A stretch of DNA of 64,000 bases, from IMG/VR virus record IMGVR_UViG_3300031787_000001, positions 62,001 to 126,000 of that record; one strand, given 5' to 3'. Numbering within the stretch: the first letter of the stretch is position 1; every line of letters begins with the position of its first letter. Position numbers and translations under genes: made by a program. Of this stretch, positions 1 to 64,000 are shown in pieces. The notes under the pieces are model-generated. The model worked only from the letters and a program-made list of their open reading frames with translations. It did no database searches and was not told the origin of the DNA.

Positions 1-37
1 GAAGTAACGCTTGTTCTAAAACTGATTTTTCGGTCAT
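1..37 (-). CDS. 5' fragment of a gene running off the window (MTEKSVLEQALL...), probable prohead core/scaffold protein
   Basis: ATG at 37 on minus strand, TATTTATA motif at 56-63; lies directly downstream of the prohead protease as in T4-like gene order. Confidence 0.4.
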   Translation of the reverse strand, partial: MTEKSVLEQALL

Positions 38-117
38 TTGCGAATTTTATTTTTATATAAATACTTTGATTATATAGAAAATTTACTTTTAAGATATTAA
101 TATCAATAAAAAATTTA

Positions 118-801
118 CTATTTTGATAAAAATGTATCTAGTCTACCCATTAATTTTTTCATTCTATCATCAACAACAGGTTTTCTCTCAATTGTTTCTT
201 GATATTGTTCTCTGTCTTTTAAATCACTAAACACATATGCTCCGGGAGTCGATGGTGAGGAGACTAAGTCAAAACACACTAATTCAAAATCATCTTGTAC
301 TATGTTTTGTCCTTTTATATTTTTCAATGATCCTACACCTCTTGATGAAATACCTAAAGTGGCACCATTCATAATTAACATTGCCGCTTGATCACCTCTT
401 GTACTTACGATACCCATTTTTTTCCAACCTGGTGATGTAAATAATTTAATTTTACCCATTAACATTTTACCATCCCACCATGTTTCAATGATTGAATGTG
501 ATACTCTATCTAAATCAATTAATGAAGATGAGGGGTGATTTAATTCATTTAAAGCACCACCTTTTTTTATTAAAGATTGATATTTTTCATTTTCTCTTTT
601 TAATAAAACTTCAGGATAAATTCTACCATTTTTGTTTGGGGTATCGTATTTCTGTAAAACAGCAAAAAGGATAAGGTCTTGCGAAAAGTCCATATCCTTC
701 ATTTCTGAAATTATTTTTTTATTATCTTCTGGTGAGATATGGCCGGCATCATATTCTATTAATATACCATGTCCGGTTTCTTTTGGTCCTAATATCTTCA
801 T
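118..801 (-). CDS. prohead core protease (T4 gp21-like)
   Basis: motifs NKNGRIYP, ELNHP, RVSH, GISSRGVGS, FDLVSSPS; next to portal and terminase. Confidence 0.92.
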   Translation of the reverse strand: MKILGPKETGHGILIEYDAGHISPEDNKKIISEMKDMDFSQDLILFAVLQKYDTPNKNGRIYPEVLLKRENEKYQSLIKKGGALNELNHPSSSLIDLDRVSHSIIETWWDGKMLMGKIKLFTSPGWKKMGIVSTRGDQAAMLIMNGATLGISSRGVGSLKNIKGQNIVQDDFELVCFDLVSSPSTPGAYVFSDLKDREQYQETIERKPVVDDRMKKLMGRLDTFLSK

Positions 802-837
802 TTATAGTTTTTATACTATAAATACATCGATATCGTA

Positions 838-1263
838 CTATTTTTTTGTTTTATAAAAATTAAACAAGTTTTTATCTACCAATGATTCGTTAATTATTGT
901 TTTTATAATATCCGTAATTATTCTTTTTGTGTCTTTAGATTTAACATCAAATTTATTTTCAACATATAATGTTATTTCTAAATTCATAAAAGATCTTTTT
1001 TCTTTTTTTATTCCTTTGGTTCTTATGTCTAAATCTACAATAGATTGTGGTTTAAAATTTTGATGATTTAAATCGTATATTAATCTTTTTATATCTCTCC
1101 TTGTTTTAAAAATCACACTATCAAAGTCATCATTTTCATTATTTGGTTGTAACCAAGAATTTAATTTTAAATAAATTGTTTTTAGATTTTTAAAATCTAC
1201 GGTTCCATATCCGATCTTAACATCATCGTATGTTCCCAAAGGAATAAACTTTCCTGTCTTCAT
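838..1263 (-). CDS. hypothetical protein in head module
   Basis: 141 aa ORF co-oriented with head genes. Confidence 0.6.
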   Translation of the reverse strand: MKTGKFIPLGTYDDVKIGYGTVDFKNLKTIYLKLNSWLQPNNENDDFDSVIFKTRRDIKRLIYDLNHQNFKPQSIVDLDIRTKGIKKEKRSFMNLEITLYVENKFDVKSKDTKRIITDIIKTIINESLVDKNLFNFYKTKK

Positions 1264-1365
1264 TATTTTTTACATATTAAAAATATTTTATGGTGTAAAT
1301 AAAAAATATGAAAAATTATCCACAAAACCAAATTTTTTTTGTATATATGGGTATAATTATAAAAT

Positions 1366-1557
1366 ATGATTATTATTGATTTAACTAAAGAAAAAAATTT
1401 GGAGTCTGCGTTAAGAACCTATAAACATAAAGTTCAAAAAACAAAATTGATCCAAGAACTTAGAAAAAGAAAGGAGTTTGTAAAACCTTCGGTAGAAAAA
1501 AGAGATTTGAAATTAAAAGCAATCCACACCAGTAAAATTAAAAATGGTCTCGATTAA
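1366..1557 (+). CDS. rpsU: phage-encoded ribosomal protein bS21
   Basis: 63 aa basic protein with NLESALRTYK and ELRKRKEFVKPSVEKR matching the bS21 pattern; opposite strand within head genes, as known for bS21 phages. Confidence 0.88.
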   Translation: MIIIDLTKEKNLESALRTYKHKVQKTKLIQELRKRKEFVKPSVEKRDLKLKAIHTSKIKNGLD

Positions 1558-1572
1558 TCAAGACCATTTTTT
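1540..1572. terminator. bidirectional terminator-like palindrome over the overlapping stops of rpsU and the convergent ORF
   Basis: aaaaatggtct-cgattaatca-agaccattttt. Confidence 0.65.
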
Positions 1573-2306
1573 AATTCTTTAAGTTTATAGTAACCGTACT
1601 TTGTGGTTTCCGTTTTCATCACTTCAGTTTTCACATTATTTAATTTAGTTACTAATTCAACATCATCTTTTGATTCAAGAATAGTTGAATCTATTTTAGA
1701 TACTATGGATTCTTTTAAATTTTTAACTTTATCTTTAAGTTCATTTTCATTTAAAGAAACAATTTCTTTTAATTCTTTCTTTTCGTTTTCATTTAAAGAA
1801 TTGTCAAATATAGTGTTAAAATTATTTGTCAATACGGCGTGTAGTAAATTTTGATTTTTAATAAAAATGGAAGATTTATTTTCATTTACTGTTTTGTTTT
1901 TTTTTCCAGTTAAAAAATCAATTAATTTTTTCTTTGCGGATATTTTTTTGTCTATGTTTAATAGATTATCATTCTCAGACAATAGATCTAACATTTTATA
2001 AATCTCATTATTATCCTCAACTTGAACATCTTTTAATTCGACATCCAATTCTTCCATTATTTTATTTAGACTTTTTAAATTTTTTGATTTAAGTAATGAA
2101 CTTATTTGATCTACATATTCTTTAGCAACATCAAGATCTTCAATGTCTTTATTTTCGATGTCTTCATACAACAAATACAATTCCTTAAAATCTTTATTTT
2201 CTTTAATTGTACCTAATATGTCCTTTAATTCACCCTTGTTATTTTTAATATAAGAGTCTGTTATTTTTTTTAACAACTTCATCTTTAATGATCCAAAATT
2301 TTTCAT
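1554..2306 (-). CDS. hypothetical protein (helical, K/E/L/N-rich)
   Basis: 250 aa ORF directly downstream of portal. Confidence 0.65.
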   Translation of the reverse strand: MKNFGSLKMKLLKKITDSYIKNNKGELKDILGTIKENKDFKELYLLYEDIENKDIEDLDVAKEYVDQISSLLKSKNLKSLNKIMEELDVELKDVQVEDNNEIYKMLDLLSENDNLLNIDKKISAKKKLIDFLTGKKNKTVNENKSSIFIKNQNLLHAVLTNNFNTIFDNSLNENEKKELKEIVSLNENELKDKVKNLKESIVSKIDSTILESKDDVELVTKLNNVKTEVMKTETTKYGYYKLKELKNGLD

Positions 2307-2310
2307 TTTT

Positions 2311-4152
2311 TTAATCGTTTAATATATCTTTTATTTTATTTTCTATTTCATAAATATTCTCTTGTGCCTTATTAAAATTAAATAAATCATTTAAATCTTT
2401 TTTTTCATCACCTAACATACTTAAAATTTTACTTTTTTTACTTTTGTTTTCACCTTCGGATAGTGTCTCTCCTCCACCTCCACCGGCTGGTGGCGGCGGT
2501 GCTGCTGATGCTCCTCCACCCATATCCATTCCACCACCTCCAGGTGATTCACTACCCGCTGATCCAGACGCCTCTAATTTCTTCCTCTCTTCTTCCGGTA
2601 TACCGTATTTTCTATCAACTTCATCAAACACACCCGAACGTTTTATTATGTTCTGTGTATTTGTTAATTCAAATCCGATCGCTCTTTCAAGACGTTGTTG
2701 TTCTAAGTCTAATATAACTTCATTATCACTAAAACCTAAAATATTTTTCTTAGCCCAAGTATGTGAAACAGGTAAAATACCTATTTGTGATTGGTCGGAT
2801 GTTGCATCTTTATAAAGAGTTATTTTTTCTTTCCATTGTTCTATTTTTAACAAATCAGACTGAGAGGAAGGATTTGTTAAAGATAATTGGAAATTATGTA
2901 GTTCATCCTCCAAACCCACAAGTGATAGGTGTATTAATGCAATTTTATTTAATTCTTGAATTAATGATTTCTGTATTTTATTAATTGTTCTGGCAAATCT
3001 AATATCCATTAATGCCAAATTCTTACCATCCCCAACAACTTCCTCAAAACCTAAAAACGCCTTAGGAATTCTAAGTGCCGCCAACATTTTCTTTTGAATA
3101 TATTCAATATCGGCAATTTCACCTAAGTTCTGTGCTCCTGCCAATGTTTCAATTGGATTTGCGGCTGAAGGGTCACGAACGGGAATAAAATAATCTTGAT
3201 CAACGGCCATTTGATTATATCTCATATCGACTTGACCGTTTTTAGGATCAGGTACCGCTTGTCTTTTAAATTTATTTGCAACTCTTTGTACATATGGTTC
3301 GATATCCTTATCATCCATATTACCAACAAATATTTTAAATACACGTCTCTCAGGTGCTCTTGATGTTCTATAAATTAACATTGCGTCTTCCGCTAATAGA
3401 AGTTGTTTCCAAATTCTTCTAATTTTATCTAACATAGAGGTACCATATGGTAATTTTCTATCGTCACCCAATAACCTAAAATGAGCAATTTCCCAGGCTT
3501 GGAATTCCATGTCTTTATTTTTCCACTGAAATCTTAACTCTCTTGTTGGTATTTTAATATCTCTTTGATTTGGTGTTTTAGAAGACGCGCCTTCAATTCT
3601 TTCTATCTCTATGTTTGGTAATTGTTGACAACCAACAATACCATCTTTAGGGTCTATTTTAAGGTATACAAAATCATCACCATATTTACAAAGACCTCTC
3701 GTCCACATTTGTAGATTTGTTGCTATGTCTAACTTATTATTGAATAGATCTTGTAGTATGGATTTAACTCTATCTGATTCTGAATATATTGTTAAAATTT
3801 CACCTTTTTCTGATGGTGTCGTACTTTCTTCTGCGTATATATCCAATGCCGCGGAAATTTCGGGTGTGAATTCCATTGATTCATAATCATAATATGCGGC
3901 CAATCTATTTGGTTCATAATAAACAGATTGATTATATAATGATTGATCTAATTTAGCCCACTTATCTGCAATATATTGACTTTGTTGGGATTGTAATAAA
4001 GCCGAATCATATTCTTCTTTACTACTTGTTTTTAATAATTCTTCTTTAGAGAAATTAAATGACGGATTTTCTGGTTGAGTAGGTTTATTTTGACCAACAA
4101 AACCAAACATCTTGGTTAATTTCTGAAATACTGTAATATTTTGATCTGCCAT
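2311..4152 (-). CDS. portal protein (T4 gp20-like)
   Basis: LAEDAMLIYRTSRAPERRVFKIFVGN, QDYFIPVR, IETLAGAQNLGEIADIEY, ALRIPK motifs. Confidence 0.93.
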   Translation of the reverse strand: MADQNITVFQKLTKMFGFVGQNKPTQPENPSFNFSKEELLKTSSKEEYDSALLQSQQSQYIADKWAKLDQSLYNQSVYYEPNRLAAYYDYESMEFTPEISAALDIYAEESTTPSEKGEILTIYSESDRVKSILQDLFNNKLDIATNLQMWTRGLCKYGDDFVYLKIDPKDGIVGCQQLPNIEIERIEGASSKTPNQRDIKIPTRELRFQWKNKDMEFQAWEIAHFRLLGDDRKLPYGTSMLDKIRRIWKQLLLAEDAMLIYRTSRAPERRVFKIFVGNMDDKDIEPYVQRVANKFKRQAVPDPKNGQVDMRYNQMAVDQDYFIPVRDPSAANPIETLAGAQNLGEIADIEYIQKKMLAALRIPKAFLGFEEVVGDGKNLALMDIRFARTINKIQKSLIQELNKIALIHLSLVGLEDELHNFQLSLTNPSSQSDLLKIEQWKEKITLYKDATSDQSQIGILPVSHTWAKKNILGFSDNEVILDLEQQRLERAIGFELTNTQNIIKRSGVFDEVDRKYGIPEEERKKLEASGSAGSESPGGGGMDMGGGASAAPPPPAGGGGGETLSEGENKSKKSKILSMLGDEKKDLNDLFNFNKAQENIYEIENKIKDILND

Positions 4153-4204
4153 GTTTATAAATAGTCTTTTTATAAGATACGTGTTTTTTTTATCACTTTA
4201 AAGT

Positions 4205-5980
4205 TTATTTACGTTTAGTAAATAACCAAGAATATTCTTTATATATGTCTTTTCCAACATTCATTGTGTTATCTTTGTGATAAAAACTATTATCCATTGC
4301 TAATGCACCTATTGGGTCTAAAGTTGTTCCATATGAATAAAAAGTTTTATTGGCTTCATATGTTCTTTCGGATGATACCCAAGATTCTAACATTGCTTTA
4401 TTAGTTGAATCGGCTCTTTGTAATTGATTAAAACAAATTTCACCAGCATATAATGCCATGGATAGACTCATAATAGAATCATCGTGAGATCCCTTCATAT
4501 GGTCTGGTCTACCGTTTATGTAAACAAATGTGTTTAATTCATTTAGTAATCTATTTGATCTAACAATAAAACCTTTTCTTAGTTGTTCTTCAAATGATGC
4601 GACTATCTGGGTTCTTTTATTGTTAAAATTAATACCGGGAATTTTTTCCATCGCTTTCTTATTGTATTCCCAAATATTTTGTGTATTAATACCGTCAATA
4701 TAAATGTTTTTATAATTTAATTCTTGTAATTTTCTTGATGTTGCAACACCCATACCACCAGTTATATCCACAACCACAAAGGCGTTTCCATAAAGGATAC
4801 CCCATTTATAAACAATTGACGCTAAATCATCTGGTGGTATTTTACCAATATATTCTAACACCTGTTCTCTATCATCAAAATCAATAATATTGATCGAAGA
4901 AAAATCTTCACTATCACCTCTACTCACATCAACACCCATAATATAACGATGACCCTCAACTGGTTCTTTCCATTGCCAAAGTGTACCTTGCATGTACTTT
5001 TCCATTGGTTGTCTGATCATATTTTTTGCAATATTTTCTTGGGTTTCACTTGGAATAACACCATCACCTGAACCTAAAAAGTCACACTCCAATTCCTGTG
5101 CAATTTTACGTCTATCATATTTGAATTTTTTAGACATTGATTCAAACCAAGATGAAAATGGTTTATATCCTTGTTCTTCATATTCTCTATATTTTTCAAC
5201 ATCAAAATCATACATTACCACTTCATCATCATTATATTGTTCTCTATTCAACATATAATGACATATGTCAGCACATTTAACCCAACGTAAGTCTTTAGTG
5301 TAACGAGGGTCTTTAAACCATCTTAAATCTGTTATATGGAAATCATTTATACCACGTAACGCTTGGTCATAAACACCATAATAAATCGGATCATAACCAT
5401 TTGGTGTTGATATAAGAATAATCTTACCACCCGTAGATAGTGACGCCATAGATGCCGCCCAAAAGTCTTCTCCCGCTTCAATATATGCCGCCTCATCAAA
5501 TACAAGTATCGTTGGTGTGTAACCACGTAATGCATCCGCAGATGTCGCAACCGCTTTAACTTCACATCCATTATTTAATCTAAATCTACTTTCTGAGTTT
5601 TTATCAGGGTGAAAACCCACATTAATCCATTCTGGCCATTGATCCAAGAAATGTCTAACTTTATTGGCCATTTCAATCGCGGTATCTCTCTTATTCGCAA
5701 TAATCAGAACCCTTTCAGGATTTTCGGGTTTTGCGGTTTGGAGTTTTTTTGAAATCCAAGCGGCTGTTACTGTAGATACACCCGCCTGTCTATATTTTCT
5801 TGTTATATTTTCATTATAAGTTTCATAATCCTTAATCAATTGAACTTGATCAGGAAACAATTCTAAGGGTACGAATTTCTTTTGTGTATTATCATAAGTT
5901 GTTAAGTATGTTTTTAAGGCATACGGAGCATCTTTGATAATCTTAGCGTATTCTTTTAACTGTTCAATCTTTGTGTTCAT
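4205..5980 (-). CDS. terL: terminase large subunit (T4 gp17-like)
   Basis: KYRQAGVST (Walker A-like), LVFDEAA (Walker B), ISTPNG, nuclease motifs GVDVSRG and HDDSIMS. Confidence 0.93.
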   Translation of the reverse strand: MNTKIEQLKEYAKIIKDAPYALKTYLTTYDNTQKKFVPLELFPDQVQLIKDYETYNENITRKYRQAGVSTVTAAWISKKLQTAKPENPERVLIIANKRDTAIEMANKVRHFLDQWPEWINVGFHPDKNSESRFRLNNGCEVKAVATSADALRGYTPTILVFDEAAYIEAGEDFWAASMASLSTGGKIILISTPNGYDPIYYGVYDQALRGINDFHITDLRWFKDPRYTKDLRWVKCADICHYMLNREQYNDDEVVMYDFDVEKYREYEEQGYKPFSSWFESMSKKFKYDRRKIAQELECDFLGSGDGVIPSETQENIAKNMIRQPMEKYMQGTLWQWKEPVEGHRYIMGVDVSRGDSEDFSSINIIDFDDREQVLEYIGKIPPDDLASIVYKWGILYGNAFVVVDITGGMGVATSRKLQELNYKNIYIDGINTQNIWEYNKKAMEKIPGINFNNKRTQIVASFEEQLRKGFIVRSNRLLNELNTFVYINGRPDHMKGSHDDSIMSLSMALYAGEICFNQLQRADSTNKAMLESWVSSERTYEANKTFYSYGTTLDPIGALAMDNSFYHKDNTMNVGKDIYKEYSWLFTKRK

Positions 5981-5994
5981 ATACCTATAAATAC

Positions 5995-6022
5995 AAAAAA
6001 GGGAGGTAAAACCTCCCTTTTT
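5995..6022. terminator. intrinsic terminator
   Basis: aaaaaagggagg-taaaa-cctcccttttt. Confidence 0.8.
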
Positions 6023-6037
6023 ATTATCTTTACTTGA

Positions 6038-7357
6038 TTATGATAGATCAATACCTAAGCCACCAAGGAAATCTTTTAAATCATCATCATCAGTTTCATC
6101 TGAGATATCTGTAAGTTTATCGTCAAATTCACTCATCGATTCTTCATAATCATAATTTCTTATTTCCGCCTCTATAGAATCAACAATAATTTTCATTAAA
6201 TTTCTACCATTTTCTGATCCTGAAATAACTTCTTTCATGAATACTAAAAATTCTTTAGCTGGCTTTTTAACTATATGTGAAAATAACATTAATTGTATAT
6301 TCTTCTTATTTTCATCAGTTAACACATCTTCTGGTATTTGACTTCTAATTCTATCCCATATCGCTGGACCCAATCTTAAATCCCAAATTTCTTTTTCCAT
6401 TGTGTTTTCACTACTAATTACTCTTTGAGCAATTTCAGGATTACGCGATTGTCCTTTAATTGCAGCAATCACTTCAAAAGTACCTTTTATTAGTTCATGA
6501 ACCAATATTGGGAAATTCAATCCTTGTGCCATTACTTTTGGTGGATTTGAATTAGGGTCAATACTTTCTTTACCTCCAACCATATTACCACCACCTCCAC
6601 CACCCATGGAAGCTTTCATTTGTTGATCACTGACTTGCCAATATAATGTATCATTAATTGACATTAAAATACCATATTGATTAATTAATGATTCTGAACC
6701 GGTAATTTCTCTAATTTTATCTGTAACATAATGATACATATAATGACCTCTTTTCGATGCACCTTGTATCATACTACCAATTAGTCTTGCTTTAGCTTTT
6801 TCTAAATTTAATGTTTGTAAATCATCAAATAATTCCTGTTCAATTTCGACCTCTTCCATTTCAGGTTGTTGTTGACCCGGTTGATCTCTATTAAAGTCCT
6901 GAGTATCAATTTCACCCATACCAACAATTTTTGCCTCAAACTCAATGTCACCTTCCTCAATTCCAAATTCTTTCATGACCAAATCAATTGCCAATCTTTC
7001 TAATTCTTCTCTATGTTCTCTTTCGGTTTGAACAATTTCATTATGTGCCATCATCATGGTTTGCATTAATGGCATCATATTTTGCATACCAACCATTGGT
7101 GTTTGAATGTTAGTATATTGTCTAACTTTCTGAACAACTTGTTTATATCTCTCTGAAGCCAAAAGTTCCTGGAAATTTTGATTTGGTTCATTACCTGTTT
7201 TAGGTAAGGGAATTTTTTTCAAAGGAGTTTCACCTTGACTAAGTTTAGACTGTACACCAGAATCGGGCCTATCGGCAGAATCAAAATCCATTGCCATTTC
7301 TTCAATATTTTCTTTAACTAAAGATAGTAAATTTTTTTTGCTTATAACAATTTTCAT
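6038..7357 (-). CDS. hypothetical protein, probably virion-associated
   Basis: 439 aa acidic ORF; N-terminus MKIVISKKNLLSLVKE belongs to the recurrent N-terminal motif family. Confidence 0.6.
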   Translation of the reverse strand: MKIVISKKNLLSLVKENIEEMAMDFDSADRPDSGVQSKLSQGETPLKKIPLPKTGNEPNQNFQELLASERYKQVVQKVRQYTNIQTPMVGMQNMMPLMQTMMMAHNEIVQTEREHREELERLAIDLVMKEFGIEEGDIEFEAKIVGMGEIDTQDFNRDQPGQQQPEMEEVEIEQELFDDLQTLNLEKAKARLIGSMIQGASKRGHYMYHYVTDKIREITGSESLINQYGILMSINDTLYWQVSDQQMKASMGGGGGGNMVGGKESIDPNSNPPKVMAQGLNFPILVHELIKGTFEVIAAIKGQSRNPEIAQRVISSENTMEKEIWDLRLGPAIWDRIRSQIPEDVLTDENKKNIQLMLFSHIVKKPAKEFLVFMKEVISGSENGRNLMKIIVDSIEAEIRNYDYEESMSEFDDKLTDISDETDDDDLKDFLGGLGIDLS

Positions 7358-7358
7358 T

Positions 7359-8276
7359 TTATTTTTTCTTTTTCCCTTCTTTTATTGTTGATCCTGCTCT
7401 TGGACCGGGATTCGGAATCGGATTTGGGTCATCTTTTCTGAATGGATCTTTTCTTGGATCTTTTCTTGGTGGGGTTTTTTCACCCGGATCTTTTGTTGGT
7501 GTGGGTTTTGTTGAAGGTTCTTTTGTCGGTGCTGTTTCAGTTGATGTTATTGAATCATAAGTCATAAACTCAGGAATACCATTATGACCTTTATGACCTT
7601 TTTTAGCTTTTTTGGGCATAGGTATCATTGTTTCAGTTTCATTAAGTTTTCTTTGTAAAAGTTCCATGATTTCTCCTTTTGATGTGAATGGATGATAATT
7701 TGTTTCTGCTAAGTTATTAACCCATTCTGATATTTCATGATTTTCTTTTAACTTTTTTAAAGTCATAGCCAATTTTGCTCTTTGACCTAATTTACGACCT
7801 TCCTTAACTTCAGATTTTTTTGATCCTAACTTTTTAAAATCGGCAGAAGTTAATTTACCTTTAGGTTCAGCAACATCTAATTTTTTCTGATTACCTTTTA
7901 ACTCTTCTTTAACATCTTTTTTATTTCTCAATAATTTGAAATCTTCTTTATCTATTCTCTTATTTTTATTTTTATCTAAAGCAGATAATTGTTTTTGAGT
8001 AGGTTTCTTTTTCCCTTCTTTCATTTCTGTTTCCTTTGTTACTTGTATGTGACCTTGTTTAGAAATATCGGTAACTTTTTTAGGATCATTAATAATTGTA
8101 TTAATTTCTGCGGCGTCACTTGGATTACTCATACTGTAAACTTTAACTTGTTTAACAAGTGCTTCATTTAACATTCTATCACATAGTGATCTAAGTTGAT
8201 TATCACTAAAATTAACCAATGTTTTTGTGGAAAGACCCTCATTTACAAGTCTTTTAACCATTTCTGATCTTGTCAT
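7359..8276 (-). CDS. hypothetical protein with EF-hand/dockerin-like repeats and Pro/Thr-rich tail
   Basis: LDKNKNKRIDKEDFKLL and LDVAEPKGKLTSADFKKL repeats; PTKEPSTKPTPTKDP tail. Confidence 0.55.
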   Translation of the reverse strand: MTRSEMVKRLVNEGLSTKTLVNFSDNQLRSLCDRMLNEALVKQVKVYSMSNPSDAAEINTIINDPKKVTDISKQGHIQVTKETEMKEGKKKPTQKQLSALDKNKNKRIDKEDFKLLRNKKDVKEELKGNQKKLDVAEPKGKLTSADFKKLGSKKSEVKEGRKLGQRAKLAMTLKKLKENHEISEWVNNLAETNYHPFTSKGEIMELLQRKLNETETMIPMPKKAKKGHKGHNGIPEFMTYDSITSTETAPTKEPSTKPTPTKDPGEKTPPRKDPRKDPFRKDDPNPIPNPGPRAGSTIKEGKKKK

Positions 8277-8674
8277 ATTATTTTAATTTTTATTTCTTCA
8301 TTTATTAGGTGATAACCTCTTTCTTTTATTTTTTTTGTTACACTTTCTAATGTTTCTCCAAACTTAAATGTCAATCTTTCATCTTGACTTTCAGGATTGA
8401 ATTTTTCCCAACCTAATGCAACTACACCATCCACAGCATCAATAACTCCGAAATAATCGGAGTTTTGAACAAGTTCTAATTCTATGTCTGAATTTTTTAA
8501 AAGACCAACTAAGTCAATATATTCAACATCGGGAGACTTAGATTGTGTTGAAATTGATGCCGGTATAACAAACCATTCCTCTATGTCAAGTTCTGTAGAT
8601 TTACTGAAGATAAATTCATACTGTTTTTGACCTTTATAATCTGCACCAATTTCATTAACATAGATAAGTCTCAT
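8273..8674 (-). CDS. hypothetical protein
   Basis: 133 aa ORF overlapping the neighbour's start. Confidence 0.6.
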   Translation of the reverse strand: MRLIYVNEIGADYKGQKQYEFIFSKSTELDIEEWFVIPASISTQSKSPDVEYIDLVGLLKNSDIELELVQNSDYFGVIDAVDGVVALGWEKFNPESQDERLTFKFGETLESVTKKIKERGYHLINEEIKIKII

Positions 8675-8677
8675 ATT

Positions 8678-9772
8678 TTATTTAAAATATTTACTCAACG
8701 TCTCACCAATACTTTTGCTTATGTCAGCTTTTATTTCATCCATATCAATTTCAACCTCTAAAAGATCATCACTTTCAGAAACACCTAAATCATTGTAATC
8801 ATCTAAATTAACTTCATCTATTTCTTCATCAGTTGCGATCGGTGTATTTATGAAATTTTCTAATTTATCCATTGTTTCACCCAATTCTTCTTCCCCACTT
8901 TCCGGTGCTTGTGGAATTTCTTCCCCACCTTCTGGTGTTTGTGGAATTTCTTCCTCACCTTCTGGTGTTTGTGGAATTTCTTCCTCACGATCGAATTTTT
9001 TAGATATTTCCTCGATATCTTCATCCTCTAATTTATCTAAATCAACTGCCGATATTATCATGTTTAAAACATATTTAATATCGTCACTTTCCATTTTTTG
9101 TTTTTGATCTCTTAATTCTTGACCAAGTTTCCCTGAAAATTTTTGTACTTCAGCCATGTAATCTGAAGGTTTTCCTGATTCTCCACCTTCAGGTGCGAAT
9201 GGAACTTCTTCTCCACCTTCTGGTGCCATTGGAACTTCTTCTCCACCTTCTGGCGCCATTGGAACTTCTTCTCCGCCAGGAGTAGGTGCCCCACCTTCTG
9301 GTGCCATTGGTGCTTCAGGTGCCCCACCTTCTGGTGCCATTGGTGCTTCAGGTGCCCCACCTTCTGGTGCCGCTGGTGCGGGTGCCATTGGTGCTTCAGG
9401 TGCAGGTGCCCCACCTTCTGGTTTTTGTTTTAAAACGTATTTTGTTGCTTCTTGTAAATTTTCTTGACCAACAAGTAAATCCATTCTTTTCAACGCCTCA
9501 GCATATGAAGAAAATCTATTTTTGTTTTTCATGAACATTCCACCAATATAATCTAGTGAATTTTCATTTAAACCTTTTTTTACATAGTAACCGTCTCTTT
9601 CTTTTACGATACCATATACTCCATTACCAATAGATTCTTTAATCATTTCGGCTTTAGTGTTATTATTTGTTGATTTTTTGGGTGTACTATTATAGTAGGT
9701 TAATTCGAGAATTCTTTTTAATTTGTCATCTCCATTTAACTTTTCACTACCCAATGGTTTTAAATCTCCCAT
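8678..9772 (-). CDS. hypothetical acidic protein with tandem peptide repeats
   Basis: PEGGAPEAPMA, PEGGEEVPMA and EEIPQTPEG repeats. Confidence 0.65.
   Translation of the reverse strand: MGDLKPLGSEKLNGDDKLKRILELTYYNSTPKKSTNNNTKAEMIKESIGNGVYGIVKERDGYYVKKGLNENSLDYIGGMFMKNKNRFSSYAEALKRMDLLVGQENLQEATKYVLKQKPEGGAPAPEAPMAPAPAAPEGGAPEAPMAPEGGAPEAPMAPEGGAPTPGGEEVPMAPEGGEEVPMAPEGGEEVPFAPEGGESGKPSDYMAEVQKFSGKLGQELRDQKQKMESDDIKYVLNMIISAVDLDKLEDEDIEEISKKFDREEEIPQTPEGEEEIPQTPEGGEEIPQAPESGEEELGETMDKLENFINTPIATDEEIDEVNLDDYNDLGVSESDDLLEVEIDMDEIKADISKSIGETLSKYFK
8885..9420 (-). repeat. in-frame 30-33 nt tandem repeats
   Basis: repeated ccaccttctggtgcc and gtggaatttcttcc units. Confidence 0.8.
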
Positions 9773-9840
9773 GTTTTTTGTTTAATAAATATAATTATTC
9801 TTATCCTATAAATACAAGGATATATTAAAAAAATTGTTGT

Positions 9841-10944
9841 TTATTGATTTGATAGAGATAATTTTTTATCGATTATCTTACTTTTTAAATCTAATATTTT
9901 TTCTATATACCCATTTCTTCTAAGTAACTTGAATGTTAAGTTTTCATATGAGTACTCACCACCAGATTCTAAACCACTCTGTCTAAAGTTTTTTATCTTC
10001 TTATATAAGTCTTTAGTTTCTTTTGTTATATCATCACCACTTTCCATTTTAGATAATAAATCATCTATTTGCTTTCCATATTCTTCACCCTTTTGTAATA
10101 TTTTTTTATCATCTATTTTTGGATTTGTCTTTTCAGGTGTGACAACCCATTTGTTATTTAATATAGAGTAAACACCAGATGATACATGTTCTTGATGAAT
10201 ATCTTGAACGTATATTTCAAGATCAAAACCTTTTATTTTAATGTCGTGTTTCGATTTCCAAACTTTTTCTTTTGAATCAAAAAAATCTTGAACTATTTTA
10301 TGTAAGATAGTGGAATCTTCTTTTTCTTTATTATCAAATTCATCCATGTCAACTAATATGTGTAAATCAACATCTGAAAATTCCGACCAATTATAGTTTG
10401 CCAAAGATCCGGTAAGAACTATATCGTGAATAAAAAATTCAACATCAATAAAATCTAAATATTCATTGGTGATTTCCAATAGTTTTTTTCTAATGTCGTC
10501 TTTAATAACATATTCTTTCCCAACTCTACGAAATATGTTTGGACATAATGTATCTTTACTTCTAAAAGATTTAATTATCTTTTTATCAACTTCCTTGTCT
10601 TCAATTAGTTCTTCAAATAAAGATTTTTTTGGTTTTTTATTTAAAATATAATTAATCAAGTTAATCATATTTTCAGATGTAAAGCCCTGAGTACCTATCG
10701 TACCATTTGGTCTTCTAAGTAATTCTATTGGAACCAATTTAAATTCACCATCAATAATTGATGGAATATTATCAACTTTTAAAAGATTAAGTAAATTCGA
10801 CCTGTGATTACCATCTGATATGATATATGTATCGTCTGGCATTTTTGATAAAGTAACAGGATCTGTTTTTACGTATTCGTAAATTTTTTCAATTTTATCG
10901 GGATCCTCTCTTAATTTAAAAATTAGTTCTTTAAATTCACTCAT
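9841..10944 (-). CDS. Pol-beta-family nucleotidyltransferase with N-terminal ParB/Srx-like segment
   Basis: LTGSLANYNWSEFSDVDLHI (GS..DxD) and DLEIYVQD; N-terminal IISDGNHR. Confidence 0.65.
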   Translation of the reverse strand: MSEFKELIFKLREDPDKIEKIYEYVKTDPVTLSKMPDDTYIISDGNHRSNLLNLLKVDNIPSIIDGEFKLVPIELLRRPNGTIGTQGFTSENMINLINYILNKKPKKSLFEELIEDKEVDKKIIKSFRSKDTLCPNIFRRVGKEYVIKDDIRKKLLEITNEYLDFIDVEFFIHDIVLTGSLANYNWSEFSDVDLHILVDMDEFDNKEKEDSTILHKIVQDFFDSKEKVWKSKHDIKIKGFDLEIYVQDIHQEHVSSGVYSILNNKWVVTPEKTNPKIDDKKILQKGEEYGKQIDDLLSKMESGDDITKETKDLYKKIKNFRQSGLESGGEYSYENLTFKLLRRNGYIEKILDLKSKIIDKKLSLSNQ

Positions 10945-11186
10945 TTTACCTTTTTGTACTTATAAGTTTTCGCAATATTTGCGTTAAAAAACTTCCCTTG
11001 AGATTCCGCTAATCTTAATTTAGCAAAAATATCCCACGGTACTTTATTATACTCATAAATACCACCATTATTGAAAGTAATCGTCAAATCTTGACTTTCA
11101 GTATCATACAATGCTGATTTTAGATTTGATGAATTGATTTCAACTGTAATAAGTTTTCCTTCGATTTTTTCTGAAATGATTCCCAT
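10941..11186 (-). CDS. KTSC domain protein
   Basis: SSNLKSALYD...LTITFNNGGIYEYNKVP...SQGKFFN. Confidence 0.85.
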   Translation of the reverse strand: MGIISEKIEGKLITVEINSSNLKSALYDTESQDLTITFNNGGIYEYNKVPWDIFAKLRLAESQGKFFNANIAKTYKYKKVK

Positions 11187-11225
11187 AATATAGTTTTTAC
11201 TATAATATACGAAATATATGGGAAA

Positions 11226-11253
11226 TAAAAAACCCCGAAAATTTCGGGGTTTT
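11226..11253. terminator. intrinsic terminator
   Basis: aaaaccccgaaa-a-tttcggggtttt inverted repeat. Confidence 0.75.
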
Positions 11254-11256
11254 AAT

Positions 11257-11616
11257 TTAATTAAGAGAAATTAGTTTTTCCAAAGTTTTTTTCTTTGAAA
11301 TTGGTAATGTTAATTCTAACACACCATTTTCGACCTTACCTTCAATTTGATTTTCATTTACCTCATCAGGTAAAGTGTAGGTTTTTGTGAAGTTTGGTAC
11401 AAATGTCGAACCACCTTCTTTTTCAAAAGTGATTTTCAAAATACCATCTTTTGTGGTGATCTTGAGATCACTCTTGGTTAGTCCCGGTACAGGAATAGTT
11501 ACAACATAACCTGTTTCATCTTTATTAACTTTGGTTTTCGGAACATTAAGTTCTCTTTCAAATTCAAACATTTTATCAAATGCCTGAAAAAATGGGTCTT
11601 TAAATAATGTAATCAT
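11257..11616 (-). CDS. small heat shock protein (Hsp20)
   Basis: VPGLTKSDLKI, FTKTYTLP, ENGVLELTLP alpha-crystallin motifs. Confidence 0.9.
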   Translation of the reverse strand: MITLFKDPFFQAFDKMFEFERELNVPKTKVNKDETGYVVTIPVPGLTKSDLKITTKDGILKITFEKEGGSTFVPNFTKTYTLPDEVNENQIEGKVENGVLELTLPISKKKTLEKLISLN

Positions 11617-11680
11617 AATTATTAATTTTAGTAACCCATTTTCAATTTTTATACCATAAAGATACTGATGACATTTTGTC

Positions 11681-12541
11681 TTATCTTTTTATTTTGATCG
11701 GACTATTTGTCATATCAGTATGGTCATTATTTCTAAATTTAATTCTCTTACGAACTGTAGATTGATGATTGACAGTAGTTTTTTTATTTAATAATGAATT
11801 ATTACTTATATTTTCTTTTAATGATTTCTGTAGAACATTTATAATATGGAATGGGAGATTCGTTTCAGATTGTTCTATTTTTTTATCTAACTGACTCCAA
11901 TATGTTACCGAGTTATTCCTTAATAATTTATGTACTGCGGTCTTTTTACCTGTTTTCATATTAATAATGTAAATCAACATACCATTTCTACTGTAATCCT
12001 CAAAATATTGTGGAGCATCTTCCGATGCGGTACACCATTTTGTATTTGATCCATATTTTTTTGATGATTGATGTGTTAATGGTTTTAATATTAACCATTC
12101 TTCGTCTTTAAATAACACAACTATCTGACCCTCAAGTTCTTTTTCGTATTCTTTTATTTCTGCTAATGATATTGACGATTTAATCTGTGAAAAATTTTTA
12201 TATGTACTTAAATCGTTTTTTGGTATTAGATTTTTTTCATTATATTCACAAAACCTTTGAAATGATTTTAAGTCATCGATACCAATCATATTTTCCATAA
12301 ACGTATGATAAAACAATAAGTGATCTTCTGGAATATTTTTTATATCCTCTTCCGATATATTCAATTCATCATTTAAAAATTTTTTTATTTCTTTTATATG
12401 TTGTTTATGTTTTTTTTCATTTTTAATGATCCTCATCAACGTCTCAACATATTTTGTTTTTTTAACACAAAGAATAGATAAAAGATCAATAATATTTATA
12501 ATATTTTTTTCATCATTTTTTAATTCTTTTATTCTTGACAT
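11681..12541 (-). CDS. hypothetical protein, 'YG..T.WC' family
   Basis: LKPLTHQSSKKYGSNTKWCTAS, similar to segments of 44546..46105 and 49973..51823. Confidence 0.55.
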   Translation of the reverse strand: MSRIKELKNDEKNIINIIDLLSILCVKKTKYVETLMRIIKNEKKHKQHIKEIKKFLNDELNISEEDIKNIPEDHLLFYHTFMENMIGIDDLKSFQRFCEYNEKNLIPKNDLSTYKNFSQIKSSISLAEIKEYEKELEGQIVVLFKDEEWLILKPLTHQSSKKYGSNTKWCTASEDAPQYFEDYSRNGMLIYIINMKTGKKTAVHKLLRNNSVTYWSQLDKKIEQSETNLPFHIINVLQKSLKENISNNSLLNKKTTVNHQSTVRKRIKFRNNDHTDMTNSPIKIKR

Positions 12542-12631
12542 ACGTTGTTTACTATAATTATCAATTTTTGTTAATAATTGATTTTTTTTTTAATTTAAAA
12601 TAACGTATGTTTGTAGTAAAATAATTAAAAT

Positions 12632-14647
12632 ATGTCAGTAGATTTCATTGATGATGGGCAACCAACAAACCAAAATAAGAAAGGTAAGAGAAATTCTAAT
12701 ACACCTATATTAGATAATTTCTCAAGAGATTTGATAAAATTAGCACAAGAAGGTAAAATAGACCCTATTGTTGGTAGAGATAAAGAAGTAAAAAGAATTG
12801 CACAAATTCTTTCAAGAAAGAAGAAAAATAATGTTGTTATTGTGGGTGATGCCGGTGTGGGTAAATCGGCATTGGTTGAAAAATTGGCGCTATTGATTAA
12901 TAAAGGTAACTGTCCTTCAAATCTTTTAGATAAAAGAATAATGTCATTGGATTTGACATCTTTAGTTGCGGGTACCAAGTATAGGGGTCAATTTGAAGAA
13001 AGGATTAAAGCGATATTAAATGAATTACAAGAAGCACCGAATGTAATTGTTTTTATTGATGAATTACACACAATGGTCGGTGCAGGTAATGCCAGCGGAT
13101 CAATGGATGCAGCCAACATATTAAAACCCGCACTTGCTCGTGGTGAAATTCAATGTATTGGTGCAACAACTTTTGATGAATACAAAAAGAACATCGAAAA
13201 AGATTCTGCGTTAGTTAGAAGATTCCAAAAAATAATCTTACCGGAACCAACAGAAAAAGAAACTGTTGAAATTTTGGAAAATCTTAAAACATCATATGAG
13301 AATTTTCATAAAGTAAAATATGAAGATGGTGTTATTGATACTATTGTTAAAGTATCAAAAAGATTTATGACTGACAGACAATTTCCTGATAAGGCAATTG
13401 ATATTATGGATGAATTAGGTTCAGAAAAGAAAATATCTAATAAAATACCTGAAAGTGTTGAAAAATTAAAACAAGAAGTTGAGGAAATAAAACAAAAAAA
13501 ATTAGATGTCGTTAAAACACAGAATTATGAATTGGCAGCTAAATTAAGAGATACAGAAAAAACTGTTCTATCAAAATTAGAACAAGAAAAAGAAAAATGG
13601 TTGATAAACCAACAAAATAATAAAACACCAATTAGTATTGAAGATGTTTACCAGATAATTTCAAATATTACTGGTGTACCAATTACAAAATTGGATTCAA
13701 AAGAAACAGAAAAACTTTTGAATTTAGATAAAATTTTAACATCTAAGGTTATTGGACAGAATGAGGCGATATCAATCATATCTAAATGTATCAGAAGAAA
13801 TAGAGTTGGTATTAAAGATACAAATAAACCAATCGGATCATTTATATTCTTAGGATCAACTGGTGTCGGTAAAACATATCTTGCAAAATCATTGGCTGAA
13901 ATATTATTTGGTGATCCCGAAAAAATGATTCGTGTGGATATGAGTGAATTTATGGAGAAACACAATGTATCTAAATTAATTGGTTCACCTCCCGGTTACG
14001 TTGGATATGATGAAGGTGGTCAATTAACAGAAAAGGTAAAAAACAATCCATTTTCAGTTATATTGTTTGATGAAATTGAAAAGGCACATAAAGATGTTTT
14101 CAATTTGTTGTTACAAATTTTAGATGAAGGACACTTAACCGATTCTTTTGGTAGAAAAGTTAACTTCACCAATACTTTGATTATTATGACATCAAATGTT
14201 GGGGCTAAAAAAGTTTCTGAATTTGGTGGGGGAGTTGGTTTTGAAACATCTTCAACAAATAAACAAAAAGAAGAAGTTAAAAAAACAATGATACAAAAAT
14301 CATTGAAACAACAATTCAATCCTGAATTTTTAAATAGAATTGATGATGTAATCCTTTTCAATTCTTTAGACGAAAATGCACTAAAACAAATTATTGGTGT
14401 TGAATTAAATAAATTAAAAAATAGATTAACTGAAAAAGGATACAAAGTTAATTTTGACGAATCAGTATCACAAAAGATATATGAATTAAATCAACAAGAA
14501 GAATATGGAGCGAGACCCATAAAAAGAATAATACAAAATCTTTGTGAGGATTTCTTAAGTGAAGAAATTCTAAAAGGTACTATAAAAGAAAATGTTTTAG
14601 CAAATTTGAAAATTAAAGACGGAGAATTGGTAATTAGAAAAAAATAA
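12632..14647 (+). CDS. clpC: ClpC/ClpB-family AAA+ ATPase lacking the N-terminal Clp-repeat domain
   Basis: two Walker A motifs (GDAGVGKS, GSTGVGKT), FIDELH, PPGYVGYDEGG, UVR-like middle domain, C-terminal YGARP. Confidence 0.88.
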   Translation: MSVDFIDDGQPTNQNKKGKRNSNTPILDNFSRDLIKLAQEGKIDPIVGRDKEVKRIAQILSRKKKNNVVIVGDAGVGKSALVEKLALLINKGNCPSNLLDKRIMSLDLTSLVAGTKYRGQFEERIKAILNELQEAPNVIVFIDELHTMVGAGNASGSMDAANILKPALARGEIQCIGATTFDEYKKNIEKDSALVRRFQKIILPEPTEKETVEILENLKTSYENFHKVKYEDGVIDTIVKVSKRFMTDRQFPDKAIDIMDELGSEKKISNKIPESVEKLKQEVEEIKQKKLDVVKTQNYELAAKLRDTEKTVLSKLEQEKEKWLINQQNNKTPISIEDVYQIISNITGVPITKLDSKETEKLLNLDKILTSKVIGQNEAISIISKCIRRNRVGIKDTNKPIGSFIFLGSTGVGKTYLAKSLAEILFGDPEKMIRVDMSEFMEKHNVSKLIGSPPGYVGYDEGGQLTEKVKNNPFSVILFDEIEKAHKDVFNLLLQILDEGHLTDSFGRKVNFTNTLIIMTSNVGAKKVSEFGGGVGFETSSTNKQKEEVKKTMIQKSLKQQFNPEFLNRIDDVILFNSLDENALKQIIGVELNKLKNRLTEKGYKVNFDESVSQKIYELNQQEEYGARPIKRIIQNLCEDFLSEEILKGTIKENVLANLKIKDGELVIRKK

Positions 14648-14690
14648 TTTATAAATATCTTGACTTTTTGTAAAATTATATATATTTATA

Positions 14691-14798
14691 TTCTCGGAGG
14701 TTCTCTTTGTCGATTACCTTTTCGTTTTTTTTCATAAGTAAATGGGGTTGAACCCATTGAAAGACCTTAGTCCCGACATATCGTTGGGACTTTTTTTT
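14691..14798 (+). ncRNA. candidate small RNA with its own terminator
   Basis: follows TATTTATA (14683-14690); no ORF; hairpin aatggg/cccatt; terminator agtcccgac-atatc-gttgggact-T8. Confidence 0.4.
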
Positions 14799-14841
14799 AT
14801 TATATTTTGTTATTAAATTTATTTTTCGTATATTTACAGGT

Positions 14842-15021
14842 ATGAAAAAATATATGTTTATTTTGATTGTTAGTGCGATTTTCGCGTTAACATCATGTGG
14901 ATCTGAGTCAACCACAACAATCGAAACTACTGACTCTACAGAAGTTTCTGTTGATACTTTAGTACCAACAGGACAAGACACTACAGTAGAAGTAAAAACT
15001 GATAGTGCTGATGTAAAATAA
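14842..15021 (+). CDS. small lipoprotein (59 aa; not in ORF track)
   Basis: MKKYMFILIVSAIFALTSC lipobox followed by T/S/D/E-rich tail; hairpin terminator 15025-15050. Confidence 0.7.
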   Translation: MKKYMFILIVSAIFALTSCGSESTTTIETTDSTEVSVDTLVPTGQDTTVEVKTDSADVK

Positions 15022-15076
15022 AATTTGGGGGGAATATAAATTCCCCCTAATTTTGTTAAACTAAAATTCCCAATTT

Positions 15077-15502
15077 ATGGAAGAAAAAAAATATGTCGGA
15101 GATTTAATTCTTTTAAGAGGAGTACCAGGTAGTGGTAAATCTACATTAGGTAAAACAATTTTAAGATGTTTAGCTTCAGATGATCCTGACGTTATTTCTG
15201 CGGATGATTTTTTTCTTGACGAAAAGGGTAATTATATTTTTGATTCCACAAAATTAAAAGAGGCACATGCACAATCACAACAAAGATGTGCAACAAAAAT
15301 GAAAAATGAATTTTCAAGAATTGTTGTCGCGAATACCTTTACACAGAAATGGGAAATGGACGCATATTACGAAATGGCGGAAAGATACAATTACAGGGTT
15401 TTTAGTGTGATTGTTGAAAATAGACACGGAAATTTAAATATTCACGATGTTCCCGAAGAAAAAGTTGAACAAATGAAAAATAGATTTGATGTTTCTCTTT
15501 AA
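15077..15502 (+). CDS. polynucleotide kinase-like P-loop protein
   Basis: LRGVPGSGKST, ISADDFF, VVANTF; coupled to RNA ligase. Confidence 0.8.
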   Translation: MEEKKYVGDLILLRGVPGSGKSTLGKTILRCLASDDPDVISADDFFLDEKGNYIFDSTKLKEAHAQSQQRCATKMKNEFSRIVVANTFTQKWEMDAYYEMAERYNYRVFSVIVENRHGNLNIHDVPEEKVEQMKNRFDVSL

Positions 15503-16572
15503 TGTTAGATATATTAGAAAAATATCACAATGATGGTCTGTTATTAAAACAGACACACCCAACATTACCTTTAACAATTTGGAATTACTCACCAAAAGTT
15601 CAATATGATAACTTATGGGATGATGTTATTATTCAATGTAGAGGATTAGTTACCGATGTTGATGGTAATATTGTTGCTCGACCTTTTCCAAAATTTTTTA
15701 ATTACGAAGAATTAAAACCCGAACAGATACCAAACGAACCATTTGATGTTTTTGAAAAATTAGATGGGTCTTTAGGTATATTATTTAATTATGAAGGTCA
15801 ATGGGTATTTGCAACTCGTGGATCATTTACATCCGATCAAGCAAAAAGAGGATGGGAACTTCTTCAAAAATATGACTACCAAAGATTAATTGAGGATAAA
15901 ACATATCTATTTGAAATAATTTATAAAGAAAATCGTATTGTTGTTGATTATGATTATGAAGATCTAATAATGCTCGGTGTAATTGACAATATCGATGGTT
16001 ACGAATATAAAATATTTGACGAAAGAATCCATCTTGAAGGTGTTAGGTTCGTTAATATGTATAGAAATCTTGGATTTAAATTTGTTAAAAAATATGATGG
16101 TATAAAAGACTATTCAACCCTAAAAGAAATAATCAAAGATAATGAAGAGGGATTCGTTATTAGATTTCAAAATGGGTTTAGAATGAAAATAAAAGGTGTA
16201 GAATATTGTCGTCTCCATAAAATCCTAACAAACATCTCAAATAGAGATATTTGGGAATCTTTAAAAAATGGAGAATCATTAGATAAAATTATTGAAAAGG
16301 TACCCGATGAATTTTATAATTGGGTAAAAGAAACAAAAAATAAATTTGAGTCAGAATTTGATAAAATAAAAAAAGAATATGAATGGATATTCAAAGTTAT
16401 TATGAGATCGGAAAATTCAAATGAAAGAAAAGTATTCGCACAATTTGCAATAAAATACAAATATTCTTCAATTCTATTTTCTATGTATGATAATAAACCA
16501 TATAATCAAACAATATGGAAAATCCTATATCCTGAGTATTCGAAACCTTTTAAAAAAAATGATAATGAGTAA
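15502..16572 (+). CDS. T4 Rnl1-like RNA ligase
   Basis: CRGLV, RPFPKFFNY, motif I EKLDGSLG, FEII, EGFV, KIK. Confidence 0.9.
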   Translation: MLDILEKYHNDGLLLKQTHPTLPLTIWNYSPKVQYDNLWDDVIIQCRGLVTDVDGNIVARPFPKFFNYEELKPEQIPNEPFDVFEKLDGSLGILFNYEGQWVFATRGSFTSDQAKRGWELLQKYDYQRLIEDKTYLFEIIYKENRIVVDYDYEDLIMLGVIDNIDGYEYKIFDERIHLEGVRFVNMYRNLGFKFVKKYDGIKDYSTLKEIIKDNEEGFVIRFQNGFRMKIKGVEYCRLHKILTNISNRDIWESLKNGESLDKIIEKVPDEFYNWVKETKNKFESEFDKIKKEYEWIFKVIMRSENSNERKVFAQFAIKYKYSSILFSMYDNKPYNQTIWKILYPEYSKPFKKNDNE

Positions 16573-16993
16573 ATTAAAATTGTATTTAGACGATGTTCGT
16601 GTTCCAAAAGACAATAGTTGGATTCTTGTAAAAGACTATGGTGAATTTGTAAGTACCATATTAAAACATGGTTTAGAAAGTTTTGATACCATTTCTTTGG
16701 ATCACGATTTGGGTGAGACTGCAATGGCTGAATATTTTAACAATGTTTACCCAAACTATGAACTGAACTACGATAACATAAAAGAAAAAACTGGATTGGA
16801 TTGTGCGAAATGGTTGGTGAATCATTATTTGGAAAAACCAAAAGAAAATTTTACCTTTCCACTTGTTTATACTCATTCCGCAAACCCGATAGGTTCCGCA
16901 AATATTATGGGTTATATAAACAATTTTTTAAAAAACATGAGACAACCCCAAACATGTATTAGGGTACGTATTGATCACACAATAAACGAATAA
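16565..16993 (+). CDS. cyclic-phosphate-processing receiver-like domain protein
   Basis: LYLDDVR, ISLDHDLG, TGLDCAKWL, HSANPIG; start placed at ATG 16565. Confidence 0.72.
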   Translation: MSKLKLYLDDVRVPKDNSWILVKDYGEFVSTILKHGLESFDTISLDHDLGETAMAEYFNNVYPNYELNYDNIKEKTGLDCAKWLVNHYLEKPKENFTFPLVYTHSANPIGSANIMGYINNFLKNMRQPQTCIRVRIDHTINE

Positions 16994-17457
16994 TGAATAT
17001 ATTTTTTTTAGATAAAGATCCAAAAAAATGTGCAGAATACCATTGTGATAAACATGTTGTTAAAATGATATTGGAAACCGCACAATTATTATGTTCCGCA
17101 CATTGGGTAACAGGTTCACAAGCACAATACAAATTATCTCACAAAAATCACCCATGTTCAATATGGGTCAGGGAATCACTATCAAACTATTTGTACCTTT
17201 GCGAAATTGGATTGGAATTATGTTACGAATACACATATCGTTATGGTAAAAAACATAAATCACAAGAAGTAATTGAATGGTGTGTAATAAATAAAGTAAA
17301 AATTTCTGACAAAGGTATTACAGAATTACCTAAAGCAATGCCAGATAAATACAAAGTTAGTTGTCCAATACAATCATATAGAAATTATTATATTGGTGAC
17401 AAAATAAATTTTGCATCTTGGAAAAATAGAGAGACACCTTTTTGGTTTTCCAATTAA
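16993..17457 (+). CDS. pyrimidine-dimer DNA glycosylase (DenV-like) family protein
   Basis: MNIFFLD, DKHVVKMILETAQLL, HKNHPCSIW. Confidence 0.72.
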   Translation: MNIFFLDKDPKKCAEYHCDKHVVKMILETAQLLCSAHWVTGSQAQYKLSHKNHPCSIWVRESLSNYLYLCEIGLELCYEYTYRYGKKHKSQEVIEWCVINKVKISDKGITELPKAMPDKYKVSCPIQSYRNYYIGDKINFASWKNRETPFWFSN

Positions 17458-17469
17458 TTTTAAATATCT

Positions 17470-17805
17470 TTGAAAAAAAATTTAATGAAAACATACAGCA
17501 ATGACATCGTGGTTGATTTGACTAAAAATTATCAAGATTTTCGCCATTTCTATGATGAAAATAAAAGTATAATTTATAAATCAATTATTGAGATTTTCGA
17601 AAAATTTAAAACAACCAAGAAAAAAAATCTAAAACTTCTTGTTAAAGCAACAATCATGGATTTGGAATTTGAAACCGAATTCTGTTATCGTAAAAATGAG
17701 AATTTTGTATTAATGAGGGATCTAATGCCGTATTTTGAACAAATAGAAGATTTCGAGACTTGCACGAGAATAAGAGATTTAAGTAAAGAATTAAACACCA
17801 TATAA
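17470..17805 (+). CDS. hypothetical protein
   Basis: ORF within operon; UVR-like C-terminus EDFETCTRIRDL. Confidence 0.55.
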   Translation: MKKNLMKTYSNDIVVDLTKNYQDFRHFYDENKSIIYKSIIEIFEKFKTTKKKNLKLLVKATIMDLEFETEFCYRKNENFVLMRDLMPYFEQIEDFETCTRIRDLSKELNTI

Positions 17806-18155
17806 TGAAAATAATCGTTGCGGGTGGTCGTGATTTTAGTGATTACGAACTACTAAAAGAAAAATTAGACGAATTGATTGGTGAAAATAAAGAGGATCTC
17901 GAAATAGTTTCAGGAATGGCTAGAGGGGCTGATACTTTAGGGGTACAATACGCGAATGAGAGAGGTTACAAAATTAAGAAGTTTCCAGCACAATGGGATA
18001 AGTACGGAAAGAGTGCGGGTTATAAAAGAAATGAAGAAATGGCGAATTATGGTAATACTTGTATTTGTTTTTGGGATGGTAATAGTAAGGGCACGAAACA
18101 TATGATCGATCTATCAAATAAATATAAATTAAACACTATTGTTATTAGATATTGA
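17805..18155 (+). CDS. SLOG-family (DUF2493/YspA-like) protein
   Basis: IVAGGRDF, VSGMARGAD, AGYKRNEEM, FWDGNSKGTKHMI. Confidence 0.8.
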   Translation: MKIIVAGGRDFSDYELLKEKLDELIGENKEDLEIVSGMARGADTLGVQYANERGYKIKKFPAQWDKYGKSAGYKRNEEMANYGNTCICFWDGNSKGTKHMIDLSNKYKLNTIVIRY

Positions 18156-18264
18156 TCTATATTTAACAAAAAAATATTACATAAATGTCAACTAAAAAAA
18201 AGTTGACATTTTTTTTTTAATTATAAAACTTTTCAAGTATTTATTGTTGATTCCATTTTAATAT

Positions 18265-19323
18265 ATGAATAAAAATAAAGTACTTTTCATCTTAAAAAGA
18301 AAAAATAATTATGATGGAATAAAGGATTCACATGTCGGTATGAGTACCGGATTGTACAATTCGGCATCTTTTATGAACGATATGTTAAATGATTCAGGTA
18401 TTGAGTCCCATATTTCAGTCGTGATTGATAATAATTGTATTGATAGGGAAGTTACAAAATACAAACCAACACATGTTATTATTGAGGCACTTTGGGTTGT
18501 ACCGTCTAAATTTTATGTTCTATGTAAACTACACCCAAAGGTAAAATGGATAATTAGATTACATAGTGAAATACCATTTTTAGCAAATGAAGGTATGGCA
18601 TTAGATTGGTTGGGTGATTATATATTTTATGAAAATGTTTATATTGGGACAAATGCACCCAGAGCAACGAGAGAATTGAGAGATTTCATAAAACATAAAG
18701 TGAATTGGTCAAGTAAACAGATAAATGAAAAGATAATTTATCTTCCAAATTTTTATCCTCAAGAATATAAAATAAAAAAATACGATAGAAATAAAGATAC
18801 CATCGATATAGGTTGTTTTGGTGCAATTAGACCAATGAAAAACCATTTAATGCAAGCAATTGCGGCAGTTAAATTTGCTGAAAGTATAGGTAAAAAATTA
18901 AGATTTCATATAAATTCAGGTAGAGTTGAACAAAAAGGAGATGCAGTATATAATAATTTAAAAAGTTTTTTTGCACATTTATCCGATTCAGAACATCAAT
19001 TAATTAACCACTCTTGGGCACCGAGAGAAGATTTTTTGGAAATATGTGGTAAAATGGATATAGGTATGCAGGTTTCATTTTCAGAAACATTTAATATTGT
19101 TGCCGCGGATTTAGTTAGTCAGGGTGTCCCTGTAATTTCCTCGGATGAACTTCCTTGGATCAACCGTATTTTTACCGCAAAACCAACAGAAACAAGAGAT
19201 ATATATTTAAAATTATTGTTAACACATTTATTACCAAAGGTAAATTTGATAACAAACCAATATTTATTAAGGGGTTATACCAATAAGACACGTAAAATTT
19301 GGGTAAATTATTTTAAAAAATGA
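18265..19323 (+). CDS. GT-B fold glycosyltransferase-like protein
   Basis: GCFGAIRPMKN and SFSETFNIVAAD..GVPVI, GT4-type C-terminal motifs. Confidence 0.6.
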   Translation: MNKNKVLFILKRKNNYDGIKDSHVGMSTGLYNSASFMNDMLNDSGIESHISVVIDNNCIDREVTKYKPTHVIIEALWVVPSKFYVLCKLHPKVKWIIRLHSEIPFLANEGMALDWLGDYIFYENVYIGTNAPRATRELRDFIKHKVNWSSKQINEKIIYLPNFYPQEYKIKKYDRNKDTIDIGCFGAIRPMKNHLMQAIAAVKFAESIGKKLRFHINSGRVEQKGDAVYNNLKSFFAHLSDSEHQLINHSWAPREDFLEICGKMDIGMQVSFSETFNIVAADLVSQGVPVISSDELPWINRIFTAKPTETRDIYLKLLLTHLLPKVNLITNQYLLRGYTNKTRKIWVNYFKK

Positions 19324-19628
19324 CAAATAAAAAAGAAAAAAACAATAAAATGAAAAACTATTCAGGAAAAAAGAAAAAAGAAATTATAGAACACAAAACA
19401 AAAGAAAAAAATAAAGATTATTCTGTTATTATTTTTGATTGGGTTGATGGTGTTTTAGTAAAAACAGAAACATTTTTTAAAACAATAGAAGAAGCAAAAG
19501 AATTTGTTGAAACTAAAACAGGAGACATAAAAATATATAACATAGACAAACAAGTAATACATTCTGAAAAAAAAGAAAAGAAATATGCTAAAATAAAAAA
19601 TAAAGAAGATGACGATACTTACGCATAA
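19320..19628 (+). CDS. hypothetical basic protein
   Basis: 102 aa ORF. Confidence 0.5.
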   Translation: MTNKKEKNNKMKNYSGKKKKEIIEHKTKEKNKDYSVIIFDWVDGVLVKTETFFKTIEEAKEFVETKTGDIKIYNIDKQVIHSEKKEKKYAKIKNKEDDDTYA

Positions 19629-19682
19629 TTTTAATAATTAAATGTAACGTAAAAAAAAATCTCTTAAAATTTTAAGAGATTT

Positions 19683-19728
19683 TTTGTTTTAAGGAATATA
19701 TTGTTTATCTTTGTTTTGTTCTTTGACA
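19683..19728 (+). promoter_or_regulatory. Bacteroidota-type promoter followed by boxA-like element
   Basis: TTTG 19683-19686, 19 nt spacer, TATCTTTG 19706-19713, GTTCTTTGACA 19718-19728. Confidence 0.7.
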
Positions 19729-19743
19729 TTTTTGGAAATAGTT

Positions 19744-19832
19744 GCCCCGGTGGTGGAACAGGTAGACACGCAGGACTTAAAATCCTGTGGACCGAAACGT
19801 CCGTGCGGGTTCGATTCCCGCCTGGGGCACCA
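19744..19832 (+). tRNA. tRNA-Leu(UAA)
   Basis: cloverleaf, cagga-cttaaaa-tcctg, long variable arm, CCA encoded. Confidence 0.95.
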
Positions 19833-19869
19833 ATACTATCGTTCTTTGACATATAAGGAGAAACAAATT

Positions 19870-20235
19870 ATGGAAATACTTTTCTTTATTTTAGGAATTA
19901 CTTCCGTGGTGGTTATTGCGACCGCAATAGTTGCTGTGGTAAGTATTGTTAAGGTAACAAAGTTACAAACAAAAGTTAAAGATGGTTTTGATGGTGTTTA
20001 TCATTCAATTGATAATACACATACTTCCATCGATAACACAAAAAGAGATACTCACGATAACATCGGAAGATTAAATGAAGAAGTTAATCGTAGAGTTGAT
20101 AACCTCGAAAGAGAAACCTTCTCACAGTTAGATTCTCGATTAGATAAGTTGGAAACGAAGTTAAAAACTTACGTTCACACTAATGCAACCATGATGAAAC
20201 TTGCATTAGATACACATAAAGCAACATCAAAATAA
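19870..20235 (+). CDS. membrane-anchored coiled-coil protein
   Basis: ATG 19870 with AAGGAG at 19855-19860; N-terminal TM helix; flanked by 19-bp inverted repeat. Confidence 0.7.
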   Translation: MEILFFILGITSVVVIATAIVAVVSIVKVTKLQTKVKDGFDGVYHSIDNTHTSIDNTKRDTHDNIGRLNEEVNRRVDNLERETFSQLDSRLDKLETKLKTYVHTNATMMKLALDTHKATSK

Positions 20236-20391
20236 AATAAAAGTCAAAAGAACGATAGTATTAAGGTTGAACGGGGAATGAAGATTAAGACACCTGTTGG
20301 TGGTTGGTGATTATCTTCGGAGTTGGAACCAACATAGTAATGCCGTTCGTAAAAGAGGATGTCCACTCGACCATCTTCCTCTTTCCTTCTT

Positions 20392-20462
20392 GGTCTCATA
20401 GTTTAAGGGAAAAACGGTAGCCTTCTAAGCTTCTGATCCTAGTTCGAGTCTAGGTGAGACTA
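20392..20462 (+). tRNA. tRNA-Arg(UCU)
   Basis: ggtctca/tgagact acceptor, loop cttctaa. Confidence 0.85.
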
Positions 20463-20683
20463 CAAAGTTCCTGTAGGCCGCGGGATCGTAGTTCCTCTAT
20501 TCCACTGACAAAAGTCAAGAAAAGAGCCAGATCGTAAGCTGGATGGGTTGACAACTTTCCCACTGACTCGGAAAAAAGTTGTAAATTTTAAGCGGGTCCT
20601 CGCTTCCCACGGTTTAATAGTACAAGGATAATGAAGGGAATAATACGACCCCTAAGACCTGCTTTTATTAAAAAAAATAAAAT

Positions 20684-21115
20684 ATGAATTACAAATTAAA
20701 AGAAATGCCCGAAAAAGTATATTGGGCGGAAACAAAACAATTTACAGTTGAAAATGAAAATGGTGAAACATTTGATATTCGAATTGGTGAAAGTTCAAAA
20801 TTTACTGAATATTGGATTTGGAAAGATCCGGGTGGATGGGAAGAAATTGATGATGATGATCTTATGGAGTATATAAATGAACAATTTGCCGATGATGAAT
20901 GGGAATTTGAACTTTCTGCACAAAAAGAAAGAGAAGAAAAAATGGATAAAATTATTGATGAATATATTAAAGAAAATGGTGATCAAATAAAAATAGATGA
21001 ATTAGTGTCTAAAATAAGTAGAGAAAATCTATATCCACGAAATATCACATTTTACGAAGAGTTTTATCACAACTATCATTATGTCAATAAAAAAATAAAA
21101 CAACTTAATAAATAA
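20684..21115 (+). CDS. hypothetical acidic protein
   Basis: 143 aa ORF. Confidence 0.55.
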   Translation: MNYKLKEMPEKVYWAETKQFTVENENGETFDIRIGESSKFTEYWIWKDPGGWEEIDDDDLMEYINEQFADDEWEFELSAQKEREEKMDKIIDEYIKENGDQIKIDELVSKISRENLYPRNITFYEEFYHNYHYVNKKIKQLNK

Positions 21116-21117
21116 AA

Positions 21118-21321
21118 ATGGAAAATTATAGAAAAGTATTAATTTTTGTGATGTGTTTTTTGGTCACATTTATCGGTGGCATTATTGTTACAGAATTATC
21201 CGCCTATCTTTTAACTTTACCAAATACAATTGCAAATATTTTTGGTTATATCATTTTAATCACTACCTTTGTATTGATCCTCTTATTAGGACATAAATTA
21301 GTAAAATCTTTAAACAAATAA
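21118..21321 (+). CDS. small membrane protein (2 TM)
   Basis: two hydrophobic segments. Confidence 0.6.
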   Translation: MENYRKVLIFVMCFLVTFIGGIIVTELSAYLLTLPNTIANIFGYIILITTFVLILLLGHKLVKSLNK

Positions 21322-21332
21322 AAAAAACAGTT

Positions 21333-22277
21333 ATGATTGGAATTATCACATTTACCTTATCGGTAGTAGTATTAGGAATTTTATTCGGAGTATTTAACTT
21401 CAAAAATTATTTGTCAGAACCTGACAAGTACAATAATACAAAAATAAAAGCGAGTGCAGTTATTAAAGCGGTTGTTGTGTTTATTGTATCTATTATCTTG
21501 GCAATCATCAATCCAATTTCAGTTGAACGAATTGATGTTGGACACGTAGGATTAAAAATCAACAACACCGGAGATGAAAAAGGTATCAGTAAGACCACAT
21601 ATGTAACGGGTTGGGTGTTTTATAATAGTTGGTTATCTCGTATTAAGGAGTATCCCGTGACCCAACAACATGTAGATTACGAAGAAACCGCAATCATCAC
21701 AAAAGGTGGGTTCCAAGCGGTAATTAAACCAAGTTTTAACTGGTCTGTGAATCCATCCAATGCCGCTGATATGTATCAAAATCTCAGACAAGATGTTGAT
21801 CAGATTAAAGAAACTTGGTTGAAGAACGCTATTATAGGTGCCGTGAATGATGTTGCCAACTTATATAGTGTCGATTCAATTTTTAATCATCGAGCCGAAT
21901 TTGAATCTGACATTGTAAAAGAATGTAATTTAAGGGTTAGTAAATGGTTTAACGTATCTCAATTAAGAACAAATATTGTTCCTCCAAAAGAGATCACGGA
22001 AGCCATCAACCAAAAGACCAAGGCGGTTCAAGAAGCTCAAGCGGCTATCCAACAAAAGATCGTGGCCGAAGCTCAGGCTTTAACACAGATCGCAAAGGCA
22101 AAAGGTGATAGTGCTCAAGCGGTGATTGCAGCATCCGGTAGGGCTGAAGCGGTGAGAAAAGAACAACAATACTTAACACCGATGTATATTGAGTATATTA
22201 GAGCACAAAGATGGGATGGTAAGTATCCACAAACAATGCTCGGTTCTGGTGGAAATGTGTTGTTAAATTTGAAATAG
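21333..22277 (+). CDS. SPFH/band-7 (prohibitin-like) membrane protein
   Basis: two N-terminal TMs, RIDVGHVG, Ala-rich coiled coil, C-terminal WDGKYP. Confidence 0.85.
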   Translation: MIGIITFTLSVVVLGILFGVFNFKNYLSEPDKYNNTKIKASAVIKAVVVFIVSIILAIINPISVERIDVGHVGLKINNTGDEKGISKTTYVTGWVFYNSWLSRIKEYPVTQQHVDYEETAIITKGGFQAVIKPSFNWSVNPSNAADMYQNLRQDVDQIKETWLKNAIIGAVNDVANLYSVDSIFNHRAEFESDIVKECNLRVSKWFNVSQLRTNIVPPKEITEAINQKTKAVQEAQAAIQQKIVAEAQALTQIAKAKGDSAQAVIAASGRAEAVRKEQQYLTPMYIEYIRAQRWDGKYPQTMLGSGGNVLLNLK

Positions 22278-22284
22278 AATATTA

Positions 22285-22487
22285 AGTCAGGTGGCGGAAT
22301 AGAATGTAATGATGATTTGGACGATTAGTCGACACGTAATCACGTGACTATTTCTATCCTTATCAGATGTTGAATCATCGAATCTTACATTCTTTGGTAG
22401 ACGATAATCACGGAAACCTAATGAGGTAGAGAACGCAAGTGAGAGGTATCTGCGGATACCGTACGGGTTCGAATCCTGTCCTGACTA
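22285..22487 (+). ncRNA. tRNA-Leu-like RNA with ~93 nt D-loop hairpin insertion and remodelled anticodon arm
   Basis: acceptor agtcagg/cctgact; D motif tggcggaat...tggtagacg split by agaatgtaa...ttacattct; T arm acggg-ttcgaat-cctgt. Confidence 0.7.
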
Positions 22488-22501
22488 CAATTTTGATATT
22501 T

Positions 22502-23062
22502 ATGGGAATGTTAAGAAAAATAAAATATTGGTTTGAATACGAAGGAAGATATCTTCACAAAGATTTTATTAAAGGTGTAAAAAATCTGTGGAAATGGTTT
22601 CCAACTATTTGGAAAGATAGAGAACATGACTATCATTTTATTTTAGTTCTTCTTGAAAAGAAACTTAATTTTCAATCAAAATATATTGGTTATAAAAATA
22701 GACATTCAGAAGCAACTAGAGATTCTGAACGTATGATGACATGTGTTCGTCTTATACAAAAAATAAAAGAAGATTACTATAATACGGAATATGTGGATTA
22801 TCAAAAAAGTGAATTTCATTTTGATCCCATTCCCGATAGACCTACCCACAAACAACTTCGTATTGAGGAAATTTCAGATAATTTTGATGATTATTTTAAA
22901 ATATATCCTCGTATCTATAAAAAAGTTTTTAATGAACTTGATGTGGATCAAAGAAACTCAAAAAGAATTATTGCTATTCGTATGAGTTGGGAAAATCACA
23001 ACAGAGCAAAAAAACTTTTATTTAAAATGATGGAAAATCATATCGAGTCTTGGTGGGATTGA
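22502..23062 (+). CDS. hypothetical protein
   Basis: Trp-rich ORF (NLWKWFPTIWKDR...ESWWD); start moved to ATG 22502 after the tRNA-like RNA. Confidence 0.65.
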   Translation: MGMLRKIKYWFEYEGRYLHKDFIKGVKNLWKWFPTIWKDREHDYHFILVLLEKKLNFQSKYIGYKNRHSEATRDSERMMTCVRLIQKIKEDYYNTEYVDYQKSEFHFDPIPDRPTHKQLRIEEISDNFDDYFKIYPRIYKKVFNELDVDQRNSKRIIAIRMSWENHNRAKKLLFKMMENHIESWWD

Positions 23063-23099
23063 TTTTTTTTCTTATATTATATAAAATAAAACATAAATT

Positions 23100-23345
23100 A
23101 TGAAATGTATCAAATCAATTAAGTCAACTAAAAACACCGAAATCGGGGTAATTAAAAGAATTGACGACAAAGAAGCAGAATCAATGGTTAAATCAGGTTA
23201 TTGGAAATATGTTCCTAAATCTGAATTTAAAATTAAAAAAGTAAAAGAAGATGAAACATTAAGGGAACAATATCCCGCCAATGTTGAAGGATCAAAAGAA
23301 TTTAACAAGGCAAATAAAAAAAATAATAAAAAAGTTTCGAAATAA
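23100..23345 (+). CDS. hypothetical basic protein
   Basis: 81 aa ORF. Confidence 0.55.
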   Translation: MKCIKSIKSTKNTEIGVIKRIDDKEAESMVKSGYWKYVPKSEFKIKKVKEDETLREQYPANVEGSKEFNKANKKNNKKVSK

Positions 23346-23394
23346 TTTTTTTATTATTTCAAATTTACATATATTTGCATATATTTATAAGACA

Positions 23395-23487
23395 ATGACA
23401 AACTTGTTTAACATACTAACGATAGAGAATACACCAAATAATGGTGGTGGGTATGATGTGCCAGTATACAAACAAGTTCGGAGTTAA
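23395..23487 (+). CDS. leader peptide 1 (30 aa, MTNLFNILTIENTPNNGGGYDVPVYKQVRS) of tRNA array 1
   Basis: codons 6-25 all read by array-1 tRNAs; preceded by TATATTTG (23370-23377) and TATTTATA (23382-23389); followed by terminator. Confidence 0.8.
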   Translation: MTNLFNILTIENTPNNGGGYDVPVYKQVRS

Positions 23488-23547
23488 AAAAATTTATTAA
23501 AACAAAATAAACATAAACCCGAACACAAAAAGTTCGGGTTTTTTTTG
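23401..23547 (+). promoter_or_regulatory. attenuator 1 (1:2, antiterminator and terminator helices)
   Basis: aacttgttt (23401-09) pairs aaacaagtt (23470-78); gttcggagtt (23476-85) pairs aacccgaac (23516-24); terminator aaacccgaac/gttcgggttt plus U-run. Confidence 0.8.
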
Positions 23548-23568
23548 TTAATAGATCTTTGAAATAAT

Positions 23569-23642
23569 CGGGATGTAGTTCAGTCCGGTAGAATGCTTGG
23601 TTTGGGACCAAGATGTCGTAGGTTCGAATCCTGCCATCCCGA
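23569..23642 (+). tRNA. tRNA-Pro(UGG)
   Basis: cttgg-tttggga-ccaag. Confidence 0.93.
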
Positions 23643-23648
23643 CATAAT

Positions 23649-23720
23649 GTCTTCTTAGCTCAACGGTAGAGCAATTGGCTGTTAACCAATAGGTTTTAGG
23701 TTCGAATCCTAAAGAGGACG
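23649..23720 (+). tRNA. tRNA-Asn(GUU)
   Basis: attgg-ctgttaa-ccaat. Confidence 0.93.
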
Positions 23721-23725
23721 CAATC

Positions 23726-23807
23726 GCCCCGATGGTGGAATTGGTAGTCACGGCAGACTTAGGATCTGTTGCCTTATGGTGTGAGAGTTCGAGTCTCTCT
23801 TGGGGTA
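23726..23807 (+). tRNA. tRNA-Leu(UAG)
   Basis: gcaga-cttagga-tctgt, variable arm. Confidence 0.92.
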
Positions 23808-23816
23808 CATTAAATT

Positions 23817-23889
23817 GGCCGATTAGTTCAGCAGGTTAGAATGCGTGACTTGTAATCATGAGACGACAGTTCGATTCTGTCATTGGCCT
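23817..23889 (+). tRNA. tRNA-Thr(UGU)
   Basis: cgtga-cttgtaa-tcatg. Confidence 0.9.
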
Positions 23890-23894
23890 CATAA

Positions 23895-23968
23895 GCGGAT
23901 TTCGCCTAGTTGGCATGGCACCACACTTCCACTGTGGAATAGGGTCGGTTCGAGACCGTCAATCCGCT
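23895..23968 (+). tRNA. tRNA-Gly(UCC)
   Basis: ccaca-cttccac-tgtgg, U73. Confidence 0.88.
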
Positions 23969-24014
23969 CAGAATTTTTTTTATTCAAATATATTTTGTAT
24001 GTTTGAATTTGTAA

Positions 24015-24097
24015 GGTGTAGTTGAGCAATTGGTTGGCTCGCCGGACTGTAAATCCGGTCCCTTCGGGGCTTGTAGGTTCGAGTCCTACCTACACCA
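24015..24097 (+). tRNA. tRNA-Tyr(GUA)
   Basis: ccgga-ctgtaaa-tccgg, variable arm. Confidence 0.92.
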
Positions 24098-24103
24098 CAA
24101 ATT

Positions 24104-24175
24104 GCCGCTGTCGTCTAACGGTTAGGACGCGTCCCTTTCACGGACAAAATGCGAGTTCGATTCTCGTCGGTGGTA
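24104..24175 (+). tRNA. tRNA-Glu(UUC)
   Basis: gtcc-ctttcac-ggac. Confidence 0.9.
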
Positions 24176-24180
24176 CGATT

Positions 24181-24252
24181 GGTCTCATAGTTAATCGGCT
24201 ATAATATTGCCCTGTCACGGCAAAGTGCCGGGTTCGATTCCCGGTGGGACCG
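24181..24252 (+). tRNA. tRNA-Asp(GUC)
   Basis: ttgcc-ctgtcac-ggcaa. Confidence 0.92.
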
Positions 24253-24301
24253 CAAACTTCAGGAGTAATTAACCTGAAGATGGAAGGTTCGAAACTTTCG
24301 A

Positions 24302-24403
24302 TTGGCTATGGTGTAATGGGCACACTGGTCCCGTGATTGGCTCGGTTATCGTCGAGTTTCAGTCGGGACCGGGGGATTCAGGTTCAATTCCTGATTGGTC
24401 AGC
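24302..24403 (+). ncRNA. tRNA-like RNA with anticodon arm extended into a long hairpin
   Basis: D arm gtgt/acac; stem ggtccc/gggacc enclosing ~32 nt hairpin; T arm tcagg-ttcaatt-cctga. Confidence 0.6.
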
Positions 24404-24408
24404 AAAAT

Positions 24409-24482
24409 GGACCCTTAGCTCAGTAGGTTAGAGCAAATGACTCATAATCATTAGGTGCACGGTTCGAGCCCGTGAGGGTCCA
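24409..24482 (+). tRNA. tRNA(CAU), most likely Ile2 (lysidine, reads AUA)
   Basis: aatga-ctcataa-tcatt; GGACCCU acceptor resembles Ile2; leader 1 uses ATA codons. Confidence 0.8.
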
Positions 24483-24487
24483 CATTT

Positions 24488-24559
24488 AGTCCTTTAGCTT
24501 AGTGGGAAAGCGGTTGTCTTACATGCAACATAGAGTGTGTTCGATTCACACAGGGACTA
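24488..24559 (+). tRNA. tRNA-Val(UAC)
   Basis: gttgt-cttacat-gcaac. Confidence 0.88.
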
Positions 24560-24667
24560 CCCCCGATATGTATGTGTAAGCAAGAAGCATATCATCAGTT
24601 GGGATCTTACAGTCCACGAACTGGGGTCCGGTGGGAACCGGGATGAGAGTACCCGAACCTCTCAAAC

Positions 24668-24739
24668 GCAGATATAGCACAATGGTTAGTGTTCGGCCTT
24701 GCCAAGGCTGAGATGCCAGTTCGAATCTGACTATCTGCT
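24668..24739 (+). tRNA. tRNA-Gly(GCC)
   Basis: cggcc-ttgccaa-ggctg. Confidence 0.9.
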
Positions 24740-24744
24740 CAAAT

Positions 24745-24894
24745 TGTACTGTGGTGAAATTGGCAGACACCCCCACTCGTCTCGTGGGCGTCGACAACGA
24801 AATAGGTAAATGGATAAGGGTTGACCACAAGCTAGCTAGCATATTTGTCCTTTACCGAATCGCGACATAGACGGTTCGAATCCTCTCGGTACAG
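24745..24894 (+). ncRNA. tRNA-like RNA with Leu-type D arm and ~80 nt variable-arm hairpin
   Basis: acceptor tgtactg/cggtaca; D arm ggtgaaattggcagacac; arm cccac-tcgtctc-gtggg lacking U33; T loop ttcgaat. Confidence 0.65.
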
Positions 24895-24923
24895 CATATA
24901 TTTTTGACAAATAAAAATAGTTT

Positions 24924-25163
24924 ATGACGATCTTAATCGGCATCAATGAATTAGAAGAAGAATTTCAAATACCGTGGAAGATGGGATTAGTTAATCATTT
25001 GGTCATTGATTACGCAGACAACGCAATCTATGGTACATTTGAGAAAAAAGAAGTAATTATTTTTAGGTTCAAAAAATATGGTTGGGTTTGTGATAATAGA
25101 TACAATTTATACACACTATCAAGTGGTGAGGCAGGTATCATGATTAACATGAATTCAACATAA
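24924..25163 (+). CDS. hypothetical protein
   Basis: 79 aa ORF between tRNA arrays. Confidence 0.5.
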   Translation: MTILIGINELEEEFQIPWKMGLVNHLVIDYADNAIYGTFEKKEVIIFRFKKYGWVCDNRYNLYTLSSGEAGIMINMNST

Positions 25164-25187
25164 AATATTTATTAATAACAACATGTT

Positions 25188-25649
25188 ATGAGAAAATTTA
25201 AAACATTATTCGGAATTGAGATTGATAATCTTGCTGAATATATTAAAGAATATATTTCAACAAGAGAAAATGTGGAGATATTAGTTGGCGCCGATTCTCA
25301 AAATTATAGTAATAGAAAAACTATATATGGAGTTGTTATTGCCTTATACACAAAAGGTAAAGGTGCACATGTTTTGTGTTCAAGAGATACTGTTCCAATT
25401 GAGAGAAACACATCAACCAGATTACTTACTGAAGTTTGGAAATCAATTGAGACCGCAGAATTTTTAAAAGAAAATGGTTTACCAAAACCATTATGGATTG
25501 ATATTGACTTAAATCCTGATCCGAAATTTAAATCAAATACCGTATTAAGACAAGCGGTTGGTCTTGTTGAAGGTATGGGTTATCAAGTTAGATATAAACA
25601 ATTAGGTGCTATGGTAACATACGCCGCAAATCACTTAGTTAGAAATTAA
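25188..25649 (+). CDS. RNase H-like YkuK (DUF458) family protein
   Basis: LVGADSQ, RLLTEVWKSIE, IDIDLN, YAANHL. Confidence 0.75.
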   Translation: MRKFKTLFGIEIDNLAEYIKEYISTRENVEILVGADSQNYSNRKTIYGVVIALYTKGKGAHVLCSRDTVPIERNTSTRLLTEVWKSIETAEFLKENGLPKPLWIDIDLNPDPKFKSNTVLRQAVGLVEGMGYQVRYKQLGAMVTYAANHLVRN

Positions 25650-25661
25650 ATTATACTTTTC

Positions 25662-25692
25662 TTTGTTTTTACAATATTTATTATTATCTTTG
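25662..25692 (+). promoter_or_regulatory. Bacteroidota-type promoter for leader 2/array 2
   Basis: TTTG 25662-25665, 19 nt, TATCTTTG 25685-25692. Confidence 0.72.
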
Positions 25693-25714
25693 TAAAACAA
25701 AAGATTAAAAAAAT

Positions 25715-25878
25715 AAATTCGATGAAACAGTTCAAACATATTATGTCGTTTATTAGTTGTTCAAAATGGGCAAGTCAGCGTCATATCCGTATGTCCCGAT
25801 CTGTTTGTATGAATTTGTGTTAAAATATTTTAATAAGTAATTCAAAAAAACCTCGGGACAAAATCTCGAGGTTTTTTG
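25715..25878 (+). promoter_or_regulatory. attenuator 2 (antiterminator/terminator)
   Basis: tgtcccga (25792-99) is the exact complement of tcgggaca (25853-60); terminator cctcggga/tctcgagg plus U6; aaacag (25725-30) pairs ctgttt (25801-06) and aaattc (25715-20) pairs gaattt (25811-16). Confidence 0.82.
25722..25823 (+). CDS. leader peptide 2 (33 aa, MKQFKHIMSFISCSKWASQRHIRMSRSVCMNLC) of tRNA array 2
   Basis: codons 1-27 all fall in codon families read by array-2 tRNAs; not in ORF track because <60 aa. Confidence 0.82.
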   Translation: MKQFKHIMSFISCSKWASQRHIRMSRSVCMNLC

Positions 25879-25884
25879 TTTTAT

Positions 25885-25957
25885 GGGCTGTCATGTTCCA
25901 AGGCTGGCGAAGGACCCTTGCAAGGTCTTTGGGAGATTTCGATTATCTCACGGTCCA
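25885..25957 (+). tRNA. tRNA-Ala(UGC), atypical D arm
   Basis: G3.U70 acceptor, ggacc-cttgcaa-ggtct. Confidence 0.85.
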
Positions 25958-25963
25958 CATAAT

Positions 25964-26037
25964 GTTCGGGTAGATCAATTGGTGAGATCATTCGCCTGAT
26001 ACGCGAAAGGTTGTAGGTTCGAGTCCTACTCCGAACA
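25964..26037 (+). tRNA. tRNA-Ile(GAU)
   Basis: ttcgc-ctgatac-gcgaa. Confidence 0.92.
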
Positions 26038-26042
26038 CGAAT

Positions 26043-26115
26043 GGTACACAAGCTAACTTAGTAGAAGCATTGGACTGAAAATCCAAGGGACTTGGAGCGT
26101 AACCAAGGTGTACCA
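26043..26115 (+). tRNA. tRNA-Phe(GAA), non-canonical D and T loops
   Basis: ttgga-ctgaaaa-tccaa; T loop agcgtaa. Confidence 0.8.
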
Positions 26116-26124
26116 CAAACATAT

Positions 26125-26198
26125 TCCCTCGTAACTCAATTGGCTAGAGTACCACACTTTTAATGTGGGAGTTTCGAGTTCGAATCTCGACGGGGGAA
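26125..26198 (+). tRNA. tRNA-Lys(UUU)
   Basis: ccaca-cttttaa-tgtgg. Confidence 0.92.
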
Positions 26199-26202
26199 CA
26201 AT

Positions 26203-26274
26203 GGTCGGATGGCCGAGTGGATTAGGTGGAGGTCTGCAAAACCTCTTACGTCAGTTCGATTCTGACTCCGACCT
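26203..26274 (+). tRNA. tRNA-Cys(GCA)
   Basis: gaggt-ctgcaaa-acctc, U73. Confidence 0.93.
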
Positions 26275-26281
26275 CAAATAC

Positions 26282-26354
26282 ACGGGTGTGGTGAAATTGG
26301 TTATCATTTCGGTCTCCAAAACCGACGTTTCAGATTCGAATTCTGACATCCGTG
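26282..26354 (+). tRNA. tRNA-Trp(CCA)
   Basis: tcggt-ctccaaa-accga. Confidence 0.92.
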
Positions 26355-26358
26355 CAAT

Positions 26359-26431
26359 GGTTCTATGGTGTAATGGATTAGCACACGAAGCTACGGACTT
26401 CGGAGTTTGGGTTCGAGTCCTAATAGAACCA
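26359..26431 (+). tRNA. tRNA-Arg(ACG)
   Basis: cgaag-ctacgga-cttcg. Confidence 0.9.
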
Positions 26432-26436
26432 CATAT

Positions 26437-26508
26437 TGTTCCGTGATGTAATGGTTAGCATACAAGAATTTGACTCTTGTAGTATAGGTTCGAGTCCTAT
26501 CGGAACAT
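26437..26508 (+). tRNA. tRNA-Gln(UUG)
   Basis: caaga-atttgac-tcttg, U1-A72. Confidence 0.88.
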
Positions 26509-26514
26509 CATAAA

Positions 26515-26597
26515 GGAGAGGTCGTATAGTGGTTTAGTACAGTAGTCTTGAAAACTACCGAGTTTAGGCTCCGTGGGTTCGAATCCCACCCTCTCCG
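26515..26597 (+). tRNA. tRNA-Ser(UGA)
   Basis: gtagt-cttgaaa-actac, variable arm, G73. Confidence 0.92.
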
Positions 26598-26602
26598 CAT
26601 AT

Positions 26603-26680
26603 GGTGGCCTGAGATGGGTTGGTTACATCGTCAGATTGTGGCTCTGAAGAACACGGGTTCGACTCCCGTAGGTCACACCA
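26603..26680 (+). tRNA. tRNA-His(GUG)
   Basis: tcaga-ttgtggc-tctga, G-1, CCA encoded. Confidence 0.88.
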
Positions 26681-26683
26681 AAA

Positions 26684-26772
26684 GGAGAGTAAACTACGAC
26701 GGTGAGTAGACATGCCTGCTAAGCATTGTGTTCGTTAATTCGGATGAGGTTCGATCCCTCTACTCTCCGCCA
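26684..26772 (+). tRNA. tRNA-Ser(GCU)
   Basis: loop ctgctaa, variable arm, GCCA end. Confidence 0.85.
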
Positions 26773-26775
26773 AAT

Positions 26776-26848
26776 GCCGTGGGTTAGTGGAATACGACTA
26801 TCTCTCATAAGGATGGAGAACACAGTTCGAACCTGTGCTACGGTACCA
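26776..26848 (+). tRNA. tRNA-Met(CAU), elongator, atypical D arm
   Basis: tatct-ctcataa-ggatg, T arm cacag/ctgtg, CCA. Confidence 0.7.
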
Positions 26849-26868
26849 AAAAAAAGTTTTAAAAAGAT

Positions 26869-27162
26869 TTTGTATTTTAAAAAAGTATTTATATCTTTGT
26901 AAAAGTTCTTTAAACATCGTGGCGTGGAGAAGTGGTATCTCACTAGGCTCATAACCTAGGGACCGTTGGTTCGAATCCAACCGCCGCAACAAAAAAGTTT
27001 TAAAAAGATTTTGTTTTTTGAAAAACTCTTTTTATATTTGTAAAACAATTCGGTAATACACACCGAAAAAGTTCTTAAAAAAAAAGTTTGACAAAAATTT
27101 GGAAAGTTGAAAAACACTTCTTATCTTTGTAAAACAATCGGAAACGATAAAGTTCTTTGAAA
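26869..27162 (+). promoter_or_regulatory. three tandem, mutually similar Bacteroidota-type promoters with boxA-like elements
   Basis: TTTG/TAnnTTTG pairs at 26869/26892, 27010/27033, 27098/27122; GTTCTTTRAA at 26905 and 27152. Confidence 0.75.
26918..26989 (+). tRNA. initiator tRNA-fMet(CAU)
   Basis: C1:A72 mismatch, ctagg-ctcataa-cctag. Confidence 0.88.
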
Positions 27163-27164
27163 AT

Positions 27165-27965
27165 ATTGGGCGGTCTATAGTCCATAAAATAAACCATGAA
27201 AGTGGTATAAAGTGGAATACCTTGGTTTTGGTATTCTGCGGCTTGGGTAACCGAGCTCGAGTAGACAAACGAGATATCGTCTGACCTTTAGTACTGAGGG
27301 TAACACTGTAGGGAAAGTGGTTGGGCGATCAAGCGATGTGGGTCGTTTGGTTGAGGTGGGAACACCAATAAGAATAACTCGTAGAATTATTGCAAGAAAT
27401 GTTGTTATCCGACTTCATAATTGCGTTTTTCAATATTATGGTTGTCTTAAAACCGAAAGGTATGTTAGTGTACAGGTGGTGCTGTTATTAACCTTAACCT
27501 TAGCCTACCAAGGCATGAGTTATGAAGATGAGCAAAAATATGGAGGTGGGGACATCTCAGAGGGTAGTTTAGTATTTAGCCGTTCAAAAGATGGCTGAGC
27601 TGGTGACGAACCACTACCTTCACAATCCACAAACCAATAACTTGCATCCATTTAATTGCAAAATTAATAAATCAAGGAAAAGTGTTCGTCAGTTGTGGAT
27701 GACAGGTCACTACATAGTCATGAGTTGTTCATGGCCATGAAGGGTCCCAAGCCCAACATGATTTTCACCAAAGTTCTCTAATCTCGCAAGGATTAATTGG
27801 GGTGGCAACCTCGAAGAGTGATGAGTAATGAGAGAGTGATTCACAACTTAAGGATTGGTTAATCTAATTGACCGTGACTGATTATTACTACTCAAAAGGT
27901 AGTGGATAAGGGAAGAATCAATAATGTCCCAAAGATAATCACCCGAACGTGTAATCTCAGCGTTT
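27165..27965 (+). ncRNA. ~800 nt structured RNA, probably GOLLD
   Basis: ORF-poor, GC-elevated, many hairpins (e.g. gaatacc/ggtattc, gcttgg/ccgagc, ttagccgtt/gatggctga, ctact/agtag); size and tRNA-cluster/phage context fit GOLLD; family assignment not verified. Confidence 0.6.
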
Positions 27966-28031
27966 TATTTTCCTGATTTTTATAAAATCATGGTGGTGGA
28001 GTAATAAAAAGATTTCATGCCGCAAGGCCCC

Positions 28032-28059
28032 AAAGGTTAGATTTTTCTAACCTTTTTTT
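28032..28059 (+). terminator. intrinsic terminator after large RNA
   Basis: aaaggttaga-tttt-tctaaccttttttt. Confidence 0.75.
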
Positions 28060-28091
28060 GTTTTTATATTTTTTTTATTTATATTATACCT

Positions 28092-28844
28092 ATGAGATTA
28101 ATTTGTATATCAGACACACATTCTTTACATGAAAGAATGACACATAAAGTTGAAAAATATATCGATCCTGATCAAGACAATATACTCATCCATGCGGGGG
28201 ATTGTACTAATATGGGTAGAGAACCTGAAATTATTGAATTTGTTTATTGGTATCAAAATTTAAAAGGATTTGATACCAAGATCTTTATTGCGGGTAATCA
28301 TGATTTTGGTTTTGAACATTATAATGGTCTTCGTCATAGTAATGAGGCACCTTGGTTACATCATATAATAAATGAGGAGAATTTATCTCAATCAGATGTC
28401 GTTTATCTTCATGATTCTGAATTTGTAATTGAACATCCGAAATTTTCAAGACCAATTAAATTTTATGGAAGTCCTTGGCAACCTGAATTTTATAATTGGG
28501 CATTTAATCTTCCAAGAAATGGTTGGGAGTTAGAACTTAAATGGAAAGAAATACCAGATGATACTGATATATTGATCACACACGGACCTCCACATGGTTG
28601 TAGAGATTTTACACCACAAAATTTACAAGTTGGTTGTGAATTGTTGAGATATAGATTAGATACATTAAAACCACTTGTCCATGTGTTTGGACATATTCAT
28701 CATGCATATGGTGGTGCATATATTGATGATGTTTTATACATTAACGCATCAACATGTACAGAAAGATATGTCCCACGTAATAGACCTATTGTTGTTGATT
28801 TAAAAGAAGAAGATGGTAAAATAGTTACTACCTATATTGATTAA
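28092..28844 (+). CDS. calcineurin-like metallophosphoesterase
   Basis: DTH, HAGD, GNHD, THGPP, GHIH motifs. Confidence 0.9.
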   Translation: MRLICISDTHSLHERMTHKVEKYIDPDQDNILIHAGDCTNMGREPEIIEFVYWYQNLKGFDTKIFIAGNHDFGFEHYNGLRHSNEAPWLHHIINEENLSQSDVVYLHDSEFVIEHPKFSRPIKFYGSPWQPEFYNWAFNLPRNGWELELKWKEIPDDTDILITHGPPHGCRDFTPQNLQVGCELLRYRLDTLKPLVHVFGHIHHAYGGAYIDDVLYINASTCTERYVPRNRPIVVDLKEEDGKIVTTYID

Positions 28845-28885
28845 GTTTTTCATTTTTATATGATATTTATATATAAACAATATCT

Positions 28886-29086
28886 ATGAAAAATATAATT
28901 GATTTTTTAAAAAACCTATTAACAAAAAAATCTGAAGAAGTTATTTCAGAAATAAAACAAAAGGTTGTATCTGAAATAAAGGGTGAACCTGAGAAAGTAG
29001 AAGAACCTGTTAAGGTTGAGGAACCAAAAGAAGAAATCGTCGAAGAAAAACCCAAAAAAAGAGGTAGAAAGAAAAAGGTAGATTAA
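28886..29086 (+). CDS. small K/E-rich hypothetical protein
   Basis: 66 aa, ends KPKKRGRKKKVD. Confidence 0.55.
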   Translation: MKNIIDFLKNLLTKKSEEVISEIKQKVVSEIKGEPEKVEEPVKVEEPKEEIVEEKPKKRGRKKKVD

Positions 29087-29167
29087 TAAAAAAAATAAAA
29101 GATAAATTGGGTTAAATTTTTATTTAACCCTTTTTTTGTCTATATTTGTGAAAGTTCTTTAAAATAT

Positions 29168-29560
29168 GGGGGTGTCCAGGTATTGATTGGCGTTTATATG
29201 GTAAATGGGCACGTAGTCAGATGTCATCTATGACTTAAATCTACGGTGGTAAAAATCAAACGGCAACGTTTACAACAACATGGAAATTGCAGGTATCCTT
29301 GCAACTTCTAAAGTAGCTGCTTAATAAGTACCTACTGTCGGGTCGGTTAGGACATATAACCCAGGAACAGAAGTCCGTTATACGGGTCACAGGTCAGAGC
29401 TCGTTTAAAATAATTCTGAGACCAAGTTGTTTGTAGGTAGGTTTCTCACATATATCAAACCTAATATTTTGGAACATTGAGAACCAATGTTATACTAAAC
29501 GTGTAGTCCATCTATTGTATGGCGAACAAGACAAGGGTTCGATTCCCTTCACCTCCACCA
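29168..29560 (+). ncRNA. ssrA: tmRNA
   Basis: GGGGGUG/CACCUCC-ACCA acceptor with G3.U70, T arm aaggg-ttcgatt-ccctt; internal tag frame 29262-29324 GNVYNNMEIAGILATSKVAA*; promoter 29141, boxA 29154, terminator 29567-29593. Confidence 0.93.
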
Positions 29561-29733
29561 AAAATTAAACCCATCGAATTCGATGGGTTTTTTATTTATA
29601 ATAACTGAGGTTTATAAACGAACAAAGAGGTCTTTAGGACCCCTTTGTCGAGATTTGGAATACCCCCTTTCGTTTTTTTCGAGTTATCATCTAATGGCGA
29701 CCAAACCATTAAACTCTAATATAAATATCTAAT

Positions 29734-30684
29734 TTAATAGTTTTGTGCTATTGTTTTCAAAAAATTTAATCCAAATTGACTATTCATATCCATTAAACCA
29801 CCACCCTGTTGTTGTAGATTCTCTTGTCCATTAATCCCTAATCTATCAATTTGGACCAAATCTTCTTGACTTGTTGATTGATTAACAACTTGTGAAAATC
29901 TTGGATCGTTTGCCAATTTTTCTCTAAATTGTTCATCTTCATTGAATTTCTTTTCAAACGCATCAAAACTCGGTAATCCAAACATGGCTAAAACACCATT
30001 AGCGATTATAAATTGTTTTACCATATTTCTTCTACCACGTCTTGCAGGCATAACTACGTTCCACCAATTAGATAACCAAGTACTTGGTGCTTTTCCTGTT
30101 TTTGCAATATATTCTGCCAATTTTTCTCCTTGAAAGAAATTTTTAAAACCTGTACTAAATTTTCCACCAGCAGAGATCGTAGATCCAATCTGTTTACCTA
30201 ATCCAACAGGTCTTTGTAATATTTTACCAATCGCGGTTGTGTGTTCCGCCATTGCATGTCTTAATCCACCAGCGGCTTTGGTACCAATAATTGGTACTTT
30301 TTCTAAACTTCTAATTGTGTTGGTAACAGGTGCGGAATTTATGTATTTACCTAACTCAACATATTTTTTTGCGAACGTTGGATTTTTAGCCGCAAAGGCA
30401 ACTAAGTTATCTGTATTTTTCAACGCACCTCTCGCAATAGGACTTTTAAGTAGTCTAATTATTGGTTTAGCGAAAAAATCACCCACTGTCGGTATTAGTG
30501 CAATTAACATTAAACCAGCGTAAAGATATTCCTTTTTGTATATGTAACGAATAATCAATATAATGTCAGCAACCTCACCTATCACAGGTATAAAACCTGC
30601 GATCATTAATGCATTTTCTAAACCATCTTCTTTTAGTAGTTGTTTAGATTCTAAGATTTCCTTTTTTGTATAAATTCTAGACAT
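29734..30684 (-). CDS. hypothetical membrane-interacting/virion protein
   Basis: AGFIPVIGEVAD and ALIPTVGD repeats resembling pre-toxin TG-type motifs. Confidence 0.55.
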   Translation of the reverse strand: MSRIYTKKEILESKQLLKEDGLENALMIAGFIPVIGEVADIILIIRYIYKKEYLYAGLMLIALIPTVGDFFAKPIIRLLKSPIARGALKNTDNLVAFAAKNPTFAKKYVELGKYINSAPVTNTIRSLEKVPIIGTKAAGGLRHAMAEHTTAIGKILQRPVGLGKQIGSTISAGGKFSTGFKNFFQGEKLAEYIAKTGKAPSTWLSNWWNVVMPARRGRRNMVKQFIIANGVLAMFGLPSFDAFEKKFNEDEQFREKLANDPRFSQVVNQSTSQEDLVQIDRLGINGQENLQQQGGGLMDMNSQFGLNFLKTIAQNY

Positions 30685-30691
30685 TTCAATT

Positions 30692-31312
30692 TTATTTATG
30701 GATTAATTTACAAAAGGGTTGACTAATCGCCTCACCTAAACCAGTATTTCTTATCATTTCACCTGAAAGGTTACCTAATATTGATCCAGGTATACCTGAA
30801 AATCCATCATTATTTCTATTTAGACCAAATAATGTAGACACACCTGCTCTAAGTGATACCTCAACAACAGCATCCATAATATGTGGAGCATGTTTTAAAC
30901 AAGTGGGACTATCTTTAAAAATTCTAATAAAATCAATTGGACTTAAATCAGCAAATGCCTGAGATAAAGTTGTTGACCAACCAGGACTAACACCCATGTA
31001 TCTTAAAACCCAATTTATTGCCAATTCCTTTAAAAATGAAATACCACCTTCTTTTGCTAAATCACCAAAATCAAGTTTATCTAAACCAAGAGATGTTGGT
31101 AATGAAAATTCTTTTAATAATTGATCATTTACTTCTTTTTCAGTATATCCTTCATTTATCAATTTAATAGATGTATTAAAACATTCTTTTAAATAAATGT
31201 TAGGATCATCAATATCTCTCAAATGTGAAAAAGATTCATTAAGATTAGATTTTCTTTTTTCATTTAATTTTTTACTAACTATACTCTTAGTATCTATTAC
31301 TATTTTTTTCAT
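30692..31312 (-). CDS. hypothetical protein
   Basis: 206 aa ORF in co-oriented block. Confidence 0.6.
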   Translation of the reverse strand: MKKIVIDTKSIVSKKLNEKRKSNLNESFSHLRDIDDPNIYLKECFNTSIKLINEGYTEKEVNDQLLKEFSLPTSLGLDKLDFGDLAKEGGISFLKELAINWVLRYMGVSPGWSTTLSQAFADLSPIDFIRIFKDSPTCLKHAPHIMDAVVEVSLRAGVSTLFGLNRNNDGFSGIPGSILGNLSGEMIRNTGLGEAISQPFCKLIHK

Positions 31313-31313
31313 T

Positions 31314-33347
31314 TTAGAATTCTGCGTTTGAGTTAATCCATTTATATTTCATATCACCATCCCCTTTATCGACTTGTTTTGTTTCTACATATCCCTTATC
31401 TTCTAAATATTTGTTTAATATGTAGTAATCATTACCCGATAATTGTTTTCCTCTCCATACTGCGGCCAATCCTTTTTTAGGCCATCTTTTTCTTTTAATT
31501 AATTTATTACTAGCCAATAATTCCTGTAATCTGTTTTCATCATATACAGGTTTAATTGGTGTTGGAGGAGGAGGTGCAGGTGTTGGTGCAACTGTAGGTG
31601 CTGGTGTTGCAGTAGGTCCTGGTACTGGTGTGCCGGTTGGACTTGGGTTTTTACCACAAATCTCTTTTTTAACATAATCGTAAACTTCTTTAGTTATAGG
31701 ATTAATTGGCATCTTCACACCTCTTTTTTCAATGATTTCCTCTCTAAGTTTCGCCATCGTTTTAGGTCCAAAATAACCTTTTTGACTTGGTAAATCTAAA
31801 CATGCTTGTATTTCGGCTATTTTTTCATTTCTACATCCGAATTCAAACGGGAAATCTTTACATTCTTTATATGGTACCGGTTCTTTTGTTGGTCTAGGTT
31901 CTTTTGTTGGACCAGGTACAGGAGGTACAGGACCATCTGTTGGTTTTGGTTGACCATCCCAAGTAATTTCAACACCACCTAAATCACCGGTATTGGTACC
32001 ACCTCCACCGCCTTTACCACTTTCAATTTGGTTTATTAATGAATACATCTCTTGTTTGGCTCTAACAGATGATGCGTTTACTGTGTAGATATAATCTAAT
32101 GATTTTTTTAGACTACCACCACCTAAACCTGATGCTTGGTATAGTTTCAAGAATTCTTTACCATTAGCACTTCCAGCATATTTTTTAAGTAATGCTAATG
32201 CACTTTGTAAATCACTACCTGAAACAGGGAAATCCAATAAATCAATCATTGTTTCAACATCATTATCTATTGATGAAGTTGCTGCCTCATTTATATCTTC
32301 ATCTATAGTTTGGATGTTACCACCTTTACATTTCCAACTACCCATGGCCCCCGTCTCTGTATTCATTACTCTACCATTTGTGAAAAATTGTACTCCTTTA
32401 GGATATTCACTTGATTTAACAATAACCCAAACTTGGCCAGTTGAACTTGTCTCTACTTTACCTTGTTGTTTATTTATTAAATCTTGAATACATGGTGCCC
32501 ATTGTCCATCATTTGGTGGTGGTGTTGGTGGGAAATCTTCTGGAACAGTTTCTCCACTATCTGCCATCATCCACCATAAGGCCGCTGCAGTTAAACCACC
32601 GGCTAGACCCCATTTTAATATATCTTTCCAACTCTTTCCTTGTTTTATCCAAATAATTATTTTAATATACCAAGGTCTTGGAATTGGTGGTGGCGGTACC
32701 GGTGGTGGTTTTGGTAAAGTTATCTCTCCACCGCCAGTTTTTTTAATTCTTCTATTTATGGCTTTATCAACTGCTTTAGTTGATACCCCGCCTCCCGATT
32801 TCATTTCTCTCGCACCTTTTTGAAGTAATGCCTCCGCTTCTTTAGCGGACATTCCATATGTTTTTTGTAATGTTTCAGATGCCAATTTAAAGTTTTCAGG
32901 ATTTGCTGGCATTGCACCTCCTTTAGGATAAACCTTTTTTAGAATTTCTTTAAATGTTGGTGATTCACCAATAAGACCTTTTAATTTTAGTGCAATTTCA
33001 GGAACTTTATTTGCTTGTTTAATTACAAGAAATTTCTCAGCAGTACTGAGAGCCCCTGCTTCACCCGGTGCCTTTTTCATTGCGATTAATAACTCGTCAG
33101 CGGTTTTAAATCTAGAAAGTGCGGGTATTTCATTTTTTAATGTGGAAAATAAACCTTTTTCTGATTTTAAAATACTACCGATTGCTTCAATACCTTGTTG
33201 AGCAACTTTTGTTACTTGTTCTTCAATATTTTCAGGATTTTCTTCTTCTGATACCTCGATATTGGGATCTTCATTTTCTAATTTATCATTAACTGATTCA
33301 ACTAATGATATCATTTTTCTAATTAATAATGCGTCTCTATTTTCCAT
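31314..33347 (-). CDS. large protein with TM segment, Pro/Thr-rich linkers and peptidoglycan-binding-like motif
   Basis: WGLAGGLTAAALWW; PTPAPPPPTP; IAEIQACL...GYFGPKT. Confidence 0.6.
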   Translation of the reverse strand: MENRDALLIRKMISLVESVNDKLENEDPNIEVSEEENPENIEEQVTKVAQQGIEAIGSILKSEKGLFSTLKNEIPALSRFKTADELLIAMKKAPGEAGALSTAEKFLVIKQANKVPEIALKLKGLIGESPTFKEILKKVYPKGGAMPANPENFKLASETLQKTYGMSAKEAEALLQKGAREMKSGGGVSTKAVDKAINRRIKKTGGGEITLPKPPPVPPPPIPRPWYIKIIIWIKQGKSWKDILKWGLAGGLTAAALWWMMADSGETVPEDFPPTPPPNDGQWAPCIQDLINKQQGKVETSSTGQVWVIVKSSEYPKGVQFFTNGRVMNTETGAMGSWKCKGGNIQTIDEDINEAATSSIDNDVETMIDLLDFPVSGSDLQSALALLKKYAGSANGKEFLKLYQASGLGGGSLKKSLDYIYTVNASSVRAKQEMYSLINQIESGKGGGGGTNTGDLGGVEITWDGQPKPTDGPVPPVPGPTKEPRPTKEPVPYKECKDFPFEFGCRNEKIAEIQACLDLPSQKGYFGPKTMAKLREEIIEKRGVKMPINPITKEVYDYVKKEICGKNPSPTGTPVPGPTATPAPTVAPTPAPPPPTPIKPVYDENRLQELLASNKLIKRKRWPKKGLAAVWRGKQLSGNDYYILNKYLEDKGYVETKQVDKGDGDMKYKWINSNAEF

Positions 33348-33364
33348 TTTTTTATTTTTTATTT

Positions 33365-34648
33365 TTATTGCATTTTATTTAATAAATTTGCCATATCATC
33401 CTCCACACCTTGTTTTATTTGTTCATCGGGTATTGCACTTGCGATTTTTGTTAAGTCTTCCTGTGATGCTACCGATCCATCTTCTCCTTTATTTTTACCG
33501 GCAAAATATTGTGCTCCCTTTTCCATACCCTTCATCGCCACAGCGGTACCCCCACCCCATGTTAAACCTTTTCTTACTGCCGTTGCGGTACTAACAGGAC
33601 CTTTACCCTTTAGTGCGGCGTTTATTGGTTTTGTAAAATCTTTTTGAATGAATTTTTTACCAAGTGAGGTTAAAGTCTCGGCACCTTGAACTCCCGCCTT
33701 TTGTGCTGCAGGTGCAAAAACATTTTTCATATTTTCTAAAACTTTACCAACACCTGATTTAAATGAAGAAATCATACCTGCTGCTTTTGGTCCGAAAGCC
33801 TTAGCGATCCATTCTAATGGTTTTATTAATATATTCATTATACCACCAAGACCTTTACTTAAAACAGTAATGATTGGTTGTAAAATTTTTCCACCAACTT
33901 TCATAACACTACCACCCGCAGCTTTAAAGGCCGCTTTAAGACCTTTGGCAGCACCAGAAAAAAGAACACCCGCTAAACATACTGCGAGATCAATATAAGT
34001 CCATACACTTTTTGAATCAGTTTTACCACTTAATAATTGATAAACTTTCCAAACAAATAGAATACCCCAAACTATACCTGTGGCTAATTTACCAATACCT
34101 AATGCGGTTAATGCCACGTCCAAACCGATACCAACAGGACTCATCATGAAATGTTCTATTTTTTCCATTATCCATGGTAATCCTTTATTTAACACCCATG
34201 CACCCGCATCTTTTATACCTTGCCAAGCTTTTCCCGCAACTTCTTTTGTTTTATCCCAAAGATCACCAAAAAAACCCTCAGCAAGTGTTGGATATTTTTG
34301 AGATATTTTATTTTTTACAAATTCCCAAGAATCAGTTATAACTTGTTCAGTTGATAATGAATTGATTGATTCTATGATTAAATTTCTACCAAATTTTATT
34401 TCATATTCCATTATTATATTCATATCCGATTCCATCAAACGATATAATAATTTTCTTATATTACTAAATAACTGTGTAGATTCCATTATTGAATGTCTAT
34501 AAATGAATATACTTTGATTTTTAAACATTTCACAAATAAAAAATGGATTTGGGTTATTAATATCAGTATATAACCCTGTTTCTACATCAATAATTCGATT
34601 TAAACCCGAAACATACCTACCATCTCTTGTGAATAATAAATCTTCCAT
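33365..34648 (-). CDS. hypothetical Gly/Ala-rich membrane-interacting protein
   Basis: 427 aa with hydrophobic and amphipathic helices. Confidence 0.6.
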   Translation of the reverse strand: MEDLLFTRDGRYVSGLNRIIDVETGLYTDINNPNPFFICEMFKNQSIFIYRHSIMESTQLFSNIRKLLYRLMESDMNIIMEYEIKFGRNLIIESINSLSTEQVITDSWEFVKNKISQKYPTLAEGFFGDLWDKTKEVAGKAWQGIKDAGAWVLNKGLPWIMEKIEHFMMSPVGIGLDVALTALGIGKLATGIVWGILFVWKVYQLLSGKTDSKSVWTYIDLAVCLAGVLFSGAAKGLKAAFKAAGGSVMKVGGKILQPIITVLSKGLGGIMNILIKPLEWIAKAFGPKAAGMISSFKSGVGKVLENMKNVFAPAAQKAGVQGAETLTSLGKKFIQKDFTKPINAALKGKGPVSTATAVRKGLTWGGGTAVAMKGMEKGAQYFAGKNKGEDGSVASQEDLTKIASAIPDEQIKQGVEDDMANLLNKMQ

Positions 34649-34668
34649 GTTATATAAATATATTGATT

Positions 34669-34926
34669 TTACTTAAGTGGATTTCCTTTACCTCTTTTTA
34701 ATATAGATCCAACAACATCACTCCATTTAGTTACACCAACTTGATTTGATGGTCCTCTAGTTACACCACTTTCCCATTTACCAACTTGTGGATATCCCGA
34801 ACCCCCACCACTTGATGATGTACCCGCACTAGGTGCTGCTGCCGCATCTTGTTCACTTATCTCTTCTTCCTCCAAATCTTTAGAGAGAATTAGTTTAAGT
34901 TGTTTTTCATTTATTAAAACTTTCAT
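34669..34926 (-). CDS. small hypothetical protein, probable internal head protein
   Basis: N-terminal MKVLINEKQLKLIL motif; WESGVTRG/WSDVVG repeat. Confidence 0.55.
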   Translation of the reverse strand: MKVLINEKQLKLILSKDLEEEEISEQDAAAAPSAGTSSSGGGSGYPQVGKWESGVTRGPSNQVGVTKWSDVVGSILKRGKGNPLK

Positions 34927-34976
34927 CTACTATAAATACTTAAATTTTCTTGTTTTTTATACCATAAACTAAAAAA

Positions 34977-35345
34977 TTATTCATCATATATTGTCTCATC
35001 AATTTTTGAAAACATTTTAACAAACTGTCCCGCTTTTGCATTAGCTTCATCTTCAATCTCACCACCAATATCTGGCGGCTTAACTTTTAAACGACCTTGT
35101 TCGTATTGTTTATGATGGACAAGTTCATGTGCTAAACTTCTCATTACATCAACAAGTGCCCTATTTTTAGCATTAACTTTAATTATTTTATTTTTTTTAG
35201 TGTAGTCATAGCTAGCAGTAGTCTTTAATTCTTTTCTACCATTTTGAATAGAAATAGTTGGCACTGTTTTTAAATCCAATTCCTTTTTAACGAATTTTAC
35301 AAATTCTTGTAATTTCTTCTTTTTTTCGTCAGATAAAAATTCCAT
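34977..35345 (-). CDS. HExxH zinc metallopeptidase-like protein
   Basis: LAHELVHHKQ...EDEANA; start placed at ATG 35345. Confidence 0.65.
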   Translation of the reverse strand: MEFLSDEKKKKLQEFVKFVKKELDLKTVPTISIQNGRKELKTTASYDYTKKNKIIKVNAKNRALVDVMRSLAHELVHHKQYEQGRLKVKPPDIGGEIEDEANAKAGQFVKMFSKIDETIYDE

Positions 35346-35356
35346 AAATATAAATA

Positions 35357-35596
35357 TCACAAACTTACCCGTTCGGGTAAATCGTTTTCTTTTAAATATT
35401 CAGATAATAATTCAATTACAAATTCTTCATCAATATCTAATATATCGTGTTCAGATATTATCGTTGGACTATAATATTCTATGGAATCAAATTCAATGTC
35501 TAATACTCTATAAAAATTATCACCGTCTTCTTCGGTTGAGAATTCAACATGTAGAGTACTTTTTTCTTCTGTGTAGTAATACTCGTGTATAACCAT
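35357..35596 (-). CDS. hypothetical acidic protein
   Basis: 79 aa ORF. Confidence 0.5.
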   Translation of the reverse strand: MVIHEYYYTEEKSTLHVEFSTEEDGDNFYRVLDIEFDSIEYYSPTIISEHDILDIDEEFVIELLSEYLKENDLPERVSL

Positions 35597-35693
35597 TCTA
35601 AATATGTGGATTACGTAAACTTAATTAAAAAATAATTATGTTGATTTTTATCAAAAACCATAAATAATTGAATTATTCTAAATAATTACTAGT

Positions 35694-36023
35694 ATGATGG
35701 ATTGGTATATTATAGAATATTTGTATCCTGAATCATTTAAAAGATTCATTGACGTAACATTCCCAAATATTGGTATTGTAAGTACTAATTCTTTATCGTT
35801 TTATAAAACAAAAAATTTATACAATTTTTTTGACAAAGAAGGTTTATATTTTAATGTCGAACAATGTTGTCCAAAAAGATGGATTTATACAATATCAATA
35901 AAAAATATAATAGTGCTCGGACCAATTAATTTAAAAGAAAATACCAAAGAGGATATCGAAATAGAGGGATTTACGGAGTGTTTTAAAATACTAGATAAAA
36001 TTCTAATAACCCATCAATTATAA
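35694..36023 (+). CDS. hypothetical protein
   Basis: 109 aa ORF. Confidence 0.5.
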   Translation: MMDWYIIEYLYPESFKRFIDVTFPNIGIVSTNSLSFYKTKNLYNFFDKEGLYFNVEQCCPKRWIYTISIKNIIVLGPINLKENTKEDIEIEGFTECFKILDKILITHQL

Positions 36024-36036
36024 ATGTATTTATAAT

Positions 36037-36330
36037 ATGGAAATATCTATAAAATTTCTATTACAGTCTGTAAAAGTTATAACAGAAAAAAAATATCATT
36101 TAGAGGATCTATATCTTATATATGACTTTTTAATTTCTGTTAAAAAAGATGAATTAATTAAATACCTAAAATCTAATACAGTTTTGTCCTATAAGAACGA
36201 TTTAGAATTATATAAGGACACAATCATTCATTTAATGAAAATTTTTGAGGATTTAGAAAACTATGAGGAATGTTTTGTATTAAAACAAAAGTATGATGAA
36301 TGTGAATTTTTAATAAATGAAAAAACCTAA
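36037..36330 (+). CDS. hypothetical protein
   Basis: 97 aa; UVR-like ENYEECFVLK; TATTTATA at 36027-36034. Confidence 0.55.
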   Translation: MEISIKFLLQSVKVITEKKYHLEDLYLIYDFLISVKKDELIKYLKSNTVLSYKNDLELYKDTIIHLMKIFEDLENYEECFVLKQKYDECEFLINEKT

Positions 36331-36356
36331 TCAATAACGATTAGGTTTTGTATAAA

Positions 36357-36584
36357 TTATTTACTTACACGTTTTCGCAATAAAAAATAAAAAATAAAAA
36401 ATAGACCCGATATAAAATACATAATAATATTGGCTCTCCAAATGTTTCCGGTTATAGACATTAACGTATATTGTACAACATCGAACCCAAATGGGAGAAA
36501 GAACATCGCTAACATTAGAGACGTATCTTTGTATAACACCAATCTTTTTTCCTTGTTTTTTATTGTTTTTAGTCGATTCACCAT
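36357..36584 (-). CDS. small membrane protein
   Basis: two hydrophobic segments. Confidence 0.5.
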   Translation of the reverse strand: MVNRLKTIKNKEKRLVLYKDTSLMLAMFFLPFGFDVVQYTLMSITGNIWRANIIMYFISGLFFIFYFLLRKRVSK

Positions 36585-36634
36585 CGGTATCCATGTATGA
36601 ATAATTTATCTAATTATGTCTTAATGACTTTTAA

Positions 36635-37735
36635 CTATAAATATGTCTCTATTTCTGTTTTAACTTTTTTTAACGCGGAGGCGATTACTTGGTGCATATC
36701 ATAATACTTATATTCCGCCAACCTACCACCAAAAATGACATTATTTTCCATTTTTGTTAAATCTTGGTACTTGTTAAATATATTTTGATTTATTAAATCA
36801 TTTATTGGGTAATATGGTTCTTCATTTTTATTCCATTCAATTGGATATTCTTTTGTTATTATTGTTTTAGAAGAAATATCATTATTAAAATGTTTGTGTT
36901 CAATAATTCTCGTAAAAGGTATTTCAATGTCTGTAAAATTTATAACTGAATGACCTTGATAATTTTCTTTGTCGAGTATTTCAGTTTCAAATCTCAATGG
37001 TCGATACTCTAAATCACCATAACAATAATTATAAAATTTGTCTACCGGTCCTGTATAAATTATTTTTCTAGATAATGAATTGAAATATTCTCTATTTTCA
37101 AAATAGTCAACATTTTTTCGTACTTCAATATTTTCTAATAATTTTTCAAATAATTCTGTATAACCGTTTTTTGGAATTCCTTGGTATGTGTCAAAAAAAT
37201 AATTATTATCGTATGTGAATCTTACAGGTAATCTTTTTATGATAAAAGGTGGTAATTCTTTTGGGTTTTTCATCCATTGTTTTTCAGTGTAACCCTTAAT
37301 TAATTTATCATATACATCTCTACCTACTAATGATAATGCTTGTTCTTCTAAATTATTGGGTACACCTCCATATCTTTGACTTTCTATTATTTTTATCGCT
37401 TCTTCCGGATTATTGACCCCCCACAGTTTATTAAACGTAAACATATTGAAGGGTAAAGAGTATAGTTGATCTTTATGTGACGCCAAAACATGATGTCTAT
37501 AATTGTTAAACTCAACAAATTTATTTACATAATCCCAAACTTCTTTATCTGAAGTATGAAATATATGTGCACCATACTTATGTACATTAATTTCTAAATT
37601 TTTTTCAGTATAACAATTACCACCAATATGATCTCTTTTTTCTATAACCAATACTTTTTTTCCGACATTGGTTAATTCTCTGGCAAAAATAGATCCAAAG
37701 AGACCCGATCCAACTATTAAATAATCATACATCAT
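36635..37735 (-). CDS. glf: UDP-galactopyranose mutase
   Basis: IVGSGLFG, HIGGNCY, HKYGAHIFHT, EPYYP, GRLAEYKYYDMHQ. Confidence 0.95.
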   Translation of the reverse strand: MMYDYLIVGSGLFGSIFARELTNVGKKVLVIEKRDHIGGNCYTEKNLEINVHKYGAHIFHTSDKEVWDYVNKFVEFNNYRHHVLASHKDQLYSLPFNMFTFNKLWGVNNPEEAIKIIESQRYGGVPNNLEEQALSLVGRDVYDKLIKGYTEKQWMKNPKELPPFIIKRLPVRFTYDNNYFFDTYQGIPKNGYTELFEKLLENIEVRKNVDYFENREYFNSLSRKIIYTGPVDKFYNYCYGDLEYRPLRFETEILDKENYQGHSVINFTDIEIPFTRIIEHKHFNNDISSKTIITKEYPIEWNKNEEPYYPINDLINQNIFNKYQDLTKMENNVIFGGRLAEYKYYDMHQVIASALKKVKTEIETYL

Positions 37736-38369
37736 TAATTCTTTTTACCGGCCTGTTGTATGCATTTACGAATATATTATCATAACCAAGAAATCCACCA
37801 ATATTATCACTAACACTATCTATTTGAGAAATTAACAATGGATATCCACCATATTTAATAAAATTATTTTGATAAATCCACGCGTCTATTGGGACATCAA
37901 CTTCTGGGTCGTATTTTAACATTTTTTCATATGCCTGTTTATTGACAGCATATGCGTGAACACAATAACATCCATGGATATACATTAAATTATCATCAAT
38001 TAAGTTTATTGGGTTATCAAAAATATTTGCACTAAAATAATAAACATCCCAATTATCTATTTTCGAAAGACTATCTAATGATTTTTCTATAAGTTCCTCC
38101 GCACCTTCTTTGAAAAAAACATCATCCTCAAAAATTAAAATATTTTCTAAATCATTATTGTAGGCATATTCAATAATATTTCTGTGTGATTTACCGCTGG
38201 CAATTACACAATTTTGAGGTGTTTTAATATCCGCCTTTATTGCTGAATATCTTTTTACAAATTTATCTAAATCAACTCTCGATAGTTCTCGTTTCATGTG
38301 ATCTTGTCTATCAACTCTATCGTCTAAATTTATATAAAAAGCGTCTTTAAAAAATTCTTGTATTTTCAT
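37725..38369 (-). CDS. glycosyltransferase family 25
   Basis: YINLDDRVDR, SH, LIFEDD, HAYAVN. Confidence 0.8.
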   Translation of the reverse strand: MKIQEFFKDAFYINLDDRVDRQDHMKRELSRVDLDKFVKRYSAIKADIKTPQNCVIASGKSHRNIIEYAYNNDLENILIFEDDVFFKEGAEELIEKSLDSLSKIDNWDVYYFSANIFDNPINLIDDNLMYIHGCYCVHAYAVNKQAYEKMLKYDPEVDVPIDAWIYQNNFIKYGGYPLLISQIDSVSDNIGGFLGYDNIFVNAYNRPVKRINDV

Positions 38370-38375
38370 TTTTTT

Positions 38376-39605
38376 TTAAATTTTAAAATATGATGGTCTT
38401 TTCCATTCTAAATCTTCAGAGTATGGCCAAATTAATAGTTGTGTTGGTATTTGCCTATTTTTGGATCTATAAAATTTAAATGTACGAGAATTTATTTTAC
38501 CATCGATTATATCTTTATTTTCGTTATAAGTTAAATCTTCTCTATGTATTGCAATACCCCCCTGATCTAACACAATCATCGCCCAAAATCTAACATTATT
38601 TATTTTTTCAATTTTATCATAATCCCAAGAAATTGTGTCATTGAAATAAACTTGTTCATTGTCCCAACCTTCTTCAGAATTTGAACATGGAGGTTCGATA
38701 CCCTTCTCAGTATCTTTATGTACAATACATTTAACAAAATCGATTCCAGAATAATCGGTATACTCTTGTAATGTTCTTTCTTTACCTAAACCATACATAC
38801 CTAAACCAAACAAATCATTTCTACCAAGTAAACAATCTAATCTATCATGTGCAACTTTATTTAAATTCCCCCAATTATTATGGTCACCCCAATGTTTAGG
38901 GTTATCTAACCTTTGATAAAAATGATGTACAATTGTTCTATGAGAATTATATATATTATAACCGTGTGTGAAATACCTAATCGCCATGGCCGCTTCCTCA
39001 CCCGAAAAATAAAAATCAGGATCGTATGGTACTTCTCTGTTTATTTGACCAGGACCAAAGATAAAACCTGCAGATATATAAACACCTTTGACAGGAAAAT
39101 TCTTAGATTGCCAATCTTCCATATTCATTGGTCTACTCATCGGATACTTATGATCGAACCTATAAACATTACATATTTGTGGTACGTTATACCATTTACT
39201 TTCATCCATTTCTGGATTATAGTTTGGGGGGTATCCAGTAATGATTGCTTTTTCGTCATTTAGTGACTCCCAAATGTTTATCAACTTTTCATCCCAATTT
39301 TCAACAAATCTCATATGTGAATCTATCTGAAGTGAAAATTTCTCATCTTTCCACAACATTTGTGTTATATTTCTGGCCCAACACGCTCCTTTTGATTCTT
39401 TGTAATCAAAATCAATTATTTCTATATTTTCATTATTTTTTATTTCATCTAAATTATCCCATATATCATCTTTTGAATGTTGCCAACATATAACAAACCT
39501 CAAATTCTCGGGAAATTTAGATCTACTAATCGCATGTTTTATTGTTGGCAATAACTCTTTATCTCTATACGATGCGATTTGAACAAAAATTTTATTATTA
39601 CTCAT
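38376..39605 (-). CDS. GT60-like (Skp1 hydroxyproline GlcNAc-transferase-like) glycosyltransferase
   Basis: IFVQIASYRD, KGACWAR, LQIDSHMRF, SAGFIF, PYDP..F.GEE. Confidence 0.75.
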   Translation of the reverse strand: MSNNKIFVQIASYRDKELLPTIKHAISRSKFPENLRFVICWQHSKDDIWDNLDEIKNNENIEIIDFDYKESKGACWARNITQMLWKDEKFSLQIDSHMRFVENWDEKLINIWESLNDEKAIITGYPPNYNPEMDESKWYNVPQICNVYRFDHKYPMSRPMNMEDWQSKNFPVKGVYISAGFIFGPGQINREVPYDPDFYFSGEEAAMAIRYFTHGYNIYNSHRTIVHHFYQRLDNPKHWGDHNNWGNLNKVAHDRLDCLLGRNDLFGLGMYGLGKERTLQEYTDYSGIDFVKCIVHKDTEKGIEPPCSNSEEGWDNEQVYFNDTISWDYDKIEKINNVRFWAMIVLDQGGIAIHREDLTYNENKDIIDGKINSRTFKFYRSKNRQIPTQLLIWPYSEDLEWKRPSYFKI

Positions 39606-39699
39606 ATGTCTTAAACATAAATAAAAATTGTTAAAAAGTAAAACACTATTATTTTTTTTTTCTATTTAATTTTTTTATTTTTATCTAAAATAATTACAA

Positions 39700-40068
39700 A
39701 TGAATAAAGTTTATCAACCAGTCGTATTAGAAAGATCAAATGAAATTGTTCAAAGTTTGGTCGAATCTGGATTTTTTAAAGATTATGAATTACCAAGTAC
39801 CGATTTTGCTAAAGAATATCTGTGTGAAAAATTGACAGAAAAGTTCATAGAAAATGGTTCAGATATAAATGATACGATTTTCACTGAAAACGAATTTGAG
39901 AATATTTTAAGAGTAATTGTAACTGGATCAATTTTAGGTGAATTAAAGAGAAAAGGATATATAAATTCTTATGAAGATGAAAATACGGAAGAAACTTTTT
40001 TTCTAACCGAAGATGGTAAAGAAATGTTAAAAAACCTAAAAAGTACAGATGATAAAACTAAAGAATAG
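39700..40068 (+). CDS. hypothetical protein
   Basis: 122 aa; winged-helix-like C-terminus. Confidence 0.55.
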   Translation: MNKVYQPVVLERSNEIVQSLVESGFFKDYELPSTDFAKEYLCEKLTEKFIENGSDINDTIFTENEFENILRVIVTGSILGELKRKGYINSYEDENTEETFFLTEDGKEMLKNLKSTDDKTKE

Positions 40069-40398
40069 TTATTTCTTTTTTTCATCAACTTGTTGACTAA
40101 GACTGTTCTTTTTATGTTGTCTTATTTTTTCTTTTAATTGCGATAAAATTTTTTGTGTGTTAGATAAATTTGTGGAAATAGTTGAAACTCTACCATTAGA
40201 TAATGTTTTTAAACCTTCAGGAATACTATCCTCTAATTTTCTAAATTCCTTTATTGTTTCAGATAATGAGTTTTGTAACTCCTCAATTTTATATTGCACT
40301 CTATTATATTCCTGTCTATTAACTTTGGACGTTTCCTCATTTAATAGGTCATTTAACACTTTTTTTACCGTTTCTTCTGATATTAATCTACCTTCCAT
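40069..40398 (-). CDS. hypothetical coiled-coil protein
   Basis: 109 aa; motif at 40404-40411. Confidence 0.55.
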   Translation of the reverse strand: MEGRLISEETVKKVLNDLLNEETSKVNRQEYNRVQYKIEELQNSLSETIKEFRKLEDSIPEGLKTLSNGRVSTISTNLSNTQKILSQLKEKIRQHKKNSLSQQVDEKKK

Positions 40399-40478
40399 AA
40401 TATTATAAATACTTTTTAATCACCAATTTTTTTTATTAAAGAAAATTTCTTAAATTTAAAATACAAAAATAAATACAA

Positions 40479-41558
40479 ATGAGAAATGTTGAATTTACAT
40501 TATTTGATTTTGATGATCTACTAATTGAACCTGCACATATTTCACCAATCAGGTCCAGAAAAGAAATTAACCCAAAGTATGATAATGGTTACTATCCATT
40601 GATGACCGCTCCGATGGATACGGTCATTTCCAAAGATAATCACAAACTTTTTGGTAATTTGGGTATTAGATCTGTAGTCCCAAGAGGTGAGGGTTATTAT
40701 GATCAAAATTATAATGACACACACTTTAATTCATATGGATTAGATGAATTTAATGAAATTTTCATAAATGGTGATGTGGAAATTCTAACAGATTCCAAAA
40801 TTTATGTGTTAATTGATATTGCAAATGGCCATATGAGGGCGTTATACGATTCCGCTAAGACCGCAAAGGAAAAATATGGTGATAAAATGGTCTTAATGAT
40901 TGGGAATGTTGCAAACCCCAAGACTTTTGCGGAATATTGTTCAATAGGTGTCGATTATATTAGAATTGGTATAGGTAATGGTGGTGGTTGTTTAACAACT
41001 GTTCAGACTGGTGTTGGATTCCCAATGGCATCACTAATTGAAGAGTGTTATGATGTTAAAAAATATATGGAATTTCCAAATATTAAGATAGTTGCGGATG
41101 GAGGATTCAAATCATATTCTGACATCATAAAGGCACTCGCGTTAGGTGCGGATTATGTTATGTTAGGATCAATATTAAACAAATCTCTCGAAAGTTCGGG
41201 TGAAACAACTAGATTACGACAATCACATAAACCACATTTTGATCAACACATAGTGATAGACCAATATTCCGAAGAAGCTAAAAAAATGTTTGAGGCAGGT
41301 ACACCATTATTCAAAACATTTAGAGGAATGAGCACAAAAGAAGTACAAAAATCGTGGGGAAAAGAAGAATTAAAGACATCTGAAGGTGTTGTTAGAACAC
41401 ATAAGGTTGAATACACATTAGAAGGGTGGATTAATAATTTTGATTCATATTTGAGATCTGCGATGAGTTATACAGGAAAAAAAGAACTCCACGAATTTAT
41501 CGGTGGAGTTCAGTTGAATTTCATAAGTCAAAATTCCTATAAGAGATTTAGTAAATAA
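40479..41558 (+). CDS. guaC: GMP reductase / IMPDH-family oxidoreductase
   Basis: APMDTV, IDIANGH, GIGNGGGCLT, ADGG, GADYVMLG, FRGMS, SEG; no CBS domains. Confidence 0.75.
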   Translation: MRNVEFTLFDFDDLLIEPAHISPIRSRKEINPKYDNGYYPLMTAPMDTVISKDNHKLFGNLGIRSVVPRGEGYYDQNYNDTHFNSYGLDEFNEIFINGDVEILTDSKIYVLIDIANGHMRALYDSAKTAKEKYGDKMVLMIGNVANPKTFAEYCSIGVDYIRIGIGNGGGCLTTVQTGVGFPMASLIEECYDVKKYMEFPNIKIVADGGFKSYSDIIKALALGADYVMLGSILNKSLESSGETTRLRQSHKPHFDQHIVIDQYSEEAKKMFEAGTPLFKTFRGMSTKEVQKSWGKEELKTSEGVVRTHKVEYTLEGWINNFDSYLRSAMSYTGKKELHEFIGGVQLNFISQNSYKRFSK

Positions 41559-41795
41559 TTATACTCTGAATTCTCTATCTTCAGAACTTGATAATTCTTT
41601 ATCTCTCTTCATACCTTCTTTGATATAACTTCTAATAAGTCTTGAAACGGTTACCTTTTTCTTATCCGCAACTTTTTCAATCTCCTTATAATAAGCGGGA
41701 ACAACTCTAAATGACAACATTTGAATGAGTTGTTTGTGCTTTGGTAAACTAGAACCTTCAGGTTGTTTTTCTTCTTTTGATGCTTTTGATGCCAT
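41559..41795 (-). CDS. ribbon-helix-helix-like DNA-binding protein
   Basis: LSFRV...IEKVADKKKVTVSRLIRSYI. Confidence 0.6.
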   Translation of the reverse strand: MASKASKEEKQPEGSSLPKHKQLIQMLSFRVVPAYYKEIEKVADKKKVTVSRLIRSYIKEGMKRDKELSSSEDREFRV

Positions 41796-41864
41796 TATAC
41801 ACTTTTTTTATAAATATTTGGTTTTTCGGTAATTTTTAATTATTTTAATAAAAACAACATATAT

Positions 41865-42224
41865 ATGTCAGAAGAAAAATCTACAGTAAATCCCGCAATT
41901 AAGGAAATCGAGGAAAAATACCCCGAAATGACTAAAGAATTCAAAAGAATTATGAGAGAACAATATGAAATGTTCTGTAAAAAACAATTAACTTACGGTA
42001 CAGGAAATATTTCCGTGGGAACGAGGTTGGAAACACCCGAAGAAGTTAAATTATCCCAAACAGGTCTTTGGTTTAGAAAAATGGACAAAATAAACAGATT
42101 AAAACAGTTAGTTTTGTTGAATAAAGAGGATGTAGTTAGTGAAACCGTAGAAGATACGTATTCAGACCTATCGGTTTACTCAATTATCTCACAAATCGTT
42201 AGTAGGGGTAAATGGGGAAAATAA
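41865..42224 (+). CDS. nucleotide-modification-associated (DUF1599-like) protein
   Basis: KKQLTYG, RKMDKINRL, EDTYSDLSVY. Confidence 0.65.
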   Translation: MSEEKSTVNPAIKEIEEKYPEMTKEFKRIMREQYEMFCKKQLTYGTGNISVGTRLETPEEVKLSQTGLWFRKMDKINRLKQLVLLNKEDVVSETVEDTYSDLSVYSIISQIVSRGKWGK

Positions 42225-42281
42225 AAGGGATATATATATCCCTTTTTTTTATTTAAAAATATTTATAATAAACGAAAAGAT

Positions 42282-42632
42282 ATGACAGTCAATGTGAATC
42301 ACCCAACTTTTATTGCATTTTTAGAACAAGTAACTAATAAGATCCTATCTTCCACACAGGTTGAAAATTACTTTAAATTAACACCAGAAAAAAAATTACG
42401 TGTTCAATATATGGTGTTTAAATTAATGAAAAATTCAACAAAAATGAGAGGAAAATTTAATGATTCTGAATTAAAAAGTTTTGTAATGATTTTATGTAAA
42501 AAAAATGAAGATGATGAGAATTATGAATTTTCTGCAATATTGAATGACATACATAATAATTTTGATAAGATAAATGATGTTACAAAAATAAAAACTAAAA
42601 CCAATAAACCAATAAAAGTAGAAACAAAGTAA
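42282..42632 (+). CDS. hypothetical protein
   Basis: 116 aa ORF. Confidence 0.55.
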   Translation: MTVNVNHPTFIAFLEQVTNKILSSTQVENYFKLTPEKKLRVQYMVFKLMKNSTKMRGKFNDSELKSFVMILCKKNEDDENYEFSAILNDIHNNFDKINDVTKIKTKTNKPIKVETK

Positions 42633-42634
42633 CT

Positions 42635-43030
42635 ATGAAAAACAAAACTGCGGATTTTGATGCAAAGAAAAAGTGTGCGGTTTTAGCAATGAAATGGTGT
42701 AAAACAAATTTGGGTGTCAATAAAAAGAAAAAAAATAAAATAAAGATATCTATTAGAGTTAGACCCAAAAAAGAAGGAAATTATTTCTTCTATGGTGACT
42801 TTAATTCAAAAGAGAATAAAATTATAGTATATGGTGCAAACGAACAAAGCTTAGACGATATTGTTTCAACCGTTATACACGAATATACACATTATCTACA
42901 GTCAACTAAAAAATATTGGGAATATTTTGAAACACATTATTACTCAACACACCCTTACGAAAGACAGGCAAAAAGGAATGAAATAAAGTATACATCAGAA
43001 TGTTTAAAAGAGATAAAGAAATTAATTTAA
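42635..43030 (+). CDS. HExxH metallopeptidase-like protein
   Basis: VIHEYTHYLQ...PYERQA. Confidence 0.65.
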   Translation: MKNKTADFDAKKKCAVLAMKWCKTNLGVNKKKKNKIKISIRVRPKKEGNYFFYGDFNSKENKIIVYGANEQSLDDIVSTVIHEYTHYLQSTKKYWEYFETHYYSTHPYERQAKRNEIKYTSECLKEIKKLI

Positions 43031-43222
43031 TATCTCTAGTTCGGGTATTTCTCTTAAAAACAATAAAAGATCATCCTCATTATGTCTGTGTTTTACCACT
43101 AAATCACAATTCCAATAATTTTTAATATCTTGGACAAATCCTTCCTTAATTCTATCATTTTTTACCTTTCTATAGATCCAATATAATCTATTTTGGTAAT
43201 TTACAAATTCTTTAGGATACAT
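43022..43222 (-). CDS. hypothetical protein
   Basis: 66 aa ORF. Confidence 0.5.
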   Translation of the reverse strand: MYPKEFVNYQNRLYWIYRKVKNDRIKEGFVQDIKNYWNCDLVVKHRHNEDDLLLFLREIPELEILN

Positions 43223-43769
43223 TGTTATTAATTATATAATTAAAAATATCCACATGTGTCGTATCATTGACTTCAAATTCAACAAATGGGATATTATAGG
43301 TTATTAGTTTATTTTTGATGTCCCCATCAATTTCTTTTGCCTCTTCTAATTTTTGAAATCTACCATTTTCATCATACGAACTATCGTTTCTCGTTAGTAA
43401 TATATTAAAATTCCTATATTTTTTAAATAATTGTAATATAAAAAAATCAAAAGAATTATCATAAAACATTGCAGGATATTCTGGTTCAGTGTTATATCTT
43501 TCTTTGTAGACCATACCCAAAATTATTGGAGAATCTACTATAATATATTTGACTTTATTATATAACCTACTTATGTTTCTATGTTGATTTGCGGTAATGT
43601 AGAATTGATCTTTAATTGCCGAATAATTCTCTTCCCAAGAGACTATTTTAGGAAATTCATAAGTTAACTCAACATCCATGTGTTGTTTTTTCATTTCAGT
43701 AAATAAACCTGCCGATTGTGTTGATTTACCTATACCAGGACCACCAAAAAAATTTATTATTAAACTCAT
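43212..43769 (-). CDS. NadR-type/AAA_28 P-loop kinase
   Basis: FGGPGIGKST, IIVDSP, GRFQ; start placed at ATG 43769. Confidence 0.7.
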   Translation of the reverse strand: MSLIINFFGGPGIGKSTQSAGLFTEMKKQHMDVELTYEFPKIVSWEENYSAIKDQFYITANQHRNISRLYNKVKYIIVDSPIILGMVYKERYNTEPEYPAMFYDNSFDFFILQLFKKYRNFNILLTRNDSSYDENGRFQKLEEAKEIDGDIKNKLITYNIPFVEFEVNDTTHVDIFNYIINNNVS

Positions 43770-43877
43770 AAGATAATATAACAAATTAGACACAAATTAC
43801 CAAATGAAAATTAGACATTTATATATTTGTTTATATTTATTGGAATAAATGTTAATCACACCCTGAAATAAAGAAAT

Positions 43878-44498
43878 ATGGACACAAATATTAGTATGTT
43901 AGGTGCAATAATAGTTGCGGTAATTTCAACAATAATAGGACCAACTATTATGGAATATGTTAAACAAAAGTTTAGAAAGAAAAAAGGTGATTTAATAAAA
44001 AAAGATTTAGAAAAAAATGTAATTGTTGATCAAGAATTGAGATCCATATCTGAGGTATTAGATGCCGATAGAGTTTGGATAACACAATTCCATAACGGAG
44101 GTCATTTTTTACTTTCAAATAAATCTATTCAAAAATTTTCAATAACATATGAAATAACAAAAATTGGTGTTAGTCCAGCGAGTCAAGTTTTTAAAGATAT
44201 TCCCATATCTTTATATTCAAGAGCAATGAATAAAATTTTAGAAGATGGTTACATTTATGTTTCCGATTTTGATAATCCTTGTATAGAATCATATTGTTTA
44301 AAAAGTGCGGCATATGCCACCGGAACTAAGTCCAGTTATATTGTGGCATTAAATGATATTGTGACCGACAGGTGTATCGGTACAATTGGTGTTGAATATT
44401 GTAATAAAAAAGAGTTGCACCAAGACGAAATTGAATTTATAACAGAAAAAAGTAATAGAATTGCGGGATATCTATCAGTATTTTTAAAAGAGAAATAA
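43878..44498 (+). CDS. N-terminal TM plus GAF-like domain protein (T4 holin T-like architecture)
   Basis: TM at residues 8-22; LDADRVWITQFHNG, IGTIGVEY. Confidence 0.55.
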   Translation: MDTNISMLGAIIVAVISTIIGPTIMEYVKQKFRKKKGDLIKKDLEKNVIVDQELRSISEVLDADRVWITQFHNGGHFLLSNKSIQKFSITYEITKIGVSPASQVFKDIPISLYSRAMNKILEDGYIYVSDFDNPCIESYCLKSAAYATGTKSSYIVALNDIVTDRCIGTIGVEYCNKKELHQDEIEFITEKSNRIAGYLSVFLKEK

Positions 44499-44545
44499 AT
44501 ATCTTTTTAATTTAAAAAGATATTTATCAATATATTTATGTTTTT

Positions 44546-46105
44546 ATGAAAATAAAAAATTTGATTTATGATTTATTGTTAGAGGAAGTTAAAAACAAAA
44601 AACTTCTTGACTATCTCTCAAACAAATGGTTTGGTGAAAATCCAACACAGGAACAAAGAATAGAATCTGAAAAACTATATACTGAATTCCAAAAAATACA
44701 AAACGGTCTGTCAACAAAAAGACCTCAAGTAATTTCATTTTTAACTCGTTTTGATGGTAATCACGGTTTTAGTGTGTTTGATCCAAATAATCTTAGAGAT
44801 ATTACAAAATATACGTTACAACAAATAAGATCATTAGTTGACGAATATAGAGATGATGATTTGGATCTTGGAGGAGATGTTTTTTCTGGTAAAGACACAA
44901 AACCAACGACCGAAAGATTAGATGCTTCTAAATCACTATGGGAAGGAGATCAAAATTTAATAATAAATGAAGGCGGTCTTAGGGTTTATGACATTAAAGA
45001 TCAAAAAATGTCAGTTAAGTATGGTTATTATGTTGAAAATGTAAATAAAGACCAAGGTGGTACCATGCCGTGGTGTGTGACATGGAGACCTGATCAACCA
45101 AATAGAACAAATATGTGGGGTCATTACAGAAGTCAAGGAAGAAGTTTTTATTTTGTTATTGATACCAACAAAAACCCTAAAAAAGACAGATATTATTTAG
45201 GTGCATTACAAAGAGTAAAAAGTAACACAACTGGTTTTATTTTAACATCTGTTTTAAATGATGGTGATAATACAATGTCTTGGGATCAAATAATTGGAAT
45301 ATATCCACAATTAAAAAATTATAAAGAATTATTCATAGAAAAACCATATAGTCAAGATGAATTGGAGGAAAAAAATATTGTAGGTCAAATTACAGAAAGA
45401 CCAGGTAGTCAATATGAATTTAGAAGAATGGATAGACAACTTAAAAAGGCATATATCAATAATCTAGGTACTTTAACTTTACCTGAATCTTGGCAATCAA
45501 TGGACGAAAAACTAAGAGCACTTTATATTACAACAACTAGAGAAAATGATATAACCAATAAATTTAGTAATTTATCATTTGTAAATGAAATAAAAAAAGT
45601 TGGTAACGAATACACTTTACTTAAAAATAGATTAATTGCCCTTAAAAAGAGTCCCGGTTTCATTATTGAACATTTAATGAAAAATGAATTTGATATCGTT
45701 ATGAGAAATGTTGCTAATGATAATATCAAATTATTACAAAGTAAAAACACAAGAAAATATGGTTTATTCGATTCGTTAAAAAACGATTGGGTAAAATTAA
45801 ATGGTGTTGAATATTTTGTTAATTATCAAAAAATAGATCATAAAATAGTTGAGGACGATAATGGAACCGAATATTTCCTTCATGTATTTTCAACATCACC
45901 AGAACCAAATCAACAATCATTTTATTGTTTATATGATTCAAATAGTGAAGTATCTAGTGGACAAATACAAGATTCTTATTTTGTATCTAAAAATAAATGG
46001 GACGATTTAATCAAATCAGAGAAAATAATCGATGATGAAATGATGGCAACATCTAAAGATGTTGATTTGGGTACAGATTCCGACATAAAAGAAATGTTTA
46101 AATAA
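44546..46105 (+). CDS. hypothetical protein, 'YG..WC' family
   Basis: MSVKYG...PWCVTW...FYFVID. Confidence 0.55.
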   Translation: MKIKNLIYDLLLEEVKNKKLLDYLSNKWFGENPTQEQRIESEKLYTEFQKIQNGLSTKRPQVISFLTRFDGNHGFSVFDPNNLRDITKYTLQQIRSLVDEYRDDDLDLGGDVFSGKDTKPTTERLDASKSLWEGDQNLIINEGGLRVYDIKDQKMSVKYGYYVENVNKDQGGTMPWCVTWRPDQPNRTNMWGHYRSQGRSFYFVIDTNKNPKKDRYYLGALQRVKSNTTGFILTSVLNDGDNTMSWDQIIGIYPQLKNYKELFIEKPYSQDELEEKNIVGQITERPGSQYEFRRMDRQLKKAYINNLGTLTLPESWQSMDEKLRALYITTTRENDITNKFSNLSFVNEIKKVGNEYTLLKNRLIALKKSPGFIIEHLMKNEFDIVMRNVANDNIKLLQSKNTRKYGLFDSLKNDWVKLNGVEYFVNYQKIDHKIVEDDNGTEYFLHVFSTSPEPNQQSFYCLYDSNSEVSSGQIQDSYFVSKNKWDDLIKSEKIIDDEMMATSKDVDLGTDSDIKEMFK

Positions 46106-46106
46106 T

Positions 46107-46134
46107 AAAAAAGGGAGGTTAACCTCCCTTTTTT
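46107..46134. terminator. bidirectional intrinsic terminator
   Basis: aaaaaagggagg-ttaa-cctccctttttt between convergent genes. Confidence 0.8.
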
Positions 46135-46732
46135 ATTTAAGTAAACTATAGTACTCTTTAAAGTGTTTAATTCTATCAGGTAATCCAATAGTTCCACCAT
46201 TTACTCTTTTCGTAATTGAAGTAACATCAACATCAGTAGCACCTTTATCGGCTAATGTGTTTAATCCATTTTTACCCCAAAACCAAGCCGCAGATAGTAA
46301 TGGATATTTTGTCGCAACTAAATCAGGATTTTCTAAAATGTTTTCAGTAACAACTTTATCAAATTCAGTATAATTTGCTTTACCGGTTAATTGGATATAA
46401 CCTCTGCCGCGAAATTTATAACCTTCTTTTGTTGGTTCAGCACCATTACCCATTCTTCCACCATAAACTCTCGATGCAATTAGTTCAGGTTTTCTTTCAT
46501 ACTGTTCTGCAAGTGCCTGAGTTGGGAAATACTTTTTAAACGTAGTTAATAAACCTTTTGCCCCGTAATTAAGGTTCTCGTTTACAAACTTAAATCCACC
46601 ACTTTCATGTCCACACTGAGCAAGAAAATGAGATAATCTCAAGGGTGTGTTTATGTTAAATTTAGCCATAACATCGGGAATTTGTCCGATCACTGTGTCA
46701 GGAACATGTCCTTTTAATTTGTTTAAATCCAT
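46133..46732 (-). CDS. endolysin, glycoside hydrolase family 19
   Basis: FLAQCGHESGG, ENLNY, RGRGYIQLTGKANY, ITKRVNGG. Confidence 0.9.
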   Translation of the reverse strand: MDLNKLKGHVPDTVIGQIPDVMAKFNINTPLRLSHFLAQCGHESGGFKFVNENLNYGAKGLLTTFKKYFPTQALAEQYERKPELIASRVYGGRMGNGAEPTKEGYKFRGRGYIQLTGKANYTEFDKVVTENILENPDLVATKYPLLSAAWFWGKNGLNTLADKGATDVDVTSITKRVNGGTIGLPDRIKHFKEYYSLLK

Positions 46733-46758
46733 TGTTTTTTGTTTTTATTTATTGTTTA

Positions 46759-47031
46759 TTATTCTACTGTTTCTTCATTTGTTTCTTCTGCCGGTTTACC
46801 ATGTTTCATAACGATAAATTTATCAACTGAGGCAATACCAAATGACCCCAATGTCATAATTAGGAACGAATTAAAGATGAAGTCTGTAACTAATAATTCT
46901 TTACCTAAAGAACCTGTTACGATGTCTGCAACGGCAAATATTACCATTACAACAAAAGATGCAAAACCAACAACCGATTTTTCATTTATATCGTTGTTGT
47001 CACTAAATAAATTTTTAAAAAATTTTTTCAT
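46759..47031 (-). CDS. holin-like 2-TM protein
   Basis: two TMs, immediately upstream of endolysin. Confidence 0.55.
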   Translation of the reverse strand: MKKFFKNLFSDNNDINEKSVVGFASFVVMVIFAVADIVTGSLGKELLVTDFIFNSFLIMTLGSFGIASVDKFIVMKHGKPAEETNEETVE

Positions 47032-47052
47032 AGGATACGGATTTTATTTTTA

Positions 47053-47484
47053 TTATTGACTTATACCAGTTATAAAGATGGTTAACCAAACAACAAGTGC
47101 CGATACCACACCAATCGTTACTCTTTGTTTTACTTTTTTATCCTCAAATTCCATCTTTTTATATTTTTCAATTTCTTTAACGTAAACGTCATTTAATAAT
47201 AAAGTTCTTTTTAAGGAATCTTGTGTTTTTGATAAATTTTTATTTGTATTAATTAATGATTCACTTGTTAATCTCAAATTTTCTTTATTTTGAAATAAAG
47301 AAACATTTATTAATTTAATACTATCTTTTAATAATAAAAATTTATTATCAATTGCTTTGGCTTGAGGTACGGTCATTATAACAACTTCCTCACCTTTAAT
47401 AATCTTCGTAGTCGGATATTGTGCGAATGATATATGGCTCACCACGATCATTGTCAATATCATAAAGTATTTTTTTAAGTTCAT
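47053..47484 (-). CDS. secreted coiled-coil protein with C-terminal TM (spanin-like)
   Basis: signal peptide, coiled coil, C-terminal hydrophobic helix; overlaps lipoprotein gene. Confidence 0.5.
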   Translation of the reverse strand: MNLKKYFMILTMIVVSHISFAQYPTTKIIKGEEVVIMTVPQAKAIDNKFLLLKDSIKLINVSLFQNKENLRLTSESLINTNKNLSKTQDSLKRTLLLNDVYVKEIEKYKKMEFEDKKVKQRVTIGVVSALVVWLTIFITGISQ

Positions 47485-47728
47485 TATTTTCTTCTTTTAA
47501 TTGTTTTATTTCATTTTCCATTTTTTGAATCTTTTTTACAGTTTTTTCTACTTTTCCTGTAATTGCAGAATCAGATTTGGAAGAGGCTTCTTGTGCTACT
47601 TCTGAATTTAATTTACTTTGTTGTATCAGAGAATCTATGGTAGAAGTTGTATTGTCAACCTTTTCCATTTTAATGGTTTTTGAGTTACAAGAAAGTAATA
47701 AAATACAGAAAAATAATAGTTTTTTCAT
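47396..47728 (-). CDS. lipoprotein (o-spanin-like)
   Basis: MKKLLFFCILLLSC lipobox, coiled coil. Confidence 0.55.
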   Translation of the reverse strand: MKKLLFFCILLLSCNSKTIKMEKVDNTTSTIDSLIQQSKLNSEVAQEASSKSDSAITGKVEKTVKKIQKMENEIKQLKEENNELKKILYDIDNDRGEPYIIRTISDYEDY

Positions 47729-47730
47729 GA

Positions 47731-48033
47731 TTACTTAATTTTTCCTAATTCTTGTAATACCGCAATTTTAGATGCCGCTGCGGACAATGTACTATCGGAT
47801 CTACGAAGAGCTTCAGTTAATTGATCAACTTTTCCTTCTAATTTTGTTATTTTTTCGTTCATTGTTTTTTGTGTATTTGAGTTAGTCATCTTTATATCAA
47901 CATAAAGATAACCTACAGCAATTATACAAATGAACATTAAACCTTTAACAGGTTCTTTAGCGAATTCTTTGAAAGAGATTGGTGGTTTTACTGTACCAGC
48001 AACTGTTTCTACTGCGGATTTAGCCTTAGCCAT
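47731..48033 (-). CDS. TM plus coiled-coil protein (i-spanin-like)
   Basis: GLMFICIIAVGYLYV then coiled coil. Confidence 0.5.
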   Translation of the reverse strand: MAKAKSAVETVAGTVKPPISFKEFAKEPVKGLMFICIIAVGYLYVDIKMTNSNTQKTMNEKITKLEGKVDQLTEALRRSDSTLSAAASKIAVLQELGKIK

Positions 48034-48201
48034 TTAAATAGGATTTTGGATATATTATTATAACTATAAATATTGACATTTTTTAAAAATTCATATATAT
48101 TTATTGTAGACCTTGTGATTGAATCGGAAGTGTTTAAGTAACATTTGAGTTGGAATTGATACCAACGAATTCGGGTTCAAATACAAAAAAATATAAGGAA
48201 A

Positions 48202-48999
48202 ATGAGAAGAAGAATTTCACTTCAAAGTGGTCTTGCTGTACCACAATCTTTTATTACCAAGGGTAAACAAAGATTAAAACAAAACGTAGACACCGTATAT
48301 ATGAACAACGGTGATGAGTTCGAGATCGAACTTTATAATCCCACACAAAATAAGATTTTAGCAAAAATTGAAATGAATGGTAGTTCTATTGGTAATGGAA
48401 TTATCCTTCGTCCTGGTGAAAGGGTATTTTTAGAAAGATACTTTGATGAAGCCAAAAAGTTTTTGTTTGAAACTTATACTGTCGACGGAAATAATGAAGA
48501 AGTACAAAATGCAATTGCAAAAAATGGTGATGTTACTGTTAGTTTCTACAATGAAAATAAACCACAACTGTATAATACAATCACTCCAAATGTAAATTGG
48601 ACTGCAACAAATGTGGGTGGTTCTTTTTCTTACACGGGTGATATTGGTGTATATAACACAACAACATCTGGCACTGTTAGTTATAGTAGTACATCGGGAA
48701 CTTATACTACCACAAATGAACCAATATTATTTTCAAGTTCTGTTAAATCCACACTTGATAAAAAATCGAGAGAAATTGAAACGGGTAGGGTTGAGAAGGG
48801 TTCAAATTCCGATCAATCATTTGTTTATGATAACTCAAGTTTCGAATATTATTCATTTCATACTAACTGGTGGAGAATAAAACCTATGCAGGAAAAACCA
48901 TGCACTAAGGACGATTTAGTGGTTTACTGCACGGAATGCGGTGCAAAACGTAAGAAAGATAACCATAAATTTTGTCCACATTGTGGAACAAAATATTAA
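48202..48999 (+). CDS. hypothetical protein with C-terminal zinc ribbon
   Basis: CTECG...FCPHCG; Thr/Ser-rich linker. Confidence 0.65.
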   Translation: MRRRISLQSGLAVPQSFITKGKQRLKQNVDTVYMNNGDEFEIELYNPTQNKILAKIEMNGSSIGNGIILRPGERVFLERYFDEAKKFLFETYTVDGNNEEVQNAIAKNGDVTVSFYNENKPQLYNTITPNVNWTATNVGGSFSYTGDIGVYNTTTSGTVSYSSTSGTYTTTNEPILFSSSVKSTLDKKSREIETGRVEKGSNSDQSFVYDNSSFEYYSFHTNWWRIKPMQEKPCTKDDLVVYCTECGAKRKKDNHKFCPHCGTKY

Positions 49000-49023
49000 T
49001 AAAAAATAAAACACAAGGTCAAT

Positions 49024-49052
49024 AAAAAAGGGGAGTTAAACTCCCCTTTTTT
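49024..49052. terminator. bidirectional intrinsic terminator
   Basis: aaaaaaggggag-ttaaa-ctcccctttttt. Confidence 0.8.
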
Positions 49053-49069
49053 AATTTGTATTTTCTCAA

Positions 49070-49930
49070 TTATAGAATTGATTTTCCGTTAAAAGCAATT
49101 GCTTCAGATAAAATACTTAAAGTATTTTTACCGGTAAAACTGTGATATCTTTCAAACATTTCTTGTAAGAAACCTTTAATACCACCCCAAACATTTCCAG
49201 CGACATTTGCCGCCTTATTTGCAAAACCAGTCACTCCCTGTTTAACGGTGTTGTACGCACTACTTACAGTTTGTTTGGCTTTATTATATGCACCTGATGC
49301 CCAACTTGCTGCCTTATCCCAAGCAACACCAACTTGATTTTGTATTGTACCCCACTGTTGTCCCAACCAACCTGAAACAGCACCACCAAATTCTTTAATA
49401 GCAGCGGCACCGACTAATATTTTTGCCCATGCCTGAACACCAAATTGTTTGAATGCCTGTATAACCCACTTAACAACACCGAATGTAGCTTCTTTTGCTG
49501 AGTTAAGTCCTTGTAAAATAGCTTGTGATCCTTTTTCGATTGCGATACCAGCCGCTTTCAATGCATCCATTCCCGATTTTCCAACTGCTTGAGCACCACT
49601 AACAACGGCCTTACCTGTTGAGGCCAAAAATTTCAATATTGCATTACTAACCGCCGCACTTACTTTGTAAAGACCTTTACCTATTAAATAAACAACAGTT
49701 GCACCTGCAATAAAAATGTTAAATGTTATTTTACCTATCGTTACCACAATTTGTTTACCTATATTAACAGCCTTTACAGCTGCGGTATTTACCGCTTGTC
49801 TGACTTTCTGTCCTGCTTGTGTACCGGTTTGAACACCTTGATTATAACTTTGTTTAATGTCTTCTTTGAGGATTATTTCATTTATCAAATCCTTTAATTG
49901 GGATTCCGTTAATTTAACTACTCTAGCCAT
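49070..49930 (-). CDS. Ala/Gly-rich amphipathic protein, probable virion/internal protein
   Basis: N-terminal KLTESQLKDLINE motif; Trp-spaced helical repeats. Confidence 0.55.
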   Translation of the reverse strand: MARVVKLTESQLKDLINEIILKEDIKQSYNQGVQTGTQAGQKVRQAVNTAAVKAVNIGKQIVVTIGKITFNIFIAGATVVYLIGKGLYKVSAAVSNAILKFLASTGKAVVSGAQAVGKSGMDALKAAGIAIEKGSQAILQGLNSAKEATFGVVKWVIQAFKQFGVQAWAKILVGAAAIKEFGGAVSGWLGQQWGTIQNQVGVAWDKAASWASGAYNKAKQTVSSAYNTVKQGVTGFANKAANVAGNVWGGIKGFLQEMFERYHSFTGKNTLSILSEAIAFNGKSIL

Positions 49931-49972
49931 AATGTTTTTTATTTATAAATATCTTGACTTTTATAAAAAAAA

Positions 49973-51823
49973 TTATTTTATTACTTTTTTAAATTTAATA
50001 AAACTTTCAAATAACTGATAATTTGTCACATATGACGCTAAATTTTCTACCTTAACATTACCTCTGTAAGATTTACCTGTGTCTTTATTTTGAAAATGTA
50101 TCTCGACTGATTTTTCAGAACAGTCAACACCAGATAATATTTTTACAATCACATGTTCATTTTCAAAAAAGTCTTTATTTTTGAAAATTTTACTATATAC
50201 ATCATTAAATTTTTGTCTAACTTCTAAACATTCTTTTGTTACCTCACCATCATCTATTAATTCTTCAAAAAATTTTTCAACATCATATTCCATTTTATCC
50301 CATCCTGCGGTTTCCCCCACATATTCATAAATGTATTCATATTCCGTTTGAACATTATTATCCGTTATATAATCCTCAATTATATTAAGTAAATCGGATC
50401 CCCCTTCCCCATCCATTTTTGTTATGTTATTTTTAACCAAATATTGTACAAAATATACAATATTTAATTCGACGTTAGAATTACGATAACCATTATCTAT
50501 TTTTATATACTTTTCAATATCATTTATTAATTTTTGTGCCTCAGCTTCAAAACTTTCTTGATTTAATCTCGTTGATTGATCTAAAAATTCTTCTTGTATT
50601 TTGCTACTTTTATAAAAAATTTCAAAATAATCTTTTTTAAATTGTTCATAATTAAAAGAACCTAAACCTTGTTTTACTTTATCTGAATTTTCTTCATAAT
50701 ATTTTTTGAATAAAGGTTCAAGTTCAATTGCAACATCATCATCATTATAAAATCTATCTCTTAAATCATCATATATTCTATCATAACTACTATTAATGTC
50801 CCCATTATACCCCGCAAGTACACTTTCCACATCACCAATTGTACTATAACTTCTGTAAGAATCTACTTCGAAATTAACATATCCACCACCAATCTGAATA
50901 TCAACTAATCGTTCATGTTCTATCTTTTCTTTCAATCCATCTATATTATTATTTAATAAATCATATACAATTGGATTTGATGTTGCATCTTCAGAAATTG
51001 ATTTTTTCAATAACTCAAGTGAATCTTCACCACTTAAAACAGTCATTCTTTTTATTTGAGCATCTATTTGTTTTTGATCAGTAACATTTGTAAAAAGTGA
51101 TGGGAAAAAATATTTTTTAATTTCGGGATTTTCATTTAAAAAATCACCAGTATTAATTTGTTTGTCAGCCGGATTCATGAATTGTTTAGACTCAAAATGA
51201 AACTGATACTTATCATTTTCATTTGTTTTATTAATCATAATAAACAATGGTCCCTGTGTGTTATATCTACTGAAATAATTATCCTTACCCTTATGTTTAT
51301 CATTTAAAGAATATGGACCCCATGTTGTACACCATTCAGTATTAACACCTAAATAACACGATGCCCTTTCGGTTAATGGTTGAACAATATACCAATTTTC
51401 TCCGTTATGTAAAATTTTATATTCTTGTTCAGATAAAGATTTTAATATCGTAGATATATCTCTTTTATCTTGAACAATGTATTTTTTAACTAAATCATAT
51501 AAATCACTAAGTTGATTTACTTTATTTATGTCTACTGCTATTTTGTGTTTATATAGATACCCAAGATAATCCTTGGCTCTATCTAAATCTTCCAATTTCA
51601 ATGTACCCTTACCATATAATAACAATAATAATTTAGAATACTTTCCAATTCTTTGTACCCTTTTTTCAATACTTGTATCAACTCCCGGATTTACCGCTGA
51701 TTGTGGATCTGCTGAAATTACTTTAATAAATGTTGCGGGAGGTATTTTACTATAATATTTTGTATATATCTCACTGGGGGTGGCCTCAACTAATAATTCC
51801 TCAAATAGTAATTTTAATTTCAT
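49973..51823 (-). CDS. hypothetical protein, 'YG..T.WC' family
   Basis: QPLTERASCYLGVNTEWCTTW...KYQFHFESKQFMN. Confidence 0.55.
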   Translation of the reverse strand: MKLKLLFEELLVEATPSEIYTKYYSKIPPATFIKVISADPQSAVNPGVDTSIEKRVQRIGKYSKLLLLLYGKGTLKLEDLDRAKDYLGYLYKHKIAVDINKVNQLSDLYDLVKKYIVQDKRDISTILKSLSEQEYKILHNGENWYIVQPLTERASCYLGVNTEWCTTWGPYSLNDKHKGKDNYFSRYNTQGPLFIMINKTNENDKYQFHFESKQFMNPADKQINTGDFLNENPEIKKYFFPSLFTNVTDQKQIDAQIKRMTVLSGEDSLELLKKSISEDATSNPIVYDLLNNNIDGLKEKIEHERLVDIQIGGGYVNFEVDSYRSYSTIGDVESVLAGYNGDINSSYDRIYDDLRDRFYNDDDVAIELEPLFKKYYEENSDKVKQGLGSFNYEQFKKDYFEIFYKSSKIQEEFLDQSTRLNQESFEAEAQKLINDIEKYIKIDNGYRNSNVELNIVYFVQYLVKNNITKMDGEGGSDLLNIIEDYITDNNVQTEYEYIYEYVGETAGWDKMEYDVEKFFEELIDDGEVTKECLEVRQKFNDVYSKIFKNKDFFENEHVIVKILSGVDCSEKSVEIHFQNKDTGKSYRGNVKVENLASYVTNYQLFESFIKFKKVIK

Positions 51824-51835
51824 AAAGTTTAATTA

Positions 51836-52930
51836 TTACATACAACCACCTTGAATATCCCAAATAGTAGTACCAATTGGACTATATACAAATATATCAA
51901 CAGAATTCATTGATTCATCTTTCACAAAATTGGTAACACCAACTATTCGTCCTGGAAATAATTCATCTCTTCCTTCTGTTTTTATAACATCAGAAGTGAA
52001 TGTCCAAAACCCACCCGCCTTTTTTATTCTTTCAACATTCCTCTCCCCTGATTTTGACCAATTTATATTGACAACATGACCAAGAAGTTCTTGTAAACCA
52101 CCATCATCATTAAAACTTGAAGGATCGGGAATATTTTTTATATTACTTGGGAACATACCGGGTATTTTTTGACCATTTTTAACATATGTGTGATACAATA
52201 TTGTTCCCAACATAATATTCCAGTAAGTTTTTGGTTCGTCACCAACAAATCCCGTATTTATAATTTTATTACCCGATCTTACAACTAACATATCAGGAAC
52301 CATACGTGGATACATAACAATTTTAAATTTAGACCCGACCGGCATTTTTGATATATCAATAGATTTACTATATCCTAAGAAATTGTTATTTGGGTACGCA
52401 ACACCACCATTCATTGTTTCTTTAAAATCACAAATATTGTTTGTAGTGGTGCCGGTATTAACTGGTGTTTCTTTTTCACCCGAAACAGATGCAAACAACT
52501 TTACATATTGCCAAGCTGTATAATCGGGGTGTTTTGAACCTTTTTTAGTATCCCAATCAGGTCCTTGAGCACCTTTATTATCTATTATTAAATTTACATT
52601 TTGTGGTAATTTCTTATCTAAATAATTTTTAACCTCTTCAGCCCTTAATCTTGAAAGATCTCCGGGTTTCAAACCAACACCACTATTTGGTACTTTAGAC
52701 TCCGAAGATTCTATGGTTACATTTATTGCCGTATTTTTTGGGTATTTTGAAATATACCCATTAATTTGAGCTAGTGCACCATCTATAGCTTGTGTATTTA
52801 TTGGTCTATATTGACCACTTGGAAAACTATTTGGTGGTAATTTAATTTCTAACGCTTGACCCCTTTCTACTACGGGGTCCTGTTCTAGAATTATTCTTTT
52901 TAATTGATTTTCTGTTATAATAATTTTCAT
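51836..52930 (-). CDS. protein with OmpA-C-like domain
   Basis: ITENQLKRIILEQ N-terminus; SESKVPN...LSRLRAEEVKNYL. Confidence 0.5.
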   Translation of the reverse strand: MKIIITENQLKRIILEQDPVVERGQALEIKLPPNSFPSGQYRPINTQAIDGALAQINGYISKYPKNTAINVTIESSESKVPNSGVGLKPGDLSRLRAEEVKNYLDKKLPQNVNLIIDNKGAQGPDWDTKKGSKHPDYTAWQYVKLFASVSGEKETPVNTGTTTNNICDFKETMNGGVAYPNNNFLGYSKSIDISKMPVGSKFKIVMYPRMVPDMLVVRSGNKIINTGFVGDEPKTYWNIMLGTILYHTYVKNGQKIPGMFPSNIKNIPDPSSFNDDGGLQELLGHVVNINWSKSGERNVERIKKAGGFWTFTSDVIKTEGRDELFPGRIVGVTNFVKDESMNSVDIFVYSPIGTTIWDIQGGCM

Positions 52931-52980
52931 ATAGATAAATATAATATCAAAATAAAAAAAATGAAGTTATATTTATAAAT

Positions 52981-53346
52981 ATGAGGAAGTTTTTTACGAT
53001 TCTACTTTCAGATAGTAATAAAATATCAACCAAAAGGTTTATTGGGTTGATATGTTTAATTATGTTTATTGCATATGGTATCTCAGGATTACTAAGACCG
53101 TTTAATGTTCAATTTTGGATTTTTTATGTTTCTTTATGTACAATAACAATTTGGATTGCATTCAAGTTTATGTCTTCTGAAAAAATATTGAAGTATGATG
53201 TTATATCAAAATTAACTAAATTTGGTGCAGTAAAAGAAGTTGTGGATGGATTTATAGAAAATGAAAATACAATAGATGGTATAATACAACCTAATAATAA
53301 TGAAGAGGTGGGGGAAGAAGAAACTGTTTGGAATAAAGTAGAATAA
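52981..53346 (+). CDS. 2-TM membrane protein
   Basis: two TMs; N-terminus resembles 46759..47031. Confidence 0.55.
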   Translation: MRKFFTILLSDSNKISTKRFIGLICLIMFIAYGISGLLRPFNVQFWIFYVSLCTITIWIAFKFMSSEKILKYDVISKLTKFGAVKEVVDGFIENENTIDGIIQPNNNEEVGEEETVWNKVE

Positions 53347-53347
53347 A

Positions 53348-53854
53348 TTATCTATTAAAATACATCTTAATAAATTCACTTTTCGACATCCCGACTTTGT
53401 TTGTTTCTTTTGGTTTTTCTGTAACTTTATTATCTACTACCTTTTTCTCTACGATTTTCTTTTCAACAATTTGATTTTTTGTGGTTGTTGGAGTTAAAGT
53501 AATTTCATTAACCACAATTTTAGGTTTTTTATCTTCAACTTGTTCTTGAACTGTTACACTAACCTTCTTATCTGAAACAACATCAAATTCTGAACTCCAA
53601 GGTTCAAAATGTACATCATCGGCTATGATCTCCAATTTTATTGTACCAACCTCACCTTCACTAAGGATATTTTTTAATTTTGGTAAATTAAATTCACACA
53701 CACCATTATCAAATAATTTACCTCTAAAAAGATATGACATTTCGTTCTTTGTTTCCAAAATAACTCTAGCTTGAGAATTACTTAAAGAAGTACCTTCAAC
53801 CTGTACAGTACATTGAAATTTATTGGTCTTGTCGGTATATAATTTGTAACCCAT
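53348..53854 (-). CDS. hypothetical structural protein
   Basis: 168 aa, beta-rich N-terminus. Confidence 0.55.
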   Translation of the reverse strand: MGYKLYTDKTNKFQCTVQVEGTSLSNSQARVILETKNEMSYLFRGKLFDNGVCEFNLPKLKNILSEGEVGTIKLEIIADDVHFEPWSSEFDVVSDKKVSVTVQEQVEDKKPKIVVNEITLTPTTTKNQIVEKKIVEKKVVDNKVTEKPKETNKVGMSKSEFIKMYFNR

Positions 53855-53855
53855 A

Positions 53856-54185
53856 TTAAACTATAACTTTTACGTTTATTTGTCTTATTTCTTTTATAAA
53901 TAGTTTCATATCCTTAATTGTTACATCAACATCGGTATTTTTTGATTTATTACTAGTGATGACCAATTCTTTATTTTGTTCCGTTTTTATTCTTGTTATC
54001 AGTCCTATTAATACTTTTTTATCTTCTTCTGGTAGATTTTTAACAAATTTCGATAATTTCTTATTTCTGTTAAGTGGACCTGAAAAATTTACAATTTTTG
54101 ATATGACACAAGCCTCTACCCAAGTTATATTGGCATCTAACCATGTTAAAGTTGCGTCGTTCCATGTTAAACATTGTTGTGCCAT
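53856..54185 (-). CDS. hypothetical protein
   Basis: TWNDATLTWLDANITW repeat. Confidence 0.55.
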   Translation of the reverse strand: MAQQCLTWNDATLTWLDANITWVEACVISKIVNFSGPLNRNKKLSKFVKNLPEEDKKVLIGLITRIKTEQNKELVITSNKSKNTDVDVTIKDMKLFIKEIRQINVKVIV

Positions 54186-54188
54186 AGG

Positions 54189-56069
54189 TTATCTTTTATA
54201 TGCTGCTAGTAATTGACCAAGTATCTCAGGTGTAGCGGCTATTCTCAATCTTTGAGCTATCGGATCTGAACTTGCACTAAGTTCCGCTAATAATTGTGAC
54301 GTATCAAATAATGCGGTTCCAACTGTATTATCTGTTGCAACTCCGCTTCTAACGTCAGTTGGTGATGTCATTCTTAATGTTCCCGTAAGTCCACTTGATG
54401 GTCCGAATTGGGTTAGATATCTAACATCTGATAGTGGTGGTTGATTTGGGAATGTGTTGTCTGAATAAAGTGTTCTGTCTGCACCACCTGATGTGAAAAA
54501 CCTTGCTTGGGTTGTTCCTGTTTGGTCTAACCATATGATTGGTGCGTAGATTGCCATTTTACCATTAATATTGAACATATCACCTCTCAAATATACTTGT
54601 GCGGTTGAGTTTGTAACAGATACCGCAACAGCACTTGTTGAGGCACTTGCATTGCCTAATATATTTATACTACTTGATATCGCAGATGCAACAGCCGCCC
54701 CAACATTTGAGGTTGAAACATTACCACTTACGTTTATTGTTGTGAAGTTTGTTGATATTGTTGAGTTTGTGGTACTTGAATTTGTTACATTTCCACCAAC
54801 ATTTATTACACCACCTGATTGAAAAAGGTTTGTTCCACCATTAGAAACGTTTCCACTTATTGTCACGGTTGGCGAACCAAGTTGTATTTGGGCGTTTGCA
54901 CTACCACTAACATTTGTTACATTTCCACCAATTGTTAATTGTGTTATACTTCCAGCCGCTATTGTTATATTACCAACACAAGAAACATTACCTGTTATTG
55001 TAATTGTCCCTATTGTTGATTTTGATAATAATGTTTCACCTCCTCTACCTGATGGTTGACCAATTAAACTTCCATTAACTATAATATTACCTGTTCCTGT
55101 TGAAGCTATTGTTTGGTTTGATGCACCAGCACTAGTTGTTGTATGTTGAAAATAGTCACCAAATAATGTTAAATTTCCTGTCGATGAATGGGTTATTTGT
55201 GCTCCACCAATAAGACCTAATGTTACATTACCAAGTGTATTAACTATTAAATTAGCTGTTCCACTATGTTGTAATCCATTAAGAGTTAAAGGTATCCTTG
55301 CGGCAGGTGCATTTATTGTAATTGTTCCACCACTTGTTGAATTGACAACCAAACTTGATAGGTTTAACGCACCTGATAGATTTGCGGTTATATTTGATGT
55401 GTTAAAGTTAAAGTTTCCTCCTGCAGTTGTTGTAATACTATTGTTACCCGCAAAAATCTGTACCTCACCCACTGTAGTGTTAGTTCCACCATTTATTGTC
55501 AATAAATTTACCCTGTATCTTGAATATGCAATTGTATTTGAAAATAATGGACTGGTATAAACAACAGAATCGGTTAATGCAAATCCCGATACACTGTGTA
55601 AAATAGTCCAACTTACACCATCATTACTACCTTCAAAATTCCAACTTGTTGGTGCATTTACGTTTCCTCCACCGTATGTTGATATCCACCATTGGGATAA
55701 TACATATCTTGTTGCAATGAATGGTGTTGCGGGTATATAACCAATCCATCCTGTGGTGGCACCCGCTTGCCATCCCTGATTTTCTGATAAAGCATTACCA
55801 TTAAATGCCAAATAACTAATTGATGAGCTATTATTACTTATCACAAAACCTGATGGTGACCCATTTGATGTCATGTTGGGAGTTGCTTTACTACCAAGAG
55901 ATTTAGCACTATTGTTCAAACTGTTCACTGTAAACCCTGTGTCAACTAATACCGTAAACCCATTGGTATATACATCGTCACCAACTGTTGGTATTCCCAA
56001 TGTTGTTCCATCATTCCAAGTTGTTATGTTTGACCAACTACCGCCTGTTATTGCCCATCTTATTGCCAT
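54189..56069 (-). CDS. tail fibre/spike-like protein with discoidin-like domain and beta-helix repeats
   Basis: WNFEGSNDG.SW..L, YRVN; G/N/T-rich repeats; paralogue of next gene. Confidence 0.6.
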   Translation of the reverse strand: MAIRWAITGGSWSNITTWNDGTTLGIPTVGDDVYTNGFTVLVDTGFTVNSLNNSAKSLGSKATPNMTSNGSPSGFVISNNSSSISYLAFNGNALSENQGWQAGATTGWIGYIPATPFIATRYVLSQWWISTYGGGNVNAPTSWNFEGSNDGVSWTILHSVSGFALTDSVVYTSPLFSNTIAYSRYRVNLLTINGGTNTTVGEVQIFAGNNSITTTAGGNFNFNTSNITANLSGALNLSSLVVNSTSGGTITINAPAARIPLTLNGLQHSGTANLIVNTLGNVTLGLIGGAQITHSSTGNLTLFGDYFQHTTTSAGASNQTIASTGTGNIIVNGSLIGQPSGRGGETLLSKSTIGTITITGNVSCVGNITIAAGSITQLTIGGNVTNVSGSANAQIQLGSPTVTISGNVSNGGTNLFQSGGVINVGGNVTNSSTTNSTISTNFTTINVSGNVSTSNVGAAVASAISSSINILGNASASTSAVAVSVTNSTAQVYLRGDMFNINGKMAIYAPIIWLDQTGTTQARFFTSGGADRTLYSDNTFPNQPPLSDVRYLTQFGPSSGLTGTLRMTSPTDVRSGVATDNTVGTALFDTSQLLAELSASSDPIAQRLRIAATPEILGQLLAAYKR

Positions 56070-57940
56070 TATACAAAATTATATTCTGATATTAGTTGTC
56101 CAGCCGAATTATCTGTTAGCATTGTTCTCATCCTGACAGCTAGTGGGTCTGAACTTGTGTTTATAAAGTTTAATATGTCTTGTGCCGTTATATTCGCAGT
56201 TCCAACTGTATTATCAGTTAGAACATTAACTCTTATATCTGATGGAGATGCAACAATCATTGTTCCTGTTAAACCACTTGCAGGTCCATATTGAATCAAA
56301 TTTCTAACATCACTTGTTGGAGGTAAATTTGGAAAACTATCTGCGGAATATAATGTTCTTGTTAATCCTCCACCTATATCCATTCTCCAAAGTGTTGTTG
56401 CACTATTGCTGATAAATACGTTAGGACACCATATAGCCATTCTTCCCAATGTGTTATACATATTACCTGTTAGGTTGACATTACTATTTGTATTTGTTGA
56501 TGAGATACCAACAGATGTTGATGAGGCGTAAACATCACCACTTACAGTTATAGCAATTGCGGATGTTGTTGAAATACCCGCAGTCGCTCTTGCAAAAACA
56601 CTACCATTTATTATAAGTGGTGCAGTTGTTGATACTCCGACAGCAGCGGCGCCATAAATGTTACCATTTATTGTTGTTGGTGCGGTTGTTATTAATCCAT
56701 TAGACGCCGCAGCATATACATCACCGTTAATTAGAACAGATGCCGCGGATGTGATAAATACCGCTTCAGCATTAACATTAAAACCACCAAATAGGTTACC
56801 GTTGATTATCAGAATTGAAGATACGTTATTTAGTATAACACCCCTAGTACCAGAAGTATTACCCTGTACATTACCTGTAATAGTTATATTACCGGCAGTT
56901 TGATTTATTGATGCTAATGTACTATTACCATTAACATTACCCACAACTACCGTATTTCCAGCAATAGAGTTGAGAGCATAAGCTGTCCCCCCATTTCCAC
57001 CGCCGAACATATCACCTATTATCGTTATAGTACCTGTTGAAGTTTTATTTATACAAAACGCAGTACCACTTGCATTACCTCCATTGAATCTAATACCATT
57101 CAATATTAAATCACAATTTCCTGTGTGATTGAACATCTGTGTTCCGACTGTTGCTAATGCAGTCACAGTGCTTGCTAAATTAAGTGTTACTGTCCCTCCT
57201 GTAGCGGTAATTGTTATTAAATTTGTCGCACCTATTGATAGAGATGATGAAGTGGATGTACAAGTTACAGATACACCTGCTGTGTTGAAGTTGAAAGACC
57301 CACCCGCAGCCAATGCAGCTGTTCCTGGTTGGTAGAGTTCGAGTTCTGTTATTCTTGTATTTGAACTAGCACCATTATTACTTACATTAACTCTGTAATA
57401 TCTATATGCTGTTGGATTACCTATGGAGAATATTGAATATGTTCCACCAGCAGGTATTGCGGTTGCACTTGTAACTGTATGTAATATATTCCAACTAGTA
57501 TTATTATTACTTCCTTCAAATGTCCAGTTACGAGGATTATCATTAACACTATTACTTCCGTAAATGGTATAACCATCTATAATAATAGAACTACCAAAAT
57601 CAAATGATAACCAAGAAGGAAGACCGTTACTAGTCCAATAGGTTGATGTTGAATAGTTTCTATCAAAAGCTCTATATGCTTCTTGGCCAGCGGCAAAAAC
57701 AGTGCTAGCAGCAGCAACATAAGGACTTGGAGCATTGTTGGCCGTCATCTGCGGTGTAGCAATATCTCTTGCTCTTGCACTATTGTTTAAACTGTTCACC
57801 GTAGAATTAACATTCATAGTAACAGTGAAACCATTGGAGAATACATCATCAGATGATGTGGGAATACCCAATGTTGCACCATTATTCCATGTTGATGTTG
57901 AAGACCATGTTCCACCTGTTACTGCCCAACGTGTTGCCAT
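56069..57940 (-). CDS. tail fibre/spike-like protein (paralogue)
   Basis: shares N-terminus (RWA.TGG.WS...WN.G.TLGIPT) and C-terminus (RTLYS...FPN.PP.SDVR) with 54189..56069. Confidence 0.6.
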   Translation of the reverse strand: MATRWAVTGGTWSSTSTWNNGATLGIPTSSDDVFSNGFTVTMNVNSTVNSLNNSARARDIATPQMTANNAPSPYVAAASTVFAAGQEAYRAFDRNYSTSTYWTSNGLPSWLSFDFGSSIIIDGYTIYGSNSVNDNPRNWTFEGSNNNTSWNILHTVTSATAIPAGGTYSIFSIGNPTAYRYYRVNVSNNGASSNTRITELELYQPGTAALAAGGSFNFNTAGVSVTCTSTSSSLSIGATNLITITATGGTVTLNLASTVTALATVGTQMFNHTGNCDLILNGIRFNGGNASGTAFCINKTSTGTITIIGDMFGGGNGGTAYALNSIAGNTVVVGNVNGNSTLASINQTAGNITITGNVQGNTSGTRGVILNNVSSILIINGNLFGGFNVNAEAVFITSAASVLINGDVYAAASNGLITTAPTTINGNIYGAAAVGVSTTAPLIINGSVFARATAGISTTSAIAITVSGDVYASSTSVGISSTNTNSNVNLTGNMYNTLGRMAIWCPNVFISNSATTLWRMDIGGGLTRTLYSADSFPNLPPTSDVRNLIQYGPASGLTGTMIVASPSDIRVNVLTDNTVGTANITAQDILNFINTSSDPLAVRMRTMLTDNSAGQLISEYNFV

Positions 57941-57942
57941 AT

Positions 57943-58260
57943 CTAACTATAACTATGTGTTAAATACCCTACCCAATTAACCCCACCAACAGGTTGTGCT
58001 GTTGCCGTAGCACTAACACTTCCATCACTTGATGTTGTTAATCTTGTTATCGTCCAAACCAAATCGGACTCTGTTGTTGCAACACCTGTTGTTGTAACAG
58101 GTGCAACTCCGCAATAAAGATTTGATCCTGATAACGCAAATCTTCTTATCAAATTATATTCATTATATGCATCCCAAGCATAACCGTTATACTTCCAAGA
58201 GATTCCTCCTGAAGTATATATTTGATTAGGTGTTGCTCCTGTTGGAAAGTTTAATGCCAT
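57943..58260 (-). CDS. small tail-associated protein
   Basis: MALNFP...WKYNGYAW motif common in tail-fibre modules. Confidence 0.5.
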   Translation of the reverse strand: MALNFPTGATPNQIYTSGGISWKYNGYAWDAYNEYNLIRRFALSGSNLYCGVAPVTTTGVATTESDLVWTITRLTTSSDGSVSATATAQPVGGVNWVGYLTHSYS

Positions 58261-58802
58261 TAGATTTCAATTTGATATGCACTTATGAATATATCATCCA
58301 CTTGTTGGTCTGTTAATCCTAAAACCATTTGTATCATACTAACGGTTGGACTATCTCTTTCAATATAGTTTGAGTAATCCCAAGCATATTGAGCTTTTAT
58401 TTTAAGTTCTTGTTCAGGTTGTGTTCCTGATGGAAGAGCATTAATTGCATTTGTAACATCACTTTCCAATCCTTGAATTGCAAGTTCCGCTCTTAACTGC
58501 CATCTTGTTACCTTAACAGGAACTCCATCAACAACATCTGTTACCAAAGGATGTGTTAATTGTCCTTTGAAATAATTATCAATCGGAAGTGATGTTAGAA
58601 CAGATAATAGATGATTTTTTTCTGATTCTGTTAAAACAACTTCTGATGTTGATTTCAATTCTGTTGAGATTCTATACTCCAATAGAGGTTTATCAGAAGT
58701 TATTCTTCTGTCTAATTCTTGTGCAATATATGTTGCCGCTGTGTCTGTGGTTCCATAAGGTGAACCATCTTTTTCAATGTTAAAATTAAAATTGTATGTC
58801 AT
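58260..58802 (-). CDS. tail fibre assembly/chaperone-like protein
   Basis: VTRWQLRAEL...WDYS..IER..P....LGLTDQQVDDIF; start placed at ATG 58802. Confidence 0.5.
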   Translation of the reverse strand: MTYNFNFNIEKDGSPYGTTDTAATYIAQELDRRITSDKPLLEYRISTELKSTSEVVLTESEKNHLLSVLTSLPIDNYFKGQLTHPLVTDVVDGVPVKVTRWQLRAELAIQGLESDVTNAINALPSGTQPEQELKIKAQYAWDYSNYIERDSPTVSMIQMVLGLTDQQVDDIFISAYQIEI

Positions 58803-58813
58803 AGTTTTTATAT

Positions 58814-59224
58814 TTATATTTCGTAGAAGAATTGACAAGATATTTCTTTTATTCCAGATGCAGTAAATGTTGTAGTTGCATTGTTAAATGCTGTAAATCT
58901 ATATGCATTTAATATATTTGTAGGACTTGTAGTTTGTGCAATGAAACCTAATTGAAATGAACCATTGTCTGCTAAATATGAATATGGAATTCCCAATAAC
59001 CCTTTAATTATAAATGGTAATGAAAAATTCAATGATGTAGAGTTTGATGTTCCAGCAATACTCACAAAAACATAAACCATATTACCTACCACTTTATATT
59101 TTATTATTTTTCTTGTATAACTACCCCATCCCACAATAGTAGACTGCTCCGAGAAATCAATCCACGGAGTATTGATATTATTTGCCAAATCACCACCATA
59201 CATTCCATTTGCAAGTCCATTCAT
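58814..59224 (-). CDS. tail fibre C-terminal-like domain protein
   Basis: YKVVGNMVYV...FSLPF pattern. Confidence 0.5.
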   Translation of the reverse strand: MNGLANGMYGGDLANNINTPWIDFSEQSTIVGWGSYTRKIIKYKVVGNMVYVFVSIAGTSNSTSLNFSLPFIIKGLLGIPYSYLADNGSFQLGFIAQTTSPTNILNAYRFTAFNNATTTFTASGIKEISCQFFYEI

Positions 59225-59236
59225 AAATTATTAATT

Positions 59237-59698
59237 TTAAGGTGCGACAAAATCTTGCGCAAATGATGTTATCCAACAGGACCTACCTGCCGTCAAGTTA
59301 GCTAATGTTGTCGCTCTTAAAACATCACCAGCCACCAATGGAATATATTGTCTCCCTGTATTATCTATTGGGAGACCAGGAATATTTGTTCCATTCAAAA
59401 AGTCCGTTACAAACCTAGCAGCATTCGTATTACCTGCGGATATTGGAACGTTAACTAATCCAATTGGAACAACTGTTGAACCACCTCTTAAAATATAAAG
59501 GAATACGTTAGGTGATAATGATGCATCATCTGTTGAAGCGATCAACGAAATTATTCTTGTCCCATATGTTCCAGCAGTTTCAATGGTAACACCATTTGTA
59601 TTGCTACCTAATGTTCCAATTGTGGTTCCGTTTAATACCGCAATACCACTATTTAATTCATTTGCAACCCTTACAATTGCGTCGTTTCTTAAAGCCAT
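59237..59698 (-). CDS. hypothetical structural protein
   Basis: 153 aa, beta-rich. Confidence 0.5.
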   Translation of the reverse strand: MALRNDAIVRVANELNSGIAVLNGTTIGTLGSNTNGVTIETAGTYGTRIISLIASTDDASLSPNVFLYILRGGSTVVPIGLVNVPISAGNTNAARFVTDFLNGTNIPGLPIDNTGRQYIPLVAGDVLRATTLANLTAGRSCWITSFAQDFVAP

Positions 59699-59701
59699 AG
59701 T

Positions 59702-61351
59702 TTAATAATTAAATAATATTCTTTGATTTATCATTGTTGCATAATCTACTTCATCACTAAAAGATTGTAAAGCGTTATTAACAACATTATTTGTTGGATA
59801 TTTTGTATTTGAACTGTCCAACGCAACAGTTTCTTTGTTTGCAACATTTTCAGGTATATAACCAATCACATTAGTTATACTCGCCGCAGATACAACCACA
59901 CCATCACCAATTAATACACCTGTAAAAGTTGTTGTTGTCCCTGAATCAATGTTATTTGTTCCATTAACACCTTGAGGACCTTGAGGACCAACAGGTAATG
60001 TTTGTTGTATCCATTGATAGCTGTTACCATCATAATTATATTTATACTCCACACCTGTTTCAGAATGTTGCCAAACTGAACCTTCGTCAATTGATGCAGT
60101 CCCTGTACCTGTTGGTGCCGTGTTTTGATAATAGAATTTGTATGATACGATATTTGCAGTTAAAGGTAATTTTCCTTCATTCTGATTTAATGTCAAAACA
60201 TTATTTGAATATGTTAAACCAGTAACATATGTATCAATGAATGATGGTATTGTTGTTATACCAAAACTATATTCATTACTACCCTCACTATACAAATAAA
60301 TTGTTTCAGTTGAATTAGAAGTATTTTGTCCATATATCTTAACTAATAACCTATCGGTAAGATCCAACGTAGCACCCGAAAAATAAGCATCAGAAATATA
60401 CATCTGAGTTGTTGTAGACACAACAGGAACAGTCTCCGTTGTTAATAATAAAGTTTCTGTTCCACCCGAAGATCTTTTATATAATTCAACATAAATGTTA
60501 AAAGCGGCACTTACAGAACCTGTTTTTGCATGAAGATAAAAACCAACAATTCCTATCGGAAGTTGTGTTAAATTAGGTATATTAGAAGGAGTTAAAAACC
60601 CACCAATATATACCGTTTGTGTTGACCCTGTTGTTGCTGATATTATTTGTTCTATCCCGGATGTTGGTGTTGGAGAAAATTCATAATACCCATCTTGGGT
60701 ATTAGATATATTCAGATAATATATTTGACCACCTGAACCACCACCCGCTTTAGGAATACCCGTTAAATTACTACCATCACCAAAATAAGTGAAAGCCGTT
60801 ACACTACCTGATGACGATAGTGATGGGACATTTAATTGTCCCGTCATTGTGTCACCACCTTTATTTACTTTTTGTGAAAGATTGTTTTGAGTTGAAGATG
60901 TAAACGACTCAAATAGTGAATATGGTGTAATATTGGTTAGAGTAAAACTATTACCATCATTATAACTAAAAACAATTGAAGTTCCCGATACTGTCCCACC
61001 ACTAATAAATGTATCAGTGAACCCTGTAACGATTACATTACTATTATCTGAATTATAAAGAGTTAATACTTTTGTACTTGAATCAAATGTCCCACCTGTT
61101 ACTGTTGTACCACCAGTACCACCTGAAATTGGTTTCCAAGTTGCATTACCACTTGAATCCGATGTTAAAACATAACCGTATGATTCGGAACCATCTTGGT
61201 ATTTCAATGTGCCCATTATTGTCATACCCGACGAAAATATCGGATTGACGGGGATATCACCACCTATTCTATAAACAATACCACTTGTAATATCTGACTG
61301 TAAAACATAGTTATATGATTCTTTAATCAGTAATCCCGAAATATTTGACAT
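59702..61351 (-). CDS. tail fibre-like protein with short collagen motif
   Basis: YVLTSDSSGNATW, KGGDTMTG, YFGDGSNLTG, GPQGPQG. Confidence 0.65.
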   Translation of the reverse strand: MSNISGLLIKESYNYVLQSDITSGIVYRIGGDIPVNPIFSSGMTIMGTLKYQDGSESYGYVLTSDSSGNATWKPISGGTGGTTVTGGTFDSSTKVLTLYNSDNSNVIVTGFTDTFISGGTVSGTSIVFSYNDGNSFTLTNITPYSLFESFTSSTQNNLSQKVNKGGDTMTGQLNVPSLSSSGSVTAFTYFGDGSNLTGIPKAGGGSGGQIYYLNISNTQDGYYEFSPTPTSGIEQIISATTGSTQTVYIGGFLTPSNIPNLTQLPIGIVGFYLHAKTGSVSAAFNIYVELYKRSSGGTETLLLTTETVPVVSTTTQMYISDAYFSGATLDLTDRLLVKIYGQNTSNSTETIYLYSEGSNEYSFGITTIPSFIDTYVTGLTYSNNVLTLNQNEGKLPLTANIVSYKFYYQNTAPTGTGTASIDEGSVWQHSETGVEYKYNYDGNSYQWIQQTLPVGPQGPQGVNGTNNIDSGTTTTFTGVLIGDGVVVSAASITNVIGYIPENVANKETVALDSSNTKYPTNNVVNNALQSFSDEVDYATMINQRILFNY

Positions 61352-61535
61352 ACTAGTTTAAATATAAATATTTTTAAGGACTAAATAAACTATTATAACA
61401 TAAAAAATCCCCAAATTGGGGATTTAAAAATTTTTTCTATTTTCATATCTCTGTGTTAGAAATATCTTTAATAGATAAATTGATGGAACACAAATTAAAA
61501 GTAACATAATAAATTATTTTTTTATTTAAAATATA

Positions 61536-62495
61536 TTAAGCAACCATGTTACTTATTTTTCTACCTCCCTGTGCGATCAAACTATTACCACTATTTATTC
61601 TGTGACTTACTGCGGATTTAGTTAAATAAACAGGATCTAAATTACCATTTGCAACTTGTAAATTTATTTTTTTTGCAAATTTTTGAAACCAACCCGGTCC
61701 ATTCCAAACACCATAAACAAAATGGAACATTAACGGTGGTGTTGAATTAACTATCTGAATTGCTTTTGGTGATAAATATGATTTACAGTATTGGTCATAC
61801 AATGGTTTCATCATTTTAGGTATTAAAGACATTAATTGAGATTGTAACGGTCCACCGAAATAATTCCATTTCCATTTATTTTTTGCGTTCTGACCATCAA
61901 TTATTGACCAAAACTGTTTACCGGCAGACGTTGTATTGATACTACCTCCCGTTTTTCTATCTATACCAAACATGGTTTCACCCGAACCTGCATATCTTTG
62001 GTCTTTTACTCTACCATCTTTTAACATGTTAGGATGATAATATCCACCCTCAAGTTCTTGTACTACTTTTTGTACAATACCATCAAAATCTGTGGGTATA
62101 TTTTTAAATTTTCCCGAACTAAGTTTTTGAGATCTTGATTTTATTCTCCAATCATCTTTCTCATTTATCTTCTCAATTTCTTCTTTAAGGTATTTTTTTA
62201 TTATATTTTCTAATCTTAGCTCGTTCATTTTTTTTGAATTTTTTATTTTAATTGTACCTATTGATTTTGGAAAAAACTCAGTAGTATCCACGTCATCACC
62301 ATATTTGTTAATTAAAAAAATACCAGTTTTTAATTCACCAATATCCTCTATCCTATAAATTTTATTTTCTTCAACATCAACACCTTCTTTTTGTGGGTAT
62401 CCCACGTATTTTTCATCACCGTTTGAATATATTGGAATTTCATATCCTTTGTATGAAATTTTATCTATTTTTTTAAATTTTGGTTTAAAGAACAT
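61536..62495 (-). CDS. protein with GH108-like lysozyme domain
   Basis: LEGGYYHP...GETMFGID; start placed at ATG 62495. Confidence 0.5.
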   Translation of the reverse strand: MFFKPKFKKIDKISYKGYEIPIYSNGDEKYVGYPQKEGVDVEENKIYRIEDIGELKTGIFLINKYGDDVDTTEFFPKSIGTIKIKNSKKMNELRLENIIKKYLKEEIEKINEKDDWRIKSRSQKLSSGKFKNIPTDFDGIVQKVVQELEGGYYHPNMLKDGRVKDQRYAGSGETMFGIDRKTGGSINTTSAGKQFWSIIDGQNAKNKWKWNYFGGPLQSQLMSLIPKMMKPLYDQYCKSYLSPKAIQIVNSTPPLMFHFVYGVWNGPGWFQKFAKKINLQVANGNLDPVYLTKSAVSHRINSGNSLIAQGGRKISNMVA

Positions 62496-62615
62496 AATAA
62501 TAAATATATAAAAAAATAGAACAAAAACAAAATAGGACAAGAGTAGCGAATTCTTGTCCTTGTCGCGGAATATAACCATCCCGGTCCTAATCCGAGTATC
62601 TAAACTCGGTGTATC

Positions 62616-62945
62616 TTACCTGTGTTTTATGAGTAACTCACCCAACACTTCTATTTTACCAACTAATTTTTGAAATTCAACTTGACCCAAACTCGGATCA
62701 TCTGTTTTACATAATTTATCCAATAGTTCTTTATATTCTTTTTTGGATTTTTCAACATCAAATTTACCTTCAGATGCTTTCTTATAATAAGGTAATTTAA
62801 CCACAAAATGATGATAAGTTAACATAGAAGAACCACCCTTTTCTTTTGCGGTATTCGCAATCTTTGTAGCACCTTTTAATCTTTTGCCAGAAAATTCCTC
62901 AAACTGTTCTTCTTTGGATTCTTCTAATATCTCTAAAAATTTCAT
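62616..62945 (-). CDS. hypothetical protein
   Basis: 109 aa ORF. Confidence 0.55.
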   Translation of the reverse strand: MKFLEILEESKEEQFEEFSGKRLKGATKIANTAKEKGGSSMLTYHHFVVKLPYYKKASEGKFDVEKSKKEYKELLDKLCKTDDPSLGQVEFQKLVGKIEVLGELLIKHR

Positions 62946-62946
62946 A

Positions 62947-63282
62947 TTATTCTCTCCACATTGGATTTGCGATTATTAATTTATCACCTTCAACACGAGG
63001 AATCTCACCCATATCTTGATTATCGGCAAATTCTATTTGATCGGGATAAAATTTTTGACCATTAAAAACGGTATAATAAGTGTCTTCGTTGTCGTTAGAA
63101 TTGTCTTTACCCATATGACTATAACCTTGTGATCTTAATGCATCTTTAGCCGCATCCTGAGCTGTAGGTTTATTAAAAAATCTACCAAAACGACCGAAAA
63201 ACCCTTCACCTTCATTAATCAAATTATATTTTTTTCTTATTTCATTTTTTTCGGATTCTGTAATTGTAAAACGTTTTCCCAT
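62947..63282 (-). CDS. hypothetical protein, probable internal head protein
   Basis: FTITESEKNEIRKKYNLINE N-terminal motif. Confidence 0.55.
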   Translation of the reverse strand: MGKRFTITESEKNEIRKKYNLINEGEGFFGRFGRFFNKPTAQDAAKDALRSQGYSHMGKDNSNDNEDTYYTVFNGQKFYPDQIEFADNQDMGEIPRVEGDKLIIANPMWRE

Positions 63283-63323
63283 TATATTTCTTTTTATATA
63301 AATATCTCTATTATATTTTTAAC

Positions 63324-64000
63324 TTACATCAAAGATTTTGCATGTCCTAAATCAATAACACCAAATTTTTGTGCTTGTTTTAAATAACCACCATTCACAA
63401 AATTATTTGGTGAATTTTTTATCATTCTCTTCCAACCATTATATTGAGTAGTGTAGTCCCATATTTTTTTTGTGTCACCCCATCCCTTTTTATATAACCA
63501 ACCACCAACATTACCACCAGTTCTATCAGCACCATGATGACAATGAATTAATGTATTTCCTTTATCCAACAATTCATTTACTTTATCTTGATCTTTTGTG
63601 GATGATAATTTATAAAATTTACACCCATTTTCTTCACAAACTCTTTTTTCTTCTTTTATGGATAATCCAGAACTATCTCCACCATCACCATTAAATCTTA
63701 CTACATTTTTTATTCCATATTTTAATATAACACCTTTTAGTGCATCTGCCGTAGGTTCTGCGGAACGATAATTGTTATCACCTAAAGGTATTTTATGGAA
63801 ATTTTTTATACTTTTATCGTTTATATCTTCCGAATCTGTCGAGAACGTAGGTCCAACGTATTCTTTACCATAAACCTCTTCATAGGCCTTTCTGGTCATT
63901 GGTCCCATAATACCATCAACACCATCTTTTTTAGGTCCATATTTACCGATATCTTTTTTATGGACATAAACTAATTCTTTTTGTATATCTTCTATACTTT
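63324..64000 (-). CDS. peptidoglycan-binding domain fused to Cys-based (PTP/DSP-like) phosphatase; 5' end outside window
   Basis: frame open to window edge (IQKEL...DGVDGIMGPMT); IHCHHGADRTG = HCX5R. Confidence 0.7.
   Translation of the reverse strand, partial: SIEDIQKELVYVHKKDIGKYGPKKDGVDGIMGPMTRKAYEEVYGKEYVGPTFSTDSEDINDKSIKNFHKIPLGDNNYRSAEPTADALKGVILKYGIKNVVRFNGDGGDSSGLSIKEEKRVCEENGCKFYKLSSTKDQDKVNELLDKGNTLIHCHHGADRTGGNVGGWLYKKGWGDTKKIWDYTTQYNGWKRMIKNSPNNFVNGGYLKQAQKFGVIDLGHAKSLM

Follow-up and report, generated by a model that had tools for sequence, protein, structure and literature searches.

The multivalent leader-peptide attenuators of the enterobacterial ilvGMEDA / ilvBN and thr operons appear to be, together with the pheST attenuator of E. 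coli and its pheM leader, the nearest described systems in design to the element reported here. In the ilv and thr systems, a short leader ORF generally lies between promoter and intrinsic terminator, an antiterminator competes for the 5' arm of the terminator, codons for more than one amino acid are sensed (Ile/Val/Leu; Thr/Ile), and stalling gives read-through; the regulated genes encode enzymes of amino-acid biosynthesis, and the leaders seem to use runs of 4-8 regulatory codons for two or three amino acids. The pheST attenuator applies leader-peptide attenuation to a gene of the translation apparatus, probably with feedback through Phe-tRNA availability, but it regulates a synthetase, through a run of Phe codons for a single amino acid, and seems to control no tRNA gene. 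Upstream of the E. coli tRNA-Phe genes themselves, no leader ORF is present before pheV, and only about 106 nt separates dicD from pheU in MG1655. T-box riboswitches also sense tRNA status and switch between terminator and antiterminator upstream of translation-related genes, but they bind uncharged tRNA directly through a specifier codon and the T-box sequence, without translation, sense one tRNA, and regulate synthetase or amino-acid genes. Here we describe a viral element, just before a phage tRNA cluster, in which a 33-codon ORF uses one or a few codons for each tRNA of the cluster, and which is best explained as a ribosome-mediated transcription attenuator of classical logic whose regulated genes are tRNAs. 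No report of leader-peptide control of tRNA genes, in phages or cells, was found in the open-access literature searched.

The window analysed is a 64,000-nucleotide stretch of an IMG/VR virus record (IMGVR_UViG_3300031787_000001, positions 62,001 to 126,000). It is A+T-rich (31% G+C), is identical over the compared stretch to a 286,785-bp IMG/VR viral contig, and carries two tRNA arrays on the + strand and, just downstream, a full-length GOLLD RNA (338 bits). No near relative was found among deposited phage genomes, where only tRNA-sized matches appeared. The features of the locus are as follows.

23370..23541 (+): sister element before array 1, with promoter TATATTTG (23370-77), leader ORF 23395-23487 (MTNLFNILTIENTPNNGGGYDVPVYKQVRS), antiterminator strand agttcgg (23475-81) and terminator 23515-41.
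25662..25692 (+): promoter, consisting of TTTG (25662-65), 19 nt and TATCTTTG (25685-92); the transcript probably starts near 25699, a start site that is inferred, giving an A-rich 5' UTR of about 23 nt with no Shine-Dalgarno sequence.
25722..25823 (+): leader ORF of 33 codons plus TAA, MKQFKHIMSFISCSKWASQRHIRMSRSVCMNLC.
25725..25781 (+): sensor codons 2-20 (KQFKHIMSFISCSKWASQR).
25792..25799 (+): antiterminator 5' strand (tgtcccga), inside codons 24-26.
25803..25851 (+): helper hairpins in the antiterminator loop, one of which contains the stop codon (25821-23); their role is inferred.
25845..25883 (+): intrinsic terminator, with stem core 25851-58 / 25864-71 including one G.U, loop caaaa, then a T tract.
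25885..25958 (+): tRNA-Ala(UGC) with an atypical D arm, the first gene of array 2.
25964..26848 (+): rest of array 2, Ile(gat) Phe Lys Cys Trp Arg(acg) Gln Ser(tga) His Ser(gct) and a CAT tRNA, spaced 2-9 nt apart.

The initial annotation proposed a 33-codon leader with an exact 8-bp antiterminator, and every sequence statement in it was checked and confirmed. The ORF begins with ATG, lies 30 nt after the promoter motif, and has no Pfam or PHROG match. The terminator-like hairpin at 25845-25877 (14 pairs, then a T tract) was the top-ranked site of a terminator scan. The strand tgtcccga (25792-99) is the exact Watson-Crick complement of tcgggaca (25853-60), whereas in the terminator stem G25856 pairs with T25866 as G.U. 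A perfect complement of 8 nt or more to the G+C core arose in 0.56% of 5000 dinucleotide-preserving shuffles of the leader, and the whole leader folds with z = -7.0. The helix proposed to cover the start codon (25713-30 with 25801-18) is in the minimum-energy fold of this phage, but it was not recovered as a conserved structure by RNAalifold in 25 relatives and is specific to this phage.

The claim that the first 27 codons use only array-2 codon families depends on three atypical tRNAs that default ARAGORN and Rfam miss, namely Ala(tgc) 25885-25958, Ser(gct) 26684-26772, which Rfam sees only as a sub-threshold tRNA-Sec match, and a CAT tRNA at 26776-26848. ARAGORN finds all three at a relaxed threshold. 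A cloverleaf appears in the fold of the Ala tRNA, and the same tRNA follows the terminator in relatives. With these three, the first 27 codons are all array-2 amino acids. Against the amino-acid usage of the long ORFs of the window, 29 of the 32 residues after the initiator are in the array-2 set with 14.7 expected (binomial P = 1e-7), and at codon level, with ordinary wobble rules, 27 of 32 are in the set with 11.7 expected (P = 4e-8). Among 342 ATG ORFs of 20-80 codons in all six frames of the window, this ORF ranks first (0.91 in set; next best 0.79). The leader before array 1 has the complementary make-up, with 19 of 22 sensor residues in the array-1 set and all 10 array-1 amino acids present, and the two leaders partition the amino acids as the two arrays do (Fisher 7e-7). 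The two Ile codons of leader 1 are ATA, whereas leader 2 uses ATT and ATC.

To examine these features in relatives, the RNase H-like gene between the arrays (PF04308) was used as a marker and gave 80 loci, here numbered with the prefix L, from IMG/VR contigs of up to about 330 kb (many over 200 kb) at 52-100% identity; a pattern from the leader core gave 41 more. A search of genome contigs with the leader-2 core pattern gave no match, and so no clue to the host. The tRNA arrays of the relatives are rearranged in many ways, which makes them a natural experiment. TA(T)nTTTG and the upstream TTG are nearly invariant in 25 relatives, and the start codon is invariant. A rule that ignores composition, taking the first ATG after the motif TAnnTTTG that lies upstream of a terminator followed by a tRNA, recovers a short ORF in every relative that has the motif, and the stop of each such ORF lies 22-33 nt before the terminator core. 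The motif TTG-N19-TAnnTTTG resembles what is probably the Bacteroidota consensus, but as it also precedes the three leaders of a cyanophage (see below) it may be phage-specific, and we make no claim as to the host.

The covariation expected of an attenuator is present. In 24 distinct relatives of the leader-2 family (25 sequences), 97.6% of antiterminator cells pair and 4 of 7 pairs carry compensatory changes (C-G/U-A/U-G, G-C/A-U/G-U, A-U/G-C). None of 500 shuffles reached the observed score, and sliding the partner by 1-3 columns dropped pairing to 6-55% and removed all compensatory changes. A separate count agreed and added a T-A/A-T exchange at the outermost pair. For the terminator, 99.5% of cells pair and 3 of 8 pairs carry compensatory changes. 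At some positions three partners change together, namely the 5' arm, the 3' arm and the antiterminator strand, as in the relative L090. Further supporting the alternative pairing, leader families with unrelated terminator sequences (CCGAAC, CCTCGGGA, CCCTTAAC, CCCCTAAC, GCCCGGT, GCCCTGG) each carry, 0-21 nt before the stop, a stretch complementary to the 5' arm of their own terminator. Cognate duplexes average -13.2 kcal/mol and non-cognate ones -8.5, and for 23 of 27 leaders the best duplex is with their own class.

The ORF is constrained as codons in its 5' part and as RNA in its 3' part, which is what an attenuator predicts. In the conserved block H-T-M-S-F-(T/I)-I-C-S-K-W-A, 11 of 13 codons vary at the third position, mostly within the codon set of one tRNA (TCA/TCG/TCC, TGT/TGC, AAA/AAG, GCA/GCG, ACA/ACG/ACT). 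In contrast, the antiterminator strand GTC(C/T)CGA is conserved as nucleotides although it is read as M-S-R in the window and as C-L-D in L014. One could suppose that the ORF encodes a small protein with a function of its own, that the hairpin is simply its leaky terminator, and that the match with the tRNA set is incidental; the peptide core is well conserved in the leader-2 family, and leader peptides with functions in trans are known (peTrpL; PMC7298713). We consider this very unlikely, as it does not explain the antiterminator covariation, the same design in leader families with unrelated peptide sequences, the complete coverage of array amino acids, or the nucleotide conservation of the 3' part across different reading frames.

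Interestingly, leader content follows array content. The sensor part was defined objectively as the codons that begin at least 13 nt upstream of the antiterminator strand, which in the window is MKQFKHIMSFISCSKWASQR; all 19 codons after the initiator are read by array-2 tRNAs, and all 11 amino acids of the array are present. Only codons 1-20 can act as sensors; a ribosome on codons 21-31 covers the antiterminator strand itself. Over 21 leaders whose arrays cover fewer than 16 amino acids, the table of amino acid present in the sensor against tRNA present in the array is 192 / 49 / 2 / 156, so that almost every tRNA in an array is represented in its leader, and shuffling arrays among leaders never reached the observed concordance in 20,000 trials (p < 5e-5). 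Some sensor residues are off-list in relatives (49 cells), notably codon 2 (AAA or AGA), and, because the sequences are related, these counts overstate the number of independent events, although the direction of every contrast examined is the same. A stricter definition of arrays (gaps of 250 nt or less) breaks them at inserted endonuclease-like ORFs and weakens the statistics for relatives, while the numbers for the window are the same under both definitions.

The pattern also holds within homologous leaders. In the window, the Glu and Asp tRNAs are in array 1, and leader 1 has E and D while leader 2 has none; in L010, L014 and L046 these tRNAs follow array 2, and there leader 2 reads W-A-D-E-R and leader 1 has no E or D in its sensor part. 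Ser(gct) lies in array 2 of the window, where leader 2 has two AGT codons, whereas in relatives it lies in array 1 and AGT is in leader 1. Gln and Thr codons likewise sit in whichever leader precedes the array holding that tRNA. Isoacceptor choice follows the array as well: AGA goes with Arg(tct) and CGT/CGC with Arg(acg), ATA with Ile(tat) or a CAT tRNA and ATT/ATC with Ile(gat), AGY and TCN codons are likewise distinguished, and TTR and CTN go with the two Leu tRNAs and GGY and GGR with the two Gly tRNAs. Arrays that cover 18-20 amino acids are preceded by leaders of 31-47 residues that contain all 20 (L062, L067, L071, L075), the chance of that coverage being 6e-4 to 2e-2 each.

An independent example exists in a cultured phage. 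The marker protein, which reaches 35% identity or less in cultured phages, has a 31%-identical homologue inside the tRNA region of Leptolyngbya phage Lbo-JY46, and that phage has three units of the same build, each behind a TTTGGTAG-N-TATCTTTG motif. One leader, MKITRQHTQFWFPTGTGLGML, precedes Pro Thr Phe Gln His Arg(acg) Trp; it has 11 consecutive in-set residues, covers 7 of 7 amino acids, has a CGT codon matching Arg(acg), and contains ctgggct, complementary to the terminator arm agcccag. A second leader, of 36 residues with six Cys codons, covers 10 of 10 amino acids of an array that has two Cys tRNAs, while a third, Leu-enriched leader before Leu-Leu matches its array only weakly. The same analysis found nothing convincing near the tRNA genes of Vibrio phage nt-1, Pseudomonas phage Astolliot and Roseobacter phage DSS3P8, or in the region of a 735-kb uncultured phage. 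The device therefore belongs to a lineage and is not common to all phage tRNA arrays.

We suggest the following sequence of events, in which translation of the leader, the direction of the switch and the physiological signal are inferred. Transcription starts at the conserved promoter, and a ribosome translates the leader behind the polymerase. The first 20 codons hold one to three codons for each tRNA species encoded downstream (Ala, Ile, Phe, Lys, Cys, Trp, Arg-ACG, Gln, Ser-UGA, His, Ser-GCU and Met). If every one of these aminoacyl-tRNAs is available, the ribosome runs on over the antiterminator strand to the stop codon and melts the helper hairpins, the terminator forms, and transcription ends 8 nt before the first tRNA. 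If any one is scarce, the ribosome stalls in the sensor part, 25792-99 pairs with 25853-60 as soon as the latter emerges, the terminator cannot form, and the polymerase reads into the array. The exact 13-mer TATCTTTGTAAAA occurs only three times in the window (here, before the initiator tRNA, and at 27122). tRNA-Ala begins 8 nt after the terminator stem, and no promoter motif lies between 25693 and 26892; array 2 can therefore be expressed only by read-through. The phage thus probably makes these tRNAs only when decoding of their own codons is slow, as could happen because host tRNAs are depleted, cleaved or ill-matched to phage codon use.

The isolated terminator is worth -16.8 kcal/mol, the antiterminator hairpin with its internal helper helices (25788-25864) -22.0, and the full leader hairpin -27.3. 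While only the 5' arm of the terminator has emerged, a masked ribosome footprint with its A site on codons 2-20 leaves the antiterminator formed (probability 0.73-0.97), and on codons 22-30 abolishes it. However, in this phage the antiterminator core ends 22 nt before the stop codon, so that a ribosome waiting at the stop would not cover it directly, and the equilibrium model still allows the antiterminator there; termination when all tRNAs are present rests on steric and kinetic arguments. Without any ribosome, the nascent RNA up to 25862 is also predicted to form the antiterminator (0.95). A small hairpin at the stop codon was recovered in relatives by RNAalifold with changes on both sides, though it is only 77% paired on a second alignment. 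Sensitivity may also be low, as each tRNA is represented by only one to three dispersed codons.

Two other readings bear on this model. In the first, the polarity is reversed, so that stalling favours termination, or the hairpins are RNase processing or stability signals for the tRNA precursor. Such precursors need 5' processing, the RNase H-like gene lies just upstream, and modelling does not settle the behaviour at the stop codon. This seems improbable, since the hairpin has the G+C stem and T tract of an intrinsic terminator, the sensor codons lie 13 nt or more upstream of the antiterminator strand in every family, which fits read-through upon stalling and not the reverse, and a processing signal would not require a covarying alternative pairing inside an ORF. 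In the second, the mechanism is the same but the leader reports amino-acid starvation, or general slowing of translation after host shut-off, and the array is switched on as a block whenever translation falters. A stalled ribosome cannot tell a missing tRNA from an uncharged one, leaders with all 20 amino acids would respond to any starvation, and the element reads through in the model with no ribosome at all. Although the two signals cannot be separated by sequence alone, we regard this one as unlikely. Making more tRNA does not relieve amino-acid starvation, a general sensor would not need rare Cys, Trp and His codons kept in place, and feedback through the decoding of the array's own codons is the only reading under which a leader must be rewritten when a tRNA gene moves. 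The signal is more likely the supply of the tRNAs themselves than that of Trp, Cys or His.

With regard to known leader families, weak Rfam matches fall on the terminator regions, His_leader (RF00514) at 25775-25881 and Thr_leader (RF00506) and Leu_leader (RF00512) at 23478-23548, but their scores are about half the gathering thresholds (28.1 vs 49, 26 vs 55 and 25 vs 50 bits; E = 0.1-0.24), and there is no sequence homology. No T-box match was found at E <= 1 in 19000-28000, and the element is built around an ORF. Unlike the his, phe or leu leaders with their runs, the leader holds single or dispersed codons, at most three per tRNA in the sensor; this is a difference of design and not a universal requirement of leader-peptide attenuators, as trpL, for instance, would appear to have two Trp codons. 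What is new here is the target, tRNA genes, and a leader with one to three dispersed codons for each of 10-20 amino acids, chosen at isoacceptor level.

Taken further, it is somewhat more likely than not that a whole lineage of large phages, including a cultured cyanophage, runs its tRNA operons through 'roll-call' leaders, each a short ORF that lists the tRNAs of its operon one codon family at a time, so that a shortage of any single species opens the operon. That would make phage tRNA genes an on-demand repair kit that senses host tRNA depletion, for example by anticodon nucleases or host shut-off, and replaces exactly what is missing, with the leaders being rewritten each time a tRNA gene moves. 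The leader also gives a computational read-out of operon boundaries and points to atypical tRNAs that gene finders miss, as the Ala codon in the leader predicted the aberrant tRNA-Ala. Because the cultured pair Leptolyngbya boryana / Lbo-JY46 carries the same design, the idea is open to test at the bench. Such elements would turn the debate over codon-usage compensation versus escape from tRNA-targeting defence into a direct experiment. The known reach of leader-peptide attenuation would extend from amino-acid and synthetase genes to non-coding RNA genes, and from one to three amino acids to all twenty. How and why phages regulate the tRNA genes they carry is largely unknown, and these elements would show that expression is conditional and is governed by the decoding of the very codons the tRNAs read.

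Three tRNAs in the window, two of which were predicted by the Ala and AGT codons of the leader, are missed by ARAGORN at its default threshold and by the Rfam tRNA model:

25885-25958, tRNA-Ala(UGC) with an aberrant D arm.
26684-26772, tRNA-Ser(GCU).
26776-26848, a CAU tRNA with a 3-bp D stem.

A further tRNA-like call of 95 nt (24309-24403, + strand; Asn-gtt at relaxed threshold) lies in the 156-nt gap inside array 1, and it may be a false positive, a degenerate tRNA or an intron-bearing tRNA. The array-1 CAT tRNA (24409-24483) has C4-G69 and C5-G68, in which it appears to resemble tRNA-Ile2. Leader 1 uses ATA twice and has no internal ATG, while leader 2 has an internal ATG and no ATA, and in relatives with Ile(tat) plus a CAT tRNA, leader 1 starts MM. 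The leaders may thus reveal which CAT tRNAs read ATA.

Other features of the window are the following:

19652-19832 (+), tRNA-Leu(taa) with its own promoter motif (tatctttg, about 19706-13) directly upstream and no leader.
26850-27135 (+), repeated units of about 140 nt (aaaaaagttttaaaaagattttgt ... tat(c/a)tttgtaaaa), each ending in the promoter motif (26892, 27033, 27122).
26892-26990 (+), a CAT tRNA standing alone behind its own exact copy of the promoter TATCTTTGTAAAA, with no leader or terminator.
27560-27963 (+), a full-length GOLLD RNA (Rfam RF02032, 338.5 bits, E = 3e-97).

Of the repeated units, only the first is followed by a tRNA. This CAT tRNA has a C1 x A72 mismatch, a feature that is probably characteristic of initiator tRNAs, and the initiator would then be the one tRNA that a leader ORF cannot sense by stalling. 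The GOLLD RNA lies downstream of array 2 and of a copy of the same promoter 13-mer at 27122. In relatives, tRNA-Leu(taa) and Arg(tct) are the first genes behind leader 1, and there leader 1 contains TTG and AGA codons, whereas the leader-1 sensor part of the window lacks the AGA.

An RNase H-like / DUF458 gene (PF04308, phrog_11311), found in the window at 25188-25649 (+) and in the phage loci L125 (4848-5327; Leptolyngbya phage Lbo-JY46) and L128 (11980-12477), is embedded in or beside tRNA clusters in phages as distant as a cyanophage and a roseophage. In Vibrio phage nt-1 it lies about 4.5 kb beyond the tRNA cluster. The gene may have a role in tRNA maturation.

Several relatives and a 735-kb uncultured phage carry tRNAs with anticodon CUA, called 'Pyl' by ARAGORN (loci L023/L034 at 11029, L024 at 6318, L044 at 8063, L049 at 8048, L050 at 3636, L054 at 9910, L063 at 7605, and L124 at 25503 and 25581). 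These are possible amber suppressors and a hint of TAG recoding in those genomes, but none was found in the window. In relatives (loci L004-L075), the arrays are also interrupted, between tRNA genes, by ORFs of 140–250 aa, and one such ORF is annotated as a homing endonuclease in Lbo-JY46 (L125 3562-4389). These insertions probably drive the reshuffling of tRNA genes that the leaders then track.

What the first reader, a model, noticed from the sequence alone, without database searches (positions are those of the whole stretch)
26991..28059. ~800-nt GOLLD-like giant RNA driven by tandem rRNA-style promoters
Seen: two tandem host-type promoters and boxA, a long multi-hairpin ORF-poor RNA, then a terminator. 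Established: GOLLD RNAs are ~800 nt, phage- and tRNA-associated, and of unknown function. Inference: a highly expressed RNA; its setting among translation-rescue genes hints at a related role. If it is not GOLLD, it is a new large ncRNA.
Basis: partly seen in the sequence, partly recalled or inferred. Interest (0 to 1): 0.6.

Follow-up and report, generated by a model that had tools for sequence, protein, structure and literature searches.

The report
Jumbo-phage GOLLD RNA with boxA leader
This is a genuine, full-length, expressed GOLLD RNA (a known ~800-nt phage RNA that builds RNA-only cages) in a 287-kb freshwater phage; what is new is that it is transcribed like a ribosomal RNA, from host-type promoters followed by a boxA antitermination word.

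Summary
Window 27560-27963 (+) matches Rfam GOLLD (RF02032) end to end at 338.5 bits (cut-off 150). Rfam models only the 3' half. The 5' half (27166-27559) is conserved end to end in 43 viral contigs and has strong covariation (74 of 106 pairs compensatory), so the RNA is 800 nt (27166-27965). It lies in a 286,785-bp phage record, after a 21-tRNA array and 1.2 kb before a tmRNA.

The upstream promoters are real but of Bacteroidota type (TTTG-N19/20-TAnnTTTG), so a sigma-70 scan misses them. The "boxA" (AAGTTCTTTGAAAA, 27150-27163) is the word found in the 16S leaders, and mostly the spacers, of five Bacteroidota genomes. It precedes 30 of 30 homologues (0.024 expected).

RNA-library contigs from four independent lake metatranscriptome studies cover only about 27185-27950 and the tmRNA, not the flanks.

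A loop that forms a symmetric cage contact in the published cryo-EM structure keeps only self-complementary dinucleotides (GC, CG, AU).

Verdict: a new member of a known family. The rrn-style leader, and a recurrent neighbouring initiator-like tRNA(CAT), were not found described in the papers searched. The RNA's function remains unknown.

The parts
26869..26899 (+). Promoter P1 (Bacteroidota type: TTTG, 19 nt, TATCTTTG) in front of the initiator-like tRNA
   Evidence: Pattern match. The same architecture precedes 16S genes of Bacteroidota.
26903..26914 (+). boxA-like word AAGTTCTTTAAA directly before the tRNA(CAT)
26918..26990 (+). tRNA(CAT), initiator-like: C1xA72 mismatch, A73, A11:T24, 2 of 3 G:C pairs at the base of the anticodon stem
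   Evidence: ARAGORN and Rfam; features scored. Present in RNA contigs of two runs.
27010..27040 (+). Promoter P2 (TTTG, 19 nt, TATATTTG); predicted start near 27046
   Evidence: The start position is inferred from the known -7 spacing.
27049..27080 (+). P2 leader: a 7-bp hairpin (27049-27067) then an imperfect boxA-like word AAGTTCTTAAAA (27069-27080)
   Evidence: Hairpin reported; word.
27098..27129 (+). Promoter P3 (TTTG, 20 nt, TATCTTTG), the promoter conserved in relatives; predicted start near 27135
   Evidence: A TAnnTTTG box precedes the boxA in 28 of 30 relatives, with TAACTTTA in one more.
27137..27148 (+). Leader hairpin ATCG-GAAA-CGAT (boxB-like position)
   Evidence: Read from the sequence. 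An equivalent hairpin lies between the -7 box and boxA in most relatives.
27150..27163 (+). boxA: AAGTTCTTTGAAAA
   Evidence: Same word as in Bacteroidota rrn leaders and spacers. Upstream of 30 of 30 homologues against 0.024 expected per 260 nt.
27166..27559 (+). GOLLD 5' domain (not in the Rfam model)
   Evidence: End-to-end nhmmer matches in 43 viral loci. 106 pairs, 74 compensatory, 97% of cells paired against 34-41% in slid controls.
27560..27963 (+). GOLLD 3' domain (Rfam RF02032), including the variable A-rich linker at about 27623-27690
   Evidence: 338.5 bits, model 1-416 of 416. 87 pairs, 47 compensatory.
27781..27793 (+). Hairpin with loop CGCAA, the probable equivalent of L21a (symmetric kissing loop, bridge B8 of the cage)
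   Evidence: Across 29 homologues the internal dinucleotide is GC (23), CG (4) or AT (2), all self-complementary. This matches the signature described in PMC12286853.
27966..28031 (+). 3' tail between the RNA body and the terminator; not conserved and absent from RNA contigs
28032..28065 (+). Intrinsic terminator (10-bp stem, 4-nt loop, T run)
29142..29560 (+). Context: -7 box TATATTTG (29142-29149), boxA-like word (29152-29164) and tmRNA (29168-29560)
   Evidence: Rfam 86.8 bits; words; RNA contigs at 29177-29559.

Best explanation
Window 27166-27965 (+) is a GOLLD RNA gene of a freshwater jumbo phage whose host is probably a member of Bacteroidota.

Shown: it is a full-length member of the family, with a clade-specific, covariation-supported 5' domain. 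It is present in RNA libraries as a discrete body without its flanks.

Inferred, step 1: host RNA polymerase starts at two tandem Bacteroidota-type promoters (P2, P3).

Inferred, step 2: the nascent leader (small hairpin plus boxA at 27150-27163) recruits NusB/S10 and the other rrn antitermination factors, as on rRNA operons. The 800-nt untranslated, highly structured RNA is then made quickly and without Rho termination, and perhaps with folding help. Transcription stops at the terminator at 28032-28065.

Inferred, step 3: leader and tail are trimmed, because RNA contigs cover only the body.

Inferred by homology, step 4: like the env-38 GOLLD solved by cryo-EM, the RNA assembles into a 14-mer RNA-only cage. 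The loop that makes a symmetric cage contact keeps a self-complementary dinucleotide here.

What the cage does is not known. The neighbouring initiator-like tRNA, tRNA array and tmRNA make a role in translation during infection the most likely area.
For: Identity: Rfam GOLLD 338.5 bits, full model. The 5' domain is conserved end to end in 43 loci. 121 of 195 pairs are compensatory, with slid controls far lower.

Phage context: virus record of 286,785 bp; portal, large terminase and tail proteins; 23 tRNAs and a tmRNA.

Promoters: 12 sites against 4.4 expected. The same architecture is seen on 12 Bacteroidota rrn leaders.

boxA: 5 against 0.54 expected in the window. The same word is in rrn leaders and spacers, in 30 of 30 homologues, and in the 634-kb megaphage locus L121.

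Expression: exact-match contigs from four metatranscriptome studies lie at 27185-27894. There are none in 26600-26911, 27016-27119 or 27952-28159, and only sparse low-depth contigs on the next ORF.

Cage contact: the loop dinucleotide is only GC, CG or AU, as described for bridge B8.
Against: No experiment here shows Nus-factor binding, antitermination, transcript ends or strand. Logan contigs cannot give ends or strand, and their depth is a poor measure of level.

The boxA words before the tRNA and the tmRNA lie so close to the -7 box that they would sit at the very 5' end of those transcripts. That is unusual for a boxA.

boxA is not universal among GOLLD loci: it is absent in megaphage L120 and in Acinetobacter phage AM24, where GOLLD sits bare inside a tRNA array.

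The host phylum is inferred from promoter and boxA type only; no prophage or named host was found.

Mapping hairpin 27781-27793 to L21a rests on position in the model, not on a structure alignment.
Confidence: 0.85

Rival explanations
1. The RNA is GOLLD, but the GTTCTTTGAAA word is not a Nus-factor boxA. It is instead a promoter-proximal or initial-transcribed element of a stable-RNA promoter class, or a processing signal, shared by host rRNA and phage stable-RNA genes.
For: Before the tRNA (26903) and the tmRNA (29152) the word begins only 3-4 nt after the -7 box, so it would be at or near +1. RNA contigs do not include the leader, which is compatible with a cleavage site near 27166.
Against: In relatives the distance from the -7 box to the word varies from 22 to 145 nt, usually with a hairpin in between, so it is not a fixed promoter part. 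In host-phylum operons it recurs in the 16S-23S spacer far from any promoter, the classical boxA arrangement. A leader/tail processing stem is not supported (mean z -0.09).
Confidence: 0.2
2. The stretch is a new large non-coding RNA that merely resembles GOLLD, or another ornate RNA such as ROOL.
For: The 5' half has no Rfam model, so half the molecule is unmatched in the library.
Against: The whole 416-position GOLLD model is matched at more than twice the gathering score, and no other family scores, even at E 0.1. A variable 5' region is itself a described GOLLD property.
Confidence: 0.01
3. The region is protein-coding (for example the 93-codon frame at 27317-27598), or the RNA-library signal is carried-over phage DNA.
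For: An open frame of 93 codons exists. RNA libraries can contain DNA (warning).
Against: Substitutions follow base-pair covariation, not codon structure. The same RNA libraries lack the immediately flanking DNA (0 in 27016-27119 and 27952-28159) and barely touch the neighbouring 250-codon gene, which DNA carry-over would cover evenly.
Confidence: 0.01

Closest known systems
GOLLD RNA env-38 (marine metagenome; cryo-EM 14-mer cage, Kretsch et al., Nature 2025, PMC12286853)
   Same: About 800 nt. Two domains, a variable 5' and a conserved 3', joined by a variable linker. Phage-associated. Next to a Met-tRNA gene. The self-complementary loop dinucleotide of the symmetric kissing contact is kept.
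   Different: The papers searched and read here do not mention promoters or a boxA leader for GOLLD.
GOLLD of Lactobacillus brevis prophage and of Mycobacterium tRNA arrays (Weinberg et al. 2009; Morgado et al. 2020, as cited in PMC12286853)
   Same: Same Rfam family; location beside tRNA islands; expressed RNA.
   Different: Different host phyla. The window's copy is in a 287-kb lytic-type phage record from fresh water, with Bacteroidota-type promoters. Induction at lysis was shown for the L. brevis copy only (from the paper, not tested here).
GOLLD copies in the 634-kb and 642-kb uncultured megaphages LR745206 and LR756502
   Same: Closest deposited relatives (67-72% identity). Rfam 287 and 275 bits. 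LR745206 has the same order: tRNA(CAT), hairpin, boxA, GOLLD.
   Different: Those records are unannotated. LR756502 lacks the boxA word and is flanked by unusual tRNA-like genes.
rRNA operon leader (tandem promoters, boxB-boxA, Nus-factor antitermination complex)
   Same: Tandem promoters, a hairpin followed by boxA, then a long structured untranslated RNA. The word is identical or nearly so to that of Bacteroidota rrn leaders and spacers.
   Different: The product is not rRNA. No flanking processing stem was detected. Factor binding is untested.
ROOL RNA (the other phage-encoded cage-forming ornate RNA)
   Same: Phage- and tRNA-associated large RNA that forms an RNA-only cage.
   Different: Unrelated sequence and fold. 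No Rfam match other than GOLLD covers the stretch.

Membership tests
GOLLD RNA (Rfam RF02032) | Covariance-model match to the conserved 3' region at or above the gathering score | tested here: met
   338.5 bits against 150, E 2e-96, model positions 1-416 of 416, not truncated.
GOLLD RNA (Rfam RF02032) | About 800 nt in total, with a less conserved but structured 5' region joined by a variable linker | tested here: met
   5' domain 27166-27559 conserved end to end in 43 loci. 106 pairs, 74 compensatory. Homologues are 784-815 nt. The linker columns are the least conserved.
GOLLD RNA (Rfam RF02032) | Encoded by phages or prophages, next to tRNA genes | tested here: met
   Virus record with portal, terminase and tail genes. 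21 tRNAs lie within 3.5 kb upstream, the nearest 175 nt away.
GOLLD RNA (Rfam RF02032) | Symmetric kissing loop (L21a, bridge B8) whose internal dinucleotide stays self-complementary | tested here: met
   Hairpin 27781-27793: GC in 23, CG in 4 and AT in 2 of 29 homologues, with no non-palindromic dinucleotide. The assignment to L21a is by model position.
GOLLD RNA (Rfam RF02032) | L20 to J13/15 kissing interaction (bridge B7) supported by covariation | tested here: inconclusive
   A column scan for partners of the variable loop positions 27725-27726 gave no unique partner.
GOLLD RNA (Rfam RF02032) | Self-assembly into a D7 14-mer cage | not testable with these tools
   Needs in-vitro transcription with mass photometry or cryo-EM.
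GOLLD RNA (Rfam RF02032) | Made as RNA (for the L. brevis copy: rising at lysis) | tested here: met
   Exact contigs from four metatranscriptome studies are confined to the body. Timing in infection is not testable here.
rrn-type boxA antitermination leader | A boxA word matching that of the host group's rRNA leaders and 16S-23S spacers | tested here: met
   Prevotella AGTTCTTTGAAAA, Draconibacterium AAGTTCTTTAAAA, Perlabentimonas GGTTCTTTGACA, Prolixibacteraceae and Flavobacteriaceae GTTC(T/A)TTGA. Clear spacer copies in three of five genomes, a weak variant in a fourth. The host group itself is inferred.
rrn-type boxA antitermination leader | Placed between the promoter and a long untranslated structured RNA, and conserved in homologues | tested here: met
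   30 of 30 homologues against 0.024 expected per 260 nt. Chance-hit viral loci show it in 0-1 of 53 comparable windows.
rrn-type boxA antitermination leader | Binds NusB-S10 and confers read-through of Rho-dependent terminators | not testable with these tools
   Biochemical and genetic test required.
rrn-type boxA antitermination leader | Leader and trailer form a processing stem around the mature RNA | tested here: not met
   Duplex energies of leader against tail are no better than shuffles in 31 loci (mean z -0.09). This is typical of rRNA operons but not required for boxA function.
Bacteroidota sigma-A promoter | -33 TTTG and -7 TAnnTTTG about 19-21 nt apart (established knowledge: Bayley et al. 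2000, from memory) | tested here: met
   Three full matches in 26869-27129. Window total 12 against 4.4 expected. The same boxes lie before the boxA in 12 Bacteroidota rrn leaders.
ROOL and other large ornate RNAs | Covariance-model match | tested here: not met
   No family other than GOLLD matches 27166-27965, even at E 0.1.

The most novel reading that the evidence does not exclude
In phages of Bacteroidota, GOLLD is produced as a pseudo-ribosomal RNA. The phage copies the host's rrn promoter and boxA leader to load the Nus antitermination and folding machinery onto an 800-nt cage-forming RNA. The gene is also genetically coupled to an initiator tRNA: same strand, either just upstream or 9-16 nt downstream, where RNase P cleavage would cut the GOLLD 3' end. 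This would tie the cage's unknown function to translation initiation during infection.
Probability: 0.3. Interest if true: 0.65.

Novelty: new member of a known kind. Interest (0 to 1): 0.4.

Why it matters
GOLLD is among the largest bacterial or phage non-coding RNAs. It forms a 14-mer RNA-only cage, yet its function is unknown. This copy does not change that. It does add three handles that can be tested.

1. In one large clade the RNA carries an rRNA-type boxA leader. This suggests how a phage gets an 800-nt untranslated RNA made in quantity, and it gives a simple genetic switch (mutating the boxA) to lower GOLLD output.

2. Its recurrent neighbour is an initiator-like tRNA, which narrows the hypotheses about what the cage deals with.

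3. The RNA is easily seen in lake metatranscriptomes, so natural expression data exist.

It also adds Bacteroidota-type jumbo phages and megaphages to the known GOLLD carriers.

Tried and rejected
- Sigma-70 promoter scan: nothing upstream of the RNA. The promoters are of Bacteroidota type, so this scan was the wrong model, not evidence of absence.

- rRNA-like processing stem between leader and 3' tail: duplex energies are no better than shuffles in 31 loci (mean z -0.09). Rejected.

- Host identification through prophage copies: the genome-contig scan with a 17-nt 5'-domain word gave 37 loci, of which 36 are chance hits (about 70 expected by chance). The one real copy (L142) is on an 11.9-kb contig binned into a 'Woesearchaeota' MAG, probably a mis-binned phage contig. 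No host name was obtained.

- 'Other GOLLD clades' as a contrast for boxA: 70 of the 118 viral loci fetched with the 16-nt core word have no GOLLD 3' domain. The 0-1 of 53 figure is therefore only a background rate, not a clade contrast. True out-group copies are few: AM24 and L120 lack boxA, L121 has it.

- Covariation partner for the L20-like loop (bridge B7): no unique partner.

- SmpB in the phage record: none found.

- My first parse of the ARAGORN sequence output was cut at 50 nt, which gave wrong 3'-end features. It was redone from coordinates.

- Read laying was given 3,101 letters. No alternative genetic code was used.

Full report
WHAT IS THERE

A gathering-threshold Rfam scan of the whole window gives one outstanding match: GOLLD (RF02032) at 27560-27963 on the + strand. 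It scores 338.5 bits against a cut-off of 150, E 2.3e-96, covers model positions 1-416 of 416 and is not truncated. The match repeats on the whole genome and at a permissive threshold, where no other family covers the stretch.

The window is bases 62001-126000 of a 286,785-bp IMG/VR virus record that CheckV rates 86% complete. The window encodes a portal protein, a large terminase and tail proteins. It has about 30% G+C. It carries 23 tRNA genes, all on the + strand, and a tmRNA at 29168-29560. The setting is therefore a jumbo phage with a large tRNA island.

THE WHOLE RNA

Rfam models only the conserved 3' half of GOLLD. To find the rest, I fetched viral contigs carrying a 16-nt word of the 3' core and searched them with the window's upstream 394 nt.

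- 43 loci match 27166-27559 from the first to the last few bases, at 187-394 bits.
- The full RNA is 784-815 nt in 32 distinct homologues and 800 nt here, at 27166-27965.
- An alignment of 29 non-redundant copies, 67-83% identical to the window, gives a consensus fold of 195 pairs. Of these, 121 keep pairing through changes on both sides.
- In the 5' domain alone there are 106 pairs, 74 with compensatory changes, and 97.1% of cells are paired. When the 3' partners are slid by 1-3 columns the figures are 14-25 pairs and 34-41%.

PROMOTERS

A sigma-70 scan finds nothing upstream. The sequence instead carries the Bacteroidota promoter consensus: -33 TTTG, then -7 TAnnTTTG about 19-21 nt later. 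This consensus is established knowledge from Bayley et al. 2000, cited from memory.

Full matches lie at 26869-26899 (before the tRNA), at 27010-27040 and at 27098-27129. The window has 12 such sites against 4.4 +/- 2.0 in shuffles, and none of 100 shuffles reaches 12.

The predicted starts, near 27046 and 27135, are inferences from the usual spacing.

boxA

After each -7 box comes a word of the form AAGTTCTT(T)(A/G)AA. It starts at 26903 (before the tRNA), 27069 (after a 7-bp hairpin), 27150 (after the hairpin ATCG-GAAA-CGAT) and 29152 (just before the tmRNA). The pattern AGTTCTTWRAA occurs 5 times in the window against 0.54 expected, and no shuffle reaches 5.

Is this the boxA of the presumed host group? 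I took five Bacteroidota genomes reached through unrelated loci: Perlabentimonas, Prevotella, Draconibacterium, a Prolixibacteraceae and a Flavobacteriaceae. I fetched their 16S genes with flanks.

- All 12 leaders show TTTG/TAnnTTTG promoters followed, 117-330 nt before the 16S start, by AGTTCTTTGAAAA, AAGTTCTTTAAAA, GGTTCTTTGACA or GTTCATTGA. In two genomes the promoters are tandem, and in one of these (Prolixibacteraceae) each is followed by the word.
- The same word recurs in the 16S-23S spacer in three genomes, as a weaker variant in a fourth, and never inside the 16S.

Leader plus spacer is the classical boxA arrangement (Berg, Squires and Squires 1989, from memory).

Among the GOLLD homologues, 30 of 30 with enough upstream sequence have GTTCTT(T/A)(G/A)A within 260 nt on the sense strand, against 0.024 expected. 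It usually lies 26-28 nt after a TAnnTTTG box, with a small GNRA-type hairpin in between. The 634-kb megaphage LR745206 has the same order.

No paper in the searched library links GOLLD with boxA or antitermination.

The word is not universal. Megaphage LR756502 lacks it. So does Acinetobacter phage AM24, where an unannotated GOLLD sits between tRNA-Asn and tRNA-Asp, 2 nt before the latter.

TERMINATOR

A 10-bp stem with a 4-nt loop at 28032-28055 is followed by a T run. The 66 nt between the RNA body and this terminator are not conserved.

EXPRESSION

The 3.1-kb stretch 26600-29700 is held by DNA-type runs of at least ten freshwater or lake studies. About 25-29% of its words are held by six metatranscriptome runs from four studies.

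I laid one run from each study.

- RNA-library contigs with no differences lie at 27185-27322, 27357-27495, 27466-27799, 27499-27724, 27695-27822, 27722-27872 and 27785-27871. One further contig, with 4 differences, spans 27468-27894.
- Nothing lies on 26600-26911, 27016-27119 or 27952-28159.
- The next gene (28092-28844) has only a few contigs of word depth 2-3.
- The tmRNA is covered at 29177-29559.

The tool warns that contig depth is a poor measure and that contigs show neither ends nor strand. I use the result for one point only. The same libraries lack the DNA immediately flanking the body, so the signal is RNA, and it is a discrete body without its leader and tail. Adapter letters at loose ends before 27185 and after 27935 are compatible with ends near the body's limits. 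Many 90-95% contigs show that related GOLLD variants coexist in these lakes.

CAGE CONTACTS

The cryo-EM paper reports that GOLLD env-38 forms a D7 14-mer cage. One inter-half-shell bridge (B8) is a symmetric kissing loop, L21a at about nt 656-657 of 833. Its internal dinucleotide switches between the palindromes GC and CG.

The hairpin at the corresponding model position (window 27781-27793, loop CGCAA) shows GC in 23 of my 29 homologues, CG in 4 and AT in 2. All three are self-complementary, and no other dinucleotide occurs. The window has GC. This independent set therefore reproduces the published signature, which supports cage formation by this clade. The mapping to L21a is by position only.

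A search for the covarying partner of the L20-like loop (bridge B7) was inconclusive.

NEIGHBOURS

In 14 of 29 non-redundant homologues, counting the window, the nearest tRNA within 1.5 kb is a tRNA(CAT) on the GOLLD strand. No other anticodon ever takes that place. It is upstream at 175-416 nt (the window and four others) or downstream at only 9-16 nt (nine loci).

The window's copy (26918-26990) has a C1xA72 mismatch, A73, A11:T24 and two of the three G:C pairs at the foot of the anticodon stem. These are the marks of a bacterial initiator tRNA. Four relatives share C1xA72 with A73, and three more relatives plus megaphage L121 have U1xU72 with A73. Five relatives are ambiguous. The window's other tRNA(CAT), at 24409, has a paired G1:C72.

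The published env-38 copy also lies beside a Met-tRNA. A tRNA placed 9-16 nt after GOLLD implies that RNase P could form the GOLLD 3' end in those phages; this is an inference.

A leader/tail processing stem as in rRNA operons is not supported. No SmpB gene is found in the record, so 'translation-rescue genes' amounts to the tmRNA alone. The adjacent proteins are a metallophosphoesterase (28092-28844) and an RNase H-like protein (25188-25649).

HOW IT MOST LIKELY WORKS

Shown: the identity as GOLLD, the two-domain fold, the promoter and boxA words with their conservation, the terminator, and presence as RNA.

Inferred:
- Host RNA polymerase starts at P2 and P3.
- The leader boxA loads NusB/S10 and the rrn antitermination complex. 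The long untranslated RNA thereby escapes Rho, is elongated quickly and may be helped to fold.
- The ends are trimmed.
- The RNA assembles into the 14-mer cage.

The cage's task is unknown. Its genetic company (initiator-like tRNA, tRNA island, tmRNA) and the published ribosome pull-down point to translation.

VERDICT

It is a new member of a known family, so the overall interest is moderate.

Two features look new: the rrn-style leader shared by a whole clade, and the initiator-tRNA linkage. The first was not found described in the papers searched; the second was not searched beyond the env-38 Met-tRNA note. Both are worth a short follow-up.

Noticed in passing
window 26918-26990; loci L110, L106, L055, L003, L041, L047, L038, L121: The tRNA(CAT) gene that recurrently flanks GOLLD in this clade is initiator-like (unpaired 1:72, A73, G:C-rich foot of the anticodon stem). 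In nine relatives a tRNA(CAT) begins only 9-16 nt after the GOLLD 3' end.
   Followed up: partly
window 24253-24409, 24562-24668, 24740-24900, 26680-26850: Gaps in the tRNA arrays hold tRNA-like pieces (T-arm and acceptor-like ends) that neither ARAGORN nor Rfam calls. 26683-26769 gives a sub-threshold tRNA-Sec match (38.1 bits, cut-off 47). 24740-24900 looks like a tRNA with an insertion of about 80-90 nt.
   Followed up: partly
window 29142-29560: The phage tmRNA (Rfam 86.8 bits; not called by ARAGORN) has its own -7 box and a boxA-like word 4 nt before the mature 5' end. It is present in RNA contigs. No SmpB gene is found in the 287-kb record.
   Followed up: partly
L120 3107-3225 and 4169-4242 (LR756502, 642-kb megaphage): Two related tRNA-like genes flank the GOLLD. 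One carries an insertion; the other has an odd anticodon loop that ARAGORN cannot assign.
   Followed up: no
L171 about 1900-2682 (Acinetobacter phage AM24, KY000079.2, record 24800-25590): A GOLLD lies unannotated between tRNA-Asn and tRNA-Asp in this cultured phage, and by BLAST also in phages Ab15 and Herod. In Ab15 the stretch is annotated as a hypothetical protein.
   Followed up: partly
L142 (contig of 11,904 bp in a 'Candidatus Woesearchaeota' MAG): This contig carries a bacterial-phage-type GOLLD with a Bacteroidota promoter and boxA. It is probably a phage contig mis-binned into an archaeal MAG.
   Followed up: no
window 19683-19745: Another full Bacteroidota promoter, followed by TGTTCTTTGACA (a boxA variant, as in Perlabentimonas rrn), lies just before tRNA-Leu(TAA) at 19744.
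   Followed up: no
window 25188-25649 and 12632-14647: An RNase H-like ORF (PF04308) sits inside the tRNA island. A Lon-like ATP-dependent protease (phrog_4871, 804 bits) is encoded 13 kb upstream.
   Followed up: no
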